DNA from: Candidatus Cloacimonadales bacterium
GTDB lineage: Bacteria > Cloacimonadota > Cloacimonadia > Cloacimonadales > JAIOQZ01
Direction of reading: 5' to 3'
DNA length: 64,000 nt
Assembly (NCBI GenBank): GCA_963665815.1
Contig: OY762463.1
Span: 1,920,001 to 1,984,000 of the forward strand
Shown here: positions 1 to 64,000 of the stretch, one piece after another
Layout of the letters: the number at the start of each line of letters is the position of its first letter
Numbering within the stretch: the stretch's first letter is position 1
Translations under genes and position numbers: made by a program
The notes under the pieces: model-generated
Seen by the model: only the letters and a program-made list of their open reading frames with translations
Told to the model about the DNA's origin: nothing
Database searches by the model: none

Positions 1-448
1 ACTTCATTGATTTTGGGAACTGGATGCTATTAAGCATATCTGTTACAGCGCTATTGATTATTTCTTCAGCAGATAATCCACCTGATTCAACTGTAACGCT
101 AAGGTATTCACCTTTTTCGGTTTTTTTAATTGTAATATTGTCTTCGGAAGCACCGGCAGATCTCAGAAACCCCTGTCCGGCTTTTGTCAAATTTCCCTCA
201 GAGTCATATGCTGCTTTTACCGCAGGTCCGACTCTTTCTTTGACGATTTTTTCCTGCACCATTTGAAGTTGTCTGAAAAGGACAGAGAACCTTCTTGGCG
301 ATGAGAATACTTCTACTTTATCAAATTTAAGTTTGCTTTTATTAAAGCTGTTTTCCAGTGTTTTTCTAACATGATTCACTGCTGCAGATATAAATCCTGC
401 AGGAATCTCTTCTACTCCAAGTTCAAGCAAGAAATCCTTGTAATTCAA
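1..448 (-). CDS. glyS: Glycine--tRNA ligase beta subunit, 5' part (runs off the window edge)
   Basis: Not in the ORF track. TTG at 448 with GGAGG SD; translates MNYKDFLLELGVEEIPAGF...SSPRRFSV...GPAVKAAYD...FPKSMK, matching GlyS N-terminal motifs. Confidence 0.93.
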   Translation of the reverse strand, partial: MNYKDFLLELGVEEIPAGFISAAVNHVRKTLENSFNKSKLKFDKVEVFSSPRRFSVLFRQLQMVQEKIVKERVGPAVKAAYDSEGNLTKAGQGFLRSAGASEDNITIKKTEKGEYLSVTVESGGLSAEEIINSAVTDMLNSIQFPKSMK

Positions 449-573
449 AATTCCTCCGGAATCGCTAATTTTTTAATAATTTACTTAGATTATCACTTCT
501 GATTTGTCAAAGACGCTATTTGCAGTTTTTATGTCCATATTTTTCTGACAATAAACTAAATAAATTTTCATGC

Positions 574-605
574 AAAAAGAAAAAGCCCGTATAAATTACA
601 GGCTT
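574..605 (-). terminator. Intrinsic terminator after the porV-like gene
   Basis: Minus strand AAGCCTGTA-ATTTA-TACGGGCTT followed by a T-rich tract. Confidence 0.75.
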
Positions 606-637
606 GAAGTTTAAATTTTCTATGATAAAAAACGGTA

Positions 638-1579
638 TCAGAAATAATAGACAATACCTATCTGATTCCTTACACCCAGATCTCCCTGAGAAACAAAGGA
701 ATAATCAAATCTGTATTTTTTCCAGTTAACACCAAATCCTGTTGAAAAACCACTGAGAACACCATCTCCGCCTGTCTCCCAGTCACTGGCTCTGCTGTCA
801 TAACCTGCACGGAGCATTAATCGGTTTCTGTAATTTCCTTCAAGTCCGATATTAAGATATATGTCACTATTTTCCGGCTTATTAATATCTGCATTCAAAA
901 GCAGAAACTCTCTTGCTTTAATAGATACTCCGGCAGTTATTGTTGTCGGTAGACCTTCATCATATTCAGATTCTGTAAAATATGTCAATTGTTTACCAAG
1001 ATTCTTTACGGCAATCCCTATTTTGATGTTTTCATTTGTTGTCTGATGAAGCAACCCTAAATCCAATGCAATTGCACTTGCAGATTTATCATCTATTGTT
1101 TCGTTTAAAAACTTACCGCTGAAACCAATTCTGATTGCATCACTAACTTTGAAACCCAGACCAAAACCAACAAGTATATCAGATGAACCAAATGTACCAT
1201 GAGTTCCCGTATAAACTCCATTTTCATCTTCAGTTGTTTTGTCAATATCTCCGATTGTGAGAAATTGAGAGAATATGGCAGCAGTAATCTTTTCTTTTAC
1301 AGGTCTGACATAAACAATAGTTCCACCATGATCACTCATCAGGTAATTACAATATGCAGTAGAAACAACTTCCTTTTCAATCTGAGAAATACCGGCAATA
1401 TTAAAAAAAACTGCATCGGCATCGTCTGCAGCACCGGTAAGAGCATTACCCATGGCAGATGAGCGTGTAGCAAAATTTATTTTATAAAAGTTAAAACCGT
1501 TAGTCCCTGCATCATCATGCACTGAAAACAGTGATGAAAAAAGCAATATCATTACAAATGTCAAAATGGCATTCTTCAT
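638..1579 (-). CDS. PorV/PorQ-family outer-membrane beta-barrel
   Basis: Signal peptide, RSSAMGNA...AVFFNIAG motif, DLG motif, amphipathic strands, terminal Phe. Confidence 0.8.
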   Translation of the reverse strand: MKNAILTFVMILLFSSLFSVHDDAGTNGFNFYKINFATRSSAMGNALTGAADDADAVFFNIAGISQIEKEVVSTAYCNYLMSDHGGTIVYVRPVKEKITAAIFSQFLTIGDIDKTTEDENGVYTGTHGTFGSSDILVGFGLGFKVSDAIRIGFSGKFLNETIDDKSASAIALDLGLLHQTTNENIKIGIAVKNLGKQLTYFTESEYDEGLPTTITAGVSIKAREFLLLNADINKPENSDIYLNIGLEGNYRNRLMLRAGYDSRASDWETGGDGVLSGFSTGFGVNWKKYRFDYSFVSQGDLGVRNQIGIVYYF

Positions 1580-2019
1580 ATTTTTACTTCCTTTAATAGG
1601 TCAAATATAGCTTCTACAGTATTACACTGTTTGAGCCTGTCATGATTTTCCTTATTCGCTACAAATCCGGAAACAGCTCCAAGAGCTCTCATATATTCTT
1701 TTTTATTTTCCTCCGGTATAGCAAACATGAAAACTAAGTCAACACCTTCTTCGTCAAGAGAATCAAAGTCAATCATATTGTCAAGAATATATACGGCACA
1801 CTTCAGTTCATCTATAGAACGTGATCTTGCATGTGGTATTCCAATATTTCTGCCTAATCCTGTTGACATTGTGTTTTCTCTATCCATTATCAACTCAAGA
1901 AAATGGTCAAAGTCACTAATAAAACCCTTATCTGCAAACATGGATGCCATTGATTCAAGACATTCAATTTTATTATCCATTGCCGCAATTTTTATGAGTT
2001 CAATATCAAAAACTGACAT
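1576..2019 (-). CDS. PTS sugar/nitrogen-type IIA domain protein
   Basis: RENTMSTGLGRNIGIPHAR phospho-His motif; 4-nt overlap with the downstream gene. Confidence 0.9.
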   Translation of the reverse strand: MSVFDIELIKIAAMDNKIECLESMASMFADKGFISDFDHFLELIMDRENTMSTGLGRNIGIPHARSRSIDELKCAVYILDNMIDFDSLDEEGVDLVFMFAIPEENKKEYMRALGAVSGFVANKENHDRLKQCNTVEAIFDLLKEVKI

Positions 2020-2135
2020 TATTCTCCTCTAATTCGATTTACAGCTTTTCTATGTTCATCCGTAAAAAATGTAAAGTTTTTTTCAGGATATTTTGTAGTA
2101 CACAAGGCAGAAAGAAATTGTATACCTATTTAAGT

Positions 2136-2163
2136 TTGACAGATTTACTATCCTGTGTAAATT
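2136..2163 (+). promoter_or_regulatory. Putative sigma70 promoter of the FHA operon
   Basis: TTGACA-N16-TAAATT directly upstream of ATG 2170. Confidence 0.45.
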
Positions 2164-2169
2164 TTCTTT

Positions 2170-2796
2170 ATGAAAAAGATTTTAGTGTTTATTATGATTT
2201 CTCTTGTATCAGGCATCCTTGCTTATAATGATTCTGATTTCATTAGAGAACAGGCTGAAGCTGCAGCTGAAAAAATCAGCAGTAAAATTAAGCATGATAC
2301 AGTTATTGCTCTTAAAATAGACGATAATACTGATAACAGGCTTTTCACAGCATCTCTGACAGAAAATCTTTTAAGTAAAACCAATATACGTGTTACCGAT
2401 ATTGATAACAGAAAAGAGCTATTCCGGGAAGCAGTTAAACAACATGGTAGATTTCAGGAAGAAAATAAGAATGAGATACGTTTCAGAAATCCGGAGCTTA
2501 TGGTTATTGGTTCTGTTGAATACAGTATTCGATCAAGAATGTTCAAGAAAAAACAAATTCTTAATCTGAATTTAAACATTGACGAAATACACACTAATGT
2601 AACACTATATAAAATTGCTGAGACATATTACAAAAAGAAACCAATTCCTGTTATGCTTTTAATAACAGCTTTGTTTCTGCTTACGGTAATATTGATTATA
2701 ATTAATTCAATGACAAAAGGTTATTTCAGTAAAATACTGACAGTTCTGTATATTTTATTTGTTATTACCGCTGCTTCATGGTATTTTCTGATTTAG
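2170..2796 (+). CDS. Exported membrane-anchored hypothetical protein (CsgG/TolB_N-like alpha/beta domain, two C-terminal TM helices)
   Basis: Signal peptide, LTENLL...IRVTD...MVIGSV pattern, two hydrophobic C-terminal segments. Confidence 0.55.
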   Translation: MKKILVFIMISLVSGILAYNDSDFIREQAEAAAEKISSKIKHDTVIALKIDDNTDNRLFTASLTENLLSKTNIRVTDIDNRKELFREAVKQHGRFQEENKNEIRFRNPELMVIGSVEYSIRSRMFKKKQILNLNLNIDEIHTNVTLYKIAETYYKKKPIPVMLLITALFLLTVILIIINSMTKGYFSKILTVLYILFVITAASWYFLI

Positions 2797-2806
2797 AGGA
2801 GTCATT

Positions 2807-4975
2807 ATGCAGAAATTATTTCTGAAATTATCTGAGCTTAAAAGTATTGCCAGAAAAGAAGTGAATAATCACGTTAAAAACTGGGATTCTTCACAGAAGG
2901 TTATTAACAAGCTTATTGGAACATCGGCCACAAACAAAGACTGGTTCCAGGAGGCTTCCCAGCAATATTCGCTGTCGAGAAAAGCCATAGGTACAAAAAA
3001 AATAGATTATCTTGTTAATGCTCTCTTCAATGCTTACAAATGTTATTATCGAATGGAATACAGCAGATTCAATGACAGCAGGGTAACAGATCTTAAGTCC
3101 AAACTTGAAAAAACCTACCTTAATTCTGCTTTAAACTATATTGATGATATCATTAAGGCAGAAACAGACATATCTGAAAACATCCGTTTTCTTAATGAGT
3201 CAATAGCACTTATCTCTGAAGAAAATCCTTCCATGGGAGCTTCCTATAAAAAAATTCTTCGTAGATTCAGAACAGTTTCAGAGGTTACACAGAGTATTTC
3301 CAAGTTGTGTTCCGAACCAATTGAAGACTTCGATGAAGAAAAATCTGTTAAGATCAGAAACTCATATCTTATGATCGAAGATAATTTAAAGAATTCTCAG
3401 GACAGCCGAAATGATCTGATGGTGATTCTGAGAAACAAAATGGAGGATCTCTACAACTATTACAATGAGCTTATCGAGTTTGAAAAAGCAAAGAATAATC
3501 CCTCAATAGAAAAACTGACAAAACTGTACCAACAGTTTGAAAAGTACTTCTTCAATTGGAAACCTTTTATATATTCTAAGAAATATAAAAAACTGGCAGA
3601 TTCTAAAAAGCAGTTTTCTCAATACCTTCATTTTATCAATAAGCAATACCCGGAACTGAAAAAAGCTTATGATTACTGTTCTTATCCAAGATCAACCTAT
3701 GACGAGAACAGAATACTTAACAGCTTTAATATTGCCGTACAGAACAAGGATATAAGCAGTCTGAATTTCAAAGAAATAGTTGATTTGAAACCGGATATAA
3801 ATGATATGCTGGCAATATTCAGAAAAGTGCTGAACAACATCTATAAAAATGATCTCCTTCAGTATTATGATCTTTTTAACAACATCATCAATTCACCTGT
3901 TTCAAGTGTTAAAATCAAAGAGCTGATAAGATTTGAGAAACATCTCGAAGAAACAATAACCAATAAAAGCAATGCAGAATACTTCACCTCCAGATTAACA
4001 AACATGAAGCAGCAGGTTCACGAGGATTTATATGAGCTTCTCAATTCCCTCGTGCATAATACGTTGGAAAAAGCAGATAATCATAATGAGATAAAGAAGA
4101 ATCTGGATGATATCATCCAGTATTACATGGAGATCGGAGATATTGATAAAATCGAAGAGGTACAGCGGATTAAGAAAAATGTAATTGCAGCAATTCATGA
4201 TATGCAGATTATCCTTCAGCAACTGGAATCAACGGAATCTGAACCGGGGAATGCACTTTTGAAAAAACTTCAGAAAAGCTATTATTCCGCATTGGATAAA
4301 TCTAAGGATGTTTATTGTACAATCATTGAAAATCTATCTAACAGAATTAGCAAGTACATCAAAAAAGACTCCGTTTCTGCTATTGAAAAAAGTCATACTC
4401 GGTTAGTTATAATGGATAAATTCAGTTTAAAGAACTATGTTATTTTTATTCAGAATGATGTTACTTTCGGAAGACACGAAGACAATGATATTATTCTGAA
4501 ATGTGACTGGGTTTCCGAAAAGCATATGAAAATAGCACAAAGAGAACAGAAAATATGTGATCTTAACAGTACTAACGGAACTTTTGCCGATGGTAGCAAA
4601 ATTAACGGTTGTATTCCCGTTAACTCAGTGAAAACCTTCGATATTTCCGGAGTTTTTCATTTTTCAGTCCAATCTTTGAACTCTGTTTGTAACTTTAAAC
4701 TTCAACATATTGACAGTACTCAATACCTTTCCGATGAGGATAATAAGGATTTTATCAGTTCTCTGCTGAATACGGAGTTTATTCTGCTTGGAAATAACGG
4801 ACAATGCAGTATTAACACGGTTACGGGGAATATTGAGAATTCACCGGGAAATCAAACATTTAACATTCAGGCACTAAATGGAAAATTCCATTACAGCACT
4901 TCCATTAACGATACTCCGGAATTGATAACAGACAGTAAAAATCTCTCTGAAAGGTATACATTTAATCTGACATGA
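2807..4975 (+). CDS. Large helical protein with a C-terminal FHA domain
   Basis: FGR...VSEKH...DLNSTNGTF carries all canonical FHA motifs; GAGGAG SD. Confidence 0.8.
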   Translation: MQKLFLKLSELKSIARKEVNNHVKNWDSSQKVINKLIGTSATNKDWFQEASQQYSLSRKAIGTKKIDYLVNALFNAYKCYYRMEYSRFNDSRVTDLKSKLEKTYLNSALNYIDDIIKAETDISENIRFLNESIALISEENPSMGASYKKILRRFRTVSEVTQSISKLCSEPIEDFDEEKSVKIRNSYLMIEDNLKNSQDSRNDLMVILRNKMEDLYNYYNELIEFEKAKNNPSIEKLTKLYQQFEKYFFNWKPFIYSKKYKKLADSKKQFSQYLHFINKQYPELKKAYDYCSYPRSTYDENRILNSFNIAVQNKDISSLNFKEIVDLKPDINDMLAIFRKVLNNIYKNDLLQYYDLFNNIINSPVSSVKIKELIRFEKHLEETITNKSNAEYFTSRLTNMKQQVHEDLYELLNSLVHNTLEKADNHNEIKKNLDDIIQYYMEIGDIDKIEEVQRIKKNVIAAIHDMQIILQQLESTESEPGNALLKKLQKSYYSALDKSKDVYCTIIENLSNRISKYIKKDSVSAIEKSHTRLVIMDKFSLKNYVIFIQNDVTFGRHEDNDIILKCDWVSEKHMKIAQREQKICDLNSTNGTFADGSKINGCIPVNSVKTFDISGVFHFSVQSLNSVCNFKLQHIDSTQYLSDEDNKDFISSLLNTEFILLGNNGQCSINTVTGNIENSPGNQTFNIQALNGKFHYSTSINDTPELITDSKNLSERYTFNLT

Positions 4976-6159
4976 TGAGATTTATTTTTTTTCTCCTGAT
5001 ATGTCTTCTTGCTTCTATCGGCTTAGTTGCTGATGAGTCGTTAACAGCTATATCCACCAATCCTGAAAGAGCAAAGCAAAAGCTATCTGAAACTGCTGTA
5101 AAAAGATTTACGGATGAAAGAATAGATGATTTATCTCAAATACTCCCACTTGGTAAAAAAAGTTTGAACTATTTGTTTGTCTATAAATCAGAGATACCTG
5201 ACAGCATGATTTCGCTTAATAAAGCAGAGGATAAAGAAATATATACAGCGGTAACTTCACCATCGTATTTTTTAAAGGTCAATATTCAGGAAAAATCGGG
5301 ACAATTCTTCAATATGGCAAAAGAGAATGTTAAGACAGCAGATAAATTTATTACTGATAAAGCATATTACAATGGATTAAAGCATTACATCCTTGCGCTG
5401 GATCAGGCATTATGCTCCTTTCATAGTTCTGCTGACAGTATTGTTATCATTACACTGAAAAATATCAGCAACATTATGGAAAAGCAGAGTATTCACGCAC
5501 CTGCAGCCAAGTTAATTTTTACTGGACCCGAGCAGAAAATCAACTTCAGGATATATTTTGATACACAACCGGAATTCTCAGTAGCAGGAATACCATTTGA
5601 GATTTCATACAATGATAAGAAGATAAGAAGATATACAGACAAGAACGGTTATATTGAAGTAACTCCTGCTATTCCTAATGGAGAAACAAAATTCTTCTTT
5701 AAGGCATATCTCTCCTGGAAAATCATTTCCGATATGAAGCTTCAGCAGAAAAGCATGATAACTCATATACTTGATAAGTACTGTAACTCTGCCGCGAATA
5801 CATTTGATGTAGTACTGCTCGGAGAACGTAAGATTTTCATCAGAAACAATATGTATTCCGAATTCTCCGGTATGTTAACAGATATGGGTTATACAATTGT
5901 AAGAGGAGAAAATCAGGCAGATTACTTTTTTGATATGAAATTCGTCACTATTGAAAAGGGAGAAGGACAGTACGACAGCTTTTATGCTCTTGTCTTCGCA
6001 GAAGCATCCATAGTAGATAAACAGGGAAAAGTCATTTCGGAGTGGCATTCCAGGAAGTACGAACGTTACTCGGAAGTTTCAGAAGATGATGCAGTTGAAA
6101 GAACTCACCAACCGGCAATAAAGAGCCTTAAATACAACATATCCGGTCAAACTGACTGA
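4972..6159 (+). CDS. Exported hypothetical protein
   Basis: Signal peptide; ATGA overlap with the FHA gene; 395-aa ORF. Confidence 0.7.
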   Translation: MMRFIFFLLICLLASIGLVADESLTAISTNPERAKQKLSETAVKRFTDERIDDLSQILPLGKKSLNYLFVYKSEIPDSMISLNKAEDKEIYTAVTSPSYFLKVNIQEKSGQFFNMAKENVKTADKFITDKAYYNGLKHYILALDQALCSFHSSADSIVIITLKNISNIMEKQSIHAPAAKLIFTGPEQKINFRIYFDTQPEFSVAGIPFEISYNDKKIRRYTDKNGYIEVTPAIPNGETKFFFKAYLSWKIISDMKLQQKSMITHILDKYCNSAANTFDVVLLGERKIFIRNNMYSEFSGMLTDMGYTIVRGENQADYFFDMKFVTIEKGEGQYDSFYALVFAEASIVDKQGKVISEWHSRKYERYSEVSEDDAVERTHQPAIKSLKYNISGQTD

Positions 6160-6165
6160 CAATTT

Positions 6166-6638
6166 CAGATTTCATCAGCAAAATTACTGACTGAGAACTC
6201 ATTTTTTTATTTAGAATAGAATAAATCTGAAATATCATCTAAAATTCAGTGTAAAAATGTGTATTAAAAAGGACCGCTATGAGGCAGTCCTTAAAATTCT
6301 TTTTTGTAGTGCTAGTATTATCTTATAGCAAACAATTCCAATCTTTTTTCATACTTAGATTTAATCCTGAACAGTTCAGTATCACTCAAAAAATGCAAGT
6401 TGATGATATTACAGATTTCATCAGCAAAATTACTGACTGAGAACTCATTTTTTTATTTAGAATAGAATAAATCTGAAATATCATCTATAATTCAGTGTAA
6501 AAATGTGTATTAAAAAATGGACCGCTATGAGGCAGTCCTTAAAATTCTTTTTTGTAGTGCTAGTGTTATCTTATTGCAAACAATTCCAATCTTTTTTCAT
6601 ACTTAGATTTAATCCTGAACAGTTCAGTATCACTCAAA
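6166..6638. repeat. Tandem direct duplication (6166-6390 and 6412-6638) containing the nrdG 3' end and its terminator
   Basis: Two ~225-bp copies read directly; 3 substitutions and a 2-nt indel; 21-bp spacer. Confidence 0.95.
6512..6538 (-). terminator. nrdDG terminator (second copy at about 6266-6290)
   Basis: Minus strand GGACTGC-CTCATA-GCGGTCC followed by a T tract. Confidence 0.7.
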
Positions 6639-7252
6639 CTTGTTTTTTTCCTATATTCAGGATCAAGTGTATTGCTTGATTTAAACTTCTGGACATAGTA
6701 CGTTTCCTTGCCCTGGATCAATCCGGTAATTTCACCAATATCTTCACCATCAATAAGATCGTCCACAACAGTTGTACGGAATTCGTGTTTTACATTTGAT
6801 TTCAAAATAATATCTATACTCCTGAATGCATTATCAATATCGTCCGCATTTGAAGTAAACATTTTGTACTTTTTGAAACTGGATTTAATATCCATAGCTA
6901 TATAATCCAGCAGGCCTTTTTCAATCAGACTTCGGATTACTTCCGGTCTTGTCCCGTTAGTATCAAGTTTAACGAGATAGCCCATTGCTTTGATTTCCTC
7001 AATGAATTCTTCTAAGTCCGGCTGCAGGGTTGGTTCTCCACCGGTTATAGTAACAGCATCAAGAAAATGCTTTCTCTGACTTAGACTATTTATCACTTCT
7101 GCCTGAGAAAATCTGTTTTCACACTTTCCTACCAGTTGAGCATTATGACAGTAAGGGCAATTCATATTGCATCCGGCAGTAAACACTATCGCTGTCAGTT
7201 TTCCATCCGGATAATCCAGCATGGAAAACTTTTCGAAACCACCAATTATCAT
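6566..7252 (-). CDS. nrdG: Anaerobic ribonucleotide reductase activating radical SAM protein
   Basis: GCNMNCPYCHN, ITGGEPT, KLDTNG; overlaps the nrdD stop. Confidence 0.93.
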   Translation of the reverse strand: MIIGGFEKFSMLDYPDGKLTAIVFTAGCNMNCPYCHNAQLVGKCENRFSQAEVINSLSQRKHFLDAVTITGGEPTLQPDLEEFIEEIKAMGYLVKLDTNGTRPEVIRSLIEKGLLDYIAMDIKSSFKKYKMFTSNADDIDNAFRSIDIILKSNVKHEFRTTVVDDLIDGEDIGEITGLIQGKETYYVQKFKSSNTLDPEYRKKTSLSDTELFRIKSKYEKRLELFAIR

Positions 7253-9354
7253 GATGTAGCCTTTGTCTGTGGAATTGAGAATGTTTTTCTCATCTTGAAT
7301 TCTGCTTTTTTACCATCATTCCATTGAGACACTGGTCTCAGATAGCCAGTAACACGTGAATAGACTTCGCAGATTTCCCCACATCTCGGGCATGTCTCGT
7401 TTTCCCCGTTAATATAACCATGATTTGGGCAGATACTGAATGTCGGAGTAAACGTAAAATAAGGTAGACGATAGCCATTGCAGATTTTTCTGACCAGATT
7501 CTTCACAGAATTATAGTTATTTATCTGTTCCCCCCCAAATATATGGAGCACTGTACCACCAGTGTATTTCGTTTGAAGTTCATCCTGAGATTCCAGAACT
7601 TCGAATACGTCTGTAGTATAGTTAACAGGAAGCTGAGATGAGTTTGTATAGAAAGGATCACTGTTATTATCAACATGTTCGTTTGCAACAACAATATCTC
7701 TGTACCTTTTCTTATCAATTCTGGCAAGTCTGTAACTGGTTCCTTCAGCAGGAGTTGCCTCGAGGTTGTAATTATTTCCTGTGTTTTCCTGATAGCTTAT
7801 CAGTCTGTCTCTCATGAAGTCCATCACTTCTATGGCAAACTTGTTTCCTTCAGGATTATCAATTCCACAACCAAGAAGGTTTTGAGAAGCTTCGTTCATA
7901 CCAACAAGACCGATTGTGGAAAAGTGATTCTTCCAGAACTGTCCAAATCTTTCATAAACATTCTTAAGGTAGAATTTTGTATATGGATACAGACATCTTT
8001 CTGTAAATTTTTCTAGCACTTTTCTTTTGATTTCCAGACTGTCTCTTGCCTGATCCATCAGTTCACCGAGTCTTGCATAAAAATCTTCTTTATCTTCTGC
8101 AAGATAACCAATTCTTGGCAGGTTCATTGTAACAACACCAATTGATCCGGTTAAAGGATTAGCACCAAATAGTCCGCCACCTCTTGCTTCCAGCTTTCTT
8201 GTGTCCAGTCTCAGACGACAGCACATGGAACGTGCGTCATTGGGATCCATATCGGAATTTACAAAATTAGAGAAATATGGTATTCCGTACTTAGCAGTAA
8301 CTTCCCAGATTCTTGTCGCAACTTCAGATTCCCAGTTGAAATCCTTAGTGATATTGTATGTCGGGATCGGGAATGTAAATACTCTGCCTTTAGCATCTCC
8401 TTCTGTCATTACTTCGAGGAAAGCAAGATTGATCATATCTATTTCTTTCTGATAATCACTATATGTAGTTTCTTGAGGTTCTCCACCGATAATTACAGGG
8501 GTATCCTTATAAGTATCTGGAACAACAAGATCTAATGTTATATTAGTGAAAGGAGTCTGAAATCCTACTCTGGTCGGAACATTTATATTGAAAATAAACT
8601 CCTGCATGGCCTGTTTAACCTGATCATAATCAAGATTATCTTTTCTGATAAACGGAGCAAGAAGTGTATCAAAGTTTGAGAATGCCTGAGCACCTGCTGC
8701 TTCTCCCTGAAGAGTATAGAAGAAGTTAACAATCTGACCGAGAATAGAGCGGAAATGCTTTGCCGGTTTTGATTCTATCTTACCTGAAGCACCCTTGAAG
8801 CCTATAACCAGCAAATCCATCAAATCCCAGCCTACACAATAAACTGAGATCTGTCCCAGATCGTGAATATGGATGTTACCATTCAGATGAGAGTTTTTGA
8901 TTTCCGGAGGATAAATTTTATTAAGCCAGTATACTTTACTGATTTCTGAAGCGATGTAGTTATTGAGTCCCTGAAGAGAATATGCCATATTGGAGTTTTC
9001 TTTAATCTGCCAGTCGAGTTTTTCAATATACTGATCAATGAGATTCACATTGGATTTGGAGATAATCTCTCTGATTTTTGCGTGCTGATCTCTGTATAAG
9101 ATATATGATTTTGCTGTCTTCTTGTATGGTGAAGCAAGCAGAACATCTTCTACGAGATCCTGAATCTGTTCAACTGATGGAATCGGATCCTTTATTACTT
9201 CAAGTGCAAGATTCAAAACTCTGATTGTCAGTTTCTCAGCAATTTCTTCATTGAACTCCTGAGTTACAGAACCAGCTCTAAGAATGGCATTAATTATTTT
9301 CTGTGAATCGAATGGAACAGTTTCCTGATTTCTCTTCATTATGTATTGAAACAT
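7249..9354 (-). CDS. nrdD: Class III anaerobic ribonucleoside-triphosphate reductase with ATP cone
   Basis: ATP cone, SMCCRL finger loop, CPNH..CPRC, RVTGYLRP glycyl-radical motif; start moved to ATG 9354 (GGAGGAG SD). Confidence 0.95.
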   Translation of the reverse strand: MFQYIMKRNQETVPFDSQKIINAILRAGSVTQEFNEEIAEKLTIRVLNLALEVIKDPIPSVEQIQDLVEDVLLASPYKKTAKSYILYRDQHAKIREIISKSNVNLIDQYIEKLDWQIKENSNMAYSLQGLNNYIASEISKVYWLNKIYPPEIKNSHLNGNIHIHDLGQISVYCVGWDLMDLLVIGFKGASGKIESKPAKHFRSILGQIVNFFYTLQGEAAGAQAFSNFDTLLAPFIRKDNLDYDQVKQAMQEFIFNINVPTRVGFQTPFTNITLDLVVPDTYKDTPVIIGGEPQETTYSDYQKEIDMINLAFLEVMTEGDAKGRVFTFPIPTYNITKDFNWESEVATRIWEVTAKYGIPYFSNFVNSDMDPNDARSMCCRLRLDTRKLEARGGGLFGANPLTGSIGVVTMNLPRIGYLAEDKEDFYARLGELMDQARDSLEIKRKVLEKFTERCLYPYTKFYLKNVYERFGQFWKNHFSTIGLVGMNEASQNLLGCGIDNPEGNKFAIEVMDFMRDRLISYQENTGNNYNLEATPAEGTSYRLARIDKKRYRDIVVANEHVDNNSDPFYTNSSQLPVNYTTDVFEVLESQDELQTKYTGGTVLHIFGGEQINNYNSVKNLVRKICNGYRLPYFTFTPTFSICPNHGYINGENETCPRCGEICEVYSRVTGYLRPVSQWNDGKKAEFKMRKTFSIPQTKATS

Positions 9355-9438
9355 CTCTCCTCCAGGCTTCTCTATATTTATCTCATTAATTTTCAACCAG
9401 TTAAGCATACGATGACGCATTTGTATAAATTTAATAGT

Positions 9439-9455
9439 AACAAGATTTAGTTGTT
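9439..9455. promoter_or_regulatory. Possible NrdR box
   Basis: Imperfect palindrome AACAAGATTTAGTTGTT upstream of nrdD, resembling the NrdR consensus. Confidence 0.35.
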
Positions 9456-9564
9456 ATTTGAGAAGTAGATAAGCAATCTGTCAATAATATTTTTTTTTCG
9501 AAAAGTATAGAAATTTGTGAGCTCTTTATACGAGTAGACTTACGGAAAAATATTTTTTTTACAC

Positions 9565-9595
9565 AAAAAAAGACCGAAAAAAATTCGGTCTTTTA
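9565..9595 (-). terminator. Intrinsic terminator after the TPR gene
   Basis: AAAAGACCGAA-loop-TTCGGTCTTTT inverted repeat with A/T tracts. Confidence 0.8.
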
Positions 9596-9617
9596 TCTAA
9601 AATTGTACCGGTTCTTG

Positions 9618-11390
9618 CTATTCGAATGAACCCTTAGTACCATCAATATATTTATTCATTGTTTTGATTTCTTCTCTTGCTTCATTTTTCTCGCCGGTCA
9701 TACCAACTGATACAGCCTTTTGAAGAATTTTTTTACACTGATTGAATTTTGAGTTAGACTGTTTTCTCAGATTATCTCTTTTCTCGATTTCACTGTTAAG
9801 CTCATCGCCATACATGTTTCCTTCATCGATTTTATTCTTAACCTGATTATATTTGTTGTAATAGCCCAATCCAATTTTATATTGAATCTTGTAATCAAAC
9901 ATATATGCTGAAAAAGCGTCTGCTTCAACCTGTTGTGCTTTTTTAACATAATCTGTTGCATTATTAAATTGATTGATATTGTAATATAATCTTGATATTT
10001 TCATGTATATATCGAATTTTTCATCACTGTCACTCTCAAGGGTTTTATATATATTGATAGCTGAAACAGCATTTTCTTTCTGTTTTGCAGTATTACCTTT
10101 TTCCTTGAAGATCTTACTGTTATAAGCATATAATTCAGCTGTTTTCTCTCTGATATCCACATGATTTCCAAATTTATCTTTCACATCATCAAGAGTAGCA
10201 ATACCTTTATTATTTGCTTCTATTGCAGAATCATACATTCCTTCATTGAAATCAGTTCTGGCAAGATTCATATATGCTGAAGCAAGCTTAATATAGTTAG
10301 ACATCACATCAGGTTTGCCTGAAATTATTTCTTTAAGGTTGTCGATAGCAGCCTCTGTCTGTCCACTTTGCTGGTAGGATTTTGCCAGTTTTGAAGCTAT
10401 ATCATTATCATCAGGAAACTCTGCACTTACCATTTCAAGATATGGGATTGCTTCTTCGAATTCAGCTTCATTGTACTTCAGCAAACCAAGCTGATAAGCT
10501 GCTCTCATATAGTTTTCATCAATCTCAAGAGCTTTTTCATAGCAATCAGCAGCTTCCATGGAATCAAAAAGCTTTTCATTAATCTGACCAAGTCTGAACC
10601 AGTACTCTTTATTATCCGTAGATTCAGCAATCGGAGCTAAAGCTTCCTTAGCTTCGTCAAATTTACCGGCTGCAAAATATGAATCAACAAGCCCTGAAAC
10701 AAGAAATTCGTCATTGCCGTTTTCACTGATTCCTGATTCGTATGTGTTTATCGCATCATTTACTTTTTGCTGTTGAAGATAGCTAAATCCAAGCAGAGAA
10801 TAAACATCTGTATTTTTCTTATCCATTGTAAGATATTCATTAAGTTTGGCAATTGCATCATTGTAGTTTTCACTATCGATAAACTGCTGTGCAAGGTTAA
10901 GCAATCTTGCCAACTTTTCAGTTGAAGCCTCAGCTACCTTATCAAAGAGCTCCTTCTTAAGAGCTTCAATCCTTTCGCTGGATTTTCTTGTTACGGTAAA
11001 ACGATACTGCTTTAAATCTCCTGATTGTACAATAAGCATAAAGGCTGTAACATCAAAAGCACCTTTATCCGCTGAGGATCCAACCTGTCCCCAGATCAGA
11101 CTTTCACATCCAAGCTCTTTACAGATTTCCATTTTTTTATCCATACCAAGAGAAAGTGATGACTTTACACCATACTTCTTCAGTATTTTTTTTGCTTCTT
11201 TATAATCATTTATTTTGTAATCAGGATAAGCTTCAGATACTTTCTTCATGTCTCGACCATTCATTGATTTTACCAGAGCACCGGAAGAAGAATCTGTTTT
11301 CTCGAATCCAAGGAATCCGATATTTGTTTCTGCTACAGCCAGTTGACATAGAAGCAGAATTATGACAAAGATTATGCTGAATTTCGACAT
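9618..11390 (-). CDS. Exported TPR-repeat protein with an N-terminal TolB_N/CsgG-like domain
   Basis: Signal peptide, multiple TPR repeats, GGAGG SD. Confidence 0.8.
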   Translation of the reverse strand: MSKFSIIFVIILLLCQLAVAETNIGFLGFEKTDSSSGALVKSMNGRDMKKVSEAYPDYKINDYKEAKKILKKYGVKSSLSLGMDKKMEICKELGCESLIWGQVGSSADKGAFDVTAFMLIVQSGDLKQYRFTVTRKSSERIEALKKELFDKVAEASTEKLARLLNLAQQFIDSENYNDAIAKLNEYLTMDKKNTDVYSLLGFSYLQQQKVNDAINTYESGISENGNDEFLVSGLVDSYFAAGKFDEAKEALAPIAESTDNKEYWFRLGQINEKLFDSMEAADCYEKALEIDENYMRAAYQLGLLKYNEAEFEEAIPYLEMVSAEFPDDNDIASKLAKSYQQSGQTEAAIDNLKEIISGKPDVMSNYIKLASAYMNLARTDFNEGMYDSAIEANNKGIATLDDVKDKFGNHVDIREKTAELYAYNSKIFKEKGNTAKQKENAVSAINIYKTLESDSDEKFDIYMKISRLYYNINQFNNATDYVKKAQQVEADAFSAYMFDYKIQYKIGLGYYNKYNQVKNKIDEGNMYGDELNSEIEKRDNLRKQSNSKFNQCKKILQKAVSVGMTGEKNEAREEIKTMNKYIDGTKGSFE

Positions 11391-11546
11391 AATACCTCCA
11401 AATTAATATTTTTCAGTGTGAATTTCTAAAAGACCCGATAATTAGGCAAGGAATTTTTCTATGCAGTCATATAAACTCGGTTCTTCATATTTTGCTTGAC
11501 ATTAATAGCATCGTATTTTTTTCTGCGATTCACATTAACTTTAAGC

Positions 11547-11623
11547 GCGCCTGTGGCTCAATTGGATAGAGCATCGCACTACGGATGCGAAGGTTTGGGG
11601 TTCGAATCCCTACAGGCGTGCCA
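11547..11623 (+). tRNA. tRNA-Arg (anticodon ACG)
   Basis: Acceptor stem GCGCCTG/CAGGCGT, anticodon arm TCGCA-CTACGGA-TGCGA, GTTCGAATC T-loop, encoded CCA; TTGACA at 11496. Confidence 0.97.
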
Positions 11624-11812
11624 TTTTTTTATCACTTCTATTTACTTTTCATTTATCATTAATGCAAATTCCATACCATTTACTGAAACCCTATTCAGTT
11701 TACTCTTGTATTATGCGTTCAGAGAACAAAATATTCTCTATTTAAAAACTTCTTCTGGTTTAGTAACGTAAAAAGTATTATAATAGTTTCATAATAATCA
11801 AGAGGAGTATTT

Positions 11813-12166
11813 ATGCAAAACACTGTTGAAGTGCTTAATTCAATAATTATTCAGATATGCCATATACTGGCAATGTTTACTATTTTTACCGGTGTAGTTA
11901 AAGGAACATACATCTATATTAAAGATGCAATCCTCAAAAAAGCCGCAGCTTCAGCTATTCAGGAAAGCAGAAATGAACTTGGTCATGCCTTTTCGCTTGG
12001 ACTTGGCTTCCTCATCGGTGCGAGTATACTCAAAACCTCCCTGGCACCCCAATGGAACGATATTGGTCAGCTCTCAGCAATCATTGCCATAAGAACAATA
12101 TTAACTCATTTCCTGCTTAAAGATATCAAGAAAAAGAATAGAGAATGTGAGGATAAGACAGATTGA
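11813..12166 (+). CDS. DUF1622-family membrane protein
   Basis: R..LG..FSLGLGFLIGASILKT...P.W.DIG.L.AIIAIRT.L.HFL pattern; GAGGAG SD. Confidence 0.8.
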   Translation: MQNTVEVLNSIIIQICHILAMFTIFTGVVKGTYIYIKDAILKKAAASAIQESRNELGHAFSLGLGFLIGASILKTSLAPQWNDIGQLSAIIAIRTILTHFLLKDIKKKNRECEDKTD

Positions 12167-12273
12167 GAATACTAAAGCCATCTTCCTGTGAAGCTTCTCT
12201 CAATTGCAGAAAGAGATATCTGAGATGGAATTATCTTTGTTCAGGAGGATTTTTCAATGAAGTTGAGGAGGTT

Positions 12274-13563
12274 TTAAAGAGCAGTATTTACAACCTTCAG
12301 TGAATCCCATGGAAAACTTTTAACTATGTTTTTAGTCTCCGGATCTAATATTGCAAAATAACACCCATCTCTTCCCTCCATCAAACCCAACAAGAGATTT
12401 CTATTGGGTATGTATTGCAGATTAAAGATTGTATTTCTTTTTTCACTGTAATTTTTCCCATTAATCTTATCTGTTAAGTCTGTTATAGTTTTTTTCTGAA
12501 AATTGATTTTATAAAGACCGGCGTGATTTGAAGAAACAATGTATTTACGTGCATCTGTTAATTTTTTTGGAGAAATTCCCATAAACATACCGAAGTGCAA
12601 TCTTGCATCTTTTCTCCTCATATCTATCTTGCAATACAATGTATCAGCATCATTTTTCTCAAAGAACAGCAACTTGAATGGTTCATTATAAACATCTAAA
12701 CCGAGAATTAAAGTTTTAAAATCTTTACAAATACCCAAACCAAACTTATACAGGCCGGACCAAATCTTCTTCAGTACTGTTTTTTTCTCTCCTGGTTCTT
12801 TAAAAGTTGGTGTCAATTGAAAAGGCCAGCTATCCAGCAGGTTGCCTTTATAGCTCATGTTTATCCGCGAAATACTCCTGTCTGTTATCGAGAACTCATA
12901 AAAACCTGATGGAAAACTCTTTCTGTTGAAAGGGTATCCATAACTTTCCTCAATATCAATCCTGTATTGCTTGTCCCCAATTATCCTGAAATATATTTTT
13001 TGGTTCTCTTCATCATACACACAATCACCCACTCCACCTAATCCATATTCAGTCAGCCGGGTAACTTTCTTCGACTTTATGTCAACTTCGAAGTAATCTG
13101 AGTTATGGATTATTGGAATTCTTCCTCCACGATCAAAAAAAATTCTCCTTGAACCCAGAAGATATATTTTTGAGTCATCGGAGTTTATGAAATAGTTATA
13201 AAATAACAAACTGTCATTTTGGAAAATCCTCTCTTTATTCGAACCATCACTGTTCATTCTGTATATTGATGGATATCCAGAAACGAAGTGGTGTTCAGGA
13301 TATGGAGCAAAGTAAATCTGTTTTCCATCATTAGAAGGCTGTATTCTAGTTAAGTGGTCATTAGATGTATAAGTATGCAACACTCTTTCATCGATGTTTA
13401 ATTTACAATATGTTAATGTTCCATTAACATCCATTGAAAAGTATGCACAGTTATCTACAATCTCAAATACACGATGATGTGTTAAAGAAAATTCAGCCTG
13501 CAGGTGTATTCTCAAAAAGATCAAAATAAGAATAGTTATTAATACTCTTAGATTCAAATTCAT
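12274..13563 (-). CDS. Exported hypothetical protein, TolB/beta-propeller-like
   Basis: Signal peptide; SNDGKQIYF, IYRMNSDGS and VTRLT PD40-like repeats; AGGAG SD. Confidence 0.6.
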   Translation of the reverse strand: MNLNLRVLITILILIFLRIHLQAEFSLTHHRVFEIVDNCAYFSMDVNGTLTYCKLNIDERVLHTYTSNDHLTRIQPSNDGKQIYFAPYPEHHFVSGYPSIYRMNSDGSNKERIFQNDSLLFYNYFINSDDSKIYLLGSRRIFFDRGGRIPIIHNSDYFEVDIKSKKVTRLTEYGLGGVGDCVYDEENQKIYFRIIGDKQYRIDIEESYGYPFNRKSFPSGFYEFSITDRSISRINMSYKGNLLDSWPFQLTPTFKEPGEKKTVLKKIWSGLYKFGLGICKDFKTLILGLDVYNEPFKLLFFEKNDADTLYCKIDMRRKDARLHFGMFMGISPKKLTDARKYIVSSNHAGLYKINFQKKTITDLTDKINGKNYSEKRNTIFNLQYIPNRNLLLGLMEGRDGCYFAILDPETKNIVKSFPWDSLKVVNTAL

Positions 13564-13652
13564 AACAGCTCCTTTAAAATGATACCTCTATTCCATTACT
13601 TCTAGTTATCTGCATTTAAAGCAATTGTAAATGATAAAAAACCATTGTGAAT

Positions 13653-14060
13653 TTACTTTATTACAACTTTATCAATCTTATAAACAAATAATCGATCTTT
13701 CACATACGTTTTAGCATGCTTGTATCCCCCGAAATAATAATCAAGATGCTTATTATAGGAAAGTCTATTATAATGCATTTCCTTCAGCTTTCGATTAAAG
13801 GTAATTAACAAGTTATGTTTACTGGAATCAACTTCCGGAAGTTCTATTGAGTACTTCTCACTATAAAATAGCCTGTACCTATCCTCAGTAATAAATAGCG
13901 GAGGATGATAAATATGCTCCAACGAACCATCAATAGCAGAGCTATTACTCCTGTACTCATATTCACTCATAAATTCAGGATTTACACATACTCGAAAAAC
14001 TGTTATTGTTAATATATAAATAAGGATAATAATTGTTATCGTAATAACATGAACTTTCAT
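13653..14060 (-). CDS. Hypothetical protein with an N-terminal TM anchor
   Basis: 135-aa ORF, GGAG SD, hydrophobic N-terminus. Confidence 0.6.
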   Translation of the reverse strand: MKVHVITITIIILIYILTITVFRVCVNPEFMSEYEYRSNSSAIDGSLEHIYHPPLFITEDRYRLFYSEKYSIELPEVDSSKHNLLITFNRKLKEMHYNRLSYNKHLDYYFGGYKHAKTYVKDRLFVYKIDKVVIK

Positions 14061-14120
14061 TTATTGATCTCCGCGACATAAATCGCAGTATTTACTGCCA
14101 AAAAAGTTTCTACCTGTCAC
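14061..14120 (-). CDS. Putative 19-aa small ORF MTGRNFFGSKYCDLCRGDQ
   Basis: TAAGGAG SD 8 nt before GTG; its TAA abuts the ATG of the next gene. Confidence 0.35.
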   Translation of the reverse strand: MTGRNFFGSKYCDLCRGDQ

Positions 14121-14218
14121 AATCCAATCTCCTTATGCCTTTGATTTTACAATATTGGATTTACTGTCAAGGAAAGGTCAAGAAAATTGTTCACATGATT
14201 TCAGTATTATCAGGATAA

Positions 14219-14247
14219 AACCACGAAATACACTAAATGACACGAAA
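14219..14247. repeat. Short degenerate tandem repeat CACGAAATA-CACTAAATGA-CACGAAA
   Basis: Read directly from the sequence. Confidence 0.6.
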
Positions 14248-14272
14248 ACAAGACTGAAAACAAAATTACTTG

Positions 14273-14560
14273 AATAATCATTTAACCCTTCTCATCATGA
14301 TCTAGTATCTTATTTGAGCAGCTAAAGTAGTACCCCCACATATAGTCCTATTCGCAATGGAACTGTCCTTGCGAAAGGTAGTATTGTTGTGTCAATCCGA
14401 AATTAACGTGGTCGACATGACCCTATATTAGACAATCGTCCGATTTTCTCTGCGCTTACAGCAGTACGGTACAAGCTCGTACAGACAAATTCCTCCCTAT
14501 TAAGGAGAGAGATTCAACTGTGTTGAATCAGAGAATCTTAATTACGAAACGATGATTATT
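14273..14560 (-). ncRNA. Candidate structured noncoding element (~290 nt), family unknown
   Basis: About 40% GC by hand count, 9-bp terminal inverted repeat, several hairpins; strand inferred from G:U pairs. Confidence 0.5.
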
Positions 14561-14564
14561 GGAC

Positions 14565-15578
14565 CTACAATATCCTGAATCCTTTTGTAGAAAATGCATT
14601 CAAATCAAGATCTGAAAATTCCTTTCTATGTAGTTTTTCAACGGCTGCCGCCCCAATCATAGCTGCATTATCTGTGCAATACTTCAAAGACGGATATATC
14701 AGCTTCACCCTCCGTTTTGCAGCTTCCTTTTCCAGACGGTTTCTAAGTTCGCTGTTTGCGGAAACTCCACCGGCAAGTACAAGTTTCTTGATTCTGTGTT
14801 TATCGAGATAGTTTAGTGTCTTATATAGAAGATTGTCCACAATACCTTTCTGTACAGATGCAGCAATATCATATTTATGCTTTTCCAGCTCTTCCTGAGA
14901 ATGGCTTTCAATGAAGTTCCTGATTGCTGTTTTCAATCCGCTGAAACTGAAGTTATAGTTATCTTTCTTCTTCATTCCGATTGTGAATGACTGATATGAT
15001 GAATCACCTTGTTTAGCCAGTTTGTCAATAATCGGACCTCCCGGATAGCCCAGTCGAAGCAGTTTTGCACTTTTATCAAAAGCTTCACCGGCTGCATCAT
15101 CAATAGTTCTGCCGACAATCTCAAATTCACGTTCGGCAGTGAAATGAGCAAGTTCGGTATGTCCACCTGAAACAACCAATACCAGATAAGGTGCAACCAT
15201 TTCATCTTTATGCTCAATCATATTTACAGCTACGTGCCCCACCATGTGATTCACAGCAATAAGAGGTAATCCCAGCCCGTACGCCAGAGATTTAGCATAG
15301 GAAACACCTACGAGTAACGCACCGATAAGTCCCGGATTTACTGATACTGCTATAGCATCAATATCATCAAAAGTAACCTGAGCTTTTTTTAGTGCAGCTT
15401 CTGTAAGGTGAACAATATTTTTCAGGTGAACCCGGGATGCAAGTTCCGGGACAACTCCTCCGAACAGTTCATGTTCCGGTTGAGAGGATATCAGATTAGC
15501 ATGCACATTATATTCTGTATCTATCACAGCAACAGAGGTATCATCACAAGATGATTCGATTGCGAGTATTTTCTTCAT
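14565..15578 (-). CDS. tsaD: tRNA N6-threonylcarbamoyltransferase
   Basis: IESSCDDT, GGVVPELASR, HMVGH, VSGGHT, DDAAGEAFDK, TDNAAMIG. Confidence 0.97.
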   Translation of the reverse strand: MKKILAIESSCDDTSVAVIDTEYNVHANLISSQPEHELFGGVVPELASRVHLKNIVHLTEAALKKAQVTFDDIDAIAVSVNPGLIGALLVGVSYAKSLAYGLGLPLIAVNHMVGHVAVNMIEHKDEMVAPYLVLVVSGGHTELAHFTAEREFEIVGRTIDDAAGEAFDKSAKLLRLGYPGGPIIDKLAKQGDSSYQSFTIGMKKKDNYNFSFSGLKTAIRNFIESHSQEELEKHKYDIAASVQKGIVDNLLYKTLNYLDKHRIKKLVLAGGVSANSELRNRLEKEAAKRRVKLIYPSLKYCTDNAAMIGAAAVEKLHRKEFSDLDLNAFSTKGFRIL

Positions 15579-15580
15579 AT

Positions 15581-16480
15581 CTATTCAGTTTCCTTTTTTA
15601 TCACTTGAACTTTTTGAGGTGTGTAATCAAGAATTTTAATTTCCGAACCAACACTAAATTTTACAGCCAGCATTTTTTTATCTTTTAGCTCATCATCATC
15701 TACATAAGCCTGAATATTCAGATTTGCTGTATTCTCCAGCAGTTCACTTCTCCCCTCTATTCTCACCATAGTTTTCTGGGGAACAAGAGAGAACTCTTTT
15801 TTATTTTTAAATCGGATTGGTACAAACAAGGATGCTTTTTTGATAACAATCTCTGAGCTTGTTTTCAGTTTAATAATGTCAGTTTCCAGAACAACTTCAG
15901 TATCAGGCTTTATCAGGTTTATTTCTTTTTTTCTGTCAGACATCATCTTTTCACTAAGCTTTATCGTATAAACTGCATCGAATTTATTGAGAGTGGTTTT
16001 AGGTCCTCTTATTTTTACATATTCAGGTTTGGGAATAAGTTTCTTGCTGATAAAGAAATTTCTGGCTTCATCGGTAACAAAATCCACATGTACTTTAACA
16101 GTCTTTTCGGAAATTCTGTCTGCCAAAATCTCAATAGAATTTTTAGAACCGATCAATGAGTAAGTAATATCCAAATTCTCAGGAAATTCAGGAATAAGCT
16201 GACCTGTCTCAAACTCATTTAATCCTGGTTTAAGATTTTTCACACTCAGTTTTAATTTCGGATCAGACATTCTCAGCATAAGAAGGTCCATACCTCTTCC
16301 TTCAAAAGCAACAACAACATCTGCCGGTCGGGTATCAACAATATAAATTTCTTTATTCAAATCTACAGCAGTGACCGGTATGTTCCATTGAACCCTGTGT
16401 TTACTAAGCACTACCATCATCATCCAGATTGCTATAGCAATTGCTACAGACAGTATTTTTAGAGTAATTCCTTTATTCAT
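15581..16480 (-). CDS. YbbR/CdaR-like membrane-anchored protein
   Basis: KILSVAIAIAIW anchor; P..V.I.GP repeats. Confidence 0.7.
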   Translation of the reverse strand: MNKGITLKILSVAIAIAIWMMMVVLSKHRVQWNIPVTAVDLNKEIYIVDTRPADVVVAFEGRGMDLLMLRMSDPKLKLSVKNLKPGLNEFETGQLIPEFPENLDITYSLIGSKNSIEILADRISEKTVKVHVDFVTDEARNFFISKKLIPKPEYVKIRGPKTTLNKFDAVYTIKLSEKMMSDRKKEINLIKPDTEVVLETDIIKLKTSSEIVIKKASLFVPIRFKNKKEFSLVPQKTMVRIEGRSELLENTANLNIQAYVDDDELKDKKMLAVKFSVGSEIKILDYTPQKVQVIKKETE

Positions 16481-16646
16481 AATTCTCCTGAAAATTCATT
16501 AAATAACAACTTGTAGACAATTTATTTAAACACTGATAAAATATTCAATATTTTTTTATTGCACAAAAAATAAACAGTGCAAAAAATGTCTTTTTAGATT
16601 ATATATGAAAAAAAATTAAATTAATGATACAGGAATCAGGAGGAAA

Positions 16647-18440
16647 GTGATGCTTCAAAGCATGAGAAACAAACAAAAATCAATAATCTTCGTAACTGCA
16701 GTACTGTTCATACTTGGTATGGCGCTGATGGGAGTGGTAGACACATTCCAGAAAAAACATTATGTTGGTAAAGTCGGATCACACAAGATCAAACTGAAAG
16801 AATATGATGCCTTACTCAAAAATGATATATCTAACTGGTATCAGGAAAATAAAGACAAAGAGATTGATACAAAAACTATGAAAAGCCTGAACGATCAGTT
16901 ATGGAGCAGGTACATTAACAACTTTATTTATGAAAAAGAAGTTAAGAAAAGACATATAAAAGTAACCGATGAAGATGTACAAAACAAATTCGTCAATGAT
17001 CCACCGGAATATATTAAAAATGCTCCAGTTTTCATGACAGATGGTAAGTTCGACAATGAAAAGTATCAGGAAGCACTTATTTCAGGTCAACCGGATCTCA
17101 GTTTTCTTGAACCTCACATCAGAGAACAACTTCCAAAAGAGCTTGTTTATGAAGACATCAAATCAGATACAACTGTTACAGATGAAGATGTACTTGCAAA
17201 ATATAAAGAAGATAATGATAAAGCAGATGCTGATATTATATTCTTTGGAACAGACAAAATTACTGATGTAAAAGTTACAGATGAACAAATTTCTGCCTAT
17301 TATGATGAAAACAAGGATAAATATAAAAAAGGTCCCGTAAGACAGCTTAAATTTGTTAAAATTGAGCTGAAGCCAAGTGAAAAAGACGAGCAGGAAGTTC
17401 TTGAAAGAATCAAAGAAGTTAGAGAAGAAGCAGTAAATGGTACTGACTTTGCAGAGCTTGCAAAAGAATACTCAGAAGGTCCTTCAAAAGATAATGGTGG
17501 AGACCTTAACTATTTCACAAGAGACCGTATGGTAACTCCTTTCAGTGATGCCGCATTTGCTCTTAAAGTTGGAGAAATCAGTGAACCTGTTCTTACAAAA
17601 TTCGGCTGGCACGTGATTAAACTTGAAGACAGAAGAAAAAACAAGGACGGAAAAGAAGAAGTAAGAGCACGACATATTCTTATGGAAGTACATGCATCAC
17701 AGGAAACAGCAGATATGATGGAAGAAAAAGCAAATCAGTTCTTCGCTGATGCAGGAAAGCTTGGGCTTGAAAAAGCTGCTGACAATGCAAAACTTGAAGT
17801 TGGTGAAACAGCTGAATTCCAGGAAAATGCACGTTATGTAAGAGAAATTAACAATAACTATAATTTAATCCAGTTTGCTTATGCAGGTAAAGAAGGGGAT
17901 CTTTCCGAACTGGAAAAAGATTCTGACGGGAACTATTATGTTGCTGAAATTTCTATGGTTAAAGGTGATCACTTCAGTCCGCTTGATAAAGTGAAAGACC
18001 AAATTAAAATGACACTCGAAAGAGATGAAAAGCTTGAGCAGGTTAAAGCCAAAGCTGAAGAGTTTGCTAAAAAATACAAAAAAGAAGAATACTTCGCTGC
18101 TGCAGAAAAAGAAGGTTGGGAAATCCTTAACCAGAAAGATATTACGTCAGTAAAATATATCAGTAAAGTTGGTAAAGACGAAGAATTCAATAAAGCTGTT
18201 CTCGCCCTTGAAAAAGATGGAATTACTGATTTAGTTAAAGGTGATAACGGTGCATATATTGCAAAAGTTACCAAACGCACAAAACCTGATATGGATAAAT
18301 TCGAAAAAGAAAAAGATCAACTTAAGGAAGCTGCTTTAACAAGAGCTCAGAACCAGTATGTTAATAACTGGTATAACAAAACTAAGAATGATCTTAAAGT
18401 TGTTGATAACAGAAGAAAATACTACCAATACCTGAATTGA
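16647..18440 (+). CDS. PpiD/SurA-type periplasmic chaperone with a parvulin PPIase domain
   Basis: N-terminal TM, SurA_N region, FAELAKEYSEGPS...GGDL...FGWHVIK; AGGAGG SD. Confidence 0.9.
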   Translation: MMLQSMRNKQKSIIFVTAVLFILGMALMGVVDTFQKKHYVGKVGSHKIKLKEYDALLKNDISNWYQENKDKEIDTKTMKSLNDQLWSRYINNFIYEKEVKKRHIKVTDEDVQNKFVNDPPEYIKNAPVFMTDGKFDNEKYQEALISGQPDLSFLEPHIREQLPKELVYEDIKSDTTVTDEDVLAKYKEDNDKADADIIFFGTDKITDVKVTDEQISAYYDENKDKYKKGPVRQLKFVKIELKPSEKDEQEVLERIKEVREEAVNGTDFAELAKEYSEGPSKDNGGDLNYFTRDRMVTPFSDAAFALKVGEISEPVLTKFGWHVIKLEDRRKNKDGKEEVRARHILMEVHASQETADMMEEKANQFFADAGKLGLEKAADNAKLEVGETAEFQENARYVREINNNYNLIQFAYAGKEGDLSELEKDSDGNYYVAEISMVKGDHFSPLDKVKDQIKMTLERDEKLEQVKAKAEEFAKKYKKEEYFAAAEKEGWEILNQKDITSVKYISKVGKDEEFNKAVLALEKDGITDLVKGDNGAYIAKVTKRTKPDMDKFEKEKDQLKEAALTRAQNQYVNNWYNKTKNDLKVVDNRRKYYQYLN

Positions 18441-18447
18441 TAAAGCT

Positions 18448-20163
18448 ATGAGAAAAATATTAGTACTCCTTATAATTGCAGCCGTTTTCTGTGGCTGTGT
18501 TTCCAAGCCGGACAAGACAGTTGGAAAAATAAACGGTAAATACATATCACTGACTGCATATAATTCAGCTGTTAAGCAACAGTTTGAGTTATTCAAAACA
18601 AAGTATGACAGAAGCCCTAATCCTGAAGAAATGGAAGGTCTTAAAGAAAAAGCCTGGGATCGTTTGATAACTTCTGTCGTTCTTGATGAGCAATTTGAGA
18701 AGTACAATATCAAAGTCACGAGAAGTGAAGCTATCGATTCTCTGATAACACATATTCCTGATGATGTCTCCAAAATGAAGATATTCATGAAAGATGGAGA
18801 ATTAGACAGGGAAATGTATGTCAATTCTGTCAAATTCGATGACCCGGTACCAATGAACTGGGCAAGAGAACACTATTTCTTTACATACTTACCTTATCTG
18901 AAATTGAAGAATATTGTTCACAAGAATAGAAAAATTGATGAAGACATGATAAAAAAAGAATACGAAATCATTGAAGGCAGAGCTAACATAGAAGTAATTG
19001 AAGTTGATCCCGAAAATTTCAAAAAAGAAGCATATGTCTCTCAACCGGACATTATGAATTATTATGAAGAAAATAAGAAGGATTATTTCATTCCTGCATC
19101 TTGCGATCTTGTTGTTTATGAGTTTCCGCTTCAGCCATCAAAAGCTGATGTGAAAAAAGCTAAAGTTGTTGCTGACTCAATATATTATGAGATTAAGAGA
19201 GGGAAAAACTACGCTTACTTCTATGATTATCTTGCCTATCATAAAATACGCTGGACAAAACTGGATTCTCTTCCTTCAACTGTTGTGAAAGATCTTAACC
19301 AAAGCAATTTCAAGAACCCTACAAAACCATACAAAAGAGGTAACCAATGGGTTATACTTGTTCCGGACACTAAGAAACGAAATCTTCTCAAAATGCGGGA
19401 ACTGGTTATTGAACCGGAACTATCAAGAGAGACAAAGAAAAACGTTGAAGAAGAAGTTAACTCTTTTAAAGAAATCATTAAAGATATTGGTCTTAAAAAT
19501 GCCATTGATGAATTTAATATTAAAGTCCATTATGCGGATAATCTTACTTTCAAGAACACAAAAATACCAGTTATAGGCGAAAGTATGAGTCTCGTCCGTA
19601 AAGCAGTCAACCAGTTTGAAGGCACTTTTTTCAATCCGATATGGGATAATAAAGCGAGTAAATATATTATTGTGCAAGTCAGAAGAGCTCAGAAAGAAGA
19701 ATATGAATCTTTAATGAATAAAGCTGAAGAAATCAGAACTCTTCTTGTTGATAAGAAATCAAAAAAACTTGCTGAAGCTAAGGCAAATGAATTAATCAAC
19801 AATTTTTCCGAAGAGACCCTTAGTTCTAAATCAGACAAGTATAGTACTGAACAGCAATTCAGGTTTACACCAGATACTAAAATTTTTGGAAATTTTGATA
19901 GCAAAATGAATAGACAAATATTATCATATGGTAAAGAAGGTCTAATCAAGAAACCTTTTGAGTTAAATGAGAAATTTTATATAGTCTATATCAATAATTA
20001 TTATCCTATTAATTATGATTCATTAAAGGATAAACGCTTTGAGATCATTGCAAAACTGAAATCTCATGGAAAAGATGAGTACTTCGATAAATGGTTTGAA
20101 AGTCTCAAAGCTAATGCAAAAATCAAAGACTGGAGAAATGCTAATCAGATGATCCAGCAATAG
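18448..20163 (+). CDS. Second SurA/PpiD-like protein (lipoprotein, degenerate PPIase)
   Basis: Lipobox-like FCGC; collinear similarity to the upstream gene; parvulin motifs lost. Confidence 0.7.
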   Translation: MRKILVLLIIAAVFCGCVSKPDKTVGKINGKYISLTAYNSAVKQQFELFKTKYDRSPNPEEMEGLKEKAWDRLITSVVLDEQFEKYNIKVTRSEAIDSLITHIPDDVSKMKIFMKDGELDREMYVNSVKFDDPVPMNWAREHYFFTYLPYLKLKNIVHKNRKIDEDMIKKEYEIIEGRANIEVIEVDPENFKKEAYVSQPDIMNYYEENKKDYFIPASCDLVVYEFPLQPSKADVKKAKVVADSIYYEIKRGKNYAYFYDYLAYHKIRWTKLDSLPSTVVKDLNQSNFKNPTKPYKRGNQWVILVPDTKKRNLLKMRELVIEPELSRETKKNVEEEVNSFKEIIKDIGLKNAIDEFNIKVHYADNLTFKNTKIPVIGESMSLVRKAVNQFEGTFFNPIWDNKASKYIIVQVRRAQKEEYESLMNKAEEIRTLLVDKKSKKLAEAKANELINNFSEETLSSKSDKYSTEQQFRFTPDTKIFGNFDSKMNRQILSYGKEGLIKKPFELNEKFYIVYINNYYPINYDSLKDKRFEIIAKLKSHGKDEYFDKWFESLKANAKIKDWRNANQMIQQ

Positions 20164-20171
20164 CTGTCAAA

Positions 20172-21911
20172 ATGGAGGTTGATATCCTTCAACGAAAATT
20201 TCAATACTTGTCAGAAGATGTTAAGAAACTACGTGATTCTCGAAGAAAGAAAGAGAATCTCCTGTCTAACTATTATTCAATAGCACATAAACTATTCGTA
20301 AAAGGCGAATACTTAAAATGTATTAAGTATGCTGACAAGGCTATCCAATATGGTGACATTGATAATCCCAGGAAACAACTGATTCAATGCTATCAATTTT
20401 TGTCTATAAGTAACAAGCATTTTGGTAGAATTCTTGATGCAATTCAATATTCATTTCTTTCACTGAAACTCGCTGAACAAATTAATGATAAACGACTGAT
20501 TTCATTTATTCTTAACAACCTCAGTGTGATTTACAAGACAATGAATGATTTTGATAAATCTCTTGAGTATGCATTATTGTCTCTGGAGCTAAAGGATAAA
20601 GAAAAAGATCCACTAAGCTATGCAAAATCCTGCGGGAATGCAGCTCTGATATACAAATCAATGAAAGACTATGAAAAAGCAATCAGCCTTACAGAACAGT
20701 CAGTCGAAATTTTCAAGACCAATAATGAATTTGAAAATACAGCGTCTGCTTTGTGTAATTTATCTGTGTGCTACTCAGAAATGGGAGAAATTCCAAAAGC
20801 TATTGAAACTGTAAATAAATCTCTGGAGATTTTCAAAGAAATAGATTCTGAAATAGGTGTTATCAATGACTATCTGAATTTGTGTAAATTCAATATTGAG
20901 TTAGAAAACTATGATGAAGCTGAAACCTTTTTACAGAAAGCTGATAGCGACTACGAAATGAATGATTTAATGCGAGCAGAATATCTTTCTTTGCGGCATC
21001 TTCTTGATTTCAGAACAGGTGATTTTGAGTCTGCATACCGAAATATTGTTAAATATAACGAACTTAATGCAAAAATTGATGCAAAGACTAACCGTAAGGA
21101 GGTTGCAGATATTGAATTAGGCTATCAATTAAAAAAGAAAACCAGAGAAGCAGAATCCTATAAAAGAAAGAACGATGAACTTGATAGACTCAATAAAGAG
21201 CTTAACAGAATATCATCAATAAAAAACAAGTTGATCTCAGTTATTGGTCATGATTTGAAAATTCCACTTACATCCATTACCAGTGCATCTGAGATGCTTA
21301 TTGAATATTATAATGAACTTGAACAGGAACAGAGAACCAGTTTCCTCAAAGTTGTTTATGATTCGGCAGACAACCTGAACAGTATGCTTAACAATCTTCT
21401 TCAATGGTCACGATATCTTGATAATACAGACCAGATAAGGACTTCTGACATCAAAATTTCCGATCAGATTAGTGATATAAAGAAATACCTCAAAAGAGAC
21501 CTGGATAAGAAAAATATAGTTATTGTACTCAATGATAATGAGATTAACAGTATTAATACTGACTCGAATATTTTACAGATTGTTCTGAGAAACATTATTT
21601 TCAATTCCGTGAAATTTTCTATGCCCGGAAGTCATATCAGAATCAATCTCACAAGAAAGGAAAAGTCCATTAACCTCAGTATTACTGACTTTGGCGTGGG
21701 AATGTCTGATAATCAGATAAAATGTATTTTAAACAAAAATAATTGCTTTTCAACTTCAGGGACAATGAATGAGAAAGGAAGTGGAATTGGTTTAAGAATT
21801 TGCCTTGATCTCCTGGAAATGATGAATTGCAGATTAGAGATCGAAAGTAAAGAAAAACAGGGAAGCACATTTACTATAGTCTTCCCTGCTGAAAAAATTA
21901 GAAATCTATAA
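20172..21911 (+). CDS. TPR-containing cytoplasmic sensor histidine kinase
   Basis: TPR repeats; H-box GHDLKIPL, N-box NSVKFS, DFGVG, GSGIGL, GSTF. Confidence 0.9.
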   Translation: MEVDILQRKFQYLSEDVKKLRDSRRKKENLLSNYYSIAHKLFVKGEYLKCIKYADKAIQYGDIDNPRKQLIQCYQFLSISNKHFGRILDAIQYSFLSLKLAEQINDKRLISFILNNLSVIYKTMNDFDKSLEYALLSLELKDKEKDPLSYAKSCGNAALIYKSMKDYEKAISLTEQSVEIFKTNNEFENTASALCNLSVCYSEMGEIPKAIETVNKSLEIFKEIDSEIGVINDYLNLCKFNIELENYDEAETFLQKADSDYEMNDLMRAEYLSLRHLLDFRTGDFESAYRNIVKYNELNAKIDAKTNRKEVADIELGYQLKKKTREAESYKRKNDELDRLNKELNRISSIKNKLISVIGHDLKIPLTSITSASEMLIEYYNELEQEQRTSFLKVVYDSADNLNSMLNNLLQWSRYLDNTDQIRTSDIKISDQISDIKKYLKRDLDKKNIVIVLNDNEINSINTDSNILQIVLRNIIFNSVKFSMPGSHIRINLTRKEKSINLSITDFGVGMSDNQIKCILNKNNCFSTSGTMNEKGSGIGLRICLDLLEMMNCRLEIESKEKQGSTFTIVFPAEKIRNL

Positions 21912-22695
21912 ACGATTTCTCCATATCATGATTCAGAATAAGCCTGCCTGATTTCTCTTTCAAATCCTTTAATATCCATTCTTTCGCTGCAGCAGTATCT
22001 CTTCTGCAAACATCATAAGAAAAGCAAAGTGGAATTCTCAAATTAAGTTCTCTTGATAGAACATCAGCAGTATAATACACAGGTTTATCCTCAGTTATCT
22101 TAACAATCTGGAAGCCATTTGTATGACCTCCTGTGAAATGAACACTCACTTCATCAGTTAAATTATAATCACCATCAACCAGCTTAAGATTCTTATCATT
22201 ATCAATCAGATGCAAATGATCCTCATAATTGTACGCAGCTTTATTAAGAGTATCAGGATCCAGAGCGATATCCCATTCTTTTTGCTGAATAACATGCTCA
22301 GCATTGGGAAAAGTGACAACATCATCACCATTGATATTGCTTATCAGTCCACCGGCATGATCGAAATGCAGATGAGTAAGAATAACATAATCAATATCAA
22401 GTCTGTTTATGTTGTTTTCTTCAAGTGCAGTAAGGATATTCTCATCTGAAGGAGAATAAATCTTCCTGATCTTGCTGTCGACTCTGTTTCCAAGCCCTGT
22501 ATCAACGATAATTCTTTTACCTTCTGATTCTATGTACAATAGATTTATAGAAGCCTGAACACGGTTTTTAGAGTCTACAGGGATATTCTTTGGCCATAAG
22601 GGTCTTGGAAGTACTCCCATTGCAGCCCCTGCATCAGACCAGAATGAACCGGCATTAAGAATCTTGAGTATTGCTTTCCTGTTTCTTCGATTCAT
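21898..22695 (-). CDS. MBL-fold metallo-hydrolase (YtnP-like)
   Basis: THLHFDHAGG, GGHT; start placed at ATG 22695 inside the jag 3' end. Confidence 0.85.
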   Translation of the reverse strand: MNRRNRKAILKILNAGSFWSDAGAAMGVLPRPLWPKNIPVDSKNRVQASINLLYIESEGKRIIVDTGLGNRVDSKIRKIYSPSDENILTALEENNINRLDIDYVILTHLHFDHAGGLISNINGDDVVTFPNAEHVIQQKEWDIALDPDTLNKAAYNYEDHLHLIDNDKNLKLVDGDYNLTDEVSVHFTGGHTNGFQIVKITEDKPVYYTADVLSRELNLRIPLCFSYDVCRRDTAAAKEWILKDLKEKSGRLILNHDMEKSFIDF

Positions 22696-23416
22696 GTCTG
22701 TTATTTCGGCTGTGGTTATTGTTTCTGTTGTTTCTGTAGTTTCTGAACTTTTTGCGATTATTATTGTGGTGTCTTGGTTTTGTCTGAGCTGAATCAGGAT
22801 CATATATTATCTGAACCTTTTTCTTATCTCCATCACCAATTGTCTTTGTTCTTAACTCTTTGTCACTCTCAACAAATTTATGAATCATTCGTCTTTGACC
22901 GGGTTTCATTGGATCAAAGGTGTAGGTTTTTTTGGTCTTTTTGACCTGCTCAGCTACAGCTTCAATCTTTGTATTGATATTCTTGTCATTATTCTTTCTG
23001 AAATCATCAATATCAAACATGATTCTGGTTTCATCGATCCCTGATTGAAGCAGATAACGATGAGTAATATGCTGCAGACTATCCAGAACTCTTCCGTTTT
23101 TACCAATAAGATAACCTTTATTCTGAACACCATTAAGCTTGATTATAAACTGTTTGTTTTTCTTGATAACTTCGAGTGTATTGAACTCGACATTCATCAT
23201 CTTGAGTAAATTTTCGATAAAATCTTTAACACTATCCGTGTTTTCAGGTAAAAAGAATTTAATAACAGTTGGTTTTCCCCCAAACAGATTAAAAAAACCA
23301 TTTGAGCCTTTATCAACAACTTCATATTTTAACTTATCTTTAGTAATCTTAAATTCTTTTAATACATTAGTAACAATATCAAATTCAGATTTACCTGTTC
23401 TTTGAATTACTTTCAT
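22655..23416 (-). CDS. jag: Jag/EloR (KhpB) RNA-binding protein
   Basis: Jag_N, KH (LIGKNGRVLDSLQ) and R3H (RRMIH) domains; follows yidC. Confidence 0.92.
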   Translation of the reverse strand: MKVIQRTGKSEFDIVTNVLKEFKITKDKLKYEVVDKGSNGFFNLFGGKPTVIKFFLPENTDSVKDFIENLLKMMNVEFNTLEVIKKNKQFIIKLNGVQNKGYLIGKNGRVLDSLQHITHRYLLQSGIDETRIMFDIDDFRKNNDKNINTKIEAVAEQVKKTKKTYTFDPMKPGQRRMIHKFVESDKELRTKTIGDGDKKKVQIIYDPDSAQTKPRHHNNNRKKFRNYRNNRNNNHSRNNRHESKKQESNTQDS

Positions 23417-23449
23417 AGAAGCACCCTAATTCCTTTTTCATAACTTTTG

Positions 23450-25072
23450 CTATTGAAATTTTTTCTTAATATAGTACTGCTGGATTATTCCCAGAATCTG
23501 GAAAACTGTCCAGTACAATACAAGTCCTGACGGCATGTTACGGAAAATCCAGAACATCAGTATAGGCATAGCATAACCCATAATTTTCTGATTCTGCATC
23601 ATTGCCTGCTGTTTTTCATCCATTTTACTCTTGTCCTGCTGTTTAGGCTGCATCAGCCTTTGCTGGAAGAACATGGAAATTGCCATAATTATTGGTAGAA
23701 TCATAAGTGGATCCGGCTCTGATAAATCAGTTATCCATGTAAGGAACGGAGTCTGTCTCAACTCAATAGATGATCTCAGCATTGGATAAAGGGACATAAA
23801 TATAGGCATTTGCAGCAGTAAAGGAAGGCATCCGCTTAATGGATTCGCTCCATTTTCCTTGTATATCCTGCTTAACTCTGCATTCATCTTCTTAGGATCA
23901 CTTTTATATTTCTGTTGTACTTCCTTAATTAATGGTTGAATCTTCTGCATTCTGTGTGTTGATTCAAAACTCTTGTGTGACAGAGGGTACAAAATAACCT
24001 TAAGCAATAATGCAAATACAATAATTACCAATCCGTAATTTGGTATAGCCTTGTGAATAAGTTGGAAAATCTTCATGAAAAATTTACTGAGAATCCTGAA
24101 TGGTTTAAATCCTAAATCTACAATATTTCCTGCACCAGGACCATACATTTCATCTAACAAATCATTCTGGAGGTGACCAAAATAAAGATCATACGATTCA
24201 TCCCAATAAAGTTTCTCATTAACTTCTTCAATATAAATTTTCATAGCTGGGCTGTTATTAGTTCTATAGACTTTCACATTCCTGATATTGACTTTAGGAT
24301 CAGGAAATGCTGCAATTGTGAAATATTTAGATCTAACAGCAAGCCAGTCAAACTGTCCTTCGTAAGATTGAACTTTATCAATTTTCTGTAATGGCAGTTT
24401 TTCCAGTTTATTATCAACTTGAGCCTTAAACTGGTATTCCCTTTTCTTATATTTTTCTTTTTTCTTATAAAACTTTTCTGTATCCCTGATTCCGCTGCCG
24501 AAATCAAGAGTATAACCCAAAATTCCCGGAAATTCATTTATCTTCATATTGAACTTCAGATTTCCGTTATCTTCCAGTGTAAATGTTTTTTCTACTAATA
24601 CATTTCCCATACTATCAGGCAGAAAGAATGATAAATGCTGTCCGCTATGAGAAAACTGGAACATTTTGCGAGTCAGGCGTTTTTTGAATCCATCCCCGAG
24701 TAAGTCCACTCTGGCGACTGTAAAGCTATCCGGAATCAGTTCAACGATATTCTGTTCGTCATCTTCAAAGTTCTTGATAAAGGCCTGTTTAATTTCAGCA
24801 CCTTTATTAGAGAACACAAATTTGACAATATCGTTTTCAAGAATGATTTCTGATTCTTCAGAAGCTTCATATAAACCGTCAGACGGTTCGCTAATATCCT
24901 TTTGTATTGCATCATCTGCATTGGTTTCTTCGGCTGTGTGCTTTACTTCAGCAGATGCCTGTTTCACGGAATTCTGTTGCTGTGTTTCAGCAGGTTTTTT
25001 CCAGAAAACCTGTGTCATTACAAGATACAGTGCAACTATTATTCCGATTGCAATAAAATTTCTTTTTTCCAA
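23450..25072 (-). CDS. yidC: Membrane protein insertase
   Basis: NPLSGCLPLLLQMPIF, WITDLS, PSGLVLYW; large periplasmic domain. Confidence 0.96.
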   Translation of the reverse strand: MEKRNFIAIGIIVALYLVMTQVFWKKPAETQQQNSVKQASAEVKHTAEETNADDAIQKDISEPSDGLYEASEESEIILENDIVKFVFSNKGAEIKQAFIKNFEDDEQNIVELIPDSFTVARVDLLGDGFKKRLTRKMFQFSHSGQHLSFFLPDSMGNVLVEKTFTLEDNGNLKFNMKINEFPGILGYTLDFGSGIRDTEKFYKKKEKYKKREYQFKAQVDNKLEKLPLQKIDKVQSYEGQFDWLAVRSKYFTIAAFPDPKVNIRNVKVYRTNNSPAMKIYIEEVNEKLYWDESYDLYFGHLQNDLLDEMYGPGAGNIVDLGFKPFRILSKFFMKIFQLIHKAIPNYGLVIIVFALLLKVILYPLSHKSFESTHRMQKIQPLIKEVQQKYKSDPKKMNAELSRIYKENGANPLSGCLPLLLQMPIFMSLYPMLRSSIELRQTPFLTWITDLSEPDPLMILPIIMAISMFFQQRLMQPKQQDKSKMDEKQQAMMQNQKIMGYAMPILMFWIFRNMPSGLVLYWTVFQILGIIQQYYIKKKFQ

Positions 25073-25089
25073 TTTACCTCCGGGGAAAA

Positions 25090-25308
25090 CTATGGGAGCG
25101 GATCATATCCTCCTGGATTGAAAGGATTGCATCTGAGTATACGGTGAATTGTAAGATACATTGCCTTGAAAGCATTGTACTTTTTAAACGCCTGATATGC
25201 ATATTCACTGCACGTAGGCGTGAATCTGCAGCTTGGCGGCAGCATAGGTGACAAATACCTGGAGTACAGTCTGATTAATATTAAAAAGAATGAGTTTATA
25301 ATTCTCAT
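25090..25308 (-). CDS. yidD: Membrane protein insertion efficiency factor
   Basis: [24 protein letters not shown]. Confidence 0.96.
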
Positions 25309-25640
25309 ATATAATTCATTATTTTATCAAAAACGCTATCTAAGTCTTCAGTTAAATCCTGCCAGGTCTCAGCAGGATTCGCAGTTTTCGCAATGATAAC
25401 AATTCTTCTTCTGATATTTTGAATGGATTCTTCACGAGCTTTCAAATATGCCCTGATCCTTCTTTTAATTTTATTTCTGACTACAGCTTTCCCAACTTTT
25501 TTACCGGTAATTATACCGATACGGGTACTTTCAAGTTCAGTATCTTCATTCATCAAGACAGTAAAAAAATTCCCGGAAAACCTTTTGTTACTTCTGAACA
25601 ACAATTGATATTCCGGGTTTTTTTTTATAATTTCATACAT
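25305..25640 (-). CDS. rnpA: Ribonuclease P protein component
   Basis: [17 protein letters not shown] motif; synteny. Confidence 0.95.
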
Positions 25641-25774
25641 TAAACTGTGAGTCTTTTACGACCTTTTGCTCTTCTGTTGGATAATATCTTGCGTCCGGCT
25701 TTAGTTGCCATGCGAGAACGAAATCCATGAACTCTTTTTCTTCGAGTATTATGTGGTTGATAAGTCCTTTTCAT
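25640..25774 (-). CDS. rpmH: 50S ribosomal protein L34
   Basis: Missing from the ORF track. [51 protein letters not shown]. Confidence 0.97.
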
Positions 25775-25946
25775 TTTTTCTCCTATCCATTATCAATATT
25801 CACTTAAATCGGACCCATATTTTCCGAATTAACAACTTTATATTAGTATAGTCTGAAAAAATAAATCAGACAGTATGTCAAGCAGAATTTCGCTTAACAT
25901 GAATAAATACATTATAGAGTAAGAAAATTGTCCTTTGCAAAGACGC

Positions 25947-26219
25947 CTATTCAGATGTCCCGAAGGTCTCAAGCTTTGAACCGTCTACATAAAGCATCTT
26001 AGGACGCAGCGGCATGCCTGTTTTCTTAATCTTGTCATTGTCGTTTTCTTCTACGTGTCTCCAGATCTCCCATTGATCACCTTCACCGTCAACACAGAAT
26101 GTGACAGTTTTCTTTACAAAGTCATCAATTATAAATTGAATAGATTCAAGTGGTTCCGCTTTTGTTACCGGAATACAGAAATTTTTCTTGTCATATAAAA
26201 ACTGATTATCTTTATCCAT
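25947..26219 (-). CDS. Hypothetical protein (90 aa)
   Basis: AAGGAG SD before ATG 26219; last gene of the mre run. Confidence 0.7.
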   Translation of the reverse strand: MDKDNQFLYDKKNFCIPVTKAEPLESIQFIIDDFVKKTVTFCVDGEGDQWEIWRHVEENDNDKIKKTGMPLRPKMLYVDGSKLETFGTSE

Positions 26220-26229
26220 CCAAACTCCC

Positions 26230-26826
26230 TTATTTTGTGGTAAATTGGTAAACATTAAACGAGCCGACATCATCGACCCAAATCTTTCTTTTGCCTTTTA
26301 CATCGAAATTAATTACTATTCTTGCATACTTAGCTTCTTTCTTAAAGAAACCTGTACTAAATTCTAATTTTGACCATTCAGTTTGTAAAGATGTTTTTTG
26401 ACTAATTTCATTTCTGATTTTTCCCTTATCATCAAAAGTAACAAAATAACAGGTAATTCCATCACCTATCCACTTGTCAGACTTCATGAATAATCGGTTA
26501 TAGTAAGCATATTGGAAATTTATGTCAAAAGCCTCGGAAATCAGGCTAACTTCGCTGTTATCAACAGTTATACAGGCAGATTTTTCTCCGCTGTAAGCAA
26601 CGTTATTATCCCAGGTGATCACTGCCTCCGGTTTAGTTTTATGTAGAATCATCCAACCAAGAGGGACTTCATCATATTTAAAATCCCCTCCTTCAAAATC
26701 AGCATTGAAGACAAGATTTTCCTTACCTTCTGCATCCTTTTCAGAAAATTCCAGTGTCGATCCAAAAAAACAACCTGTTAAAACAACAAATAGTAATACC
26801 GATATCCAAATAATTAATTTTCTCAT
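26230..26826 (-). CDS. Lipoprotein with a CBM4/9-like galactose-binding jelly-roll domain
   Basis: Lipobox VLTGC; NLVFNADFE...P.GW...AYSGEKS...WVDDV pattern. Confidence 0.7.
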   Translation of the reverse strand: MRKLIIWISVLLFVVLTGCFFGSTLEFSEKDAEGKENLVFNADFEGGDFKYDEVPLGWMILHKTKPEAVITWDNNVAYSGEKSACITVDNSEVSLISEAFDINFQYAYYNRLFMKSDKWIGDGITCYFVTFDDKGKIRNEISQKTSLQTEWSKLEFSTGFFKKEAKYARIVINFDVKGKRKIWVDDVGSFNVYQFTTK

Positions 26827-26834
26827 TAACGATC

Positions 26835-28049
26835 CTAAAGTAAAGATTTCCTTTCAAGATAAAACTTCAATATCATTGCCACAGCAATAGAGTTTATCAG
26901 CAAATTTGATCCTCCATAACTTATAAAAGGTAATGGAAGACCAGTAGTTGGAAACAAGCTGATATTCATTCCAATGTTTATTACAATCTGAAATGCAAGA
27001 TAGGCAAGTATTCCCGATGCAGCAATCTGAAACTCCCGCACTCTTAATCCCGGTATAATTCTCGCAATTCGTATCAATAAAACCGCATATAACAGTATTA
27101 ATACAAAAGATCCGACAAAACCGAATTCTTCCCCTATAACCGAGAATATAAAATCAGTATGCTTCTCAGGCAGGAAGTTCAGGCTTTTCTGAGTTCCGGC
27201 AAGAAATCCCTTTCCGAGAACACCTCCGGAACCTACAGCAATCTTTGCTTGAATTATCTGATAACCTGACCCAAGAGGATCTCGTGCAGGATTAAGAAAA
27301 GTCAATATCCGTTCCTGCTGATAACCCTTTAAACTATTCCAGGCTACCGGAACAATAAGATAAACAAATACATTAACAATAACAATGATCGAAGTAAGGA
27401 ATATTGAATACTTATTCCTTATATATATAATAATTAAAAAAACAATCCATATAATAAAAAAAGTCAAATTAAAAATCAATAAAATGCTCATTATGGGACT
27501 TACGAGCATGAGAATATACAAAACAGGGAACTCTGACACTACCAAAATTGTTATCATTGAGACCAGAAATACCAGAGAAGTTCCAAGATCCGGTTCCAGC
27601 AAAACCAGCAGGAATGGAAAGGCAAAAGCCCCTGCTGCTCTTGTAAATTTCTGAAAATTCGTCAGTTCTTTTTTTGCCAGCAGCTTAGCGCAGAACATAA
27701 TTGAAACCAGTTTTGCCAACTCTGACGGCTGAATTCTTAATCCCGGTAACCGTATCCACCTGTGAGCTCCATTGATTTCCCTGAAAAAGAAAACAGCAAT
27801 AAGCATTACAAGTACAGTAATATATCCGGGAACAATTGCAACTTCAATAATTCTCCATGGTACACGCAGAATAAGAAACAGCATTCCAGCACTGAGAGCA
27901 AGCCATACTATCTGCCTAATATAGAAATTCTGAACATGATACTCATCACCAATACGTGTAGAGGAGGCAGTGTATATAGCTATTACTCCGAACACAACCA
28001 GAACCAGCCAGACCGTAAGAATTATCCTGTCAATCTGCCGGTTCATCAC
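26835..28049 (-). CDS. rodA: Rod shape-determining protein RodA
   Basis: QPSELAK, EPDLGT, LPEKHTDFIF, PFISYGGS. Confidence 0.95.
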   Translation of the reverse strand: MMNRQIDRIILTVWLVLVVFGVIAIYTASSTRIGDEYHVQNFYIRQIVWLALSAGMLFLILRVPWRIIEVAIVPGYITVLVMLIAVFFFREINGAHRWIRLPGLRIQPSELAKLVSIMFCAKLLAKKELTNFQKFTRAAGAFAFPFLLVLLEPDLGTSLVFLVSMITILVVSEFPVLYILMLVSPIMSILLIFNLTFFIIWIVFLIIIYIRNKYSIFLTSIIVIVNVFVYLIVPVAWNSLKGYQQERILTFLNPARDPLGSGYQIIQAKIAVGSGGVLGKGFLAGTQKSLNFLPEKHTDFIFSVIGEEFGFVGSFVLILLYAVLLIRIARIIPGLRVREFQIAASGILAYLAFQIVINIGMNISLFPTTGLPLPFISYGGSNLLINSIAVAMILKFYLERKSLL

Positions 28050-29815
28050 TCACCTGAAACCTTTTTATAATTATCATAAAATTTAACTATCTCACCCATA
28101 ATCGGAGCTGCAACATTACCACCATGACCGGCATTCTCAAGAAATACAGCCACAGCAATCTTTTCATCTTCCCATTCGGCATATCCGCCAAACCATGCAT
28201 GAGTCACATCATTAATATGATTCTCTGCTGATCCTGTTTTCCCGGATACTTTGACAACGGGGTGCCCTGCCAGATGTCCTGTCCCGCCCTTTCTGTTTAC
28301 AGTTTCATAAAGTGCTTTCTTAATCAGTGCCAGTGTCTCTCCGGTCATTGGCAGCTTTTTCTGATTGTATTTTATTCTGGAATTGACTTCTTCTGCACCC
28401 TTACCAATAGCTTTAGAAAAGATATGCGGTTGATTCCAAACTCCATCATTCCCCAGAGCAGCGTAATACGCACAAATCTGTAATGGAGTACAAAGAATCT
28501 CCCCCTGCCCAATTGCTATATTCACTGTGTGACCGATAATAGAAGCATGAGGTCCATATGTATCCTTATACCATTTTCTTGTCGGAAAAAATCCATTGCG
28601 TTCCTGAGGTAAATCAATACCTGTCTTCACAGTTATAAAATTCCTTTGAGTGAAGTCACCAATATCCTCTAATCTGAGTCTGGTTGACAAGTCATAAAAA
28701 AACACATCACAGGAATGTCTGATTGCCTCGGAAACATTCTGAAGTCCATGACCTGCCGAATTCCAGCATCTGAAGTACCGTCCACCGATCTCCATACCTC
28801 CGGTACAAGGTTCAAGTTCAGTATACTCATCAATTACATGAGTATCAAGTGCCAAAGAAGCAACAACAGGTTTATATACAGATCCAGGAGGATAAGTTGC
28901 GTGAATAGTCCGATCAAGCATTGGCTTGTCTTTGTTGTTTATCAGCTCAGACCAATCCTTCTGAGATATTCTTCCCATAAATATGTTAGGATCATACACT
29001 GGATTGTTCACATAAGCAATAACTTCTCCGGTTTCAGCATTCATCACTATCACCGAAGCATTATAGTCTTTTACAATTCCCTGAATGTAATTCTGTACAT
29101 AATTATCTATAGTCAATATAATCTGGTATCCATGCTCAACAGGTCTTGACAGGTTGTGTTTCAATAAGCCCAGCGATCTCCCCTTGGCATCTACCTGAAT
29201 AATGTTATATCCGGAAGTTCCTCTTAGTAGCTCTTCATATTGTTTTTCTATACCATTTTTGCCAATTACATCATTAATTGTATACTCTTTTTTATCAATG
29301 TTCTCATATTGTGTATCAGAGATTCTGCCAACATAACCGGTAAAATGAGAGCCATAAAGATAATTTCTCTTATATTCTGTTTTGAAAACAAGAGATGGAT
29401 AAAAGTTCATGTTTTCTGATACATAAATAAAATCTTCATATTCCATATTGACTACAAGAGGAATTTCCTGATATGACCTGAATCTGTTTTTATAAATGAT
29501 ATCGAGAACCTCATCCGTTGTCATATCGAATCTGCCTGAAATAAATTCTGACAGTTTCTTTTTATTCTTCAATTTCCCCGGCACAAAGTAAAGATTTTTA
29601 GATGATTCGTTTAATACTACAGGAGTATACTGCCTGTCAAAGATTTCACCACGAACAGGTGGGATACGTTTGATTCTGACAAAATTTTTCTCAGCAATAG
29701 TCTTGTAATAATCCCGATCAAAGAATTGCATACGAAACAGAACAATAAGAAGAGAAAGAAATACTATGCAAAGTACAAGAGTAGCACTGTTTGAAAATAG
29801 TTTAATATATTTCAT
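28046..29815 (-). CDS. mrdA: Penicillin-binding protein 2
   Basis: PGSVYK, SCDVFFY and KTGS motifs; synteny. Confidence 0.95.
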   Translation of the reverse strand: MKYIKLFSNSATLVLCIVFLSLLIVLFRMQFFDRDYYKTIAEKNFVRIKRIPPVRGEIFDRQYTPVVLNESSKNLYFVPGKLKNKKKLSEFISGRFDMTTDEVLDIIYKNRFRSYQEIPLVVNMEYEDFIYVSENMNFYPSLVFKTEYKRNYLYGSHFTGYVGRISDTQYENIDKKEYTINDVIGKNGIEKQYEELLRGTSGYNIIQVDAKGRSLGLLKHNLSRPVEHGYQIILTIDNYVQNYIQGIVKDYNASVIVMNAETGEVIAYVNNPVYDPNIFMGRISQKDWSELINNKDKPMLDRTIHATYPPGSVYKPVVASLALDTHVIDEYTELEPCTGGMEIGGRYFRCWNSAGHGLQNVSEAIRHSCDVFFYDLSTRLRLEDIGDFTQRNFITVKTGIDLPQERNGFFPTRKWYKDTYGPHASIIGHTVNIAIGQGEILCTPLQICAYYAALGNDGVWNQPHIFSKAIGKGAEEVNSRIKYNQKKLPMTGETLALIKKALYETVNRKGGTGHLAGHPVVKVSGKTGSAENHINDVTHAWFGGYAEWEDEKIAVAVFLENAGHGGNVAAPIMGEIVKFYDNYKKVSGE

Positions 29816-30290
29816 TAAAGGAAATCTTCATTCTTGATGAAAAATAAAGTACATAAATACCAATAAAGCTGACAAAGGTATTATATATAAAACTGAGAAA
29901 AGCCATAAGTGTAACTTCTCCATTTACCCAGAAAGCTTTGGATGTAATGTTATAGAATACGAAGAAGATAAAGTTAAGAAACAAAATACTGAGAAAAACC
30001 ACAATCATTCTGTTCTTACTGATTGAATTGTGCAATACATAAACCAGAAATGCAATAACAACAAATGCGAATGTTCCTACTCCGAATAACTGCGGATATA
30101 GAACATCAAATGCAAGTCCGGCAATAAATGAACTGCTCATATTAAGATAATAATTATCTGATAAATTCCAGAATATAATGAAACCGGTAATCAAATTGGG
30201 AATTACTCCGGCAATAATAAGCTCATCTGCCAGAAAAAACTGGAGAGAAATCGCAAAAATTAAACTTAATATTCTGGAAAAATATACCAA
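29802..30290 (-). CDS. mreD: Rod shape-determining protein MreD
   Basis: Polytopic membrane protein; GVIPNL and AGLAFD motifs; synteny. Confidence 0.85.
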   Translation of the reverse strand: MVYFSRILSLIFAISLQFFLADELIIAGVIPNLITGFIIFWNLSDNYYLNMSSSFIAGLAFDVLYPQLFGVGTFAFVVIAFLVYVLHNSISKNRMIVVFLSILFLNFIFFVFYNITSKAFWVNGEVTLMAFLSFIYNTFVSFIGIYVLYFSSRMKISFNEIY

Positions 30291-30298
30291 GGCTTACC

Positions 30299-30970
30299 TC
30301 ATGCTTTTCTTACAATACATAAAGGGGTTTGTTCATCACCCTGTCCCTGAGGATTGTCTTTCATTACTTTTTCCATGAAGTTCTTGTCTACACCATCACT
30401 ACCGCCTATCATCCAGCATCCCCCAATATCGTTGATATCCATAACTGCAGCTTCAATACCCAACTTCTCCTTGATCCCTTCACACACACCGGATGGATCT
30501 TTCGGACCTTTTATAACGCATTCATCATATGGAGGTATTGGGGATGTAGTTGCGGCATCAATCAATGCAGCCTGCATTCCGGCAACTCTGTAAAAATCAC
30601 CTTTTCTACCCACCAGTTTTCCCAGGGCTCCACATAATGCTGCAAACAGGATTCTCGGTGCACCTACTTCATCTACAGCACACTGCATACTTGTAGGAGC
30701 TCTCAAGCCTATTCCATAACTTACATTAGAAACAAATCTCCAGAGAAAATTAGCAACAAAACCTATTTTAATGTCTTTAACAGGAATTGCCCTTCCCTGG
30801 GTTATTGCAAGAGGACTTTCACTTATTGTTACTATATCTCCAGGTTTCATTTTATCTAATGCGTATTCACTTATGATTTCTACAATATCATCTCCCGGCT
30901 TAAATACATCTGTTTTTATAGGGATTCGAATATACTTTATTCCATAAACTTCAATTTCCGGATTCTTCAT
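30299..30970 (-). CDS. Coenzyme F420-0:L-glutamate ligase (CofE)-family protein
   Basis: PIKT...GDD, ISES...TQGR, P.DP, DIND.G, DNPQGQGDEQTP; GGAG SD before ATG 30970. Confidence 0.8.
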   Translation of the reverse strand: MKNPEIEVYGIKYIRIPIKTDVFKPGDDIVEIISEYALDKMKPGDIVTISESPLAITQGRAIPVKDIKIGFVANFLWRFVSNVSYGIGLRAPTSMQCAVDEVGAPRILFAALCGALGKLVGRKGDFYRVAGMQAALIDAATTSPIPPYDECVIKGPKDPSGVCEGIKEKLGIEAAVMDINDIGGCWMIGGSDGVDKNFMEKVMKDNPQGQGDEQTPLCIVRKA

Positions 30971-31748
30971 TGAATTCTCCATTATCAATTATTTCCAGTG
31001 TCTGGTGTTTTAAAATTACAACATGCTCAATGTTTTCTACTTTTACAAATGGTTTGATTATTGCGGATATATATAAGTTATCAGACGTGTTTTGTACTTT
31101 ATTGACTATGCCAACAGGATAGCCTTTGGGAAAAATTGATGATATATTTGATGTAATGACTGTATCAGCAACATTTATATTAGAACCAAGCTGGATCATA
31201 TTCATTTTCATTTCACCATATTCATTATTCTCAAGCAATCCCTGAACACGAGTATTCTTTGTTAACACTCCCGTCTTGAATTGAGTATTATCAAATGGCA
31301 GAACTATGCTTATTCTTCCTGAAACAGAGATTATCTTTCCGATGATACTTTTTTTGCCTATCACAGCATCATTTATTTCAACACCGTGCATGCTGCCTTT
31401 ATTAATAATCAGGTTTCTGGATTTGTACGTTCCTGACACTGCAACAACATCAGCATAGATTATTCCTTCGGAAGTATCAGACAGGTCTATATTCTGCTCC
31501 TGAAGCGAGCGCATACACTCTTCCAGAAAGTTAACTTTTTTCTGTAACTCAGCATTATATGTGTACAATTCTTCGTTCTCTCTGTGAAGCTGTTTCCTTG
31601 CTGCTTTATTCTCAAAAGCTTTGATCCAGAACGCAAAAACAGTTTTGGAAAAATAACCTGATTTTCGAATTCTGTCTTTTGAATTACCTGAAAACAGTAA
31701 AAAGGAAATTAACAGTAATATTCCAAAAAAAAATGATTTCTTAAGCAA
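30951..31748 (-). CDS. mreC: Rod shape-determining protein MreC
   Basis: Coiled coil, IINKGS.HGV, IFPKGYPVG; synteny. Confidence 0.93.
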   Translation of the reverse strand: MLKKSFFFGILLLISFLLFSGNSKDRIRKSGYFSKTVFAFWIKAFENKAARKQLHRENEELYTYNAELQKKVNFLEECMRSLQEQNIDLSDTSEGIIYADVVAVSGTYKSRNLIINKGSMHGVEINDAVIGKKSIIGKIISVSGRISIVLPFDNTQFKTGVLTKNTRVQGLLENNEYGEMKMNMIQLGSNINVADTVITSNISSIFPKGYPVGIVNKVQNTSDNLYISAIIKPFVKVENIEHVVILKHQTLEIIDNGEFNEESGN

Positions 31749-31749
31749 T

Positions 31750-32787
31750 TTAATCTTCTATTTTCTTAATCAGAACTTCCCTGTATTTATCAACGTTATC
31801 CAATATCATTCCGGAGCCTTTTACAACACAGGTCAGTGATTCAGGATAAACATGAACAGGAAGATCTATTACATCCTGTATTCTTTTATCAAGTCCCTTA
31901 AGGTATGCTCCACCACCTGTAAGTACAATACCTCTGTCAGCAATGTCTGCTGCGAGCTCCGGAGCTGTTTTCTCAAATAAACGTTTTACAGCATCAATCA
32001 TGGAATCTACCGTTTCTGCCAGAGCTTCTCTTATTTCATTAGAATTTATTGTTAATGTTATAGGATAACCGGTAATAATATCTCGTCCTCGCACATCCAT
32101 CTCAAGTTCTTCTTTAAGAGGATAAGCAGAACCTATCTGCATTTTTATTCTTTCTGCAGTCTGAATACCAACATGCAGATTATTCTTCTTTCTCAGATAA
32201 TTGACAATGGCTGCATCCATCTTGTCACCACCAAGCCTTATAGAACTATGAACAACAATATGGGACAAAGATATAATAGCAATTTCCGTGGTTCCCCCAC
32301 CAATATCCATAACAAGATTTCCAAACGGCTTATGAATAGGTAAATCTGCACCAATTGCAGCAGCTATCGGTTCTGAAACCAGATAAACTTCTCTCGCTCC
32401 GGCATGCAATGCAGAGTCTCTTACCGCTCTCTTTTCCACTTCAGTAATTCCTGATGGCACACAGACAATAACTCGGGGCTTTAACAGGAATTTCTTCTTT
32501 TGTGCCCGTAGTATTAAATCTCTCAGCATAATTTCCGTAACCTGAAAATCCGCAATAACACCATCTTTCAGGGGTTTGATCACTCTGACTTCATCAGGGC
32601 TTTTACCCAGCATCTCTTTCGCTTTGGCTCCAACTTCAATTACTTTCTTTCCGCCATTTCCAAGTGCAACCACTGAAGGTTCATTAATAACAATACCAAC
32701 ACCCTTTCTGTAAACAAGCGTATTCGCCGTTCCAAGATCTATTGCAATATCGTTAGTCAATAAATCAAACAGTCTCTTAAAAAACAT
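31750..32787 (-). CDS. mreB: Actin-like protein MreB
   Basis: IDLGTANT, DIGGGTTE, LTGGGA; start ATG 32787 with GGAGG. Confidence 0.97.
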   Translation of the reverse strand: MFFKRLFDLLTNDIAIDLGTANTLVYRKGVGIVINEPSVVALGNGGKKVIEVGAKAKEMLGKSPDEVRVIKPLKDGVIADFQVTEIMLRDLILRAQKKKFLLKPRVIVCVPSGITEVEKRAVRDSALHAGAREVYLVSEPIAAAIGADLPIHKPFGNLVMDIGGGTTEIAIISLSHIVVHSSIRLGGDKMDAAIVNYLRKKNNLHVGIQTAERIKMQIGSAYPLKEELEMDVRGRDIITGYPITLTINSNEIREALAETVDSMIDAVKRLFEKTAPELAADIADRGIVLTGGGAYLKGLDKRIQDVIDLPVHVYPESLTCVVKGSGMILDNVDKYREVLIKKIED

Positions 32788-32956
32788 TAATCCTCCGCAT
32801 GGATTTGATATCCTTGAAGTATTTTGATTCACCGAAATAAAGTCAAGTAAAATCAAGAACTAACATGTATTTATTTATATAAAGTATAGAATTACTAAAT
32901 TATTAGCTGTAAATTAATAAAATACTATGCTCTACCTGAACACAATAAAATAAAAA

Positions 32957-32983
32957 TTAGCACTCTAAGATTTAGATTGACAA
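32957..32983. promoter_or_regulatory. CIRCE operator 1, overlapping the -35 box
   Basis: TTAGCACTC-N9-GATTGACAA versus consensus TTAGCACTC-N9-GAGTGCTAA. Confidence 0.8.
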
Positions 32984-33005
32984 TTTTCATGTCCGTAATT
33001 ATATT
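32977..33005 (+). promoter_or_regulatory. Sigma70 promoter of the hrcA operon
   Basis: TTGACA-N17-TATATT. Confidence 0.8.
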
Positions 33006-33013
33006 GTTTATAG

Positions 33014-33040
33014 TTAGCACACGATGTAATAGATTGCTTA
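33014..33040. promoter_or_regulatory. CIRCE operator 2
   Basis: TTAGCACAC-N9-GATTGCTTA. Confidence 0.8.
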
Positions 33041-33053
33041 AATGGAGTTAATT

Positions 33054-34109
33054 ATGAAAAAGAATGTTATACGGGAAGCGAAAGTACTTAAATCATTAGT
33101 AAATGAGTACATCAATACAAATGAAACTGTAGCTTCGAGCCTTTTATGCAAGAAATACATCCAGAATGTCAGCCCTGCAACAGTGAGAATTGACCTGCAC
33201 AAGCTTGAAAAGAAAGGGTTGATCTGTCAACCTCATACATCCGCAGGAAGAATTCCGACTTTAGTGGGATTCAGAAGATATCTGGAGCTTATTCAGGACG
33301 ATCTTGCAAAAGCCGAATATACAGGAAAAGACATTGTTCGGGATTTTCTCGTTAAAAACTTCAGAGACATCCCTATGGCATTGCACTATATTATGCAGTA
33401 TCTTGCCAAAGAAACAGATCAGCTCAGTTTTGTAGCTGAGCCTGAGATTTCCTACGGGTATCTGAAAAAATTAGACGTATTTAAAATCGCTGACAAAAAG
33501 CTGCTTTTCGTGGTCAGTCTGGACTCAGGTATGGACAAAACGGTCCTTCTTAACTCCAGTGCGGACATTTCCGAACAACAGTTGAAGGTGCTTGTGAGAT
33601 ACGCTAATGATGAGCTCATGGGGCTAAGAATCTATGATATTTTAAACCATTATCTTGCACAGATAACTGACGACATGACCAGTTCGAATAAACTGCTCAT
33701 TTCATTCCTGACAGAGCTTTATAAAGCTTTCAGGGAAATCACTAGCTATTTCATCCATTTCGACGGAAACATATCCTTCCTGGAACAGCCTGAATTCAAT
33801 GAAAAAAAGAACATTCTTGTCTTCTTCGATCTTATGCAGAGACAGGACTTCCTTGTTAACAAAATGCAGGAGAATATTGCAGGGAAAGATTTCAGTATTG
33901 CTCTGGGCGAAGACCTTGGCAGACCGGAATGGTTGAACTTTGCTTTAGTTTACTCTAAATATGAACTGTTTGATGTTCCGGGATTCCTGGGAATTCTGGC
34001 ACCAATCAGAATGAACTATATGAAAAACGTCCCGATTGTAAGGGATATTGCCAAAATGATTACAGAGACTACAAAAAAAGGAATGATGGTGCCTCGCTAT
34101 GAAAAATGA
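33054..34109 (+). CDS. hrcA: Heat-inducible transcription repressor
   Basis: SPATVR, QPHTSAGRIPT, P.RMNY; likely start ATG 33054 after GGAG. Confidence 0.95.
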   Translation: MKKNVIREAKVLKSLVNEYINTNETVASSLLCKKYIQNVSPATVRIDLHKLEKKGLICQPHTSAGRIPTLVGFRRYLELIQDDLAKAEYTGKDIVRDFLVKNFRDIPMALHYIMQYLAKETDQLSFVAEPEISYGYLKKLDVFKIADKKLLFVVSLDSGMDKTVLLNSSADISEQQLKVLVRYANDELMGLRIYDILNHYLAQITDDMTSSNKLLISFLTELYKAFREITSYFIHFDGNISFLEQPEFNEKKNILVFFDLMQRQDFLVNKMQENIAGKDFSIALGEDLGRPEWLNFALVYSKYELFDVPGFLGILAPIRMNYMKNVPIVRDIAKMITETTKKGMMVPRYEK

Positions 34110-34704
34110 AGAAAAAAAAATACCTGTTGATTCTGAGGAAGACAAACCAGAAAAAGTGAAGGAAAAGAAAAAGTCTTCAAAGAAAAAGAAAACATCATTA
34201 AAAGATCAGGTTTCAACCCTCGAAATCGAGAAACAGGAATTGAAAGATAAGTATCTCAGAACAGCAGCTGAATTTGAAAACTACAGAAGACGCTCAAATG
34301 AAGAAAAAGCTGACTGGATTAAAAATGCCACTCAGAAACTTGTTCTTGAAGTGTGCGATGTTCTGGATAACTTCGAGCGTGCTATAATTACCGGAAAAGA
34401 GAAACATACATACGAATCTTTAATGACCGGAATTGAGCTTATCTTCAAACAGCTTGAAGCTGTTCTGAAAAAAGAAGGTGTGGAAAAAATTGAGGCTCTT
34501 GGTGAGGAATTTGATCCTATGTACCATGAAGCATTAGCGCAGATTCCTTCGGAGCATGAAAAAAATAAAGTAGCAGCTATTATTCAAAATGGTTATAAAA
34601 TGAATAATAAAATCATAAGACCTGTCAGAGTTGCAGTAGCGAATGGAGATATTCCCGCAACTGTAGAAAACAACAATAAACAAGAAAATAATAAAAAAAA
34701 ATAA
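34099..34704 (+). CDS. grpE: Nucleotide exchange factor GrpE
   Basis: [29 protein letters not shown]. Confidence 0.96.
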
Positions 34705-34714
34705 GGAGGAAACA

Positions 34715-36664
34715 ATGGGAAAAATCATAGGTATTGATTTAGGAACCACAAATTCCTGCGTTAGTGTAATGGAAGGTGGAAAACCTGTTGTAATCGCAAA
34801 CCCGGAAGGTGGAAGAACTACTCCATCCGTTATAGGATTTGCAAAAGATGGACAAAAATTAGTAGGTCAACTGGCAAAACGCCAGGCAATCACAAATCCC
34901 CATAACACTGTATTCTCAATAAAAAGATTTATGGGTAGAAACCTCAACGAAGTAGGATCAGAAATTCAGACTGTTCCTTATGTGGTAAAATCCGGACCAT
35001 CCAATCAAGTTGTTGTACATATTGATCAGGATAACAAAGACTACACCCCGCAACAGATTTCAGCATTCACTCTTCAAAAAATGAAAGAAACCGCTGAAGC
35101 TTACCTCGGACAAGAAGTTAAAGAAGCTGTTATCACGGTACCGGCTTACTTCAATGATGCCCAGAGACAGGCAACCAAAGATGCTGGTAAAATTGCAGGA
35201 CTTGATGTAAAAAGAATCATCAACGAACCTACTGCTGCAGCACTTGCTTACGGAATGGAAAGTAAAAAAGAAGAGAAAGTAGCTGTATACGACCTTGGTG
35301 GAGGTACATTCGATATCTCTATCCTTGATATTTCCGAAGGTGTTGTAGAAGTACTTTCAACCAACGGTGACACTCACCTTGGTGGTGATGACTTTGATAA
35401 AATTATTATCGACTGGATGATTGATAAATTTAAAGCACAGGAAGGTGTTGATCTTTCCGGTGATGCTATGGCTAAACAAAGACTTAAAGAAGCTGCTGAA
35501 AAAGCTAAGATTGAACTTTCTGGAACTCAAACTACAAACATCAATCTTCCGTTTATCACTGCAGACGCTTCCGGCCCTAAACACATGAATCTTGATCTTT
35601 CCAAAGCTGAATTCAACAAAATGACAGGTCACCTTGTTGAAAGATCAATTGTTCCATGTCAGAAAGCTCTTCAGGATGCTAAGCTTTCAATAGGCGACAT
35701 CAATGAAGTTATCCTTGTTGGCGGATCTACCAGAATTCCTGCCGTACAGGAAGCCGTAGAAAAATTCTTTGGTAGAAAACCAAGCAAGAATGTTAATCCT
35801 GACGAAGTAGTTTCTATAGGCGCTGCTATTCAGGGCGGTATTCTTTCCGGTGATGAAAATCTGGATGACATCCTTCTTCTCGATGTAACTCCACTCTCAC
35901 TTGGTATTGAAACACTTGGAGCTGTTATGACAGCACTTATTCCGCGTAATACCACAATACCAACTAAGAAAAGCCAGATTTTCTCAACTGCTGCAGACAA
36001 TCAAACGGCTGTATCTATTCACGTACTTCAGGGTGAAAGATCAATGGCATCTGACAACAGAACACTCGGCCGTTTTGATCTCGTAGGTATTCCACCTGCA
36101 CCAAGAGGAGTCCCTCAAATAGAAGTTGTATTCGATATTGATGCAAACGGTATCCTGCACGTATCAGCTAAGGACAAGAGCACAGGCAAAGAGCAATCTA
36201 TTAAGATTGAGCGTGGTGGATCATTAAGCGAAGAAGAAATCGACAGAATGGTAAAAGATGCTGAAGCAAATGCTGAAGAAGATAGGAAACGCAAAGAAAA
36301 CATTACATCACGTAATGAGCTTGACACAATGATCTTCTCAACAGAAAAAGCACTTGAAGAACATAAAGATAAGTTAAGTGCCGATGAAGCTAAAAACATT
36401 GAAGAAGCTATAAAAGAAGCAAAAGATAAGCTCGAAAAAGCTAATTCAAAAGAAGAGTATGACAAGATCAAAGAAGAACTTGCTAAAAAAGCTCAGAAAA
36501 TCGGTGAAATAATGTATCAGAACATGCAGCAGCAACAAGGTGGTCAACCTGGTGCTGAACAGGCAGGACCACAGCCTGAACAGAATACTCAGGAAAGTCA
36601 ACAGAAGCCGGCAGATAACGGTCCGGTCGATGCAGACTTCGAAGTAGTTGATGACGATAAATAA
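34715..36664 (+). CDS. dnaK: Chaperone DnaK
   Basis: [25 protein letters not shown]. Confidence 0.98.
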
Positions 36665-36674
36665 TGATTTAAGG

Positions 36675-36712
36675 TCTCTGAAGCAGTCTTTGAGACTGCT
36701 TCGGAGGTTTTT
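36675..36712 (+). terminator. Long hairpin/attenuating terminator between dnaK and dnaJ
   Basis: CTCTGAAGCAGTCT-TTG-AGACTGCTTCGGAG followed by TTTTT. Confidence 0.8.
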
Positions 36713-36728
36713 ATATATGAGGTAAGAT

Positions 36729-37889
36729 ATGGCAAAAAGAGATTATTATGAAGTACTGGGACTGGAAAAGTCAGCTTCAGCCAGTGATATAAAAAAAGCA
36801 TACAGAAAACTGGCAATGAAGTACCACCCTGATAAGAACAAAGACAATCCCGAAGCTGAAGAAAAATTCAAGGAAGCTGCAGAAGCCTACGAAGTTCTGA
36901 GTGACGAGGATAAAAAAGCGAAGTATGATAAATTTGGACATGCAGGTCTGGACGGTGCTTTCGGTGGCGGAGGATTTTCCTGGAATGATTTCAGCCATGC
37001 CTCAGAATTTGGTGATATTTTTGACGGATTCAGCAGTATTTTCGAAACCTTTTTCGGTGGTGGTGGAAGAGGAGGATTTTCCAGATCTTATTCTCAAAGC
37101 CAGCCTAATAAGGGAGAAGACCTTCAGATATCACTTTCTCTGACCTTAAAAGAAATTTCTAAAGGTGTTGATAAAAAGATAAAGATAAACTTCAAGGAAT
37201 CCTGTGATATTTGTAACGGAACAGGATCTAAGGATGGGAAATCCAAAACCTGTTCTCAATGTCGCGGTACAGGTCAGGTTCGACAAATGCAAAGATCTTT
37301 GTTTGGTCATATCCAGACAATTGTTGCCTGCCCCAGCTGTCATGGTGAAGGTGTTATTATTGAGAATAAATGCCCTGCCTGCCATGGAGAAGGAAGAAAA
37401 CCGGGATCCAAAACTATCAATGTACACATTCCTGCCGGAGTATCCGAAGGACAATACATCAGAATACGCGGAGAAGGTAACGCCGGACCTCGTGGCGGAA
37501 CTAAGGGTGATATTCTTGTTCAAATCCATGAAAAAGAAGATGATATTTTCGTTAGAGACGGACAGAATCTTATCTGCGAATTCCCGATAAGTTTTTCACA
37601 GGCAGCTCTTGGATCAGATATCATGATTCCAACACTTTTTGGAAAAGTTAAAATGAAAGTGCCAGCAGGAACTCAATCCGGAAAAGTTTTCAGACTAAGA
37701 GCTCAGGGGTTACCAGATGTGAACAGCTCTTACAAGGGTGATCTTTTTGTAAAAATTGTCGTTATGACACCTACCAAACTGAAGCAGGAAGAGAAAGAAC
37801 TCTTTGAGAGACTACAGAGTTTTGACTCTGCCAGAGATCTTAAACCGGGAAAATCATTTTTCCAGAAATTTAAGGAATTCTTTATCTAA
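36729..37889 (+). CDS. dnaJ: Chaperone DnaJ
   Basis: HPD J-domain, G/F region, four CxxCxGxG repeats. Confidence 0.98.
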
Positions 37890-38617
37890 TGCCCAGTTTC
37901 TATAATCCTGAATTTAATGTAAAAGATAAATACATAACGCTGCAAGGTGATGAGAACCATCACCTTGTTCACGTTATGAGAAAAAAAACCGGAGAAGCTA
38001 TAGATATTCTGAATGGAAAAGGTATCACTGCACATTGTATAATAGAATCAACTTCAAAGAAGCAGACAAAATGCAAAGTCAGTTCAATACAGGAATCATT
38101 CAGGTCAAAATCCAGAATCAGTACAGCTTTTGCTCTTCTCAAGAACAAGAATGATCACCTGATAATTGAAAAGCTAACTGAACTCGGTGTATCTGAATTT
38201 TACCCTCTGGTCACTGACAGAACGATTAAGCGGCCTAAGGATTCTGTTGTTAAAAAATTCTACAGCACTGCCATGACAGCAGTAAAACAATGCGATAACC
38301 CATTTATTCCTGTGATTCATGAGACATTAGATCTGAAAGACTTCATAAAAAAAATTACATCAACAAATACACAGTTGATTATTGCGTCTGAGTCTGAAGA
38401 AAAAATCTATCTGAAAGATATTGAGCTGGATAATAATGTATGTATTATTATCGGTCCTGAAGGCGGATTCTCTGAATCTGAGCGAACATTTTTTAAAGAA
38501 GGAAATCTTCTCACTGTTTCTCTTGGGAGTCATATTCTTCGAGCGGAAACTGCAGCAATTTCTTTCACTTCCCAATTGATCAACATGATTCAGAGTAATG
38601 GAGAGATTTTCTTTTAG
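37889..38617 (+). CDS. rsmE: 16S rRNA m3U1498 methyltransferase
   Basis: KLTELGV, IGPEGGFS, ILRAETA. Confidence 0.95.
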   Translation: MPSFYNPEFNVKDKYITLQGDENHHLVHVMRKKTGEAIDILNGKGITAHCIIESTSKKQTKCKVSSIQESFRSKSRISTAFALLKNKNDHLIIEKLTELGVSEFYPLVTDRTIKRPKDSVVKKFYSTAMTAVKQCDNPFIPVIHETLDLKDFIKKITSTNTQLIIASESEEKIYLKDIELDNNVCIIIGPEGGFSESERTFFKEGNLLTVSLGSHILRAETAAISFTSQLINMIQSNGEIFF

Positions 38618-38752
38618 ACGTTTCCCAGCAATATCTCCCGACAGTTATAAATTCTTATCTGTATCACATTTCAGACATTTTTCTTTTTTTTCCTTGCCAT
38701 AAAAAGCATAGAAAACATCTTTGGCTCTCAATATAAACGAACAGGAGATACT

Positions 38753-39313
38753 ATGGCTTCAATGAGTGATATCAGAAACGGAATGATAATTAAATTCAAA
38801 GGTGGACTCTATGAATTTACTGAGTTCCTTCACGTGAAACCAGGTAAAGGTGCTGCTTTTGTTCGCACAAAATTGAGAAATCTCAATACAGGTCAGGTTA
38901 TTGAAAATACTTTCCGTAACAGTGACAGGTTTGAGGAAGTAAGAGTAGAAAAGTCCAAAAAACAGTATTTATATGCTGACACAGATTTCTATGTATTTAT
39001 GGACAACGATACTTACGAACAGCTTTCAGTTCCACGCGATCAACTGGAAGACATCAGTAAATTCCTCATGGATAATATTGATGTCACCATGAGAATGGAT
39101 CCGGAAGGAAACATTATCGGAGTAGAACTTCCGATATCTGTCGTACAGGAAATTGTCGAGTGTGAACCTAATGTAAAAGGCAACACAGCATCCGGAAGCG
39201 GTAAAACTGCAACCACGGAAACCGGCTTATCTTTAACTATACCTTTCTTTGTTGAAAAGGGAGAAAAAGTAAAGATTGACACACGTACCGGTGAATATAT
39301 AGAAAGAGCATAA
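38753..39313 (+). CDS. efp: Elongation factor P
   Basis: HVKPGKGAAFVR, DTRTGEY. Confidence 0.97.
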   Translation: MASMSDIRNGMIIKFKGGLYEFTEFLHVKPGKGAAFVRTKLRNLNTGQVIENTFRNSDRFEEVRVEKSKKQYLYADTDFYVFMDNDTYEQLSVPRDQLEDISKFLMDNIDVTMRMDPEGNIIGVELPISVVQEIVECEPNVKGNTASGSGKTATTETGLSLTIPFFVEKGEKVKIDTRTGEYIERA

Positions 39314-39321
39314 AAAAAAAC

Positions 39322-39349
39322 TTGACATTGAATACTAAAAAACTAAATT
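39322..39349 (+). promoter_or_regulatory. Putative sigma70 promoter of the 68-aa gene
   Basis: TTGACA-N16-TAAATT; GGAGG SD follows. Confidence 0.55.
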
Positions 39350-39373
39350 GTAAATGTAAGTCGGAGGATAGAG

Positions 39374-39580
39374 ATGCCAAAAGGTAGAACTTTCAATGCG
39401 AAACTTGCTCACGAACTGAGTACCGAAGGTAAAGTAATTTGCCCTAATTGTAATCAGGAAGTAAAAAGAATAAAGCTCGTAAGAGCCAGGAAGTCCAAAG
39501 CTGAAGGCTGGGCTCCTAAATATGAATTCGCTAAAATTTGTAAATGTAATGAAAAAGATATTTATAGCGGAAAAATTTAA
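39374..39580 (+). CDS. Small basic Zn-ribbon protein, possibly DUF4295/bL38-related
   Basis: CPNC...CKC, Lys/Arg rich; has its own promoter, SD and terminator. Confidence 0.75.
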   Translation: MPKGRTFNAKLAHELSTEGKVICPNCNQEVKRIKLVRARKSKAEGWAPKYEFAKICKCNEKDIYSGKI

Positions 39581-39612
39581 AACCTCACACCCTACATAAA
39601 ATGCCCTCCTAG

Positions 39613-39658
39613 AAAAAGCCCAATAGCCGCCCGGCGATTGGGCTTTTCTTTTTTTTTA
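39613..39658 (+). terminator. Strong intrinsic terminator
   Basis: AAAGCCCAATAGCC-GCCC-GGCGATTGGGCTTT followed by a long T tract. Confidence 0.9.
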
Positions 39659-39734
39659 TTTTTCACATTTTGAAAAAAACCATAAAATTTGTTGCATAAA
39701 AATTTCCAGTTTCAAATTATGATGTCATATTAAA

Positions 39735-42700
39735 TTGGAGAATGCTATAATTATGAATAATATACCCACAAAAAAAACTATCTCTCTTTTATTGCTCTTT
39801 CTTATGATAGTAACAATCGCAACTGCAGCTCCTGTTTATCCCGGAGTTGATAATCAAAACTACAGGATTAAACCCGAGAGACCAAGTGAAAGATTCAAAC
39901 CTGTACCCTATACCATGGAAAGATCAAGAGATATTCCCGACAGTATCCTCGTTGTCATGGTTGAATTTGCTGATCTGAAGTTTGTCGCTGACACAACTTC
40001 ATTTGATGGTATACCCCATAACAAATTGTACTTCGAGACATACATGAAACACATGTCAGCTTATTTTCATGATGCTTCTCATGGGAATTATAGTTTAACT
40101 CCAGATAATTATACTGTATACGAAAAAGTAGAATTAAATAAAGATCATACTTATTACGGAGATTATGATGCTGACTCCGGAACGCGAGTAGTATCTCTTA
40201 TGGCAGATATAGTTGCTGCTCTTGATGACGAAATAGACTTCAATGACTATGATTCTTACCTCATATTCCATGCCGGTGCAGGAAGAGAAGCCGACATACA
40301 CGGAACTCACCCTTATGCACTTTCCAGCACTTTTATTGATAGATATGACATTAAAGAATCTTATGAAGCTTCAATTGAAGAAGGTTTTTCCATGAATTCG
40401 AATATTACTGAAAACGGCATTACTACTGCCGATGGAAAAAACCTTTACGAATTTGTTGTTTGTCCAGAGGCAGAAGTCTTTGAAGACTTTACCGAAACTG
40501 ATCCTACCTTGGGTACTCTTGGAGTTATTGCCCATGAATTCGGGCATCAGTTGGGAATGCCTACATTATTCGATAATTACAGTGCAAACGGAAGATCTGC
40601 CGGTATCGGGTACTTTGGAATTATGGGTAATGGTGCCTGGAACGCACTCGGCTATGTCCCCCCTCTCCCCTGTGCCTGGACAAGATACTATATGGGATGG
40701 GAAAATACAGTTGAAATAGATCAATTCGATACTGATCTTTTTATCAATCATGTAAGCGATACTATAAATACGAATAATAAACTCTATAAAATAGACATTT
40801 CAGAAACCGAATATTTTCTTATTGAGAATAGACAGCAGAATCCGGACAGCAGCCGCAGCATTAATGGAGCACCGAGTTTTACATTCAGACTCCACCCTAC
40901 CGAACAGAAATATTATGAAGATGGGCATCCTAATGCAGGAGATCCAAAATTTGATTTTATGATCAACACATATAAAGGGTGCGAATGGGACTTTTATCTT
41001 CCTGGTTACGGTGACCCGATGATTTTCAAGAATGGTGAACCAATAGATGGTTCCGGCTTGCTGATCTGGCATATTGATGAGACAATAATCAACCTGTTGT
41101 TCAAAGATGATTTTGAATACAGTTATGTGAACGGCGATGCGGAACATAAAGGTGTTGACCTCGAAGAAGCTGACGGTGTACAGAATCTTGACTACTACAT
41201 CCCACCAAGTACATACAGACAGGGATCTCCTCTTGATGCCTACCGCAAAGGGAATAATGATTATTTTGGCTTTGACCGATACAGAGGTAATCCTGCATTA
41301 ATATCAACACCCACAAGTGAAGGAAACTATGGTAAAACAGAAATTGAAATATATGACATCAGTTATTCAGGGAATCAAATGTCATTCAAAGCCAGCAACA
41401 GTTGGAGCAAAGATGTACTGGATGTAGATTTCCCAAGAATAACATGTAATATCCTAAGCGGTCCTGATTATTGGTTTTACAAGTCTTACATTTTTGGTGT
41501 CACCGAAGATGGTCAGATGGAAATCATTGGTGATGAAGTGGAAAATACATACGACCTACAGACTATGTCTTCGATTACATCCATCAGAGTAATTGGCAAA
41601 CCTGTATTCAATGAACAGGAAAAACATATATTGGTACCTGTGAAATACTCCATAGACGGAACGGATAAGTTTGGAGTAATTGTAGTTAAATCACTTCCTG
41701 ATTTCTCTGAGATTGAGATTATTGAAGTGAGAAACACAGATCAGAATCTGGAACTCAGTCAGCACATTATGGTTAATAATTATTCTTATGCGAACTACAG
41801 ATTATGTGTACCATTTGAGGATAATGGAGAACAAGTACTATACTTCTTTGATTCGGATTATAGCTTTTTAGAATCGGTAAACGTCGGAACAGGAACACTC
41901 GCAGGTGAAATTGTGGCAGGGCTTGCAATCAGTTTCGTTGTTACCTTCAACAATAATGCTTACACAATGAATGTACTTACTGCAGACGGCAGTCTGTCAA
42001 ATTATGAGCTTCAGGAAATCACATTTGCAGATACTATACTCCACTGTTCAGGTGCAGATATGATTGATAACGGCAATGGTGTCGAAGAAATAGTGATAGT
42101 TACCAAAAACCGTAAAATGTTTATCTATAACTCTCAAGGAGAACTGGAAGCTCAGAATAATGTAGAGATTCCTCTCAACACTATCTCCCAACCGGCTATT
42201 GGCGATGTTTCTCATAATGGTAATCTGGATATAGTAATTGGAGGGGAAAATTCCTTTGCAGTATACAATGCACAGGGTGTTCTTATAAGCAGCCCATATT
42301 ATTCCGTGGATTATCCTGATACAAGCAATGTTGCTGCCCCTTTCATTTTATTTGATTATAATCCCAATTATAATTTAGATTATATTAATGGTGCATATAT
42401 GCCTTCCAATCCTTATTATGGTCCGGACATCTTCGGTTATACATCCCTGAACAGACTGGGAGGATGGGACTACCATAATGAATACATAACGGGCTATCCT
42501 GTTACGGCTGTCCATAAGTTCAACTCAGCCCCATTAGTATTTTTCTCGAAGATAATCTTAGATGGTGAAGATGAGCCTGAGTGTGCAACATATTTCTACC
42601 ATGATGAAGGAAATAAACTTACCAGAACATTGATAATAGACATGGGGCAGAATGCGGGAACAGGCTGGTTAATGGAAAATGCCAACAGTGGCAGAACATC

Positions 42701-43031
42701 TTTTAATTACAAACCAATGAAATACAACAGTTATAATACAGCATCATTATTTGTGCCGGATGAAGTCTATATCTTCCCTAATCCCGTAACGAGAGTTAAT
42801 GATGGAGACTTGAAATTTAACTTAATGGTAAACAAAGATGCTGAAGTTCAAATAAAAATATTTGACATTGCAGCTAACTTAATTGCAAAAAGAACTGTGA
42901 AATGTAATGCTTATGAGAAAAACAGAGATAAGTTCATTCTGAATACATCAAAACTGTCTTCAGGAGTTTACATTGCAGTAATTAAAGCCGGAGGTGAACA
43001 GAAAACCTTGAAGTTTGCCATAGAGAAATAA
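39735..43031 (+). CDS. Secreted M6 (immune inhibitor A-like) metalloprotease with a T9SS-type C-terminal domain
   Basis: Signal peptide, FHAGAG, HEFGHQLG, EYFLIENR, GLLIWHID; C-terminal YIFPNP...LSSGVY...K. Confidence 0.85.
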   Translation: MENAIIMNNIPTKKTISLLLLFLMIVTIATAAPVYPGVDNQNYRIKPERPSERFKPVPYTMERSRDIPDSILVVMVEFADLKFVADTTSFDGIPHNKLYFETYMKHMSAYFHDASHGNYSLTPDNYTVYEKVELNKDHTYYGDYDADSGTRVVSLMADIVAALDDEIDFNDYDSYLIFHAGAGREADIHGTHPYALSSTFIDRYDIKESYEASIEEGFSMNSNITENGITTADGKNLYEFVVCPEAEVFEDFTETDPTLGTLGVIAHEFGHQLGMPTLFDNYSANGRSAGIGYFGIMGNGAWNALGYVPPLPCAWTRYYMGWENTVEIDQFDTDLFINHVSDTINTNNKLYKIDISETEYFLIENRQQNPDSSRSINGAPSFTFRLHPTEQKYYEDGHPNAGDPKFDFMINTYKGCEWDFYLPGYGDPMIFKNGEPIDGSGLLIWHIDETIINLLFKDDFEYSYVNGDAEHKGVDLEEADGVQNLDYYIPPSTYRQGSPLDAYRKGNNDYFGFDRYRGNPALISTPTSEGNYGKTEIEIYDISYSGNQMSFKASNSWSKDVLDVDFPRITCNILSGPDYWFYKSYIFGVTEDGQMEIIGDEVENTYDLQTMSSITSIRVIGKPVFNEQEKHILVPVKYSIDGTDKFGVIVVKSLPDFSEIEIIEVRNTDQNLELSQHIMVNNYSYANYRLCVPFEDNGEQVLYFFDSDYSFLESVNVGTGTLAGEIVAGLAISFVVTFNNNAYTMNVLTADGSLSNYELQEITFADTILHCSGADMIDNGNGVEEIVIVTKNRKMFIYNSQGELEAQNNVEIPLNTISQPAIGDVSHNGNLDIVIGGENSFAVYNAQGVLISSPYYSVDYPDTSNVAAPFILFDYNPNYNLDYINGAYMPSNPYYGPDIFGYTSLNRLGGWDYHNEYITGYPVTAVHKFNSAPLVFFSKIILDGEDEPECATYFYHDEGNKLTRTLIIDMGQNAGTGWLMENANSGRTSFNYKPMKYNSYNTASLFVPDEVYIFPNPVTRVNDGDLKFNLMVNKDAEVQIKIFDIAANLIAKRTVKCNAYEKNRDKFILNTSKLSSGVYIAVIKAGGEQKTLKFAIEK

Positions 43032-43055
43032 AAAAAATCATTCTGGAGGAAATAG

Positions 43056-43967
43056 ATGAAATATAAATTTTTAATATTATTACTGGTAATAATGAGTGCA
43101 TCATTATTTGCCGAAAAAGTAGATGGTAAAGCCGGTGAATCCGGTTTTGCAATGCTTAATATCCTGAGAGATCCTGCAACTTCCGCAAGTGGTGGAGTAG
43201 GATCATTTAATTCATATAACAGTCTGGGATTTATTACACATCCTGTATCAAATCTTGTTAGTCCCGGTCATCAGGTTTCATTCAGTACTGCCGAATTGTT
43301 TGCCGGCATCAAAACTAAAAACCTTGGTTACAAAAAGAGTTCTGAAAAAATGGGATTCGGACTGTCATTCCGTACTGTAGATTATGGTGATATTGATAAA
43401 AGAGATGATAGTGGATTATTGATTGGCAGTTATAAACCTGTAGATATGGTTTTGTCTTCAAACGCAGCATTCAGAATCAATCCTTCTCATTTTGCGGGAG
43501 TAAATGTTCACCTTCTATACGAAAGAATAAGTAACTCATCAGCCTACGGTCTGGCATTTGATCTTGGATATTACTACAAAACTCCAATCAAGAACTTATG
43601 TTTTTCTGCAGCTTTAAGGAATATGGGTAAAACATCCAAAATGGATGATGAAGATATAACTCTGCCATTTTCTTTTGAAGCTTCAACAATCTATACATAT
43701 GAAATGAATGAAATTATTAATAACCACTGTGAATTTAAAGTTATGAAGTATCGTGATGATGAAAATATGAAGATTAATCTTGGTAACATTGTATCTTTTT
43801 ACGATACATTTCAGGTTAGATTTGGCTATAAAATAAATTATGATGCAGAAGATTTATCTGCCGGTATTTCTTTGAAAGTAAAAAAATACAACATAGGATA
43901 CTCTTTTGTAAAATACGCAGACGAGCTTGAAGACATTCACATGATAGGTGTCTCATACTCATTTTAA
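43056..43967 (+). CDS. PorV/PorQ-family outer-membrane beta-barrel
   Basis: Signal peptide, AFDLG, RNMG, terminal YSF; paralogue of 638..1579. Confidence 0.8.
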   Translation: MKYKFLILLLVIMSASLFAEKVDGKAGESGFAMLNILRDPATSASGGVGSFNSYNSLGFITHPVSNLVSPGHQVSFSTAELFAGIKTKNLGYKKSSEKMGFGLSFRTVDYGDIDKRDDSGLLIGSYKPVDMVLSSNAAFRINPSHFAGVNVHLLYERISNSSAYGLAFDLGYYYKTPIKNLCFSAALRNMGKTSKMDDEDITLPFSFEASTIYTYEMNEIINNHCEFKVMKYRDDENMKINLGNIVSFYDTFQVRFGYKINYDAEDLSAGISLKVKKYNIGYSFVKYADELEDIHMIGVSYSF

Positions 43968-43976
43968 GGAGCAATA

Positions 43977-46900
43977 GTGAAAAGACTGTTAGTACTTACA
44001 CTTTTAGTAATTAGTTTCAACTTATTCTCAGAGATTGATATTACACCAAGAGAATTGATTCTCAAAGCCAGAGATAATATCAGTTTTGATGAAGTTACTT
44101 TCGAAAACACTGAGATCAACAATATTTTTGAGAAATACAGACCAAGAAGTATAAAAAAACTATTCCCGAAAGATGATCGATATTTCTGCGTAAGATTCTA
44201 TGACGATCTTGACTGGAATGATTTAACCAAAAAAGCTAAAAACATTGAAGAAATTGAATATATTCAACCTAACTATGTAAACAAAATGCATTTCTACCCA
44301 AATGATCCACGATATGAGAATCAGTTTCTGGATATGGTTAATGCTGAACAAAGCTGGGATATTACGACCGGAAGTAACAGTATTATTATAGCAATCATAG
44401 ATTCAGGATGTCATTTTGAACATGAGGATTTGCAGGGAAACATCCTGATAAATTCAGGTGAAATTGCTGACAACGGTATTGACGATGATGATAATGGCTA
44501 TGTAGATGACTGGAGAGGTTGGGATTTTTCTGATGCTCCGGAACTATCCGAAGTAGCTCTTGGTGATTACCTGGATCAGGATAACGATGCTGAGGATGAA
44601 AACAATCACGGTACTCACGTCGCCGGAATTATTGGGGCTGACTCAGATAATTCCATAGGTATTACAGGAATATGCCACAATACCAGCATGCTCATTGTAA
44701 GAGCAGGTTTCAGAACTACTCAGGGAACAGGTTATCTTCAGGATGATGACTGTGCTTCTGCAATTGTATATGCAGCCAATATGGGAGCAAATTTAATCAA
44801 CATAAGCTGGGGAGATCAGACTCATTCCCAGATTATTGATGATGCCTGCCAATACGCTTATGATCATGGAACAATTATCGTTGCTTCAGCAGGTAATGAC
44901 CCGCAACCGGGAATCAGTTTTCCGGCAAGACTTGCTACTACAATCAGCGTTGGAGCTGTTGACGAAGATATGAATCTTGGGGGTTTTTCCAGTTATGGTC
45001 CGGAGATGGATATTGTAGCTCCGGGCAGTCAGATTATAAGTACTTATTCAGTAGACGATCCTGCAACAATGTATCATGAAATGTCAGGAACTTCCATGGC
45101 AGCGCCTTTTGTAACCGGTGCTTTAGGATTACTGCTTTCTGAAAATCCGGGTATTTCCTTTGATGAAGCAAAATCAAGACTTTACTCTTCCGCCTATAAC
45201 CTTGGTCCAGTTGGATTTGATAATTACTTTGGAATGGGAATGCTTGATATTGAAGCACTTCTGACAGTTTCTACAATTCCTCTGGTTGAAATTACTTCTC
45301 CGGATGACAGAACCGGTTTTGCAAATAGCTTTGATATTGTGGGAACTGTGGATGCTGAAGATTTCTTTCGATATTCAGTTATGTATACTTCAAGTGAAAT
45401 GCCTGAGCAAATAGACTGGAAAAATGTTGAGAATCACGAAACTACTCCTCTTTTCTATACTGAAAATGTTGTTAATGGTGTTCTTGCAACCTTTAATCTC
45501 AGAAATGAAATATCTGATGGTACTTATCTTATAAAAGTCGAACTGACAACTTCCGACTACAGGAAGTTTACTTCCATGAGGACAGTTTACCTTGATCAAA
45601 CCTCACCGATTCTTGATGCAAGTTATCTGAAAATATATAAGAGATATTTTGAAGAAACTCCAAGATATTACTTACAGTCAAAATACGATGAACCCGTGTA
45701 TCAGAAAACTGTTATAACAGACATGAACAGCAAAGTATATACAATATATAATGACTACCCGGATTCATCTCTGATTATTCAATTTCCTGAAGAGCTGGCT
45801 GAAGGACCTGTTGATCTGCAAATTTCAGCTGAAAACCTTTGTGGAAAACTTAATGCAGCTCAGACATTTAATTCCGTTGGAGATATTGATAAAACAACAA
45901 TCAATACAACTGAATATAATCAGATTGCCATTGGTCCTGCGATTACAGGAATCAATACAAGTAATCCAAATATAATTATAGGTATGGAAGCAGGCTCAGG
46001 ATATGGAGATGTTCATATTTTTGATATCTCTGCCGGAACAATGCAGACTGCATATTCTTTCGATGGAAAATTCTGGCCATTAGACGTAGGCAATACAAAT
46101 AGTACTCACGAAGAATTGATTGGAATCAATCTGGACAAAATAGTAATTTATGAATCAAATGACAGGAATAATTTTACATTACCTGCGGATACAATTCTTA
46201 CAAAGAGTGATGTCATGGGAGCCAGATTTGTCAATTTTGACACAGATGTATATGATGAACTCCTTACAATAGAAAATGAATCATTTGCACGTGTTATCAA
46301 AGGATATGATCGTAACAGCAATGTTTTCATTAACAGATTTACTCTCCATAACACTTCTCCTACAAGCACAAGAAACTCATTTTCTACAAGAATAACCTGT
46401 GGTGACTTTGATAATGATGGATATACAGATATAGTTGCTTCGGATTCGGATGGTGATGTTATGGTGTATGAAGTCCATTCCAACTATGAAACCAGTCAAA
46501 CCTGGGCATTCAGACTGCCAACTCCAAATGCTTTCTTTATTACAAGTGGGGATTATACCGGAGATGGTGTTAAAGAATTCTGTGTCGGGGGTTATACTGA
46601 ATCTTCCGGTAATCCGGAAAAAACTTTCAGCTTTTTCCAGGTTTTCAAATCCACCGGACCTGACACATACGAACCACTAGATTATATCAGTTTTGACCAT
46701 ATAGGTTCTCAGAATTCAATAACATCCGTCGATTTTGATGACGACGACGACGATGAGCTTGTTATATCCATGTCTCCTGGAGTTTACATAGTGGATTATA
46801 TTGACGGACACTTAGTTCCTGTATGGAAAGGAGAATCTGATAGAACCTATCAGGCATTCTCAATTGACAAAAATGGTTCAGAACCATCTAAAGTATTTTT

Positions 46901-48113
46901 GAACAATACTCTTGATGACCAATATGAATGTCATATGGTAACTAAAGCAGCAGTTCAGGACAGACCGTTCCCACCTAATCAGTTTAAAGCAGCACCTATT
47001 AATGAAAATGCTATATTACTAAGTTGGAAGCAGCTGATTACAGGTGAAGTAATAATTTACAAAATTGAAGATGATAACATGTCTGAACTTGCAAGAGTAA
47101 CAGGCAACAGTTTTATTGATACTCTTGTTGTTGCAAGCAAAGAATACCAGTATGCACTTGCAACATATGATGAGTCTTATCAGTACAATACTTCTAAACT
47201 AAGCTTATGGAAAACGGTTATGCCGGATTATAAACCGGAACTTGTAGAAATGTCTTTTATTGATCAGGACAGACTTTCTCTGGAATTCTCAAGACCACTT
47301 GATAATACAGCAGTTGACATTGGGAACTATTACATTACTCCGGATATAAAACTGCCATCGTCCTGCTATTTCGATAAACACAAGACCAGAGTTATCCTGG
47401 CTTTCAGTCAGAACTTTGAGCAGGATGTGCCTTATACACTATCTATTTCGAACTTGAAAGGTGATTCAGGAGTTCCTTTAGATGATGTTAATTTATCTGT
47501 CACACTTGACGGATCGGAATTAATTAAGCCATATATTGAAAATATAAAAGTAATTGATAGAAATCATCTTGAAATAAACTATAGTGAAGTTGTGTCAGAG
47601 ATTACTGCAACAAATATAAATAACTATGTCATTTCTTTCCCAGAAATTGATAAAAACAACAGTATCAGATCAATCACATACAATAATGATCAGGTAACAA
47701 TTGTTTTTTCAAATGAACTCGAATATGCTAACAAAGTATATGACTTGAATGTGAAAAATGTTGAGGACTTAGATGGGAATAGAATAAAACTGGGAAATAA
47801 ATTCCTTTTCAGCTTGACAGTTATTAATAATCTTGATCATGTAAAAATTGTCCCTAATCCATTATATACCAGTAAATCGGATAGATTTGTCATCTATAAC
47901 CTGCCTTTGAATAAAGCAGGCAGTATCAGACTTTATGATATTAATGGAGATCTTGTTGTTAACAAGTCAATTGAAGGACTGACACAAAACGAAAGCAAAT
48001 TTGATTTTCTGCCCAGAAACAAAATGGGAGAAGACTTATCTTCAGGAGTATATTACTATATTCTGGAGATTGGAAATGACATTAAAAAAGGTAAAATTGC
48101 TGTAATCAGATAG
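43977..48113 (+). CDS. Secreted S8 subtilase with FG-GAP/Ig-like domains and a T9SS-type C-terminal domain
   Basis: Catalytic triad IDSG / HGTHVAG / GTSMA; GDFDNDG repeats; PNP...LSSGVYYY...GKIAVIR. Confidence 0.9.
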   Translation: MKRLLVLTLLVISFNLFSEIDITPRELILKARDNISFDEVTFENTEINNIFEKYRPRSIKKLFPKDDRYFCVRFYDDLDWNDLTKKAKNIEEIEYIQPNYVNKMHFYPNDPRYENQFLDMVNAEQSWDITTGSNSIIIAIIDSGCHFEHEDLQGNILINSGEIADNGIDDDDNGYVDDWRGWDFSDAPELSEVALGDYLDQDNDAEDENNHGTHVAGIIGADSDNSIGITGICHNTSMLIVRAGFRTTQGTGYLQDDDCASAIVYAANMGANLINISWGDQTHSQIIDDACQYAYDHGTIIVASAGNDPQPGISFPARLATTISVGAVDEDMNLGGFSSYGPEMDIVAPGSQIISTYSVDDPATMYHEMSGTSMAAPFVTGALGLLLSENPGISFDEAKSRLYSSAYNLGPVGFDNYFGMGMLDIEALLTVSTIPLVEITSPDDRTGFANSFDIVGTVDAEDFFRYSVMYTSSEMPEQIDWKNVENHETTPLFYTENVVNGVLATFNLRNEISDGTYLIKVELTTSDYRKFTSMRTVYLDQTSPILDASYLKIYKRYFEETPRYYLQSKYDEPVYQKTVITDMNSKVYTIYNDYPDSSLIIQFPEELAEGPVDLQISAENLCGKLNAAQTFNSVGDIDKTTINTTEYNQIAIGPAITGINTSNPNIIIGMEAGSGYGDVHIFDISAGTMQTAYSFDGKFWPLDVGNTNSTHEELIGINLDKIVIYESNDRNNFTLPADTILTKSDVMGARFVNFDTDVYDELLTIENESFARVIKGYDRNSNVFINRFTLHNTSPTSTRNSFSTRITCGDFDNDGYTDIVASDSDGDVMVYEVHSNYETSQTWAFRLPTPNAFFITSGDYTGDGVKEFCVGGYTESSGNPEKTFSFFQVFKSTGPDTYEPLDYISFDHIGSQNSITSVDFDDDDDDELVISMSPGVYIVDYIDGHLVPVWKGESDRTYQAFSIDKNGSEPSKVFLNNTLDDQYECHMVTKAAVQDRPFPPNQFKAAPINENAILLSWKQLITGEVIIYKIEDDNMSELARVTGNSFIDTLVVASKEYQYALATYDESYQYNTSKLSLWKTVMPDYKPELVEMSFIDQDRLSLEFSRPLDNTAVDIGNYYITPDIKLPSSCYFDKHKTRVILAFSQNFEQDVPYTLSISNLKGDSGVPLDDVNLSVTLDGSELIKPYIENIKVIDRNHLEINYSEVVSEITATNINNYVISFPEIDKNNSIRSITYNNDQVTIVFSNELEYANKVYDLNVKNVEDLDGNRIKLGNKFLFSLTVINNLDHVKIVPNPLYTSKSDRFVIYNLPLNKAGSIRLYDINGDLVVNKSIEGLTQNESKFDFLPRNKMGEDLSSGVYYYILEIGNDIKKGKIAVIR

Positions 48114-48180
48114 CACTACTTTCGTTATTACCTTAAAACCTTATTTAATGAAAAATAATTTCGACAGAAAGGAGAGATAA

Positions 48181-48990
48181 ATGATCTCTATAGACTGGAA
48201 AGCAAGATTGAAGAAGGATACTGAGGATTTCCTTAATAAAAAGCTTCCAAACAAAGATTTTGATATTGATATAATATACAATGCCTATCCGGAAAGAATA
48301 GATAATAAAGTACCTAAAGATATAATCGTACTTGTATCAAAACATATAGCTTCAGAAGTTTCGAAAAATCCGGAAACTCACATGGATTTCTTCGATTATC
48401 TCTGGAAAACAAAAGGTGAAAATGGTAAAATTGCATTAAGCATCATTCTGGCAAAGCTTGTAAAAATGGATCCGAGAAAATATATAGACTATTCGGGAAC
48501 ATTACTCAAAACATGTAAGGAAATCACTCATGCTCAATTTATTCTGGATAAAGCTGTTTATCCGATTGTAAAAAAATACCCGGATACTTTTCTTGATAAA
48601 ATCATCAAATGGCTTGGTGGTAATAATTCTATTCTCAAACAAGCTATCATGAAGTTGCTCATCAAACTTATCAGAGCTGACAATAACCTGATAAAACCTG
48701 TTTTCAGAAAACTTGAGGGACTCTGGCTTTATGCAAATGAAGATATGATACACTTTAATATTGATTTCCTTAAAGCTGTAAGCAAGATTAATCCTGATTT
48801 TTACAGAAATATATTCGTCAGTTACAAAATATCAAGGAATCCTGTGTTTATCGAAATTCTTACGGGCAGCATCAATTCTTATGATCAGGAGATTTTCGAT
48901 ATTGTAGAAAACTGGACAAAAAGCGGTAATGCCAGACTAAAAAAAGCAGCATTGGCTGCACACAAAATTATGATTAGAAAGAAAGGATAA
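48181..48990 (+). CDS. HEAT/ARM-repeat hypothetical protein (AlkD-like?)
   Basis: All-helical sequence pattern; AAGGAG SD. Confidence 0.5.
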   Translation: MISIDWKARLKKDTEDFLNKKLPNKDFDIDIIYNAYPERIDNKVPKDIIVLVSKHIASEVSKNPETHMDFFDYLWKTKGENGKIALSIILAKLVKMDPRKYIDYSGTLLKTCKEITHAQFILDKAVYPIVKKYPDTFLDKIIKWLGGNNSILKQAIMKLLIKLIRADNNLIKPVFRKLEGLWLYANEDMIHFNIDFLKAVSKINPDFYRNIFVSYKISRNPVFIEILTGSINSYDQEIFDIVENWTKSGNARLKKAALAAHKIMIRKKG

Positions 48991-48992
48991 AT

Positions 48993-49466
48993 ATGCCTGA
49001 ATATATTACAAGAGAAGGAATGGAGAGGCTGAATAAGAGAATCAGCTTTCTTCTGGAAACCGAAAGACCAAAAGTTGTAAAACAAGTAGCTACAGCCAGA
49101 GAAATGGGTGATTTGAAAGAAAACGCCGAATATCATGCTGCACGTGAAAGACAAAGACACATTGATGATGAAGTAGGCAGACTGAAGTCCAGAGCTGCAA
49201 TACTGAAAGTTGTCGATACTGATACAATACCTAAAGATGCGGTCAGGTTTGGTGCATATGTAGATGCTGAAGAGATTTCTAAGTCAGAAACACATCATTA
49301 CAGACTGGTCGGAGTAGACGAAGTAAACCATGAAGTAGAAGGTGTTCAGCTTATTTCAGTTGCATCTCCTATCGGAAAGGCAATGATCGGGAAAAAAGTT
49401 GGAGAAATGTTTGTTGTTAAAGCACCTATAGGTGACAGAAATTTTAAAGTTTTAAATATTAAATAA
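48993..49466 (+). CDS. greA: Transcription elongation factor GreA
   Basis: GDLKENAEYHAA, SPIGKAMIGK. Confidence 0.95.
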   Translation: MPEYITREGMERLNKRISFLLETERPKVVKQVATAREMGDLKENAEYHAARERQRHIDDEVGRLKSRAAILKVVDTDTIPKDAVRFGAYVDAEEISKSETHHYRLVGVDEVNHEVEGVQLISVASPIGKAMIGKKVGEMFVVKAPIGDRNFKVLNIK

Positions 49467-49479
49467 GAAAGGAAACCGT

Positions 49480-50892
49480 ATGTCTTCAGAAAGTATTAGA
49501 AAAAAACTTGAGTACACTAAAAATAATTTTTGGGAAATTTCAACAAAGAAAGAGCAAAAAGTAGCAATGAAATTCGCTGATTCATACAGAAGATTCCTTG
49601 ATGAAGGTAAAACTGTTCGCGAAGTCGTAAAGTTTATTAAGAAAGAGCTTGATGATAACGGATTTCACGATCTGAGTACAAACACTGAAACTGATAAAGT
49701 ATACACTATCTATAGAAACAAAGTTGTTGCTTTTGCAAAGATAGGTAAAAAACCAATCAAAGAAGGTGTTAACATCGTTGCTTCACATATTGATTCGCCA
49801 AGAGTTGATCTTAAACAAAATCCTCTGAGCGAAGATGCTACAACTAATCTGGCAATAATGAAAACACATTATTATGGTGGAATTAAGAAATATCAATGGA
49901 TGTCTACCCCACTTGCTTTACATGGTATTGTAATTAAGAATGATGGAACTCCTGTTAATATTTCCATTGGTGAAAAAGATAGCGAACCTGTATTTATCAT
50001 GCCTGATCTTCTCCCGCACCTTTCTTCAAAAGTTCAAGGTTCTAAAAAAATCGGAGAAGCAATTCCAGCCAGCTCAATGAAAGTTGTATTTTCATCTATA
50101 CCATATATTGAAAAAGACAAACAGGTTAAAGAAGCTGTTAAACTCCATGCATTGAACCTTCTCAGTGAAAAATACGGAATCAAAGAAGAAGATTTTCTCA
50201 GTGCAGAACTTGAACTGGTTCCAGCCGGTAAAAGCAGAAATTCAGGTATTGATGAAAGCATGGTATCCGGCTATGGTCAAGACGACAGGATTTGTTCTTA
50301 TACTGCTTTAAAGGCATTGTTCGATTGTGACATTCCTGAAAAAACAAGTATCGTAATTCTCTTTGATAAGGAAGAAATCGGAAGCGAAAGCAATACCGGA
50401 GCAAACTCAATTATAATGTATGATTTTGTTGCTGATCTTCTTAAGCATAATAATGAAGATTATGACAGCTATACATTAAGAAAAACACTTATAAATACAC
50501 AGATTCTCTCTGCTGATGTAAACGCTGCAATTAACCCTAATTTCCCATCTGTACATGAAAAAAGTAATGCCTGTAAACTCGGTTATGGAGTTGGTGTTAC
50601 AAAATTCACGGGAGTAAGAGGAAAAGGCGGATCAAATGATGCCAATTCTGAATTTGTTGCGAAAGTAATTGAAGTCTTCAATAAAGAAAAAGTTAACTGG
50701 CAGATGACTGCTCTCGGTAAAGTAGATGAAGGTGGCGGTGGTACTATTGCAAAATTCCTCGCAGAAAGCGGTGCTGAAGTACTTGATGTTGGTCCTGGAC
50801 TCCTTGGTATGCACTCTCTCTATGAACTTTGCAGTAAAGCTGACTTGTATTCAACCTATAAAGCTTATAAAGCATTTTTCGTACATGCTTAA
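49480..50892 (+). CDS. M18 family aminopeptidase
   Basis: SHIDSPR, HYYGGIKKYQW, QDDR, EEIGS, MHS. Confidence 0.92.
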   Translation: MSSESIRKKLEYTKNNFWEISTKKEQKVAMKFADSYRRFLDEGKTVREVVKFIKKELDDNGFHDLSTNTETDKVYTIYRNKVVAFAKIGKKPIKEGVNIVASHIDSPRVDLKQNPLSEDATTNLAIMKTHYYGGIKKYQWMSTPLALHGIVIKNDGTPVNISIGEKDSEPVFIMPDLLPHLSSKVQGSKKIGEAIPASSMKVVFSSIPYIEKDKQVKEAVKLHALNLLSEKYGIKEEDFLSAELELVPAGKSRNSGIDESMVSGYGQDDRICSYTALKALFDCDIPEKTSIVILFDKEEIGSESNTGANSIIMYDFVADLLKHNNEDYDSYTLRKTLINTQILSADVNAAINPNFPSVHEKSNACKLGYGVGVTKFTGVRGKGGSNDANSEFVAKVIEVFNKEKVNWQMTALGKVDEGGGGTIAKFLAESGAEVLDVGPGLLGMHSLYELCSKADLYSTYKAYKAFFVHA

Positions 50893-50903
50893 ATGAGGTT
50901 AAA

Positions 50904-51332
50904 ATGAAAAAAAATCTGATTATACTGATAATTCTTCTATGTGTGTGTGCTCTATCAGCTCAAAGCATCTCTTTATATAACAAAGCACGAAGCTACTATA
51001 AGAGCGAAAAATACGAGAAAGCAATATCAGTGTTCACAGATTTGATTTCAAAATATCCAAATGATAAATTAGTGCCCAATGCTCATTACTGGATTGGTGA
51101 ATGCTACTATGATCTCGATGATTATGCAAAAGCTGTAAAAGCTTTTCAAAATGTAGCGGATTTTCATTTTGATTCAGAAAAAGCACCTGATGCAGTATTG
51201 AAAATTGGGCTTTGTTATAAAAAACTGGGATTAAATGATCAAGCCCGTCTGGAACTGACCAGATTAAAGAAAACATTTCCCGACTATGAAAGAATGAAAC
51301 TTGTTAACAAGTTTCTTAAAGAACTGCAATGA
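50904..51332 (+). CDS. CpoB/YbgF-like periplasmic TPR protein
   Basis: Signal peptide, NAHYWIGE, KAPDAVLKIG. Confidence 0.8.
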   Translation: MKKNLIILIILLCVCALSAQSISLYNKARSYYKSEKYEKAISVFTDLISKYPNDKLVPNAHYWIGECYYDLDDYAKAVKAFQNVADFHFDSEKAPDAVLKIGLCYKKLGLNDQARLELTRLKKTFPDYERMKLVNKFLKELQ

Positions 51333-51811
51333 AGTATCTGTTAATACTTCTTTTCTTACCGGCATTATGTTTTTCCGTTACTCTTGATGAAGAAGATGTG
51401 CCGTCTTATATAATTGACAATTTTTCTCAAAATCTGAAACAACTTAAAAAAGTTTATATTTCTGTTGATTCTAATTACCAGAAAAAAGAAATTGAAACAT
51501 CTATAGAAGAATTCTGTTTGTTTAATAGTATTACAGTATATGATTCTTTGACTGAAGACAGTCAGAAAGTAGTTGTTTCATTATCAAAATCAGATGTTCT
51601 CGTAAAAAGCAGATCTTTTTTCGGCAGACCTTTGAAAAAGTATCACATTGCTTTAAAAGTAATTGAGAACAATCAGATTAGTGTTTCCAAAACAATTACA
51701 TTCAATATGGATATGTCCGATAATGAATACAGAGCTATAAAATGGTATGATCCCTTACTTGTAACAGCTGTGTTCAGCGGATTAATATATTTTTTCTATT
51801 ATGGGAGTTAA
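51329..51811 (+). CDS. Hypothetical exported protein with a C-terminal TM helix
   Basis: Signal peptide; coupled to both neighbours. Confidence 0.65.
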   Translation: MKYLLILLFLPALCFSVTLDEEDVPSYIIDNFSQNLKQLKKVYISVDSNYQKKEIETSIEEFCLFNSITVYDSLTEDSQKVVVSLSKSDVLVKSRSFFGRPLKKYHIALKVIENNQISVSKTITFNMDMSDNEYRAIKWYDPLLVTAVFSGLIYFFYYGS

Positions 51812-51812
51812 A

Positions 51813-52577
51813 ATGAAATTATTCACTGGAATAAACGGTTCAAGCCGTGTCCTGATTATTGTTTCCTTTATTGCAGCCACCATCCTTTTCACAGGCTGCT
51901 CATCTGTTAAGCTTGCTGAAATGCCTGTTGAAGAACGTTTCAATATCGCAAACGATTACTATGAAAACGAGAAGTACCGTAAAGCTATTGAGTATTACGA
52001 AACAATAGTATTTGACAGGAACTCCGTTTATACATCTGAAGCACAATTCAAGCTAGCATTATGCTACTTCAACAGAAAGAATTATATTGACGCACGTTTC
52101 AACTTTGAACAGCTTATCAAACAATTTCCCGAAAACAGCAAGGTTGCAGATGCTCATTTTTATATTGGCGAGTGCTATTTCTACGAATCTCCCAAATCAC
52201 ATTATACTCAGGAAGAAACACTACAGGCTATTGAAGCATTTGAAGTCTTTCTGGATAAATTCCCTGCTGATTTGAAAAGGGTTGAAGCTCTTAATTTCAT
52301 TAAGCTTTGCCAAAAAAAGCTTGCGGAAAAGAAATACTTTAATGGTTACCTTTATTATAGAATCAAAGACTACAGCTCTTCCCTTATGTATTTAAATGAA
52401 GTTATTGAAGCAGACTACAAAAATGAGTTTGACCTTAAAGCTCGATATTATTGCTCAAAAATCTGGCTTAACAGAAAACAACCTGAAAAAGCACAACCAT
52501 ATTATAAAACAATGCAGCTTAAGTATCCTGATTCAAGAGAAACCAGGAAACTGGCAAAGTACTTTAAAGAGAAATGA
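51813..52577 (+). CDS. bamD: Outer-membrane assembly lipoprotein BamD
   Basis: Lipobox LFTGC, TPRs, Q.ET..AI..F..F...FP, LAEK motif. Confidence 0.88.
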   Translation: MKLFTGINGSSRVLIIVSFIAATILFTGCSSVKLAEMPVEERFNIANDYYENEKYRKAIEYYETIVFDRNSVYTSEAQFKLALCYFNRKNYIDARFNFEQLIKQFPENSKVADAHFYIGECYFYESPKSHYTQEETLQAIEAFEVFLDKFPADLKRVEALNFIKLCQKKLAEKKYFNGYLYYRIKDYSSSLMYLNEVIEADYKNEFDLKARYYCSKIWLNRKQPEKAQPYYKTMQLKYPDSRETRKLAKYFKEK

Positions 52578-53161
52578 AACTGGGAATACTTGGCGGAACA
52601 TTTAATCCTGTACACAATGGTCATATATACATAGCTGAACAAGTTATAAATTATATGAGTCTGGATTTGCTTTATATGGTTCCATCAGGTAGTCCACCTC
52701 ATAAGTCACAGTGTCTGTCATATGAAGTAAGATGCGAATTACTCCGTAAATCAATAGAAAATTCCGGTAAAATCCGAATTTCCTATCTTGACAGTCCTGA
52801 TTTCGGAACAAGCTATACTTTGAATCTTCTGAAGAGATTCGAGGAAGAAAAACCATCTGCTGAAATTTTTTTCATTATTGGAGAAGATAATGTCTCTGAG
52901 CTTTACAGATGGTACAAAATTGATGAAATACTTAAGAAATACAAGTTTGTAGTTTTAACCAGAAATTACAAAGCTGAAAAAGAAGATCAAAGAAACTCAA
53001 TCACAGAAAAACTGAATTATGTAGATATTCCACCGTATGATGTATCTTCTTCTGAGATAAGAAACTTGCTGAGAAACAACAAATCGATAGAACATCTTGT
53101 TCCGAAAGCAGTAAACGATTATTATATAAACAAGTATGAACAAAAAGAAAACAAAACGTAA
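52574..53161 (+). CDS. nadD: Nicotinate-nucleotide adenylyltransferase
   Basis: GGTFNPVHNGH, PPHK, IIGED, SSSEIR. Confidence 0.95.
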   Translation: MKLGILGGTFNPVHNGHIYIAEQVINYMSLDLLYMVPSGSPPHKSQCLSYEVRCELLRKSIENSGKIRISYLDSPDFGTSYTLNLLKRFEEEKPSAEIFFIIGEDNVSELYRWYKIDEILKKYKFVVLTRNYKAEKEDQRNSITEKLNYVDIPPYDVSSSEIRNLLRNNKSIEHLVPKAVNDYYINKYEQKENKT

Positions 53162-54218
53162 ATTCAAGCGAAAAAACATCAAATTCAGGAACATTCAGAC
53201 TGAAGCAGTTAATGAACTCGATGGAGAACAAATAGAAAAATCTTCCAAGGCCCACAGGAAAATTCATAAAAAGGGTATTCATACCAGTAAAAGTAATGCT
53301 GTGCTCAAAGAAGGACTTGTCATTGAAGTTTTTTCGAACAACACTGCAAATGTTGAAATAGACGGTGAAATGAAAGCCTGCACAATAGGCGGTAGACTGA
53401 GACATATCAACTACCAGACCAAGAATGTCATTGCAATCGGTGATAGAGTCAAAGTTGATACAGTATTGGACGAAAACTCCAACCTGCTTAGAATTGAAGA
53501 AATAAAAGAAAGACAAAACTCTCTCTCACGTTTCTCTGATTCAGAATTCCAGCTTCAAACAGTTATAGCAGCAAATATTGATAATGTAATAATTACTGCA
53601 TCATGGAAAAATCCGGGAATAAACCTCGGACTCATTGACAGATACCTCTGTATTGCTGAACTATCAGATATTCACCCCATAATTTGCATCAACAAAATTG
53701 ACCTGTCTGAAAACCTGAAAGAAGTTTCAGATGCGATCAGCTTTTACATAGAAAATGATTATGATGTCATTTTGACTTCAGCACAGGATAATACAGGTAT
53801 TGATGAACTGAGAAAGCATCTGGCAGGAAAATCATCCGTGTTTTCCGGGCACTCAGGTGCAGGAAAATCAACTTTGATAAACGCATTACAACCCGGATTA
53901 AATCTCAGAACATCTGAAATCAGTGAGAACACAGGAAAAGGAGTTCACACAACAACTTCCAGCAGATTGATTCGCTGGGATTTCGGAGGTTTTCTTGTTG
54001 ACACTCCCGGTATAAAAACTCTTGGTTTGCATAAAGAAGATTTCTATGATATTCCCAAAGTATTCCCTGGAATGTGGAATTTGAAATCTAAGTGTAAATA
54101 TGCTGACTGTCGACATATTGATGAAACAGAATGTGGCGTGAAAAAAGCGGTTGAATCAGGGCTATTCCCTGAAGAACGTTACGAATCCTACCTGAGAATT
54201 ATGGAGTCTATTAAATGA
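53136..54218 (+). CDS. rsgA: Ribosome small subunit-dependent GTPase A
   Basis: NKID, GHSGAGKST, G.HTTT, DTPG, C..ADCRH.DE..C. Confidence 0.95.
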   Translation: MNKKKTKRKFKRKNIKFRNIQTEAVNELDGEQIEKSSKAHRKIHKKGIHTSKSNAVLKEGLVIEVFSNNTANVEIDGEMKACTIGGRLRHINYQTKNVIAIGDRVKVDTVLDENSNLLRIEEIKERQNSLSRFSDSEFQLQTVIAANIDNVIITASWKNPGINLGLIDRYLCIAELSDIHPIICINKIDLSENLKEVSDAISFYIENDYDVILTSAQDNTGIDELRKHLAGKSSVFSGHSGAGKSTLINALQPGLNLRTSEISENTGKGVHTTTSSRLIRWDFGGFLVDTPGIKTLGLHKEDFYDIPKVFPGMWNLKSKCKYADCRHIDETECGVKKAVESGLFPEERYESYLRIMESIK

Positions 54219-55075
54219 ATATTGGAGTTATAATAAATCCCAGACACCTCAACAATGTTGAAATATATTCTAAACTTAATGAAGTGAATTGTAATTGTGG
54301 ATCAGATTTTTCGGATATTAATTATTATGTGTTTGCTGACCAGCTGATTAATGATCCCGAATTATTCAAACTTGTCAAACCGGATACAAAACTTGATGTT
54401 ATTCTTGTTTTTGGTGGTGATGGAACAATGCTTCACTCTGTCCCTTACTCAATGAAATATAATACTCCTTTACTCGGAGTTAATCTCGGGCATCTGGGTT
54501 TTCTTACAGACTGTTCTCTTGAAGAACTGGATAAGTCCATTAGGCATATCTGCCAGAACAAGTACACAGTTCAGGAAAGAATGCTGATAAAAGTTTCTGT
54601 TAAGAGAGATAAGAAAACAGTATTCAAAGGTGTTGCCCTTAACGATGCGGTTATATATAAAGGAGTTGTTCCAAAACTGATAGATTTACGCCTTTTCTGC
54701 GATCGCCGTTATGTTCTTAAAACAAGGTGCGATGGAATAATAGTAGCGACTCCAACAGGTTCTACAGCATATTCTTTGTCTTCAGGCGGTCCTATTCTGT
54801 CTCCTGTAATGGATGCAATTGTTGTTTCTCCATTAAATCCTCATGTATTAACAGTAAGACCGATGGTCTTTGATGCAAAGGACAACCTGAGTTTTGAGTT
54901 AAAAGACATCACAGGAGAAGTATTGCTTCAGCTTGATGGCGTAAACCTGTTCAGGCTCATGGAACATGATGAAGTCAATGTAACAGCGGACACAAAAAAA
55001 GTATCATTTATCAAATTGAGTAATAAAACATTTTATCAGGTTCTTAGAAACAAGCTTCACATGGGTAGAAGATAA
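54215..55075 (+). CDS. nadK: NAD+ kinase
   Basis: GGDGT, NLGHLGFL, TPTGSTAY.LS.GGP. Confidence 0.95.
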   Translation: MNIGVIINPRHLNNVEIYSKLNEVNCNCGSDFSDINYYVFADQLINDPELFKLVKPDTKLDVILVFGGDGTMLHSVPYSMKYNTPLLGVNLGHLGFLTDCSLEELDKSIRHICQNKYTVQERMLIKVSVKRDKKTVFKGVALNDAVIYKGVVPKLIDLRLFCDRRYVLKTRCDGIIVATPTGSTAYSLSSGGPILSPVMDAIVVSPLNPHVLTVRPMVFDAKDNLSFELKDITGEVLLQLDGVNLFRLMEHDEVNVTADTKKVSFIKLSNKTFYQVLRNKLHMGRR

Positions 55076-55086
55076 TAGAGGACATT

Positions 55087-56772
55087 ATGCTGAAATATCT
55101 TAAAATCAAGAATTTCATTATTGCAGAAGAAATTAACCTGCAATTAAGTAAAGGGCTTCACATTGTGACGGGAGAAACCGGTGCCGGAAAATCCGTACTC
55201 ATAGGAGCGTTGAATTGTTTGATGGGTGCTCCGGTCAAGAGTGGAATGATAATGAATCCGGACATACCAACTGTTATTGAAGGTTCATTTGTAGTAAACA
55301 CTGACAACAAAAAACTTCGAGCGCTTATAGAAACTCATGACATAGATGAAGACTCAGATGAGATATTCATAACAAAAGAAATTACTTCTAAAACCACAAA
55401 AGTTTTCCTGAATGGGAGAAGAGTCACCAACTCTATTATCAAGGAATTCAGAACTGAATTACTTGATTTCAACAGCCAGAGAGATCAGCTGCTCTTGTTT
55501 GATAATAAAGAACAAAGGTATTTCCTTGATAAATTTGCAGGAATAGATAAACAACTTGAAGAATACCGAGAGCTATATTATTCGATAAAAAATAAGGTCC
55601 GAGAATTGAATGATATCAAAGCACAAGTAAAGAAAGAACAGGATCTGCTTGATCTGTATTCATTCCAGAAAGAAGAGATTGATAATGCAAACTTAGTTCC
55701 TGATGAAGACGTAGAGCTGAATAAGGAGTATAATTTCCTCAGTAATTCCGAAGAAATACTCAATATGTCAACTCAATACGAACAGGAATTGATTGAAACG
55801 GATAACTCAGTAATTGATAAAATTAATTATCAGCTATCAGAACTGGAAAAGTATCAGGATGATAACGAGAAAATAAAAAGTGCGGCTGAGTTTCTCCGAG
55901 AAGCCATAGAAAACATCAATGACAGTGTTTCTGAAATGAGAGATATTAATTCAATTATTGATCTTGATCAATCCAGATTGTCTGATGTAGAATCCAGACT
56001 GGATTTTCTGAATTTGTTACAGAGTAAGTATAGAAAATCCAATAATGAGATTATTGAATATGGGAAAAAGATCTCAAATGATATAGCAGCAATGCAATTT
56101 TCCGAAAACAAGATCTCTGAAATTGAGGAAGAACTTAAAAAACTTATGAGTACAATCAGGAAGAAAGCTGCTGTTCTGACAAAACTGAGAAAAGATGCGG
56201 CAGCAAGATTCGAAAAGCAGGTAATTATCTATCTCAATCAACTTGCATTCAAGAATGTTCGATTTACCGTTGATTTTGAGTCAGAAAAAACCAATGAGCT
56301 ATATACAGGTTTTTATTCAACTAAAGATGGTGTAGACAATGTTGAGTTCAGATTTGCATCAGGACCGGGGCTTCAGCTTCAAAAAATAAAGGATGCGGCA
56401 TCCGGAGGTGAGCTTTCCAGAATAATGCTTACGATAAAGAGAATGCTGTCTGCCAATGAACATGCAAAGACAATTGTGTTTGATGAGATAGATAGTGGTA
56501 TAGGCGGAAATACAGCTAATATACTTGCAGAGTTTTTAAGAGAAATAAGTCTTAATCACCAGATTGTATGTATTACTCATTTACCTCAGGTGGCAAGTCA
56601 GGGGGACAGGCATTTCCTGATATCCAAGGAATCAGGCAATAAAAAAACGTCTATTCATGTTAAAGAACTGGACAAAAATCTTAAAAGAGAAGAAATTGCT
56701 CGTATGTTGGCAGGTTCAGCGTCAGATTTAGCATTGCTTCATGCTGATGAGCTGATCAGTAATAAAAGTTAG
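55087..56772 (+). CDS. recN: DNA repair protein RecN
   Basis: TGETGAGKS, ASGGELSR, FDEIDSGIGG, ITHLPQVA. Confidence 0.96.
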   Translation: MLKYLKIKNFIIAEEINLQLSKGLHIVTGETGAGKSVLIGALNCLMGAPVKSGMIMNPDIPTVIEGSFVVNTDNKKLRALIETHDIDEDSDEIFITKEITSKTTKVFLNGRRVTNSIIKEFRTELLDFNSQRDQLLLFDNKEQRYFLDKFAGIDKQLEEYRELYYSIKNKVRELNDIKAQVKKEQDLLDLYSFQKEEIDNANLVPDEDVELNKEYNFLSNSEEILNMSTQYEQELIETDNSVIDKINYQLSELEKYQDDNEKIKSAAEFLREAIENINDSVSEMRDINSIIDLDQSRLSDVESRLDFLNLLQSKYRKSNNEIIEYGKKISNDIAAMQFSENKISEIEEELKKLMSTIRKKAAVLTKLRKDAAARFEKQVIIYLNQLAFKNVRFTVDFESEKTNELYTGFYSTKDGVDNVEFRFASGPGLQLQKIKDAASGGELSRIMLTIKRMLSANEHAKTIVFDEIDSGIGGNTANILAEFLREISLNHQIVCITHLPQVASQGDRHFLISKESGNKKTSIHVKELDKNLKREEIARMLAGSASDLALLHADELISNKS

Positions 56773-56783
56773 AGAGGAGAAAT

Positions 56784-57704
56784 ATGATCAGTCTTCGTAA
56801 GAGATACAAAACTCTTTTAGTTATCGGAATTATCTTTATATCAATATACAGTGGAATGAGAAAATCCAGTGTATTAGATTTTTTTAGTAGTAAAACAGAA
56901 GTAAGAAACGACTTTAAAGAAGCAACCAAAGAATTTAATATTAGAGAAAACTTTAAGAAAGTGCAACTGGATTACCTTGTAGAAGATATCACTAAATTTT
57001 ATAATCAAGTAGATGACATTCTCATTAAAAACGGCATTAAATTCGGTATTGATAATGCCTTTCATAAGAAAAATTTTGGTACAAGTGCATCTGTGCTTCT
57101 CGAAATACCTGATTCAGTTGCCACCAGCATTTTTTCAAGTCTGAAAAAAATATCAGGATTCAAAACTGATAACATTCAAAATATTAATCGCGAAATTGAT
57201 ATTGATATTGAAGCAGGAATCAAGAATGCCGAATTTCTTATCGAAAATTATAAGAAAAGTATTGATAGCGAAAAATCTACTCAAAGTCAGATAGAAAAAA
57301 ATGTTATAAGCTTAAAAAGAGAACAGGCTATTCTGGATAGTCTTAAGAATATTGAAAAAATCAATAGAGAACACAAAGAAAAGAATCTCGTTTTCTTCAG
57401 AGTTTTCCTGGATGAATCAAAAGGAAATTCTATCCAGACTGTTAAGAAGTTCCTTCTTCACTTCCTTACAACATTCTTAGCACTCACAGCTTTATTGTTC
57501 TTCGCATACTTTGCATTATCAATATTATTACGTCTTATGAGCTACTTTGGAATCAGAAACGCAAGATCATCCGGAAGATATTCCAGCTACTACAAAAAGA
57601 GTGGAAAATACGGATATGGTTCTTATGGTGGATACAACAGAAGACGTAAAATAAAAAGAGTATACAAAGATCCTGAAAACAGTAAATCTGATGAGGAAAA
57701 ATAA
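56784..57704 (+). CDS. Membrane protein (DUF4349-like layout) with a Tyr/Gly/Arg-rich tail
   Basis: N-terminal TM, coiled coil, C-terminal TM, low-complexity tail. Confidence 0.5.
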   Translation: MISLRKRYKTLLVIGIIFISIYSGMRKSSVLDFFSSKTEVRNDFKEATKEFNIRENFKKVQLDYLVEDITKFYNQVDDILIKNGIKFGIDNAFHKKNFGTSASVLLEIPDSVATSIFSSLKKISGFKTDNIQNINREIDIDIEAGIKNAEFLIENYKKSIDSEKSTQSQIEKNVISLKREQAILDSLKNIEKINREHKEKNLVFFRVFLDESKGNSIQTVKKFLLHFLTTFLALTALLFFAYFALSILLRLMSYFGIRNARSSGRYSSYYKKSGKYGYGSYGGYNRRRKIKRVYKDPENSKSDEEK

Positions 57705-57713
57705 CATCAAGTA

Positions 57714-57938
57714 ATGCTCTGGATATACTCAGGATTAATTTTAATTTTCTTAGAAATTTTTGTTGTCGGTTACTGGTTGCTCGGTATGGGAATATCAGCA
57801 CTTTTAACCGGCTTTTTTTCTTTTTATACAGGAAATCTGTTATATCAGATTATTTTCTTTGCTGTTACATCAGTTATATTTATATTTACTTTAAAGAAAT
57901 TCGGAAAACGCTTTTTCCGTCACATATCAAAAAAGTAA
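57714..57938 (+). CDS. Small membrane protein resembling the NfeD/YbbJ N-terminal part
   Basis: W...GLIL..LEIF...YWLL..GISA...QIIFFA pattern. Confidence 0.6.
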   Translation: MLWIYSGLILIFLEIFVVGYWLLGMGISALLTGFFSFYTGNLLYQIIFFAVTSVIFIFTLKKFGKRFFRHISKK

Positions 57939-57949
57939 CTTAACTTTAA

Positions 57950-59263
<1,314 letters not shown>

Positions 59264-59270
59264 CAATGTT

Positions 59271-59298
59271 TGAGAGGAGTTCGCTCCTCTCACTTTTT
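59271..59298 (+). terminator. eno terminator
   Basis: TGAGAGGAG-TTCG-CTCCTCTCA followed by CTTTTT. Confidence 0.9.
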
Positions 59299-59303
59299 AA
59301 ATT

Positions 59304-60761
59304 ATGAAGTGGTTTTTTAAAGCAATTCAACCTGTTGAAGTATTCCCGGATTTTACCAGACTGGCACACAGAGTAATAATTTACTTTTCTGATCTGGATG
59401 TTTCTTCATATATAATCCATGCAGATGAAGATTTCATTTATCTCAGTGAGTTTGAGCCTAAATTCCTGAATTACGAAAAAGGACTGTTTGAAAAAATCAA
59501 AATAGAAATAGTCTGGATTGATCAACTGAAACTATTCAGATACAAATGTATTGTAACGTTCAGAGATGCTACTGTCTTCAATGAAACAGCAGTATATAGA
59601 TATTCAGTTACTAAAATTGTTTCCCACTCCGAAGACTTATTTAACATCCATCCTGTTAAAACTGATATTTTCGATCTTCACTTCCAGACAGATGTTAAAA
59701 ACTACTTTATTCATACTGACTATATCAATTTGGAAAGAATAATCTTTAATGCAAATCCAATGCTTCTCGAGAAATATACTAATTCAGAAATATATAACAT
59801 CTATCTGACATTACCATTCAGTAAACATAGAATTTCCGGTATATTAAAACATATTCGGGGAAATGTATTCTGCTTTGAAGAATACCTTCTTGATGAGGAT
59901 TTATTCATTGAACTTGTCAAATATTCTGAAGAATGCTTTATAAATGATTTTCATGTGAAAGCTCCGGTAATTGATGCTTCTCAGAATAAAAAAAGAAAGT
60001 TCCAGAAGAAATCAATTATTATTGCAGACGATAAAGAAATCAATATTGATGTGATAAGTAATATTGTTAAAGATAATTACGACTTCGACATAAGAACGTG
60101 TTTCAGTGTTTCGGAAATTTTCCAACAAATACAGCAATCAGTTCCTGAACTTATAATTCTCGATTTTGATATGCCCGGTTTCACCGGAACAGAACTATAC
60201 CAGAAGATAATTGCTAATTCTGACAATTGTGAGATTCCCATTATTTTCACGATATCGCACCTTGAACAAAAGCAGGTTATCTTAAATGAAATATCTGAAA
60301 ATTCACTGATCATTAAAAAACCTGTTGGTAATAAAGAACTGTCAATGCTGATTAACAACGCATTGAGGAGAAGAAAGCTCTATTGCAGAATAATGGCAAA
60401 TCCTGTTGCGGTATGTTCTAACGATTCTTATTTCCGCAATGAAGCTGAACAGGCTGCTAATGAACTCAATAAAGACGTTATTGTGTTTGATTCAGCACAG
60501 AACCTTCTTTTGAACTCTGTAAAAAATCAGTTCTCCCTTATAATTCTGAAAAATGTCTCAGGGAATTCACTCTCAGAGCTGAATATTCTGATTTCCGGAA
60601 ATAGAATAGCAGGTGCTTCAAAGATAATTGTATTAGCAGTTGACAAGAAAGAAGTTAAGTTGCTGAATGCCTTGAATTCAGATTCTGTGAAGATTCTGGA
60701 TGCATCTGTCAGTATACGGGAGTTACTGACAAATTCAGGAAGACTACTGGAGATATTATGA
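59304..60761 (+). CDS. Response regulator-domain protein (unknown N-terminal region, REC, degenerate REC)
   Basis: IIIADD...LIILDFDMPGFTG...KP. Confidence 0.75.
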   Translation: MKWFFKAIQPVEVFPDFTRLAHRVIIYFSDLDVSSYIIHADEDFIYLSEFEPKFLNYEKGLFEKIKIEIVWIDQLKLFRYKCIVTFRDATVFNETAVYRYSVTKIVSHSEDLFNIHPVKTDIFDLHFQTDVKNYFIHTDYINLERIIFNANPMLLEKYTNSEIYNIYLTLPFSKHRISGILKHIRGNVFCFEEYLLDEDLFIELVKYSEECFINDFHVKAPVIDASQNKKRKFQKKSIIIADDKEINIDVISNIVKDNYDFDIRTCFSVSEIFQQIQQSVPELIILDFDMPGFTGTELYQKIIANSDNCEIPIIFTISHLEQKQVILNEISENSLIIKKPVGNKELSMLINNALRRRKLYCRIMANPVAVCSNDSYFRNEAEQAANELNKDVIVFDSAQNLLLNSVKNQFSLIILKNVSGNSLSELNILISGNRIAGASKIIVLAVDKKEVKLLNALNSDSVKILDASVSIRELLTNSGRLLEIL

Positions 60762-61369
60762 GAAATATTCTGATTCTGCTCGTTTTAAGCACAATTTTGC
60801 TTACTGCCTGCGAAAGCGAAGGCAGACTTCGTATAAATAATTTTACAGATAATAAAGTATATTTTACATTCAACAACAAATCATATATACTCGCTGATTC
60901 AACTTATCGAATTGTAACTAAGAAGATTAATAAAAGCTGGAACCCATTTGCCAATAACGAAAAGACATCTATACTGACCCTCTTTGGAGAGACTTTTATT
61001 TACGAAAAAGAGGGCATTGAGTATGAAGATATTGAAGTGACACTTAAACCGGATAAAACATTGAACCTGTATTGTACTGCAAACAGGGCATGTGTTGAAA
61101 TTCAAAACCTCACTGATTCCCCAATTACAGACTTTCATTACCAACGATTTATTGACGATGAATTTGATGAGGAATCGGAAAATTTCTTTGCAGACACAGC
61201 TCTTGAACCCAACGAATACATGTTCTACAGGCTTAAGCTCTCAGATGACACTGGTGATACCAGGAAATTCTCTTACGTCTTTTCAGCTGCCGATTCCCTT
61301 GGAAATACTACTATTTCATCGAGAATCTTAATGGATGAGGATAAGAAATTCTATTTTATCGTTGAATAA
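60758..61369 (+). CDS. Hypothetical lipoprotein
   Basis: Lipobox LLTAC; ATGA overlap; GGAG SD. Confidence 0.7.
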   Translation: MRNILILLVLSTILLTACESEGRLRINNFTDNKVYFTFNNKSYILADSTYRIVTKKINKSWNPFANNEKTSILTLFGETFIYEKEGIEYEDIEVTLKPDKTLNLYCTANRACVEIQNLTDSPITDFHYQRFIDDEFDEESENFFADTALEPNEYMFYRLKLSDDTGDTRKFSYVFSAADSLGNTTISSRILMDEDKKFYFIVE

Positions 61370-61372
61370 TAC

Positions 61373-63124
61373 CTATCCGGAATTTGAATAGAAAGTATCC
61401 AGAATAAGCATGATAACTTCATAGTTTTCAAAATTACTCTGATTCGATTTTATATCTTCCATTATTGCATTAAACGAATTGCGTTTCTCCACAGGTAATG
61501 AATTCAGATAATTAATGAATTTCTCGTCCTTTATTGATCCCAGGATTTTCTCACGTTTCTGTTTTTCCATTGAATAGTAATTTCTGAATTTTTCGGAATT
61601 CTGAAATGCATCATTAATAATTTTTTCAATTCTATGTCTATAAAGATGAAACTTAATAACCTTTTTGTACCCGTTTTCCACAATTACCTGTCTTTCCTGA
61701 GGATTCGCGAGATAGTAACTTATCTTTTCTTTTAGATCCGTAATTGATGAAAATGTAACAACGTCTCTTCCCGGTTCAAACAACTCAGGTAAAAGAATTC
61801 TCTCATCCACAAGCTGAAATCCTCCGCAGGCAATTATCTCAAAAGTACGAGGATTAACAAAATCTCCGTTTTCCTCAAAATAACCGGTACTCATTGCAGA
61901 ATGCAGATTGATGTTTATCTTTGCAGAATTATAAATCTTTACACTTTCTTCAATTGTGACACGTTCACCGTTCTTCATAACAAAAGGCTCAAGCTGTCTG
62001 TTATTCTCCCAGCCTGTCCCCCACACTTTCAGATCAAATTCCGTCAATTGTGCAAATAATGCATGTCTGTTTGGATATCCTGCCCCCATAAAGGAGACAT
62101 CAGAACCGTAAAATTTCTTCTCAGCACTATCTAATTCAAGTCTTTCATGTAATTCTGAGGAGGCTGCCATTGGTAGATAATCACAAAAACCTGCCCCATG
62201 AGATTTCAACATGGAAAGAAACGGTTCTTTCTGAATTCCATAGAACAAATCAAAGCTGCCGGCATATTCTTTCCAGTAATCAAATCTTTTGTAATCTTCT
62301 ACAAACCAGAATACTGATGTACAATCGGAGAACTCTCTGATAGAGTTCAGCAAATGTTTCGTTGCAGGTGATTGAGCCGGAAATATTGCCAGATGAGGTT
62401 TAAAAGCTTTGAATTCCTCCCAGAAAAGATCAGAAAGAAGTTCCGTTAATTTCAGAGCCATATATGAAGAATGACTTTTATTCTCAACAGAAGTTATTGC
62501 ATGAAGCATTGTTTCGGCATGAGCATTATCAACAATTTTAACCTGCACACCAAGTTTTTCGCAGGCATGCTGGATATATCTCGCTGTTGTATATGATCCA
62601 CCATATACCGGATAGTCCACAATAACTCTGAGTCCATTAAAATCAACAGTATCGGACGGAATAATATGAGGACTGTCAATTACAGATGATTCACTGAAAG
62701 CCAAAATTGATTCAGGGAAGAAATTCTTATAGGATGGGAGTATCATCACATCCTGCTTTTCTGAACGATTAATTTTCCTGAAATCAGTCGTAATTTCCAC
62801 TTTGCTCAGGAGACTTGACAGAAATTCCTGCTTTTCAGCAAGCTCAACTACATCTTTAACAGGTTCATAGACAATGATCTGCTTATACTCCTCCAATAAA
62901 GGTATAATATGATAACCAAAACCGAGACCGAACACTCTCAGTGAGTCATATTTTTTTTCTGAGAGAGTTTTTGCAGCTATTTTCTCTCCTTCTTTCTCGG
63001 GATTGTATTTACTATGTACATAATTTTCATTCAGCAGAATAATTTCCTTGCCGTTTCTGGCTGATTCTGTCTTTATTGTAATCATAGACAGATTAATATT
63101 ACTATGTGGATAATCTGAGTTCAT
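61373..63124 (-). CDS. CgeB-family glycosyltransferase with a Maf-like N-terminal domain
   Basis: HSKYNPEKE, FGLGFGYH, IVYEP; VSFMG..YPNR, KININLH, NPRTFEIIACGGFQL; start ATG 63124 (GGAGG). Confidence 0.8.
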   Translation of the reverse strand: MNSDYPHSNINLSMITIKTESARNGKEIILLNENYVHSKYNPEKEGEKIAAKTLSEKKYDSLRVFGLGFGYHIIPLLEEYKQIIVYEPVKDVVELAEKQEFLSSLLSKVEITTDFRKINRSEKQDVMILPSYKNFFPESILAFSESSVIDSPHIIPSDTVDFNGLRVIVDYPVYGGSYTTARYIQHACEKLGVQVKIVDNAHAETMLHAITSVENKSHSSYMALKLTELLSDLFWEEFKAFKPHLAIFPAQSPATKHLLNSIREFSDCTSVFWFVEDYKRFDYWKEYAGSFDLFYGIQKEPFLSMLKSHGAGFCDYLPMAASSELHERLELDSAEKKFYGSDVSFMGAGYPNRHALFAQLTEFDLKVWGTGWENNRQLEPFVMKNGERVTIEESVKIYNSAKININLHSAMSTGYFEENGDFVNPRTFEIIACGGFQLVDERILLPELFEPGRDVVTFSSITDLKEKISYYLANPQERQVIVENGYKKVIKFHLYRHRIEKIINDAFQNSEKFRNYYSMEKQKREKILGSIKDEKFINYLNSLPVEKRNSFNAIMEDIKSNQSNFENYEVIMLILDTFYSNSG

Positions 63125-63265
63125 TGAACCTCCGGAATTGATTGTGGAGAACAGAGAATAGTTCGTCAATAAATTTTATTGGAATGAAAATCATTGTAAA
63201 TCAAAAAGTTATTGACAAAACTTTGCGACCCCACAAACTTGCAAATTATAAAAATGGATTTTAGT

Positions 63266-63937
63266 ATGGGGATTAATATTATTATTGCAATAGATGGTCC
63301 GGCTTCTTCCGGTAAAAGTACTACCGCGAAGCAGTTGGCTAAACTATTGAAGTATATTTATATAGATACAGGTGCAATGTATAGAGCCTGTGCCTTATGT
63401 TCTTTGAAAAGTGGAATCGAGATTTCTGATCATGAAAAGCTTAAAAAAATGATCGAAGAAATTTCAATCTCATTTGAGTATAATGAAAACGGAAATCAGG
63501 TCTTTCTTAATGAAGAAAATGTTTCAAAGAGAATCAGAGAAGAAGATATTTCAAGACTATCTTCGGAAATAGCCGTAATTGGTTTTGTACGGGAAAGAAT
63601 GGTAGCTCTTCAGCAGAAAATGGGACAGAATTGTTCTGTTATTATGGATGGAAGAGACATAGGAACTGTTGTTTTTCCTGATGCAGACTATAAATTCTAC
63701 ATGGATGCCAGTGTTGAAAAACGGGCTGAAAGGAGATTTATTGAATTGCAGGACAGAAATGTCGAAACAGATTATAACTCTGTTCTTGAAGAAATGAAAT
63801 GGCGTGATCATAATGACATGAATCGCGAAATATCGCCATTAAGAAAAGCTGATGACGCAATAGTTGTTAAAACCGACAATATGACCATTGATGAGCAGGT
63901 CAGTTATATTTATAGCGTAGTTAAGAATGAAAAGTAG
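63266..63937 (+). CDS. cmk: Cytidylate kinase
   Basis: AIDGPASSGKST, DTGAMYRA, DGRDIGTVVFP; start ATG 63266 or 63254; TTGACA at 63212. Confidence 0.96.
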   Translation: MGINIIIAIDGPASSGKSTTAKQLAKLLKYIYIDTGAMYRACALCSLKSGIEISDHEKLKKMIEEISISFEYNENGNQVFLNEENVSKRIREEDISRLSSEIAVIGFVRERMVALQQKMGQNCSVIMDGRDIGTVVFPDADYKFYMDASVEKRAERRFIELQDRNVETDYNSVLEEMKWRDHNDMNREISPLRKADDAIVVKTDNMTIDEQVSYIYSVVKNEK

Positions 63938-64000
63938 TAAGTTTTACACATTAGCAAGAAATGCCACCAGATTTTTTCTGTATAAAATCTGCCGAATGGA
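63927..64000 (+). CDS. 5' fragment of the next gene (MKSSKFYTLARNATRFFLYKICRM), possibly a PlsC-like acyltransferase
   Basis: Overlaps the cmk stop and is open to the window end; product guessed from common cmk synteny only. Confidence 0.35.
   Translation, partial: MKSSKFYTLARNATRFFLYKICRM

Follow-up and report, generated by a model that had tools for sequence, protein, structure and literature searches.

Does the long stretch of DNA that follows tsaD at this locus encode a discrete structured RNA? The window, by which we mean the whole 64,000-nucleotide stretch that was analyzed, is AT-rich chromosomal DNA, in which the G+C content of 200-nt windows averages 0.355 with a standard deviation of 0.044. 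Pfam searches of 55 ORFs identify the housekeeping genes nrdD, tsaD, yidC and rnpA, the mreBCD region, the hrcA-grpE-dnaK-dnaJ cluster, efp and eno, as well as a Por_Secre_tail domain. The tsaD gene itself (14565..15578, minus strand, 337 aa) matches Pfam TsaD (PF00814) at 2e-90, and directly after its stop begins the longest gap of the window, 504 nt at 14061-14564, bounded by the tsaD TAG stop (14567-14565) and by a 135-aa ORF. The gap holds the element of the original prediction (14273-14560), an RNA of about 290 nt read from the minus strand and closed by an inverted repeat. With a probability of about 45%, we read the region as an ordinary, unusually long intergenic spacer in which generic hairpins sit on the end of the tsaD transcript, with no discrete 290-nt RNA; it is best treated as ordinary spacer and as a weak RNA candidate. 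The anatomy of the gap, its absent coding capacity and the chance level of its closing repeat are shown by the data below.

The raised G+C content to which the prediction drew attention is genuine. A recount over 14281-14560 gives the quoted 111/280 (0.396), and the region stands at 0.389 compared with 0.205-0.346 in the clearly noncoding gaps, with 0.425 in its core (14300-14499); the excess comes mostly from the hairpin stems themselves. That this is the longest gap of the window, with a G+C content well above that of the clearly noncoding gaps, weakens the case for an ordinary spacer, and so, presumably, does the expectation that an old spacer under no constraint should have drifted to low G+C in so AT-rich a genome. 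A gap that is both long and G+C-rich is the signature used in GC-IGR searches for structured RNAs (PMC6429828), and the region resembles the "unnamed" or low-ranking candidates as that source describes them, being a long, G+C-rich gap in an AT-rich genome with predicted structure and few or no homologues (PMC6429828). The base rates given there for five genomes call for caution over an RNA: of the long unknown gaps rich in G+C, about 40% turned out to hold known genes that had escaped annotation, about a quarter could not be classified, many encoded short peptides, and only about 20% gave ncRNA candidates (PMC6429828). The same work reports 31 T. lienii IGRs without homologues (Stav et al. 2019, PMC6429828).

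The prediction was also right that the element contains no ORF of 60 aa or more. Its longest stop-free run within 14273-14560 is 44 codons, and each of the six frames is interrupted by 6 to 14 stops. All three stop codons are among them in every frame, which rules out a recoded gene. It is very unlikely that the G+C-rich patch is a functionless relic of foreign or decayed DNA, either a piece of an old pseudogene or a miniature inverted-repeat element that is now dead. Its G+C content of 0.39-0.425 is coding-like (the window mean is 0.355), but stops are dense in all six frames, translations of the six read-through frames have no match in Pfam or in NCBIfam at E<=1, ten stop-free fragments of the region match no family, and tblastn with the 2530 ORFs of 80 tsaD loci finds nothing above 28 bits in the region. 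With Pfam, NCBIfam, fragment and tblastn searches all negative, and no residual protein-family similarity found in any frame, the decayed coding fragment that the prediction had named as a refuting result is not seen, and its noncoding character stands.

The inverted repeat that was proposed to bound the element exists, with AATAATCAT at 14273-14281 the exact reverse complement of 14552-14560, which reads ATGATTATT on the plus strand. Its presence is at chance level. In 160/500 dinucleotide shuffles of the gap, a perfect repeat of this kind (9 bp or longer, arms 100-450 nt apart) turns up, and the 9-mer occurs 3 times in the window compared with 2.8 expected. The proposal that this repeat could close the whole fold is not borne out: the arms pair only if the RNA is cut at 14273/14560, where the mean pairing probability is 0.91-0.93, and in longer contexts the probability falls to 0.0 in 4/4 cases on the minus strand and in 3/4 on the plus strand. 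If the minus-strand RNA runs on to 14200, its 3' arm has a local partner in a U-rich tract at 14250-14272. The chance-level repeat and the zero pairing in most longer contexts favor an ordinary spacer. A 290-nt RNA closed by the inverted repeat is not supported, and neither the closing repeat nor the energy of the fold as a whole goes beyond what chance produces in an AT-rich genome.

The evidence on fold energy comes from two controls. Against shuffles, the z-score check proposed with the prediction is borderline: the 288-nt fold scores -3.40 on the plus strand, where 0/200 shuffles equal it, and -2.26 on the minus strand, where 3/200 do. Native sequence is the fairer control, and by it the 288-nt fold is ordinary, since among 664 native 288-nt windows, with energy regressed on G+C, 8.0% (plus) and 5.0% (minus) fold as well or better. 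Ten other gaps have shuffle z-scores from +0.74 to -3.04 (40 shuffles each), compared with -3.11 (plus) and -2.49 (minus) for this gap; the gap that scores -3.04 is partly coding sequence of an ORF that we take to be rpmH-like. This ordinary showing against the 664 native windows and the ten other gaps favors a spacer, which is in turn weakened by the z-scores of -3.4 to -3.6 obtained for the whole region on the plus strand and for the two 100-nt halves, each on whichever strand scores better. As a separate observation on gaps of the window, two apparent ones at 25090-25308 and 25640-25774 are small minus-strand genes: a 72-aa ORF that is presumably yidD-like, judged by the features of that family and by where the ORF sits, between rnpA and yidC, and the 44-aa ORF (MKRTYQPH...) that we assume to be rpmH-like.

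When the region is divided, its structure proves to be unevenly distributed. Domain A (14440-14539) reaches z -3.52 on the plus strand, a score that 1/200 shuffles attain, compared with -1.76 on the minus strand; for domain B (14340-14440) the values are -2.73 and -3.61, respectively; and the remaining third of the proposed element (14282-14346) is unstructured, at +0.93 and +0.63. Ranked among 3196 native 100-nt windows, domain A falls in the top 0.5% on the plus strand and 4.3% on the minus strand, and domain B in the top 1.3% and 3.3%. The plus-strand standing of domain A, with an energy residual of -12.1 that is near the -12.6 of the tRNA window, weakens the case for a spacer. Coding sequence of the same window scores as well as or better than the domains of this region.

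The individual helices of the prediction can be followed from one folding context to the next. All 14 of the 14 helix arms that it quoted lie on the minus strand where they were placed. One of the helices, GGGTA-CTA/TAG-TGCTC, lies within 14282-14346 and is discounted, as that stretch folds no better than shuffles. The TTCTCTG/CAGAGAA stem, proposed to enclose a multibranch domain, has its arms in place, and on the minus strand it does not reach a pairing probability of 0.5 in all five contexts. An overlapping 8-bp helix on the plus strand (GATTTTCT/AGAGAATC, 14442-14449/14530-14537) closes the multibranch fold of domain A, with four hairpins at 14442..14537. This plus-strand fold has a pair probability of at least 0.70 in 5/5 contexts and is the only multibranch domain that survives all five. 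Domain A is the best-supported structure of the region and, in these predicted folds, appears to favor the plus strand.

Several smaller hairpins are persistent as well. A perfect 8-bp hairpin with a 3-nt loop (GATTCAAC/GTTGAATC, 14511..14529) forms on both strands with a probability of at least 0.83 in all contexts, as does a 13-bp hairpin with two bulges (CCT-TTCGCAA-GGA/TCC-TTGCGAA-AGG, 14347..14378) with a probability of at least 0.81, each entirely Watson-Crick. A 7-bp hairpin in a GTAC-rich segment (14464..14482) forms on the plus strand with a probability of at least 0.68 in all contexts. The 14347-14378 hairpin, and 14511-14529 together with its neighbor at 14493-14509, are in the top 0.3-0.7% of 31,978 44-nt windows, and as loci 14511-14529 and 14347-14378 rank 32nd and 35th. 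These ranks, in a list where genes contain 34 of the top 40 loci, favor an ordinary spacer; the presence of two top-40 hairpins within 290 nt, compared with ~0.18 expected from 40 loci in 64 kb, weakens it. The one robust anomaly of the region is the combination of gap length, high G+C and two or three stable palindromes. Elsewhere in the window, among gaps that are truly noncoding, the second-longest is 39314-39734 (421 nt, G+C 0.33), which precedes a gene for a 1098-aa M6 peptidase with a T9SS tail. Within it lies a 44-nt palindromic hairpin that is second in stability in the whole window (39609-39652, -21.0/-21.8 kcal/mol on the two strands) and a further 44-nt hairpin at 39473-39516.

The assignment of the element to the minus strand had been argued from stems that need G:U pairs. 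The argument holds for CTCCTT/AGGGAG, GTTAATT/GATTGAC and GGGTA/TGCTC, and the plus strand has a G:U-dependent 8-bp helix of its own. The segment 14386..14425 depends on the strand: on the minus strand it forms GTTAATT/GATTGAC and GGTC/GACC, and on the plus strand, as read from the plus-strand fold, an 8-bp GTTGTGTC/GACATGAC stem with two G:U pairs. The three helices that form on both strands are uninformative about strand because they are entirely Watson-Crick, in 26/26 pairs (13 + 8 + 5). Since the plus-strand fold is at least as significant as the minus-strand fold (z -3.40 compared with -2.26), the minus-strand assignment is unsupported. The preferences of domain A for the plus strand and of domain B for the minus strand argue against one evolved RNA. 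Together with the Watson-Crick-only helices, these opposite preferences would, on the folding models, fit simple palindromes better than a single evolved RNA. The all-Watson-Crick helices, the opposite strand preferences and the unstructured 14282-14346 thus favor an ordinary spacer.

A shorter RNA deserves to be weighed in place of the 290-nt one. This would be a lineage-restricted structured RNA of ~200 nt (14340-14540) with two ~100-nt domains, absent from Rfam 15, and either 3'-UTR-derived or independent on the minus strand or else a plus-strand RNA convergent with tsaD; its predicted fold would provide stability or a protein-binding surface. Such an RNA would account for a gap that is long and G+C-rich, with neither coding capacity nor a coding relic, for the z-scores of -3.52 (domain A, plus) and -3.61 (domain B, minus), and for a multibranch fold in domain A that is stable in 5/5 contexts and in the top 0.5% of native windows, and the ~20% share of ncRNA candidates among long, GC-rich unknown IGRs reported by the GC-IGR study lends it some prior weight (PMC6429828). 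We nevertheless consider it doubtful, as the two domains prefer opposite strands, the 288-nt fold is not exceptional against the native background and coding sequence in the window scores equally well or better. Neither orientation offers a promoter-like site beyond a 9-of-12 match at 14237-14266 (plus), or a clean terminator. Should the core prove to be an RNA, it would stand for an ncRNA class of narrow distribution in a lineage that has been little sampled, and its interest would be modest unless some function came to light; at present, the value of the analysis lies in the controls.

The region matches no RNA class in Rfam 15, in line with the prediction of an unclassified RNA. At gathering thresholds, a search of the whole window returns only a tRNA (11547-11620), and at E<=10 the interval 14050-14650 gives four chance-level matches, the best at E 2.9, all at 13-18 bits compared with gathering thresholds of 55-84. 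The families covered include RNase P, SRP, 6S, riboswitches, self-cleaving ribozymes and group I/II introns, as well as HEARO, GOLLD, ROOL, OLE and raiA. The reported lack of a tmRNA is borne out by ARAGORN, which finds only tRNA-Arg in the window. The suggestion that the element might be a ribozyme gains no support, with no match to a ribozyme family in Rfam. A hammerhead-like AUGAUGAG at ~14300 was ruled out, as its first base differs from that of the hammerhead core and Rfam is silent. We also note that a 91-aa plus-strand ORF (11496-11771) overlaps tRNA-Arg(ACG) at 11547-11623 and is almost certainly spurious. Of the wider proposal of an unclassified RNA, then, what holds is that the region has no Rfam match and no coding relic; what tells against it is that the closing repeat is at chance level, one third is unstructured, the fold is unexceptional compared with native windows and the halves prefer opposite strands. 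Of the refuting results that the prediction itself had named, none was clearly obtained.

Comparison with other tsaD loci yields no relative of the region. A genome scan for tsaD gave at least 598 confirmed matches, and 80 loci were fetched, with TsaD 44-52% identical among the matches listed; the nearest TsaD among these listed matches are from Calditrichaceae (52%) and from Marinimicrobia and Latescibacterota (46-51%). Taken with the Por_Secre_tail domain, these matches suggest a member of the FCB group, one with no close relative among the loci retrieved. Against the 80 loci (779,831 nt), the best blastn match of the 504-nt gap has an E value of 1.1, and nhmmer returns nothing at E<=10. Single-sequence covariance models of domain A (plus) and domain B (minus), run over the window and the 80 loci (843,831 nt), recover only themselves, apart from two matches at E 1.1 and 3.6 that we take as chance. 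Covariation evidence for the ~200-nt RNA is absent because no homologue was found. In the 20 of the 80 loci that were inspected, the next ORF follows tsaD at -11 to 302 nt or the contig ends, and a comparable ORF-free gap occurs in 0/20. Long stretches after tsaD in two loci (L007 and L038) that had seemed ORF-free are really open frames of 376 and 195 codons. A search of 12 of the 80 loci (FCB-type) with Rfam finds one tRNA beside tsaD and no other RNA. The lack of an Rfam match, of a second copy and of a homologue in 780 kb of tsaD loci favors an ordinary spacer, as does the count of 0/20 inspected loci with a comparable gap.

The prediction had also raised an RNA-based mobile element, for which we find no support: there is no second copy in the 64-kb window (by repeat search, and by blastn against the masked window, where the best match is 19 nt at E 0.32), and no mobile-element genes. 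The plasmid collection holds no match to the region, and the phage collection a single 26-nt match (E 0.1) that we take as chance. Pfam finds no reverse-transcriptase, transposase or integrase family among the 55 ORFs of the window, and no adjacent gene for a reverse transcriptase, TnpB/IscB or a recombinase, as would mark a retron or an IS guide RNA. For a mobile element one would look for multiple copies and a target-site duplication, and neither was found within the 64 kb. No direct repeats flank the inverted repeat, the flanks being ...ACTTG and GGACC..., and terminal repeats such as a miniature inverted-repeat element carries are no better than chance here (160/500 shuffles). An integron attC-like ATTCAAC...GTTGAAT was ruled out, as the arms are only 3 nt apart and no integrase is present.

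The same evidence bears on the very unlikely view of the patch as a relic, here as a dead element. The two genes on the 3' side of the gap (12274-14060; 429 aa and 135 aa) have hydrophobic N-termini and no Pfam family, and in Calditrichia loci a ~715-aa gene stands directly after tsaD in their place, so that from sequence comparison the locus 12274-14060 looks lineage-specific. With these two lineage-specific downstream genes, which match no Pfam family, and only 6 weak relatives of the 135-aa ORF, the locus looks like a variable island, and terminal inverted repeats do exist. Against a relic, the inverted repeat is at chance level and lacks flanking direct repeats, a second copy is missing from the 64 kb and from the plasmid and phage collections, and the window has no transposase or integrase gene.

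A different kind of explanation comes from a 23-aa ORF (MIIQVILFSVLFSCHLVYFVVLS, 14210..14281, minus strand), the first 9 nt of which are the repeat arm 14273-14281. It begins with ATG, with an SD-like GAAGGG 4 nt upstream. By analogy with type I toxin systems, the functional unit might be this membrane-peptide gene, with the structured stretch as a long leader and the Shine-Dalgarno site and AUG masked by pairing, a layout like that of hok, tisB, dinQ and zorO, in which a plus-strand antisense RNA would be the possible antitoxin; we judge this distinctly unlikely. The ORF lies within the noncoding gap and its peptide has a GRAVY of 2.27. Its SD duplex (-6.1 kcal/mol) is in the range of the calibration genes that have a recognizable SD (8/12; -5.6 to -11.1), the other 4 lying at -0.9 to +2.0. 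Of the 551 ATG ORFs that are 18-45 aa long, both strands included, no other combines GRAVY>=1.8 with SD<=-6, thresholds that were chosen after the ORF had been seen. Among the 775 ATG ORFs of 15-60 aa, 4 have a GRAVY>=2.27 and 37 an SD<=-6. The T-rich minus strand gives hydrophobic codons by chance, and with this and the post hoc thresholds the 23-aa ORF is a lead and no finding.

Type I toxins are described as hydrophobic peptides of <60 aa whose mRNAs are held inert by structure (PMC5668327), which speaks for the 23-aa gene. As in the mRNAs of hok/sok, tisB/istR-1, dinQ/agrB and zorO/orzO, as far as that source describes them, the gap contains an intergenic hydrophobic ORF of <60 aa, a long structured untranslated stretch upstream of it and a start region predicted to be paired (PMC5668327). 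A hydrophobic ORF of <60 aa with a ribosome-binding site is thus present, by thresholds set post hoc. The start region is predicted to be mostly paired (mean unpaired probability 0.30-0.39). Unlike in type I toxin mRNAs, the leader plays no part in the masking predicted here, which is local; the partner of the SD/AUG is predicted to be a downstream U tract inside the ORF. The pairing of the repeat arm is lost once the RNA extends beyond 14273, and no upstream minus-strand promoter was found. On the plus strand, the sole promoter-like site found by the promoter scan, the 9-of-12 match at 14237-14266, is antisense within the ORF. No homologue or second copy of the ORF was found, 23 aa being too short for protein searches. 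It is rather unlikely that the core (14340-14540) belongs to a lineage-restricted RNA class outside Rfam, placed at the 3' end of tsaD, with a five-way-junction domain and a hairpin-rich domain, perhaps coupled to a masked 23-aa peptide gene just downstream. Type I systems are not known from this branch of the bacteria; were the small ORF to encode a type I toxin, their range would extend to such a group.

We return to the ordinary spacer and to the signals that would delimit its transcripts. After tsaD, the terminator scan picks up a weak terminator-like site on the minus strand (14492..14512), a 5-7-bp hairpin (CTCC.../...GGAG) with the tail AATTTGTCTG, 53-75 nt past the tsaD stop. The near-perfect palindromes, tens of nucleotides past the stop codon, and the one hairpin with a T-containing tail found by the scan resemble intrinsic terminators or 3'-UTR stabilizing hairpins; unlike in intrinsic terminators, the tail is weak and the hairpins are spread over ~200 nt with no single compact site. 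The clear terminators of this genome (6538-6519, 9594-9568 and 605-583) have strong U tracts near stop codons, and the U tract at 14512-14492 is much weaker than theirs, which weakens the case for a spacer. As an observation on the first of these, a tandem repeat with a 248-nt unit (6162-6638; 1.9 copies, 97% matching) follows the 4972..6159 gene and reaches into the 3' end of a radical-SAM (nrdG-like) gene at 6566..7252, and one copy holds the strong terminator 6538-6519.

The downstream end of the gap has a gene and a candidate start signal of its own. The 135-aa ORF (13653..14060, minus strand) has a hydrophobic N-terminus and GGAGA 8 nt before its ATG. It has no family match in Pfam or NCBIfam, and a search of 1.84 billion representative proteins returns the protein itself and 6 weak relatives (25-36% identity, E 5e-7 to 8e-4) that are about as long. 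The ORF is thus probably a genuine gene of sparse distribution, served by a promoter of its own and preceded by a short leader. A promoter-like TTGACA, 15 nt, TAAAAT (14144..14170, minus strand) was read from the sequence upstream of it; the promoter scan does not list this site because its spacer range is 16-18. No comparable promoter was found by scan or by reading on the minus strand upstream of the element, and neither a promoter nor a clean terminator was found that would delimit a transcript of it. The terminator-like hairpin after tsaD, and the promoter-like site and Shine-Dalgarno site before the 135-aa ORF, favor an ordinary spacer. Read in this way, the minus strand would pass from the end of tsaD at 14565 into an untranslated tail with near-perfect palindromic hairpins, of which those at 14511-14529, 14493-14509 and 14347-14378 may act as a leaky terminator or as barriers at the 3' end and to processing. 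The U-rich tract would come after these hairpins, followed by the sigma-70-like promoter (14170-14144), which may be active, and by a short leader and the Shine-Dalgarno site for the 135-aa gene.

A canonical sigma-70 promoter occurs in the same organism before hrcA (TTGACA-17-TATATT, 32977-33005). TTAGCAC words at 32957 and 33014 flank it, and these may be diverged CIRCE operator half-sites.
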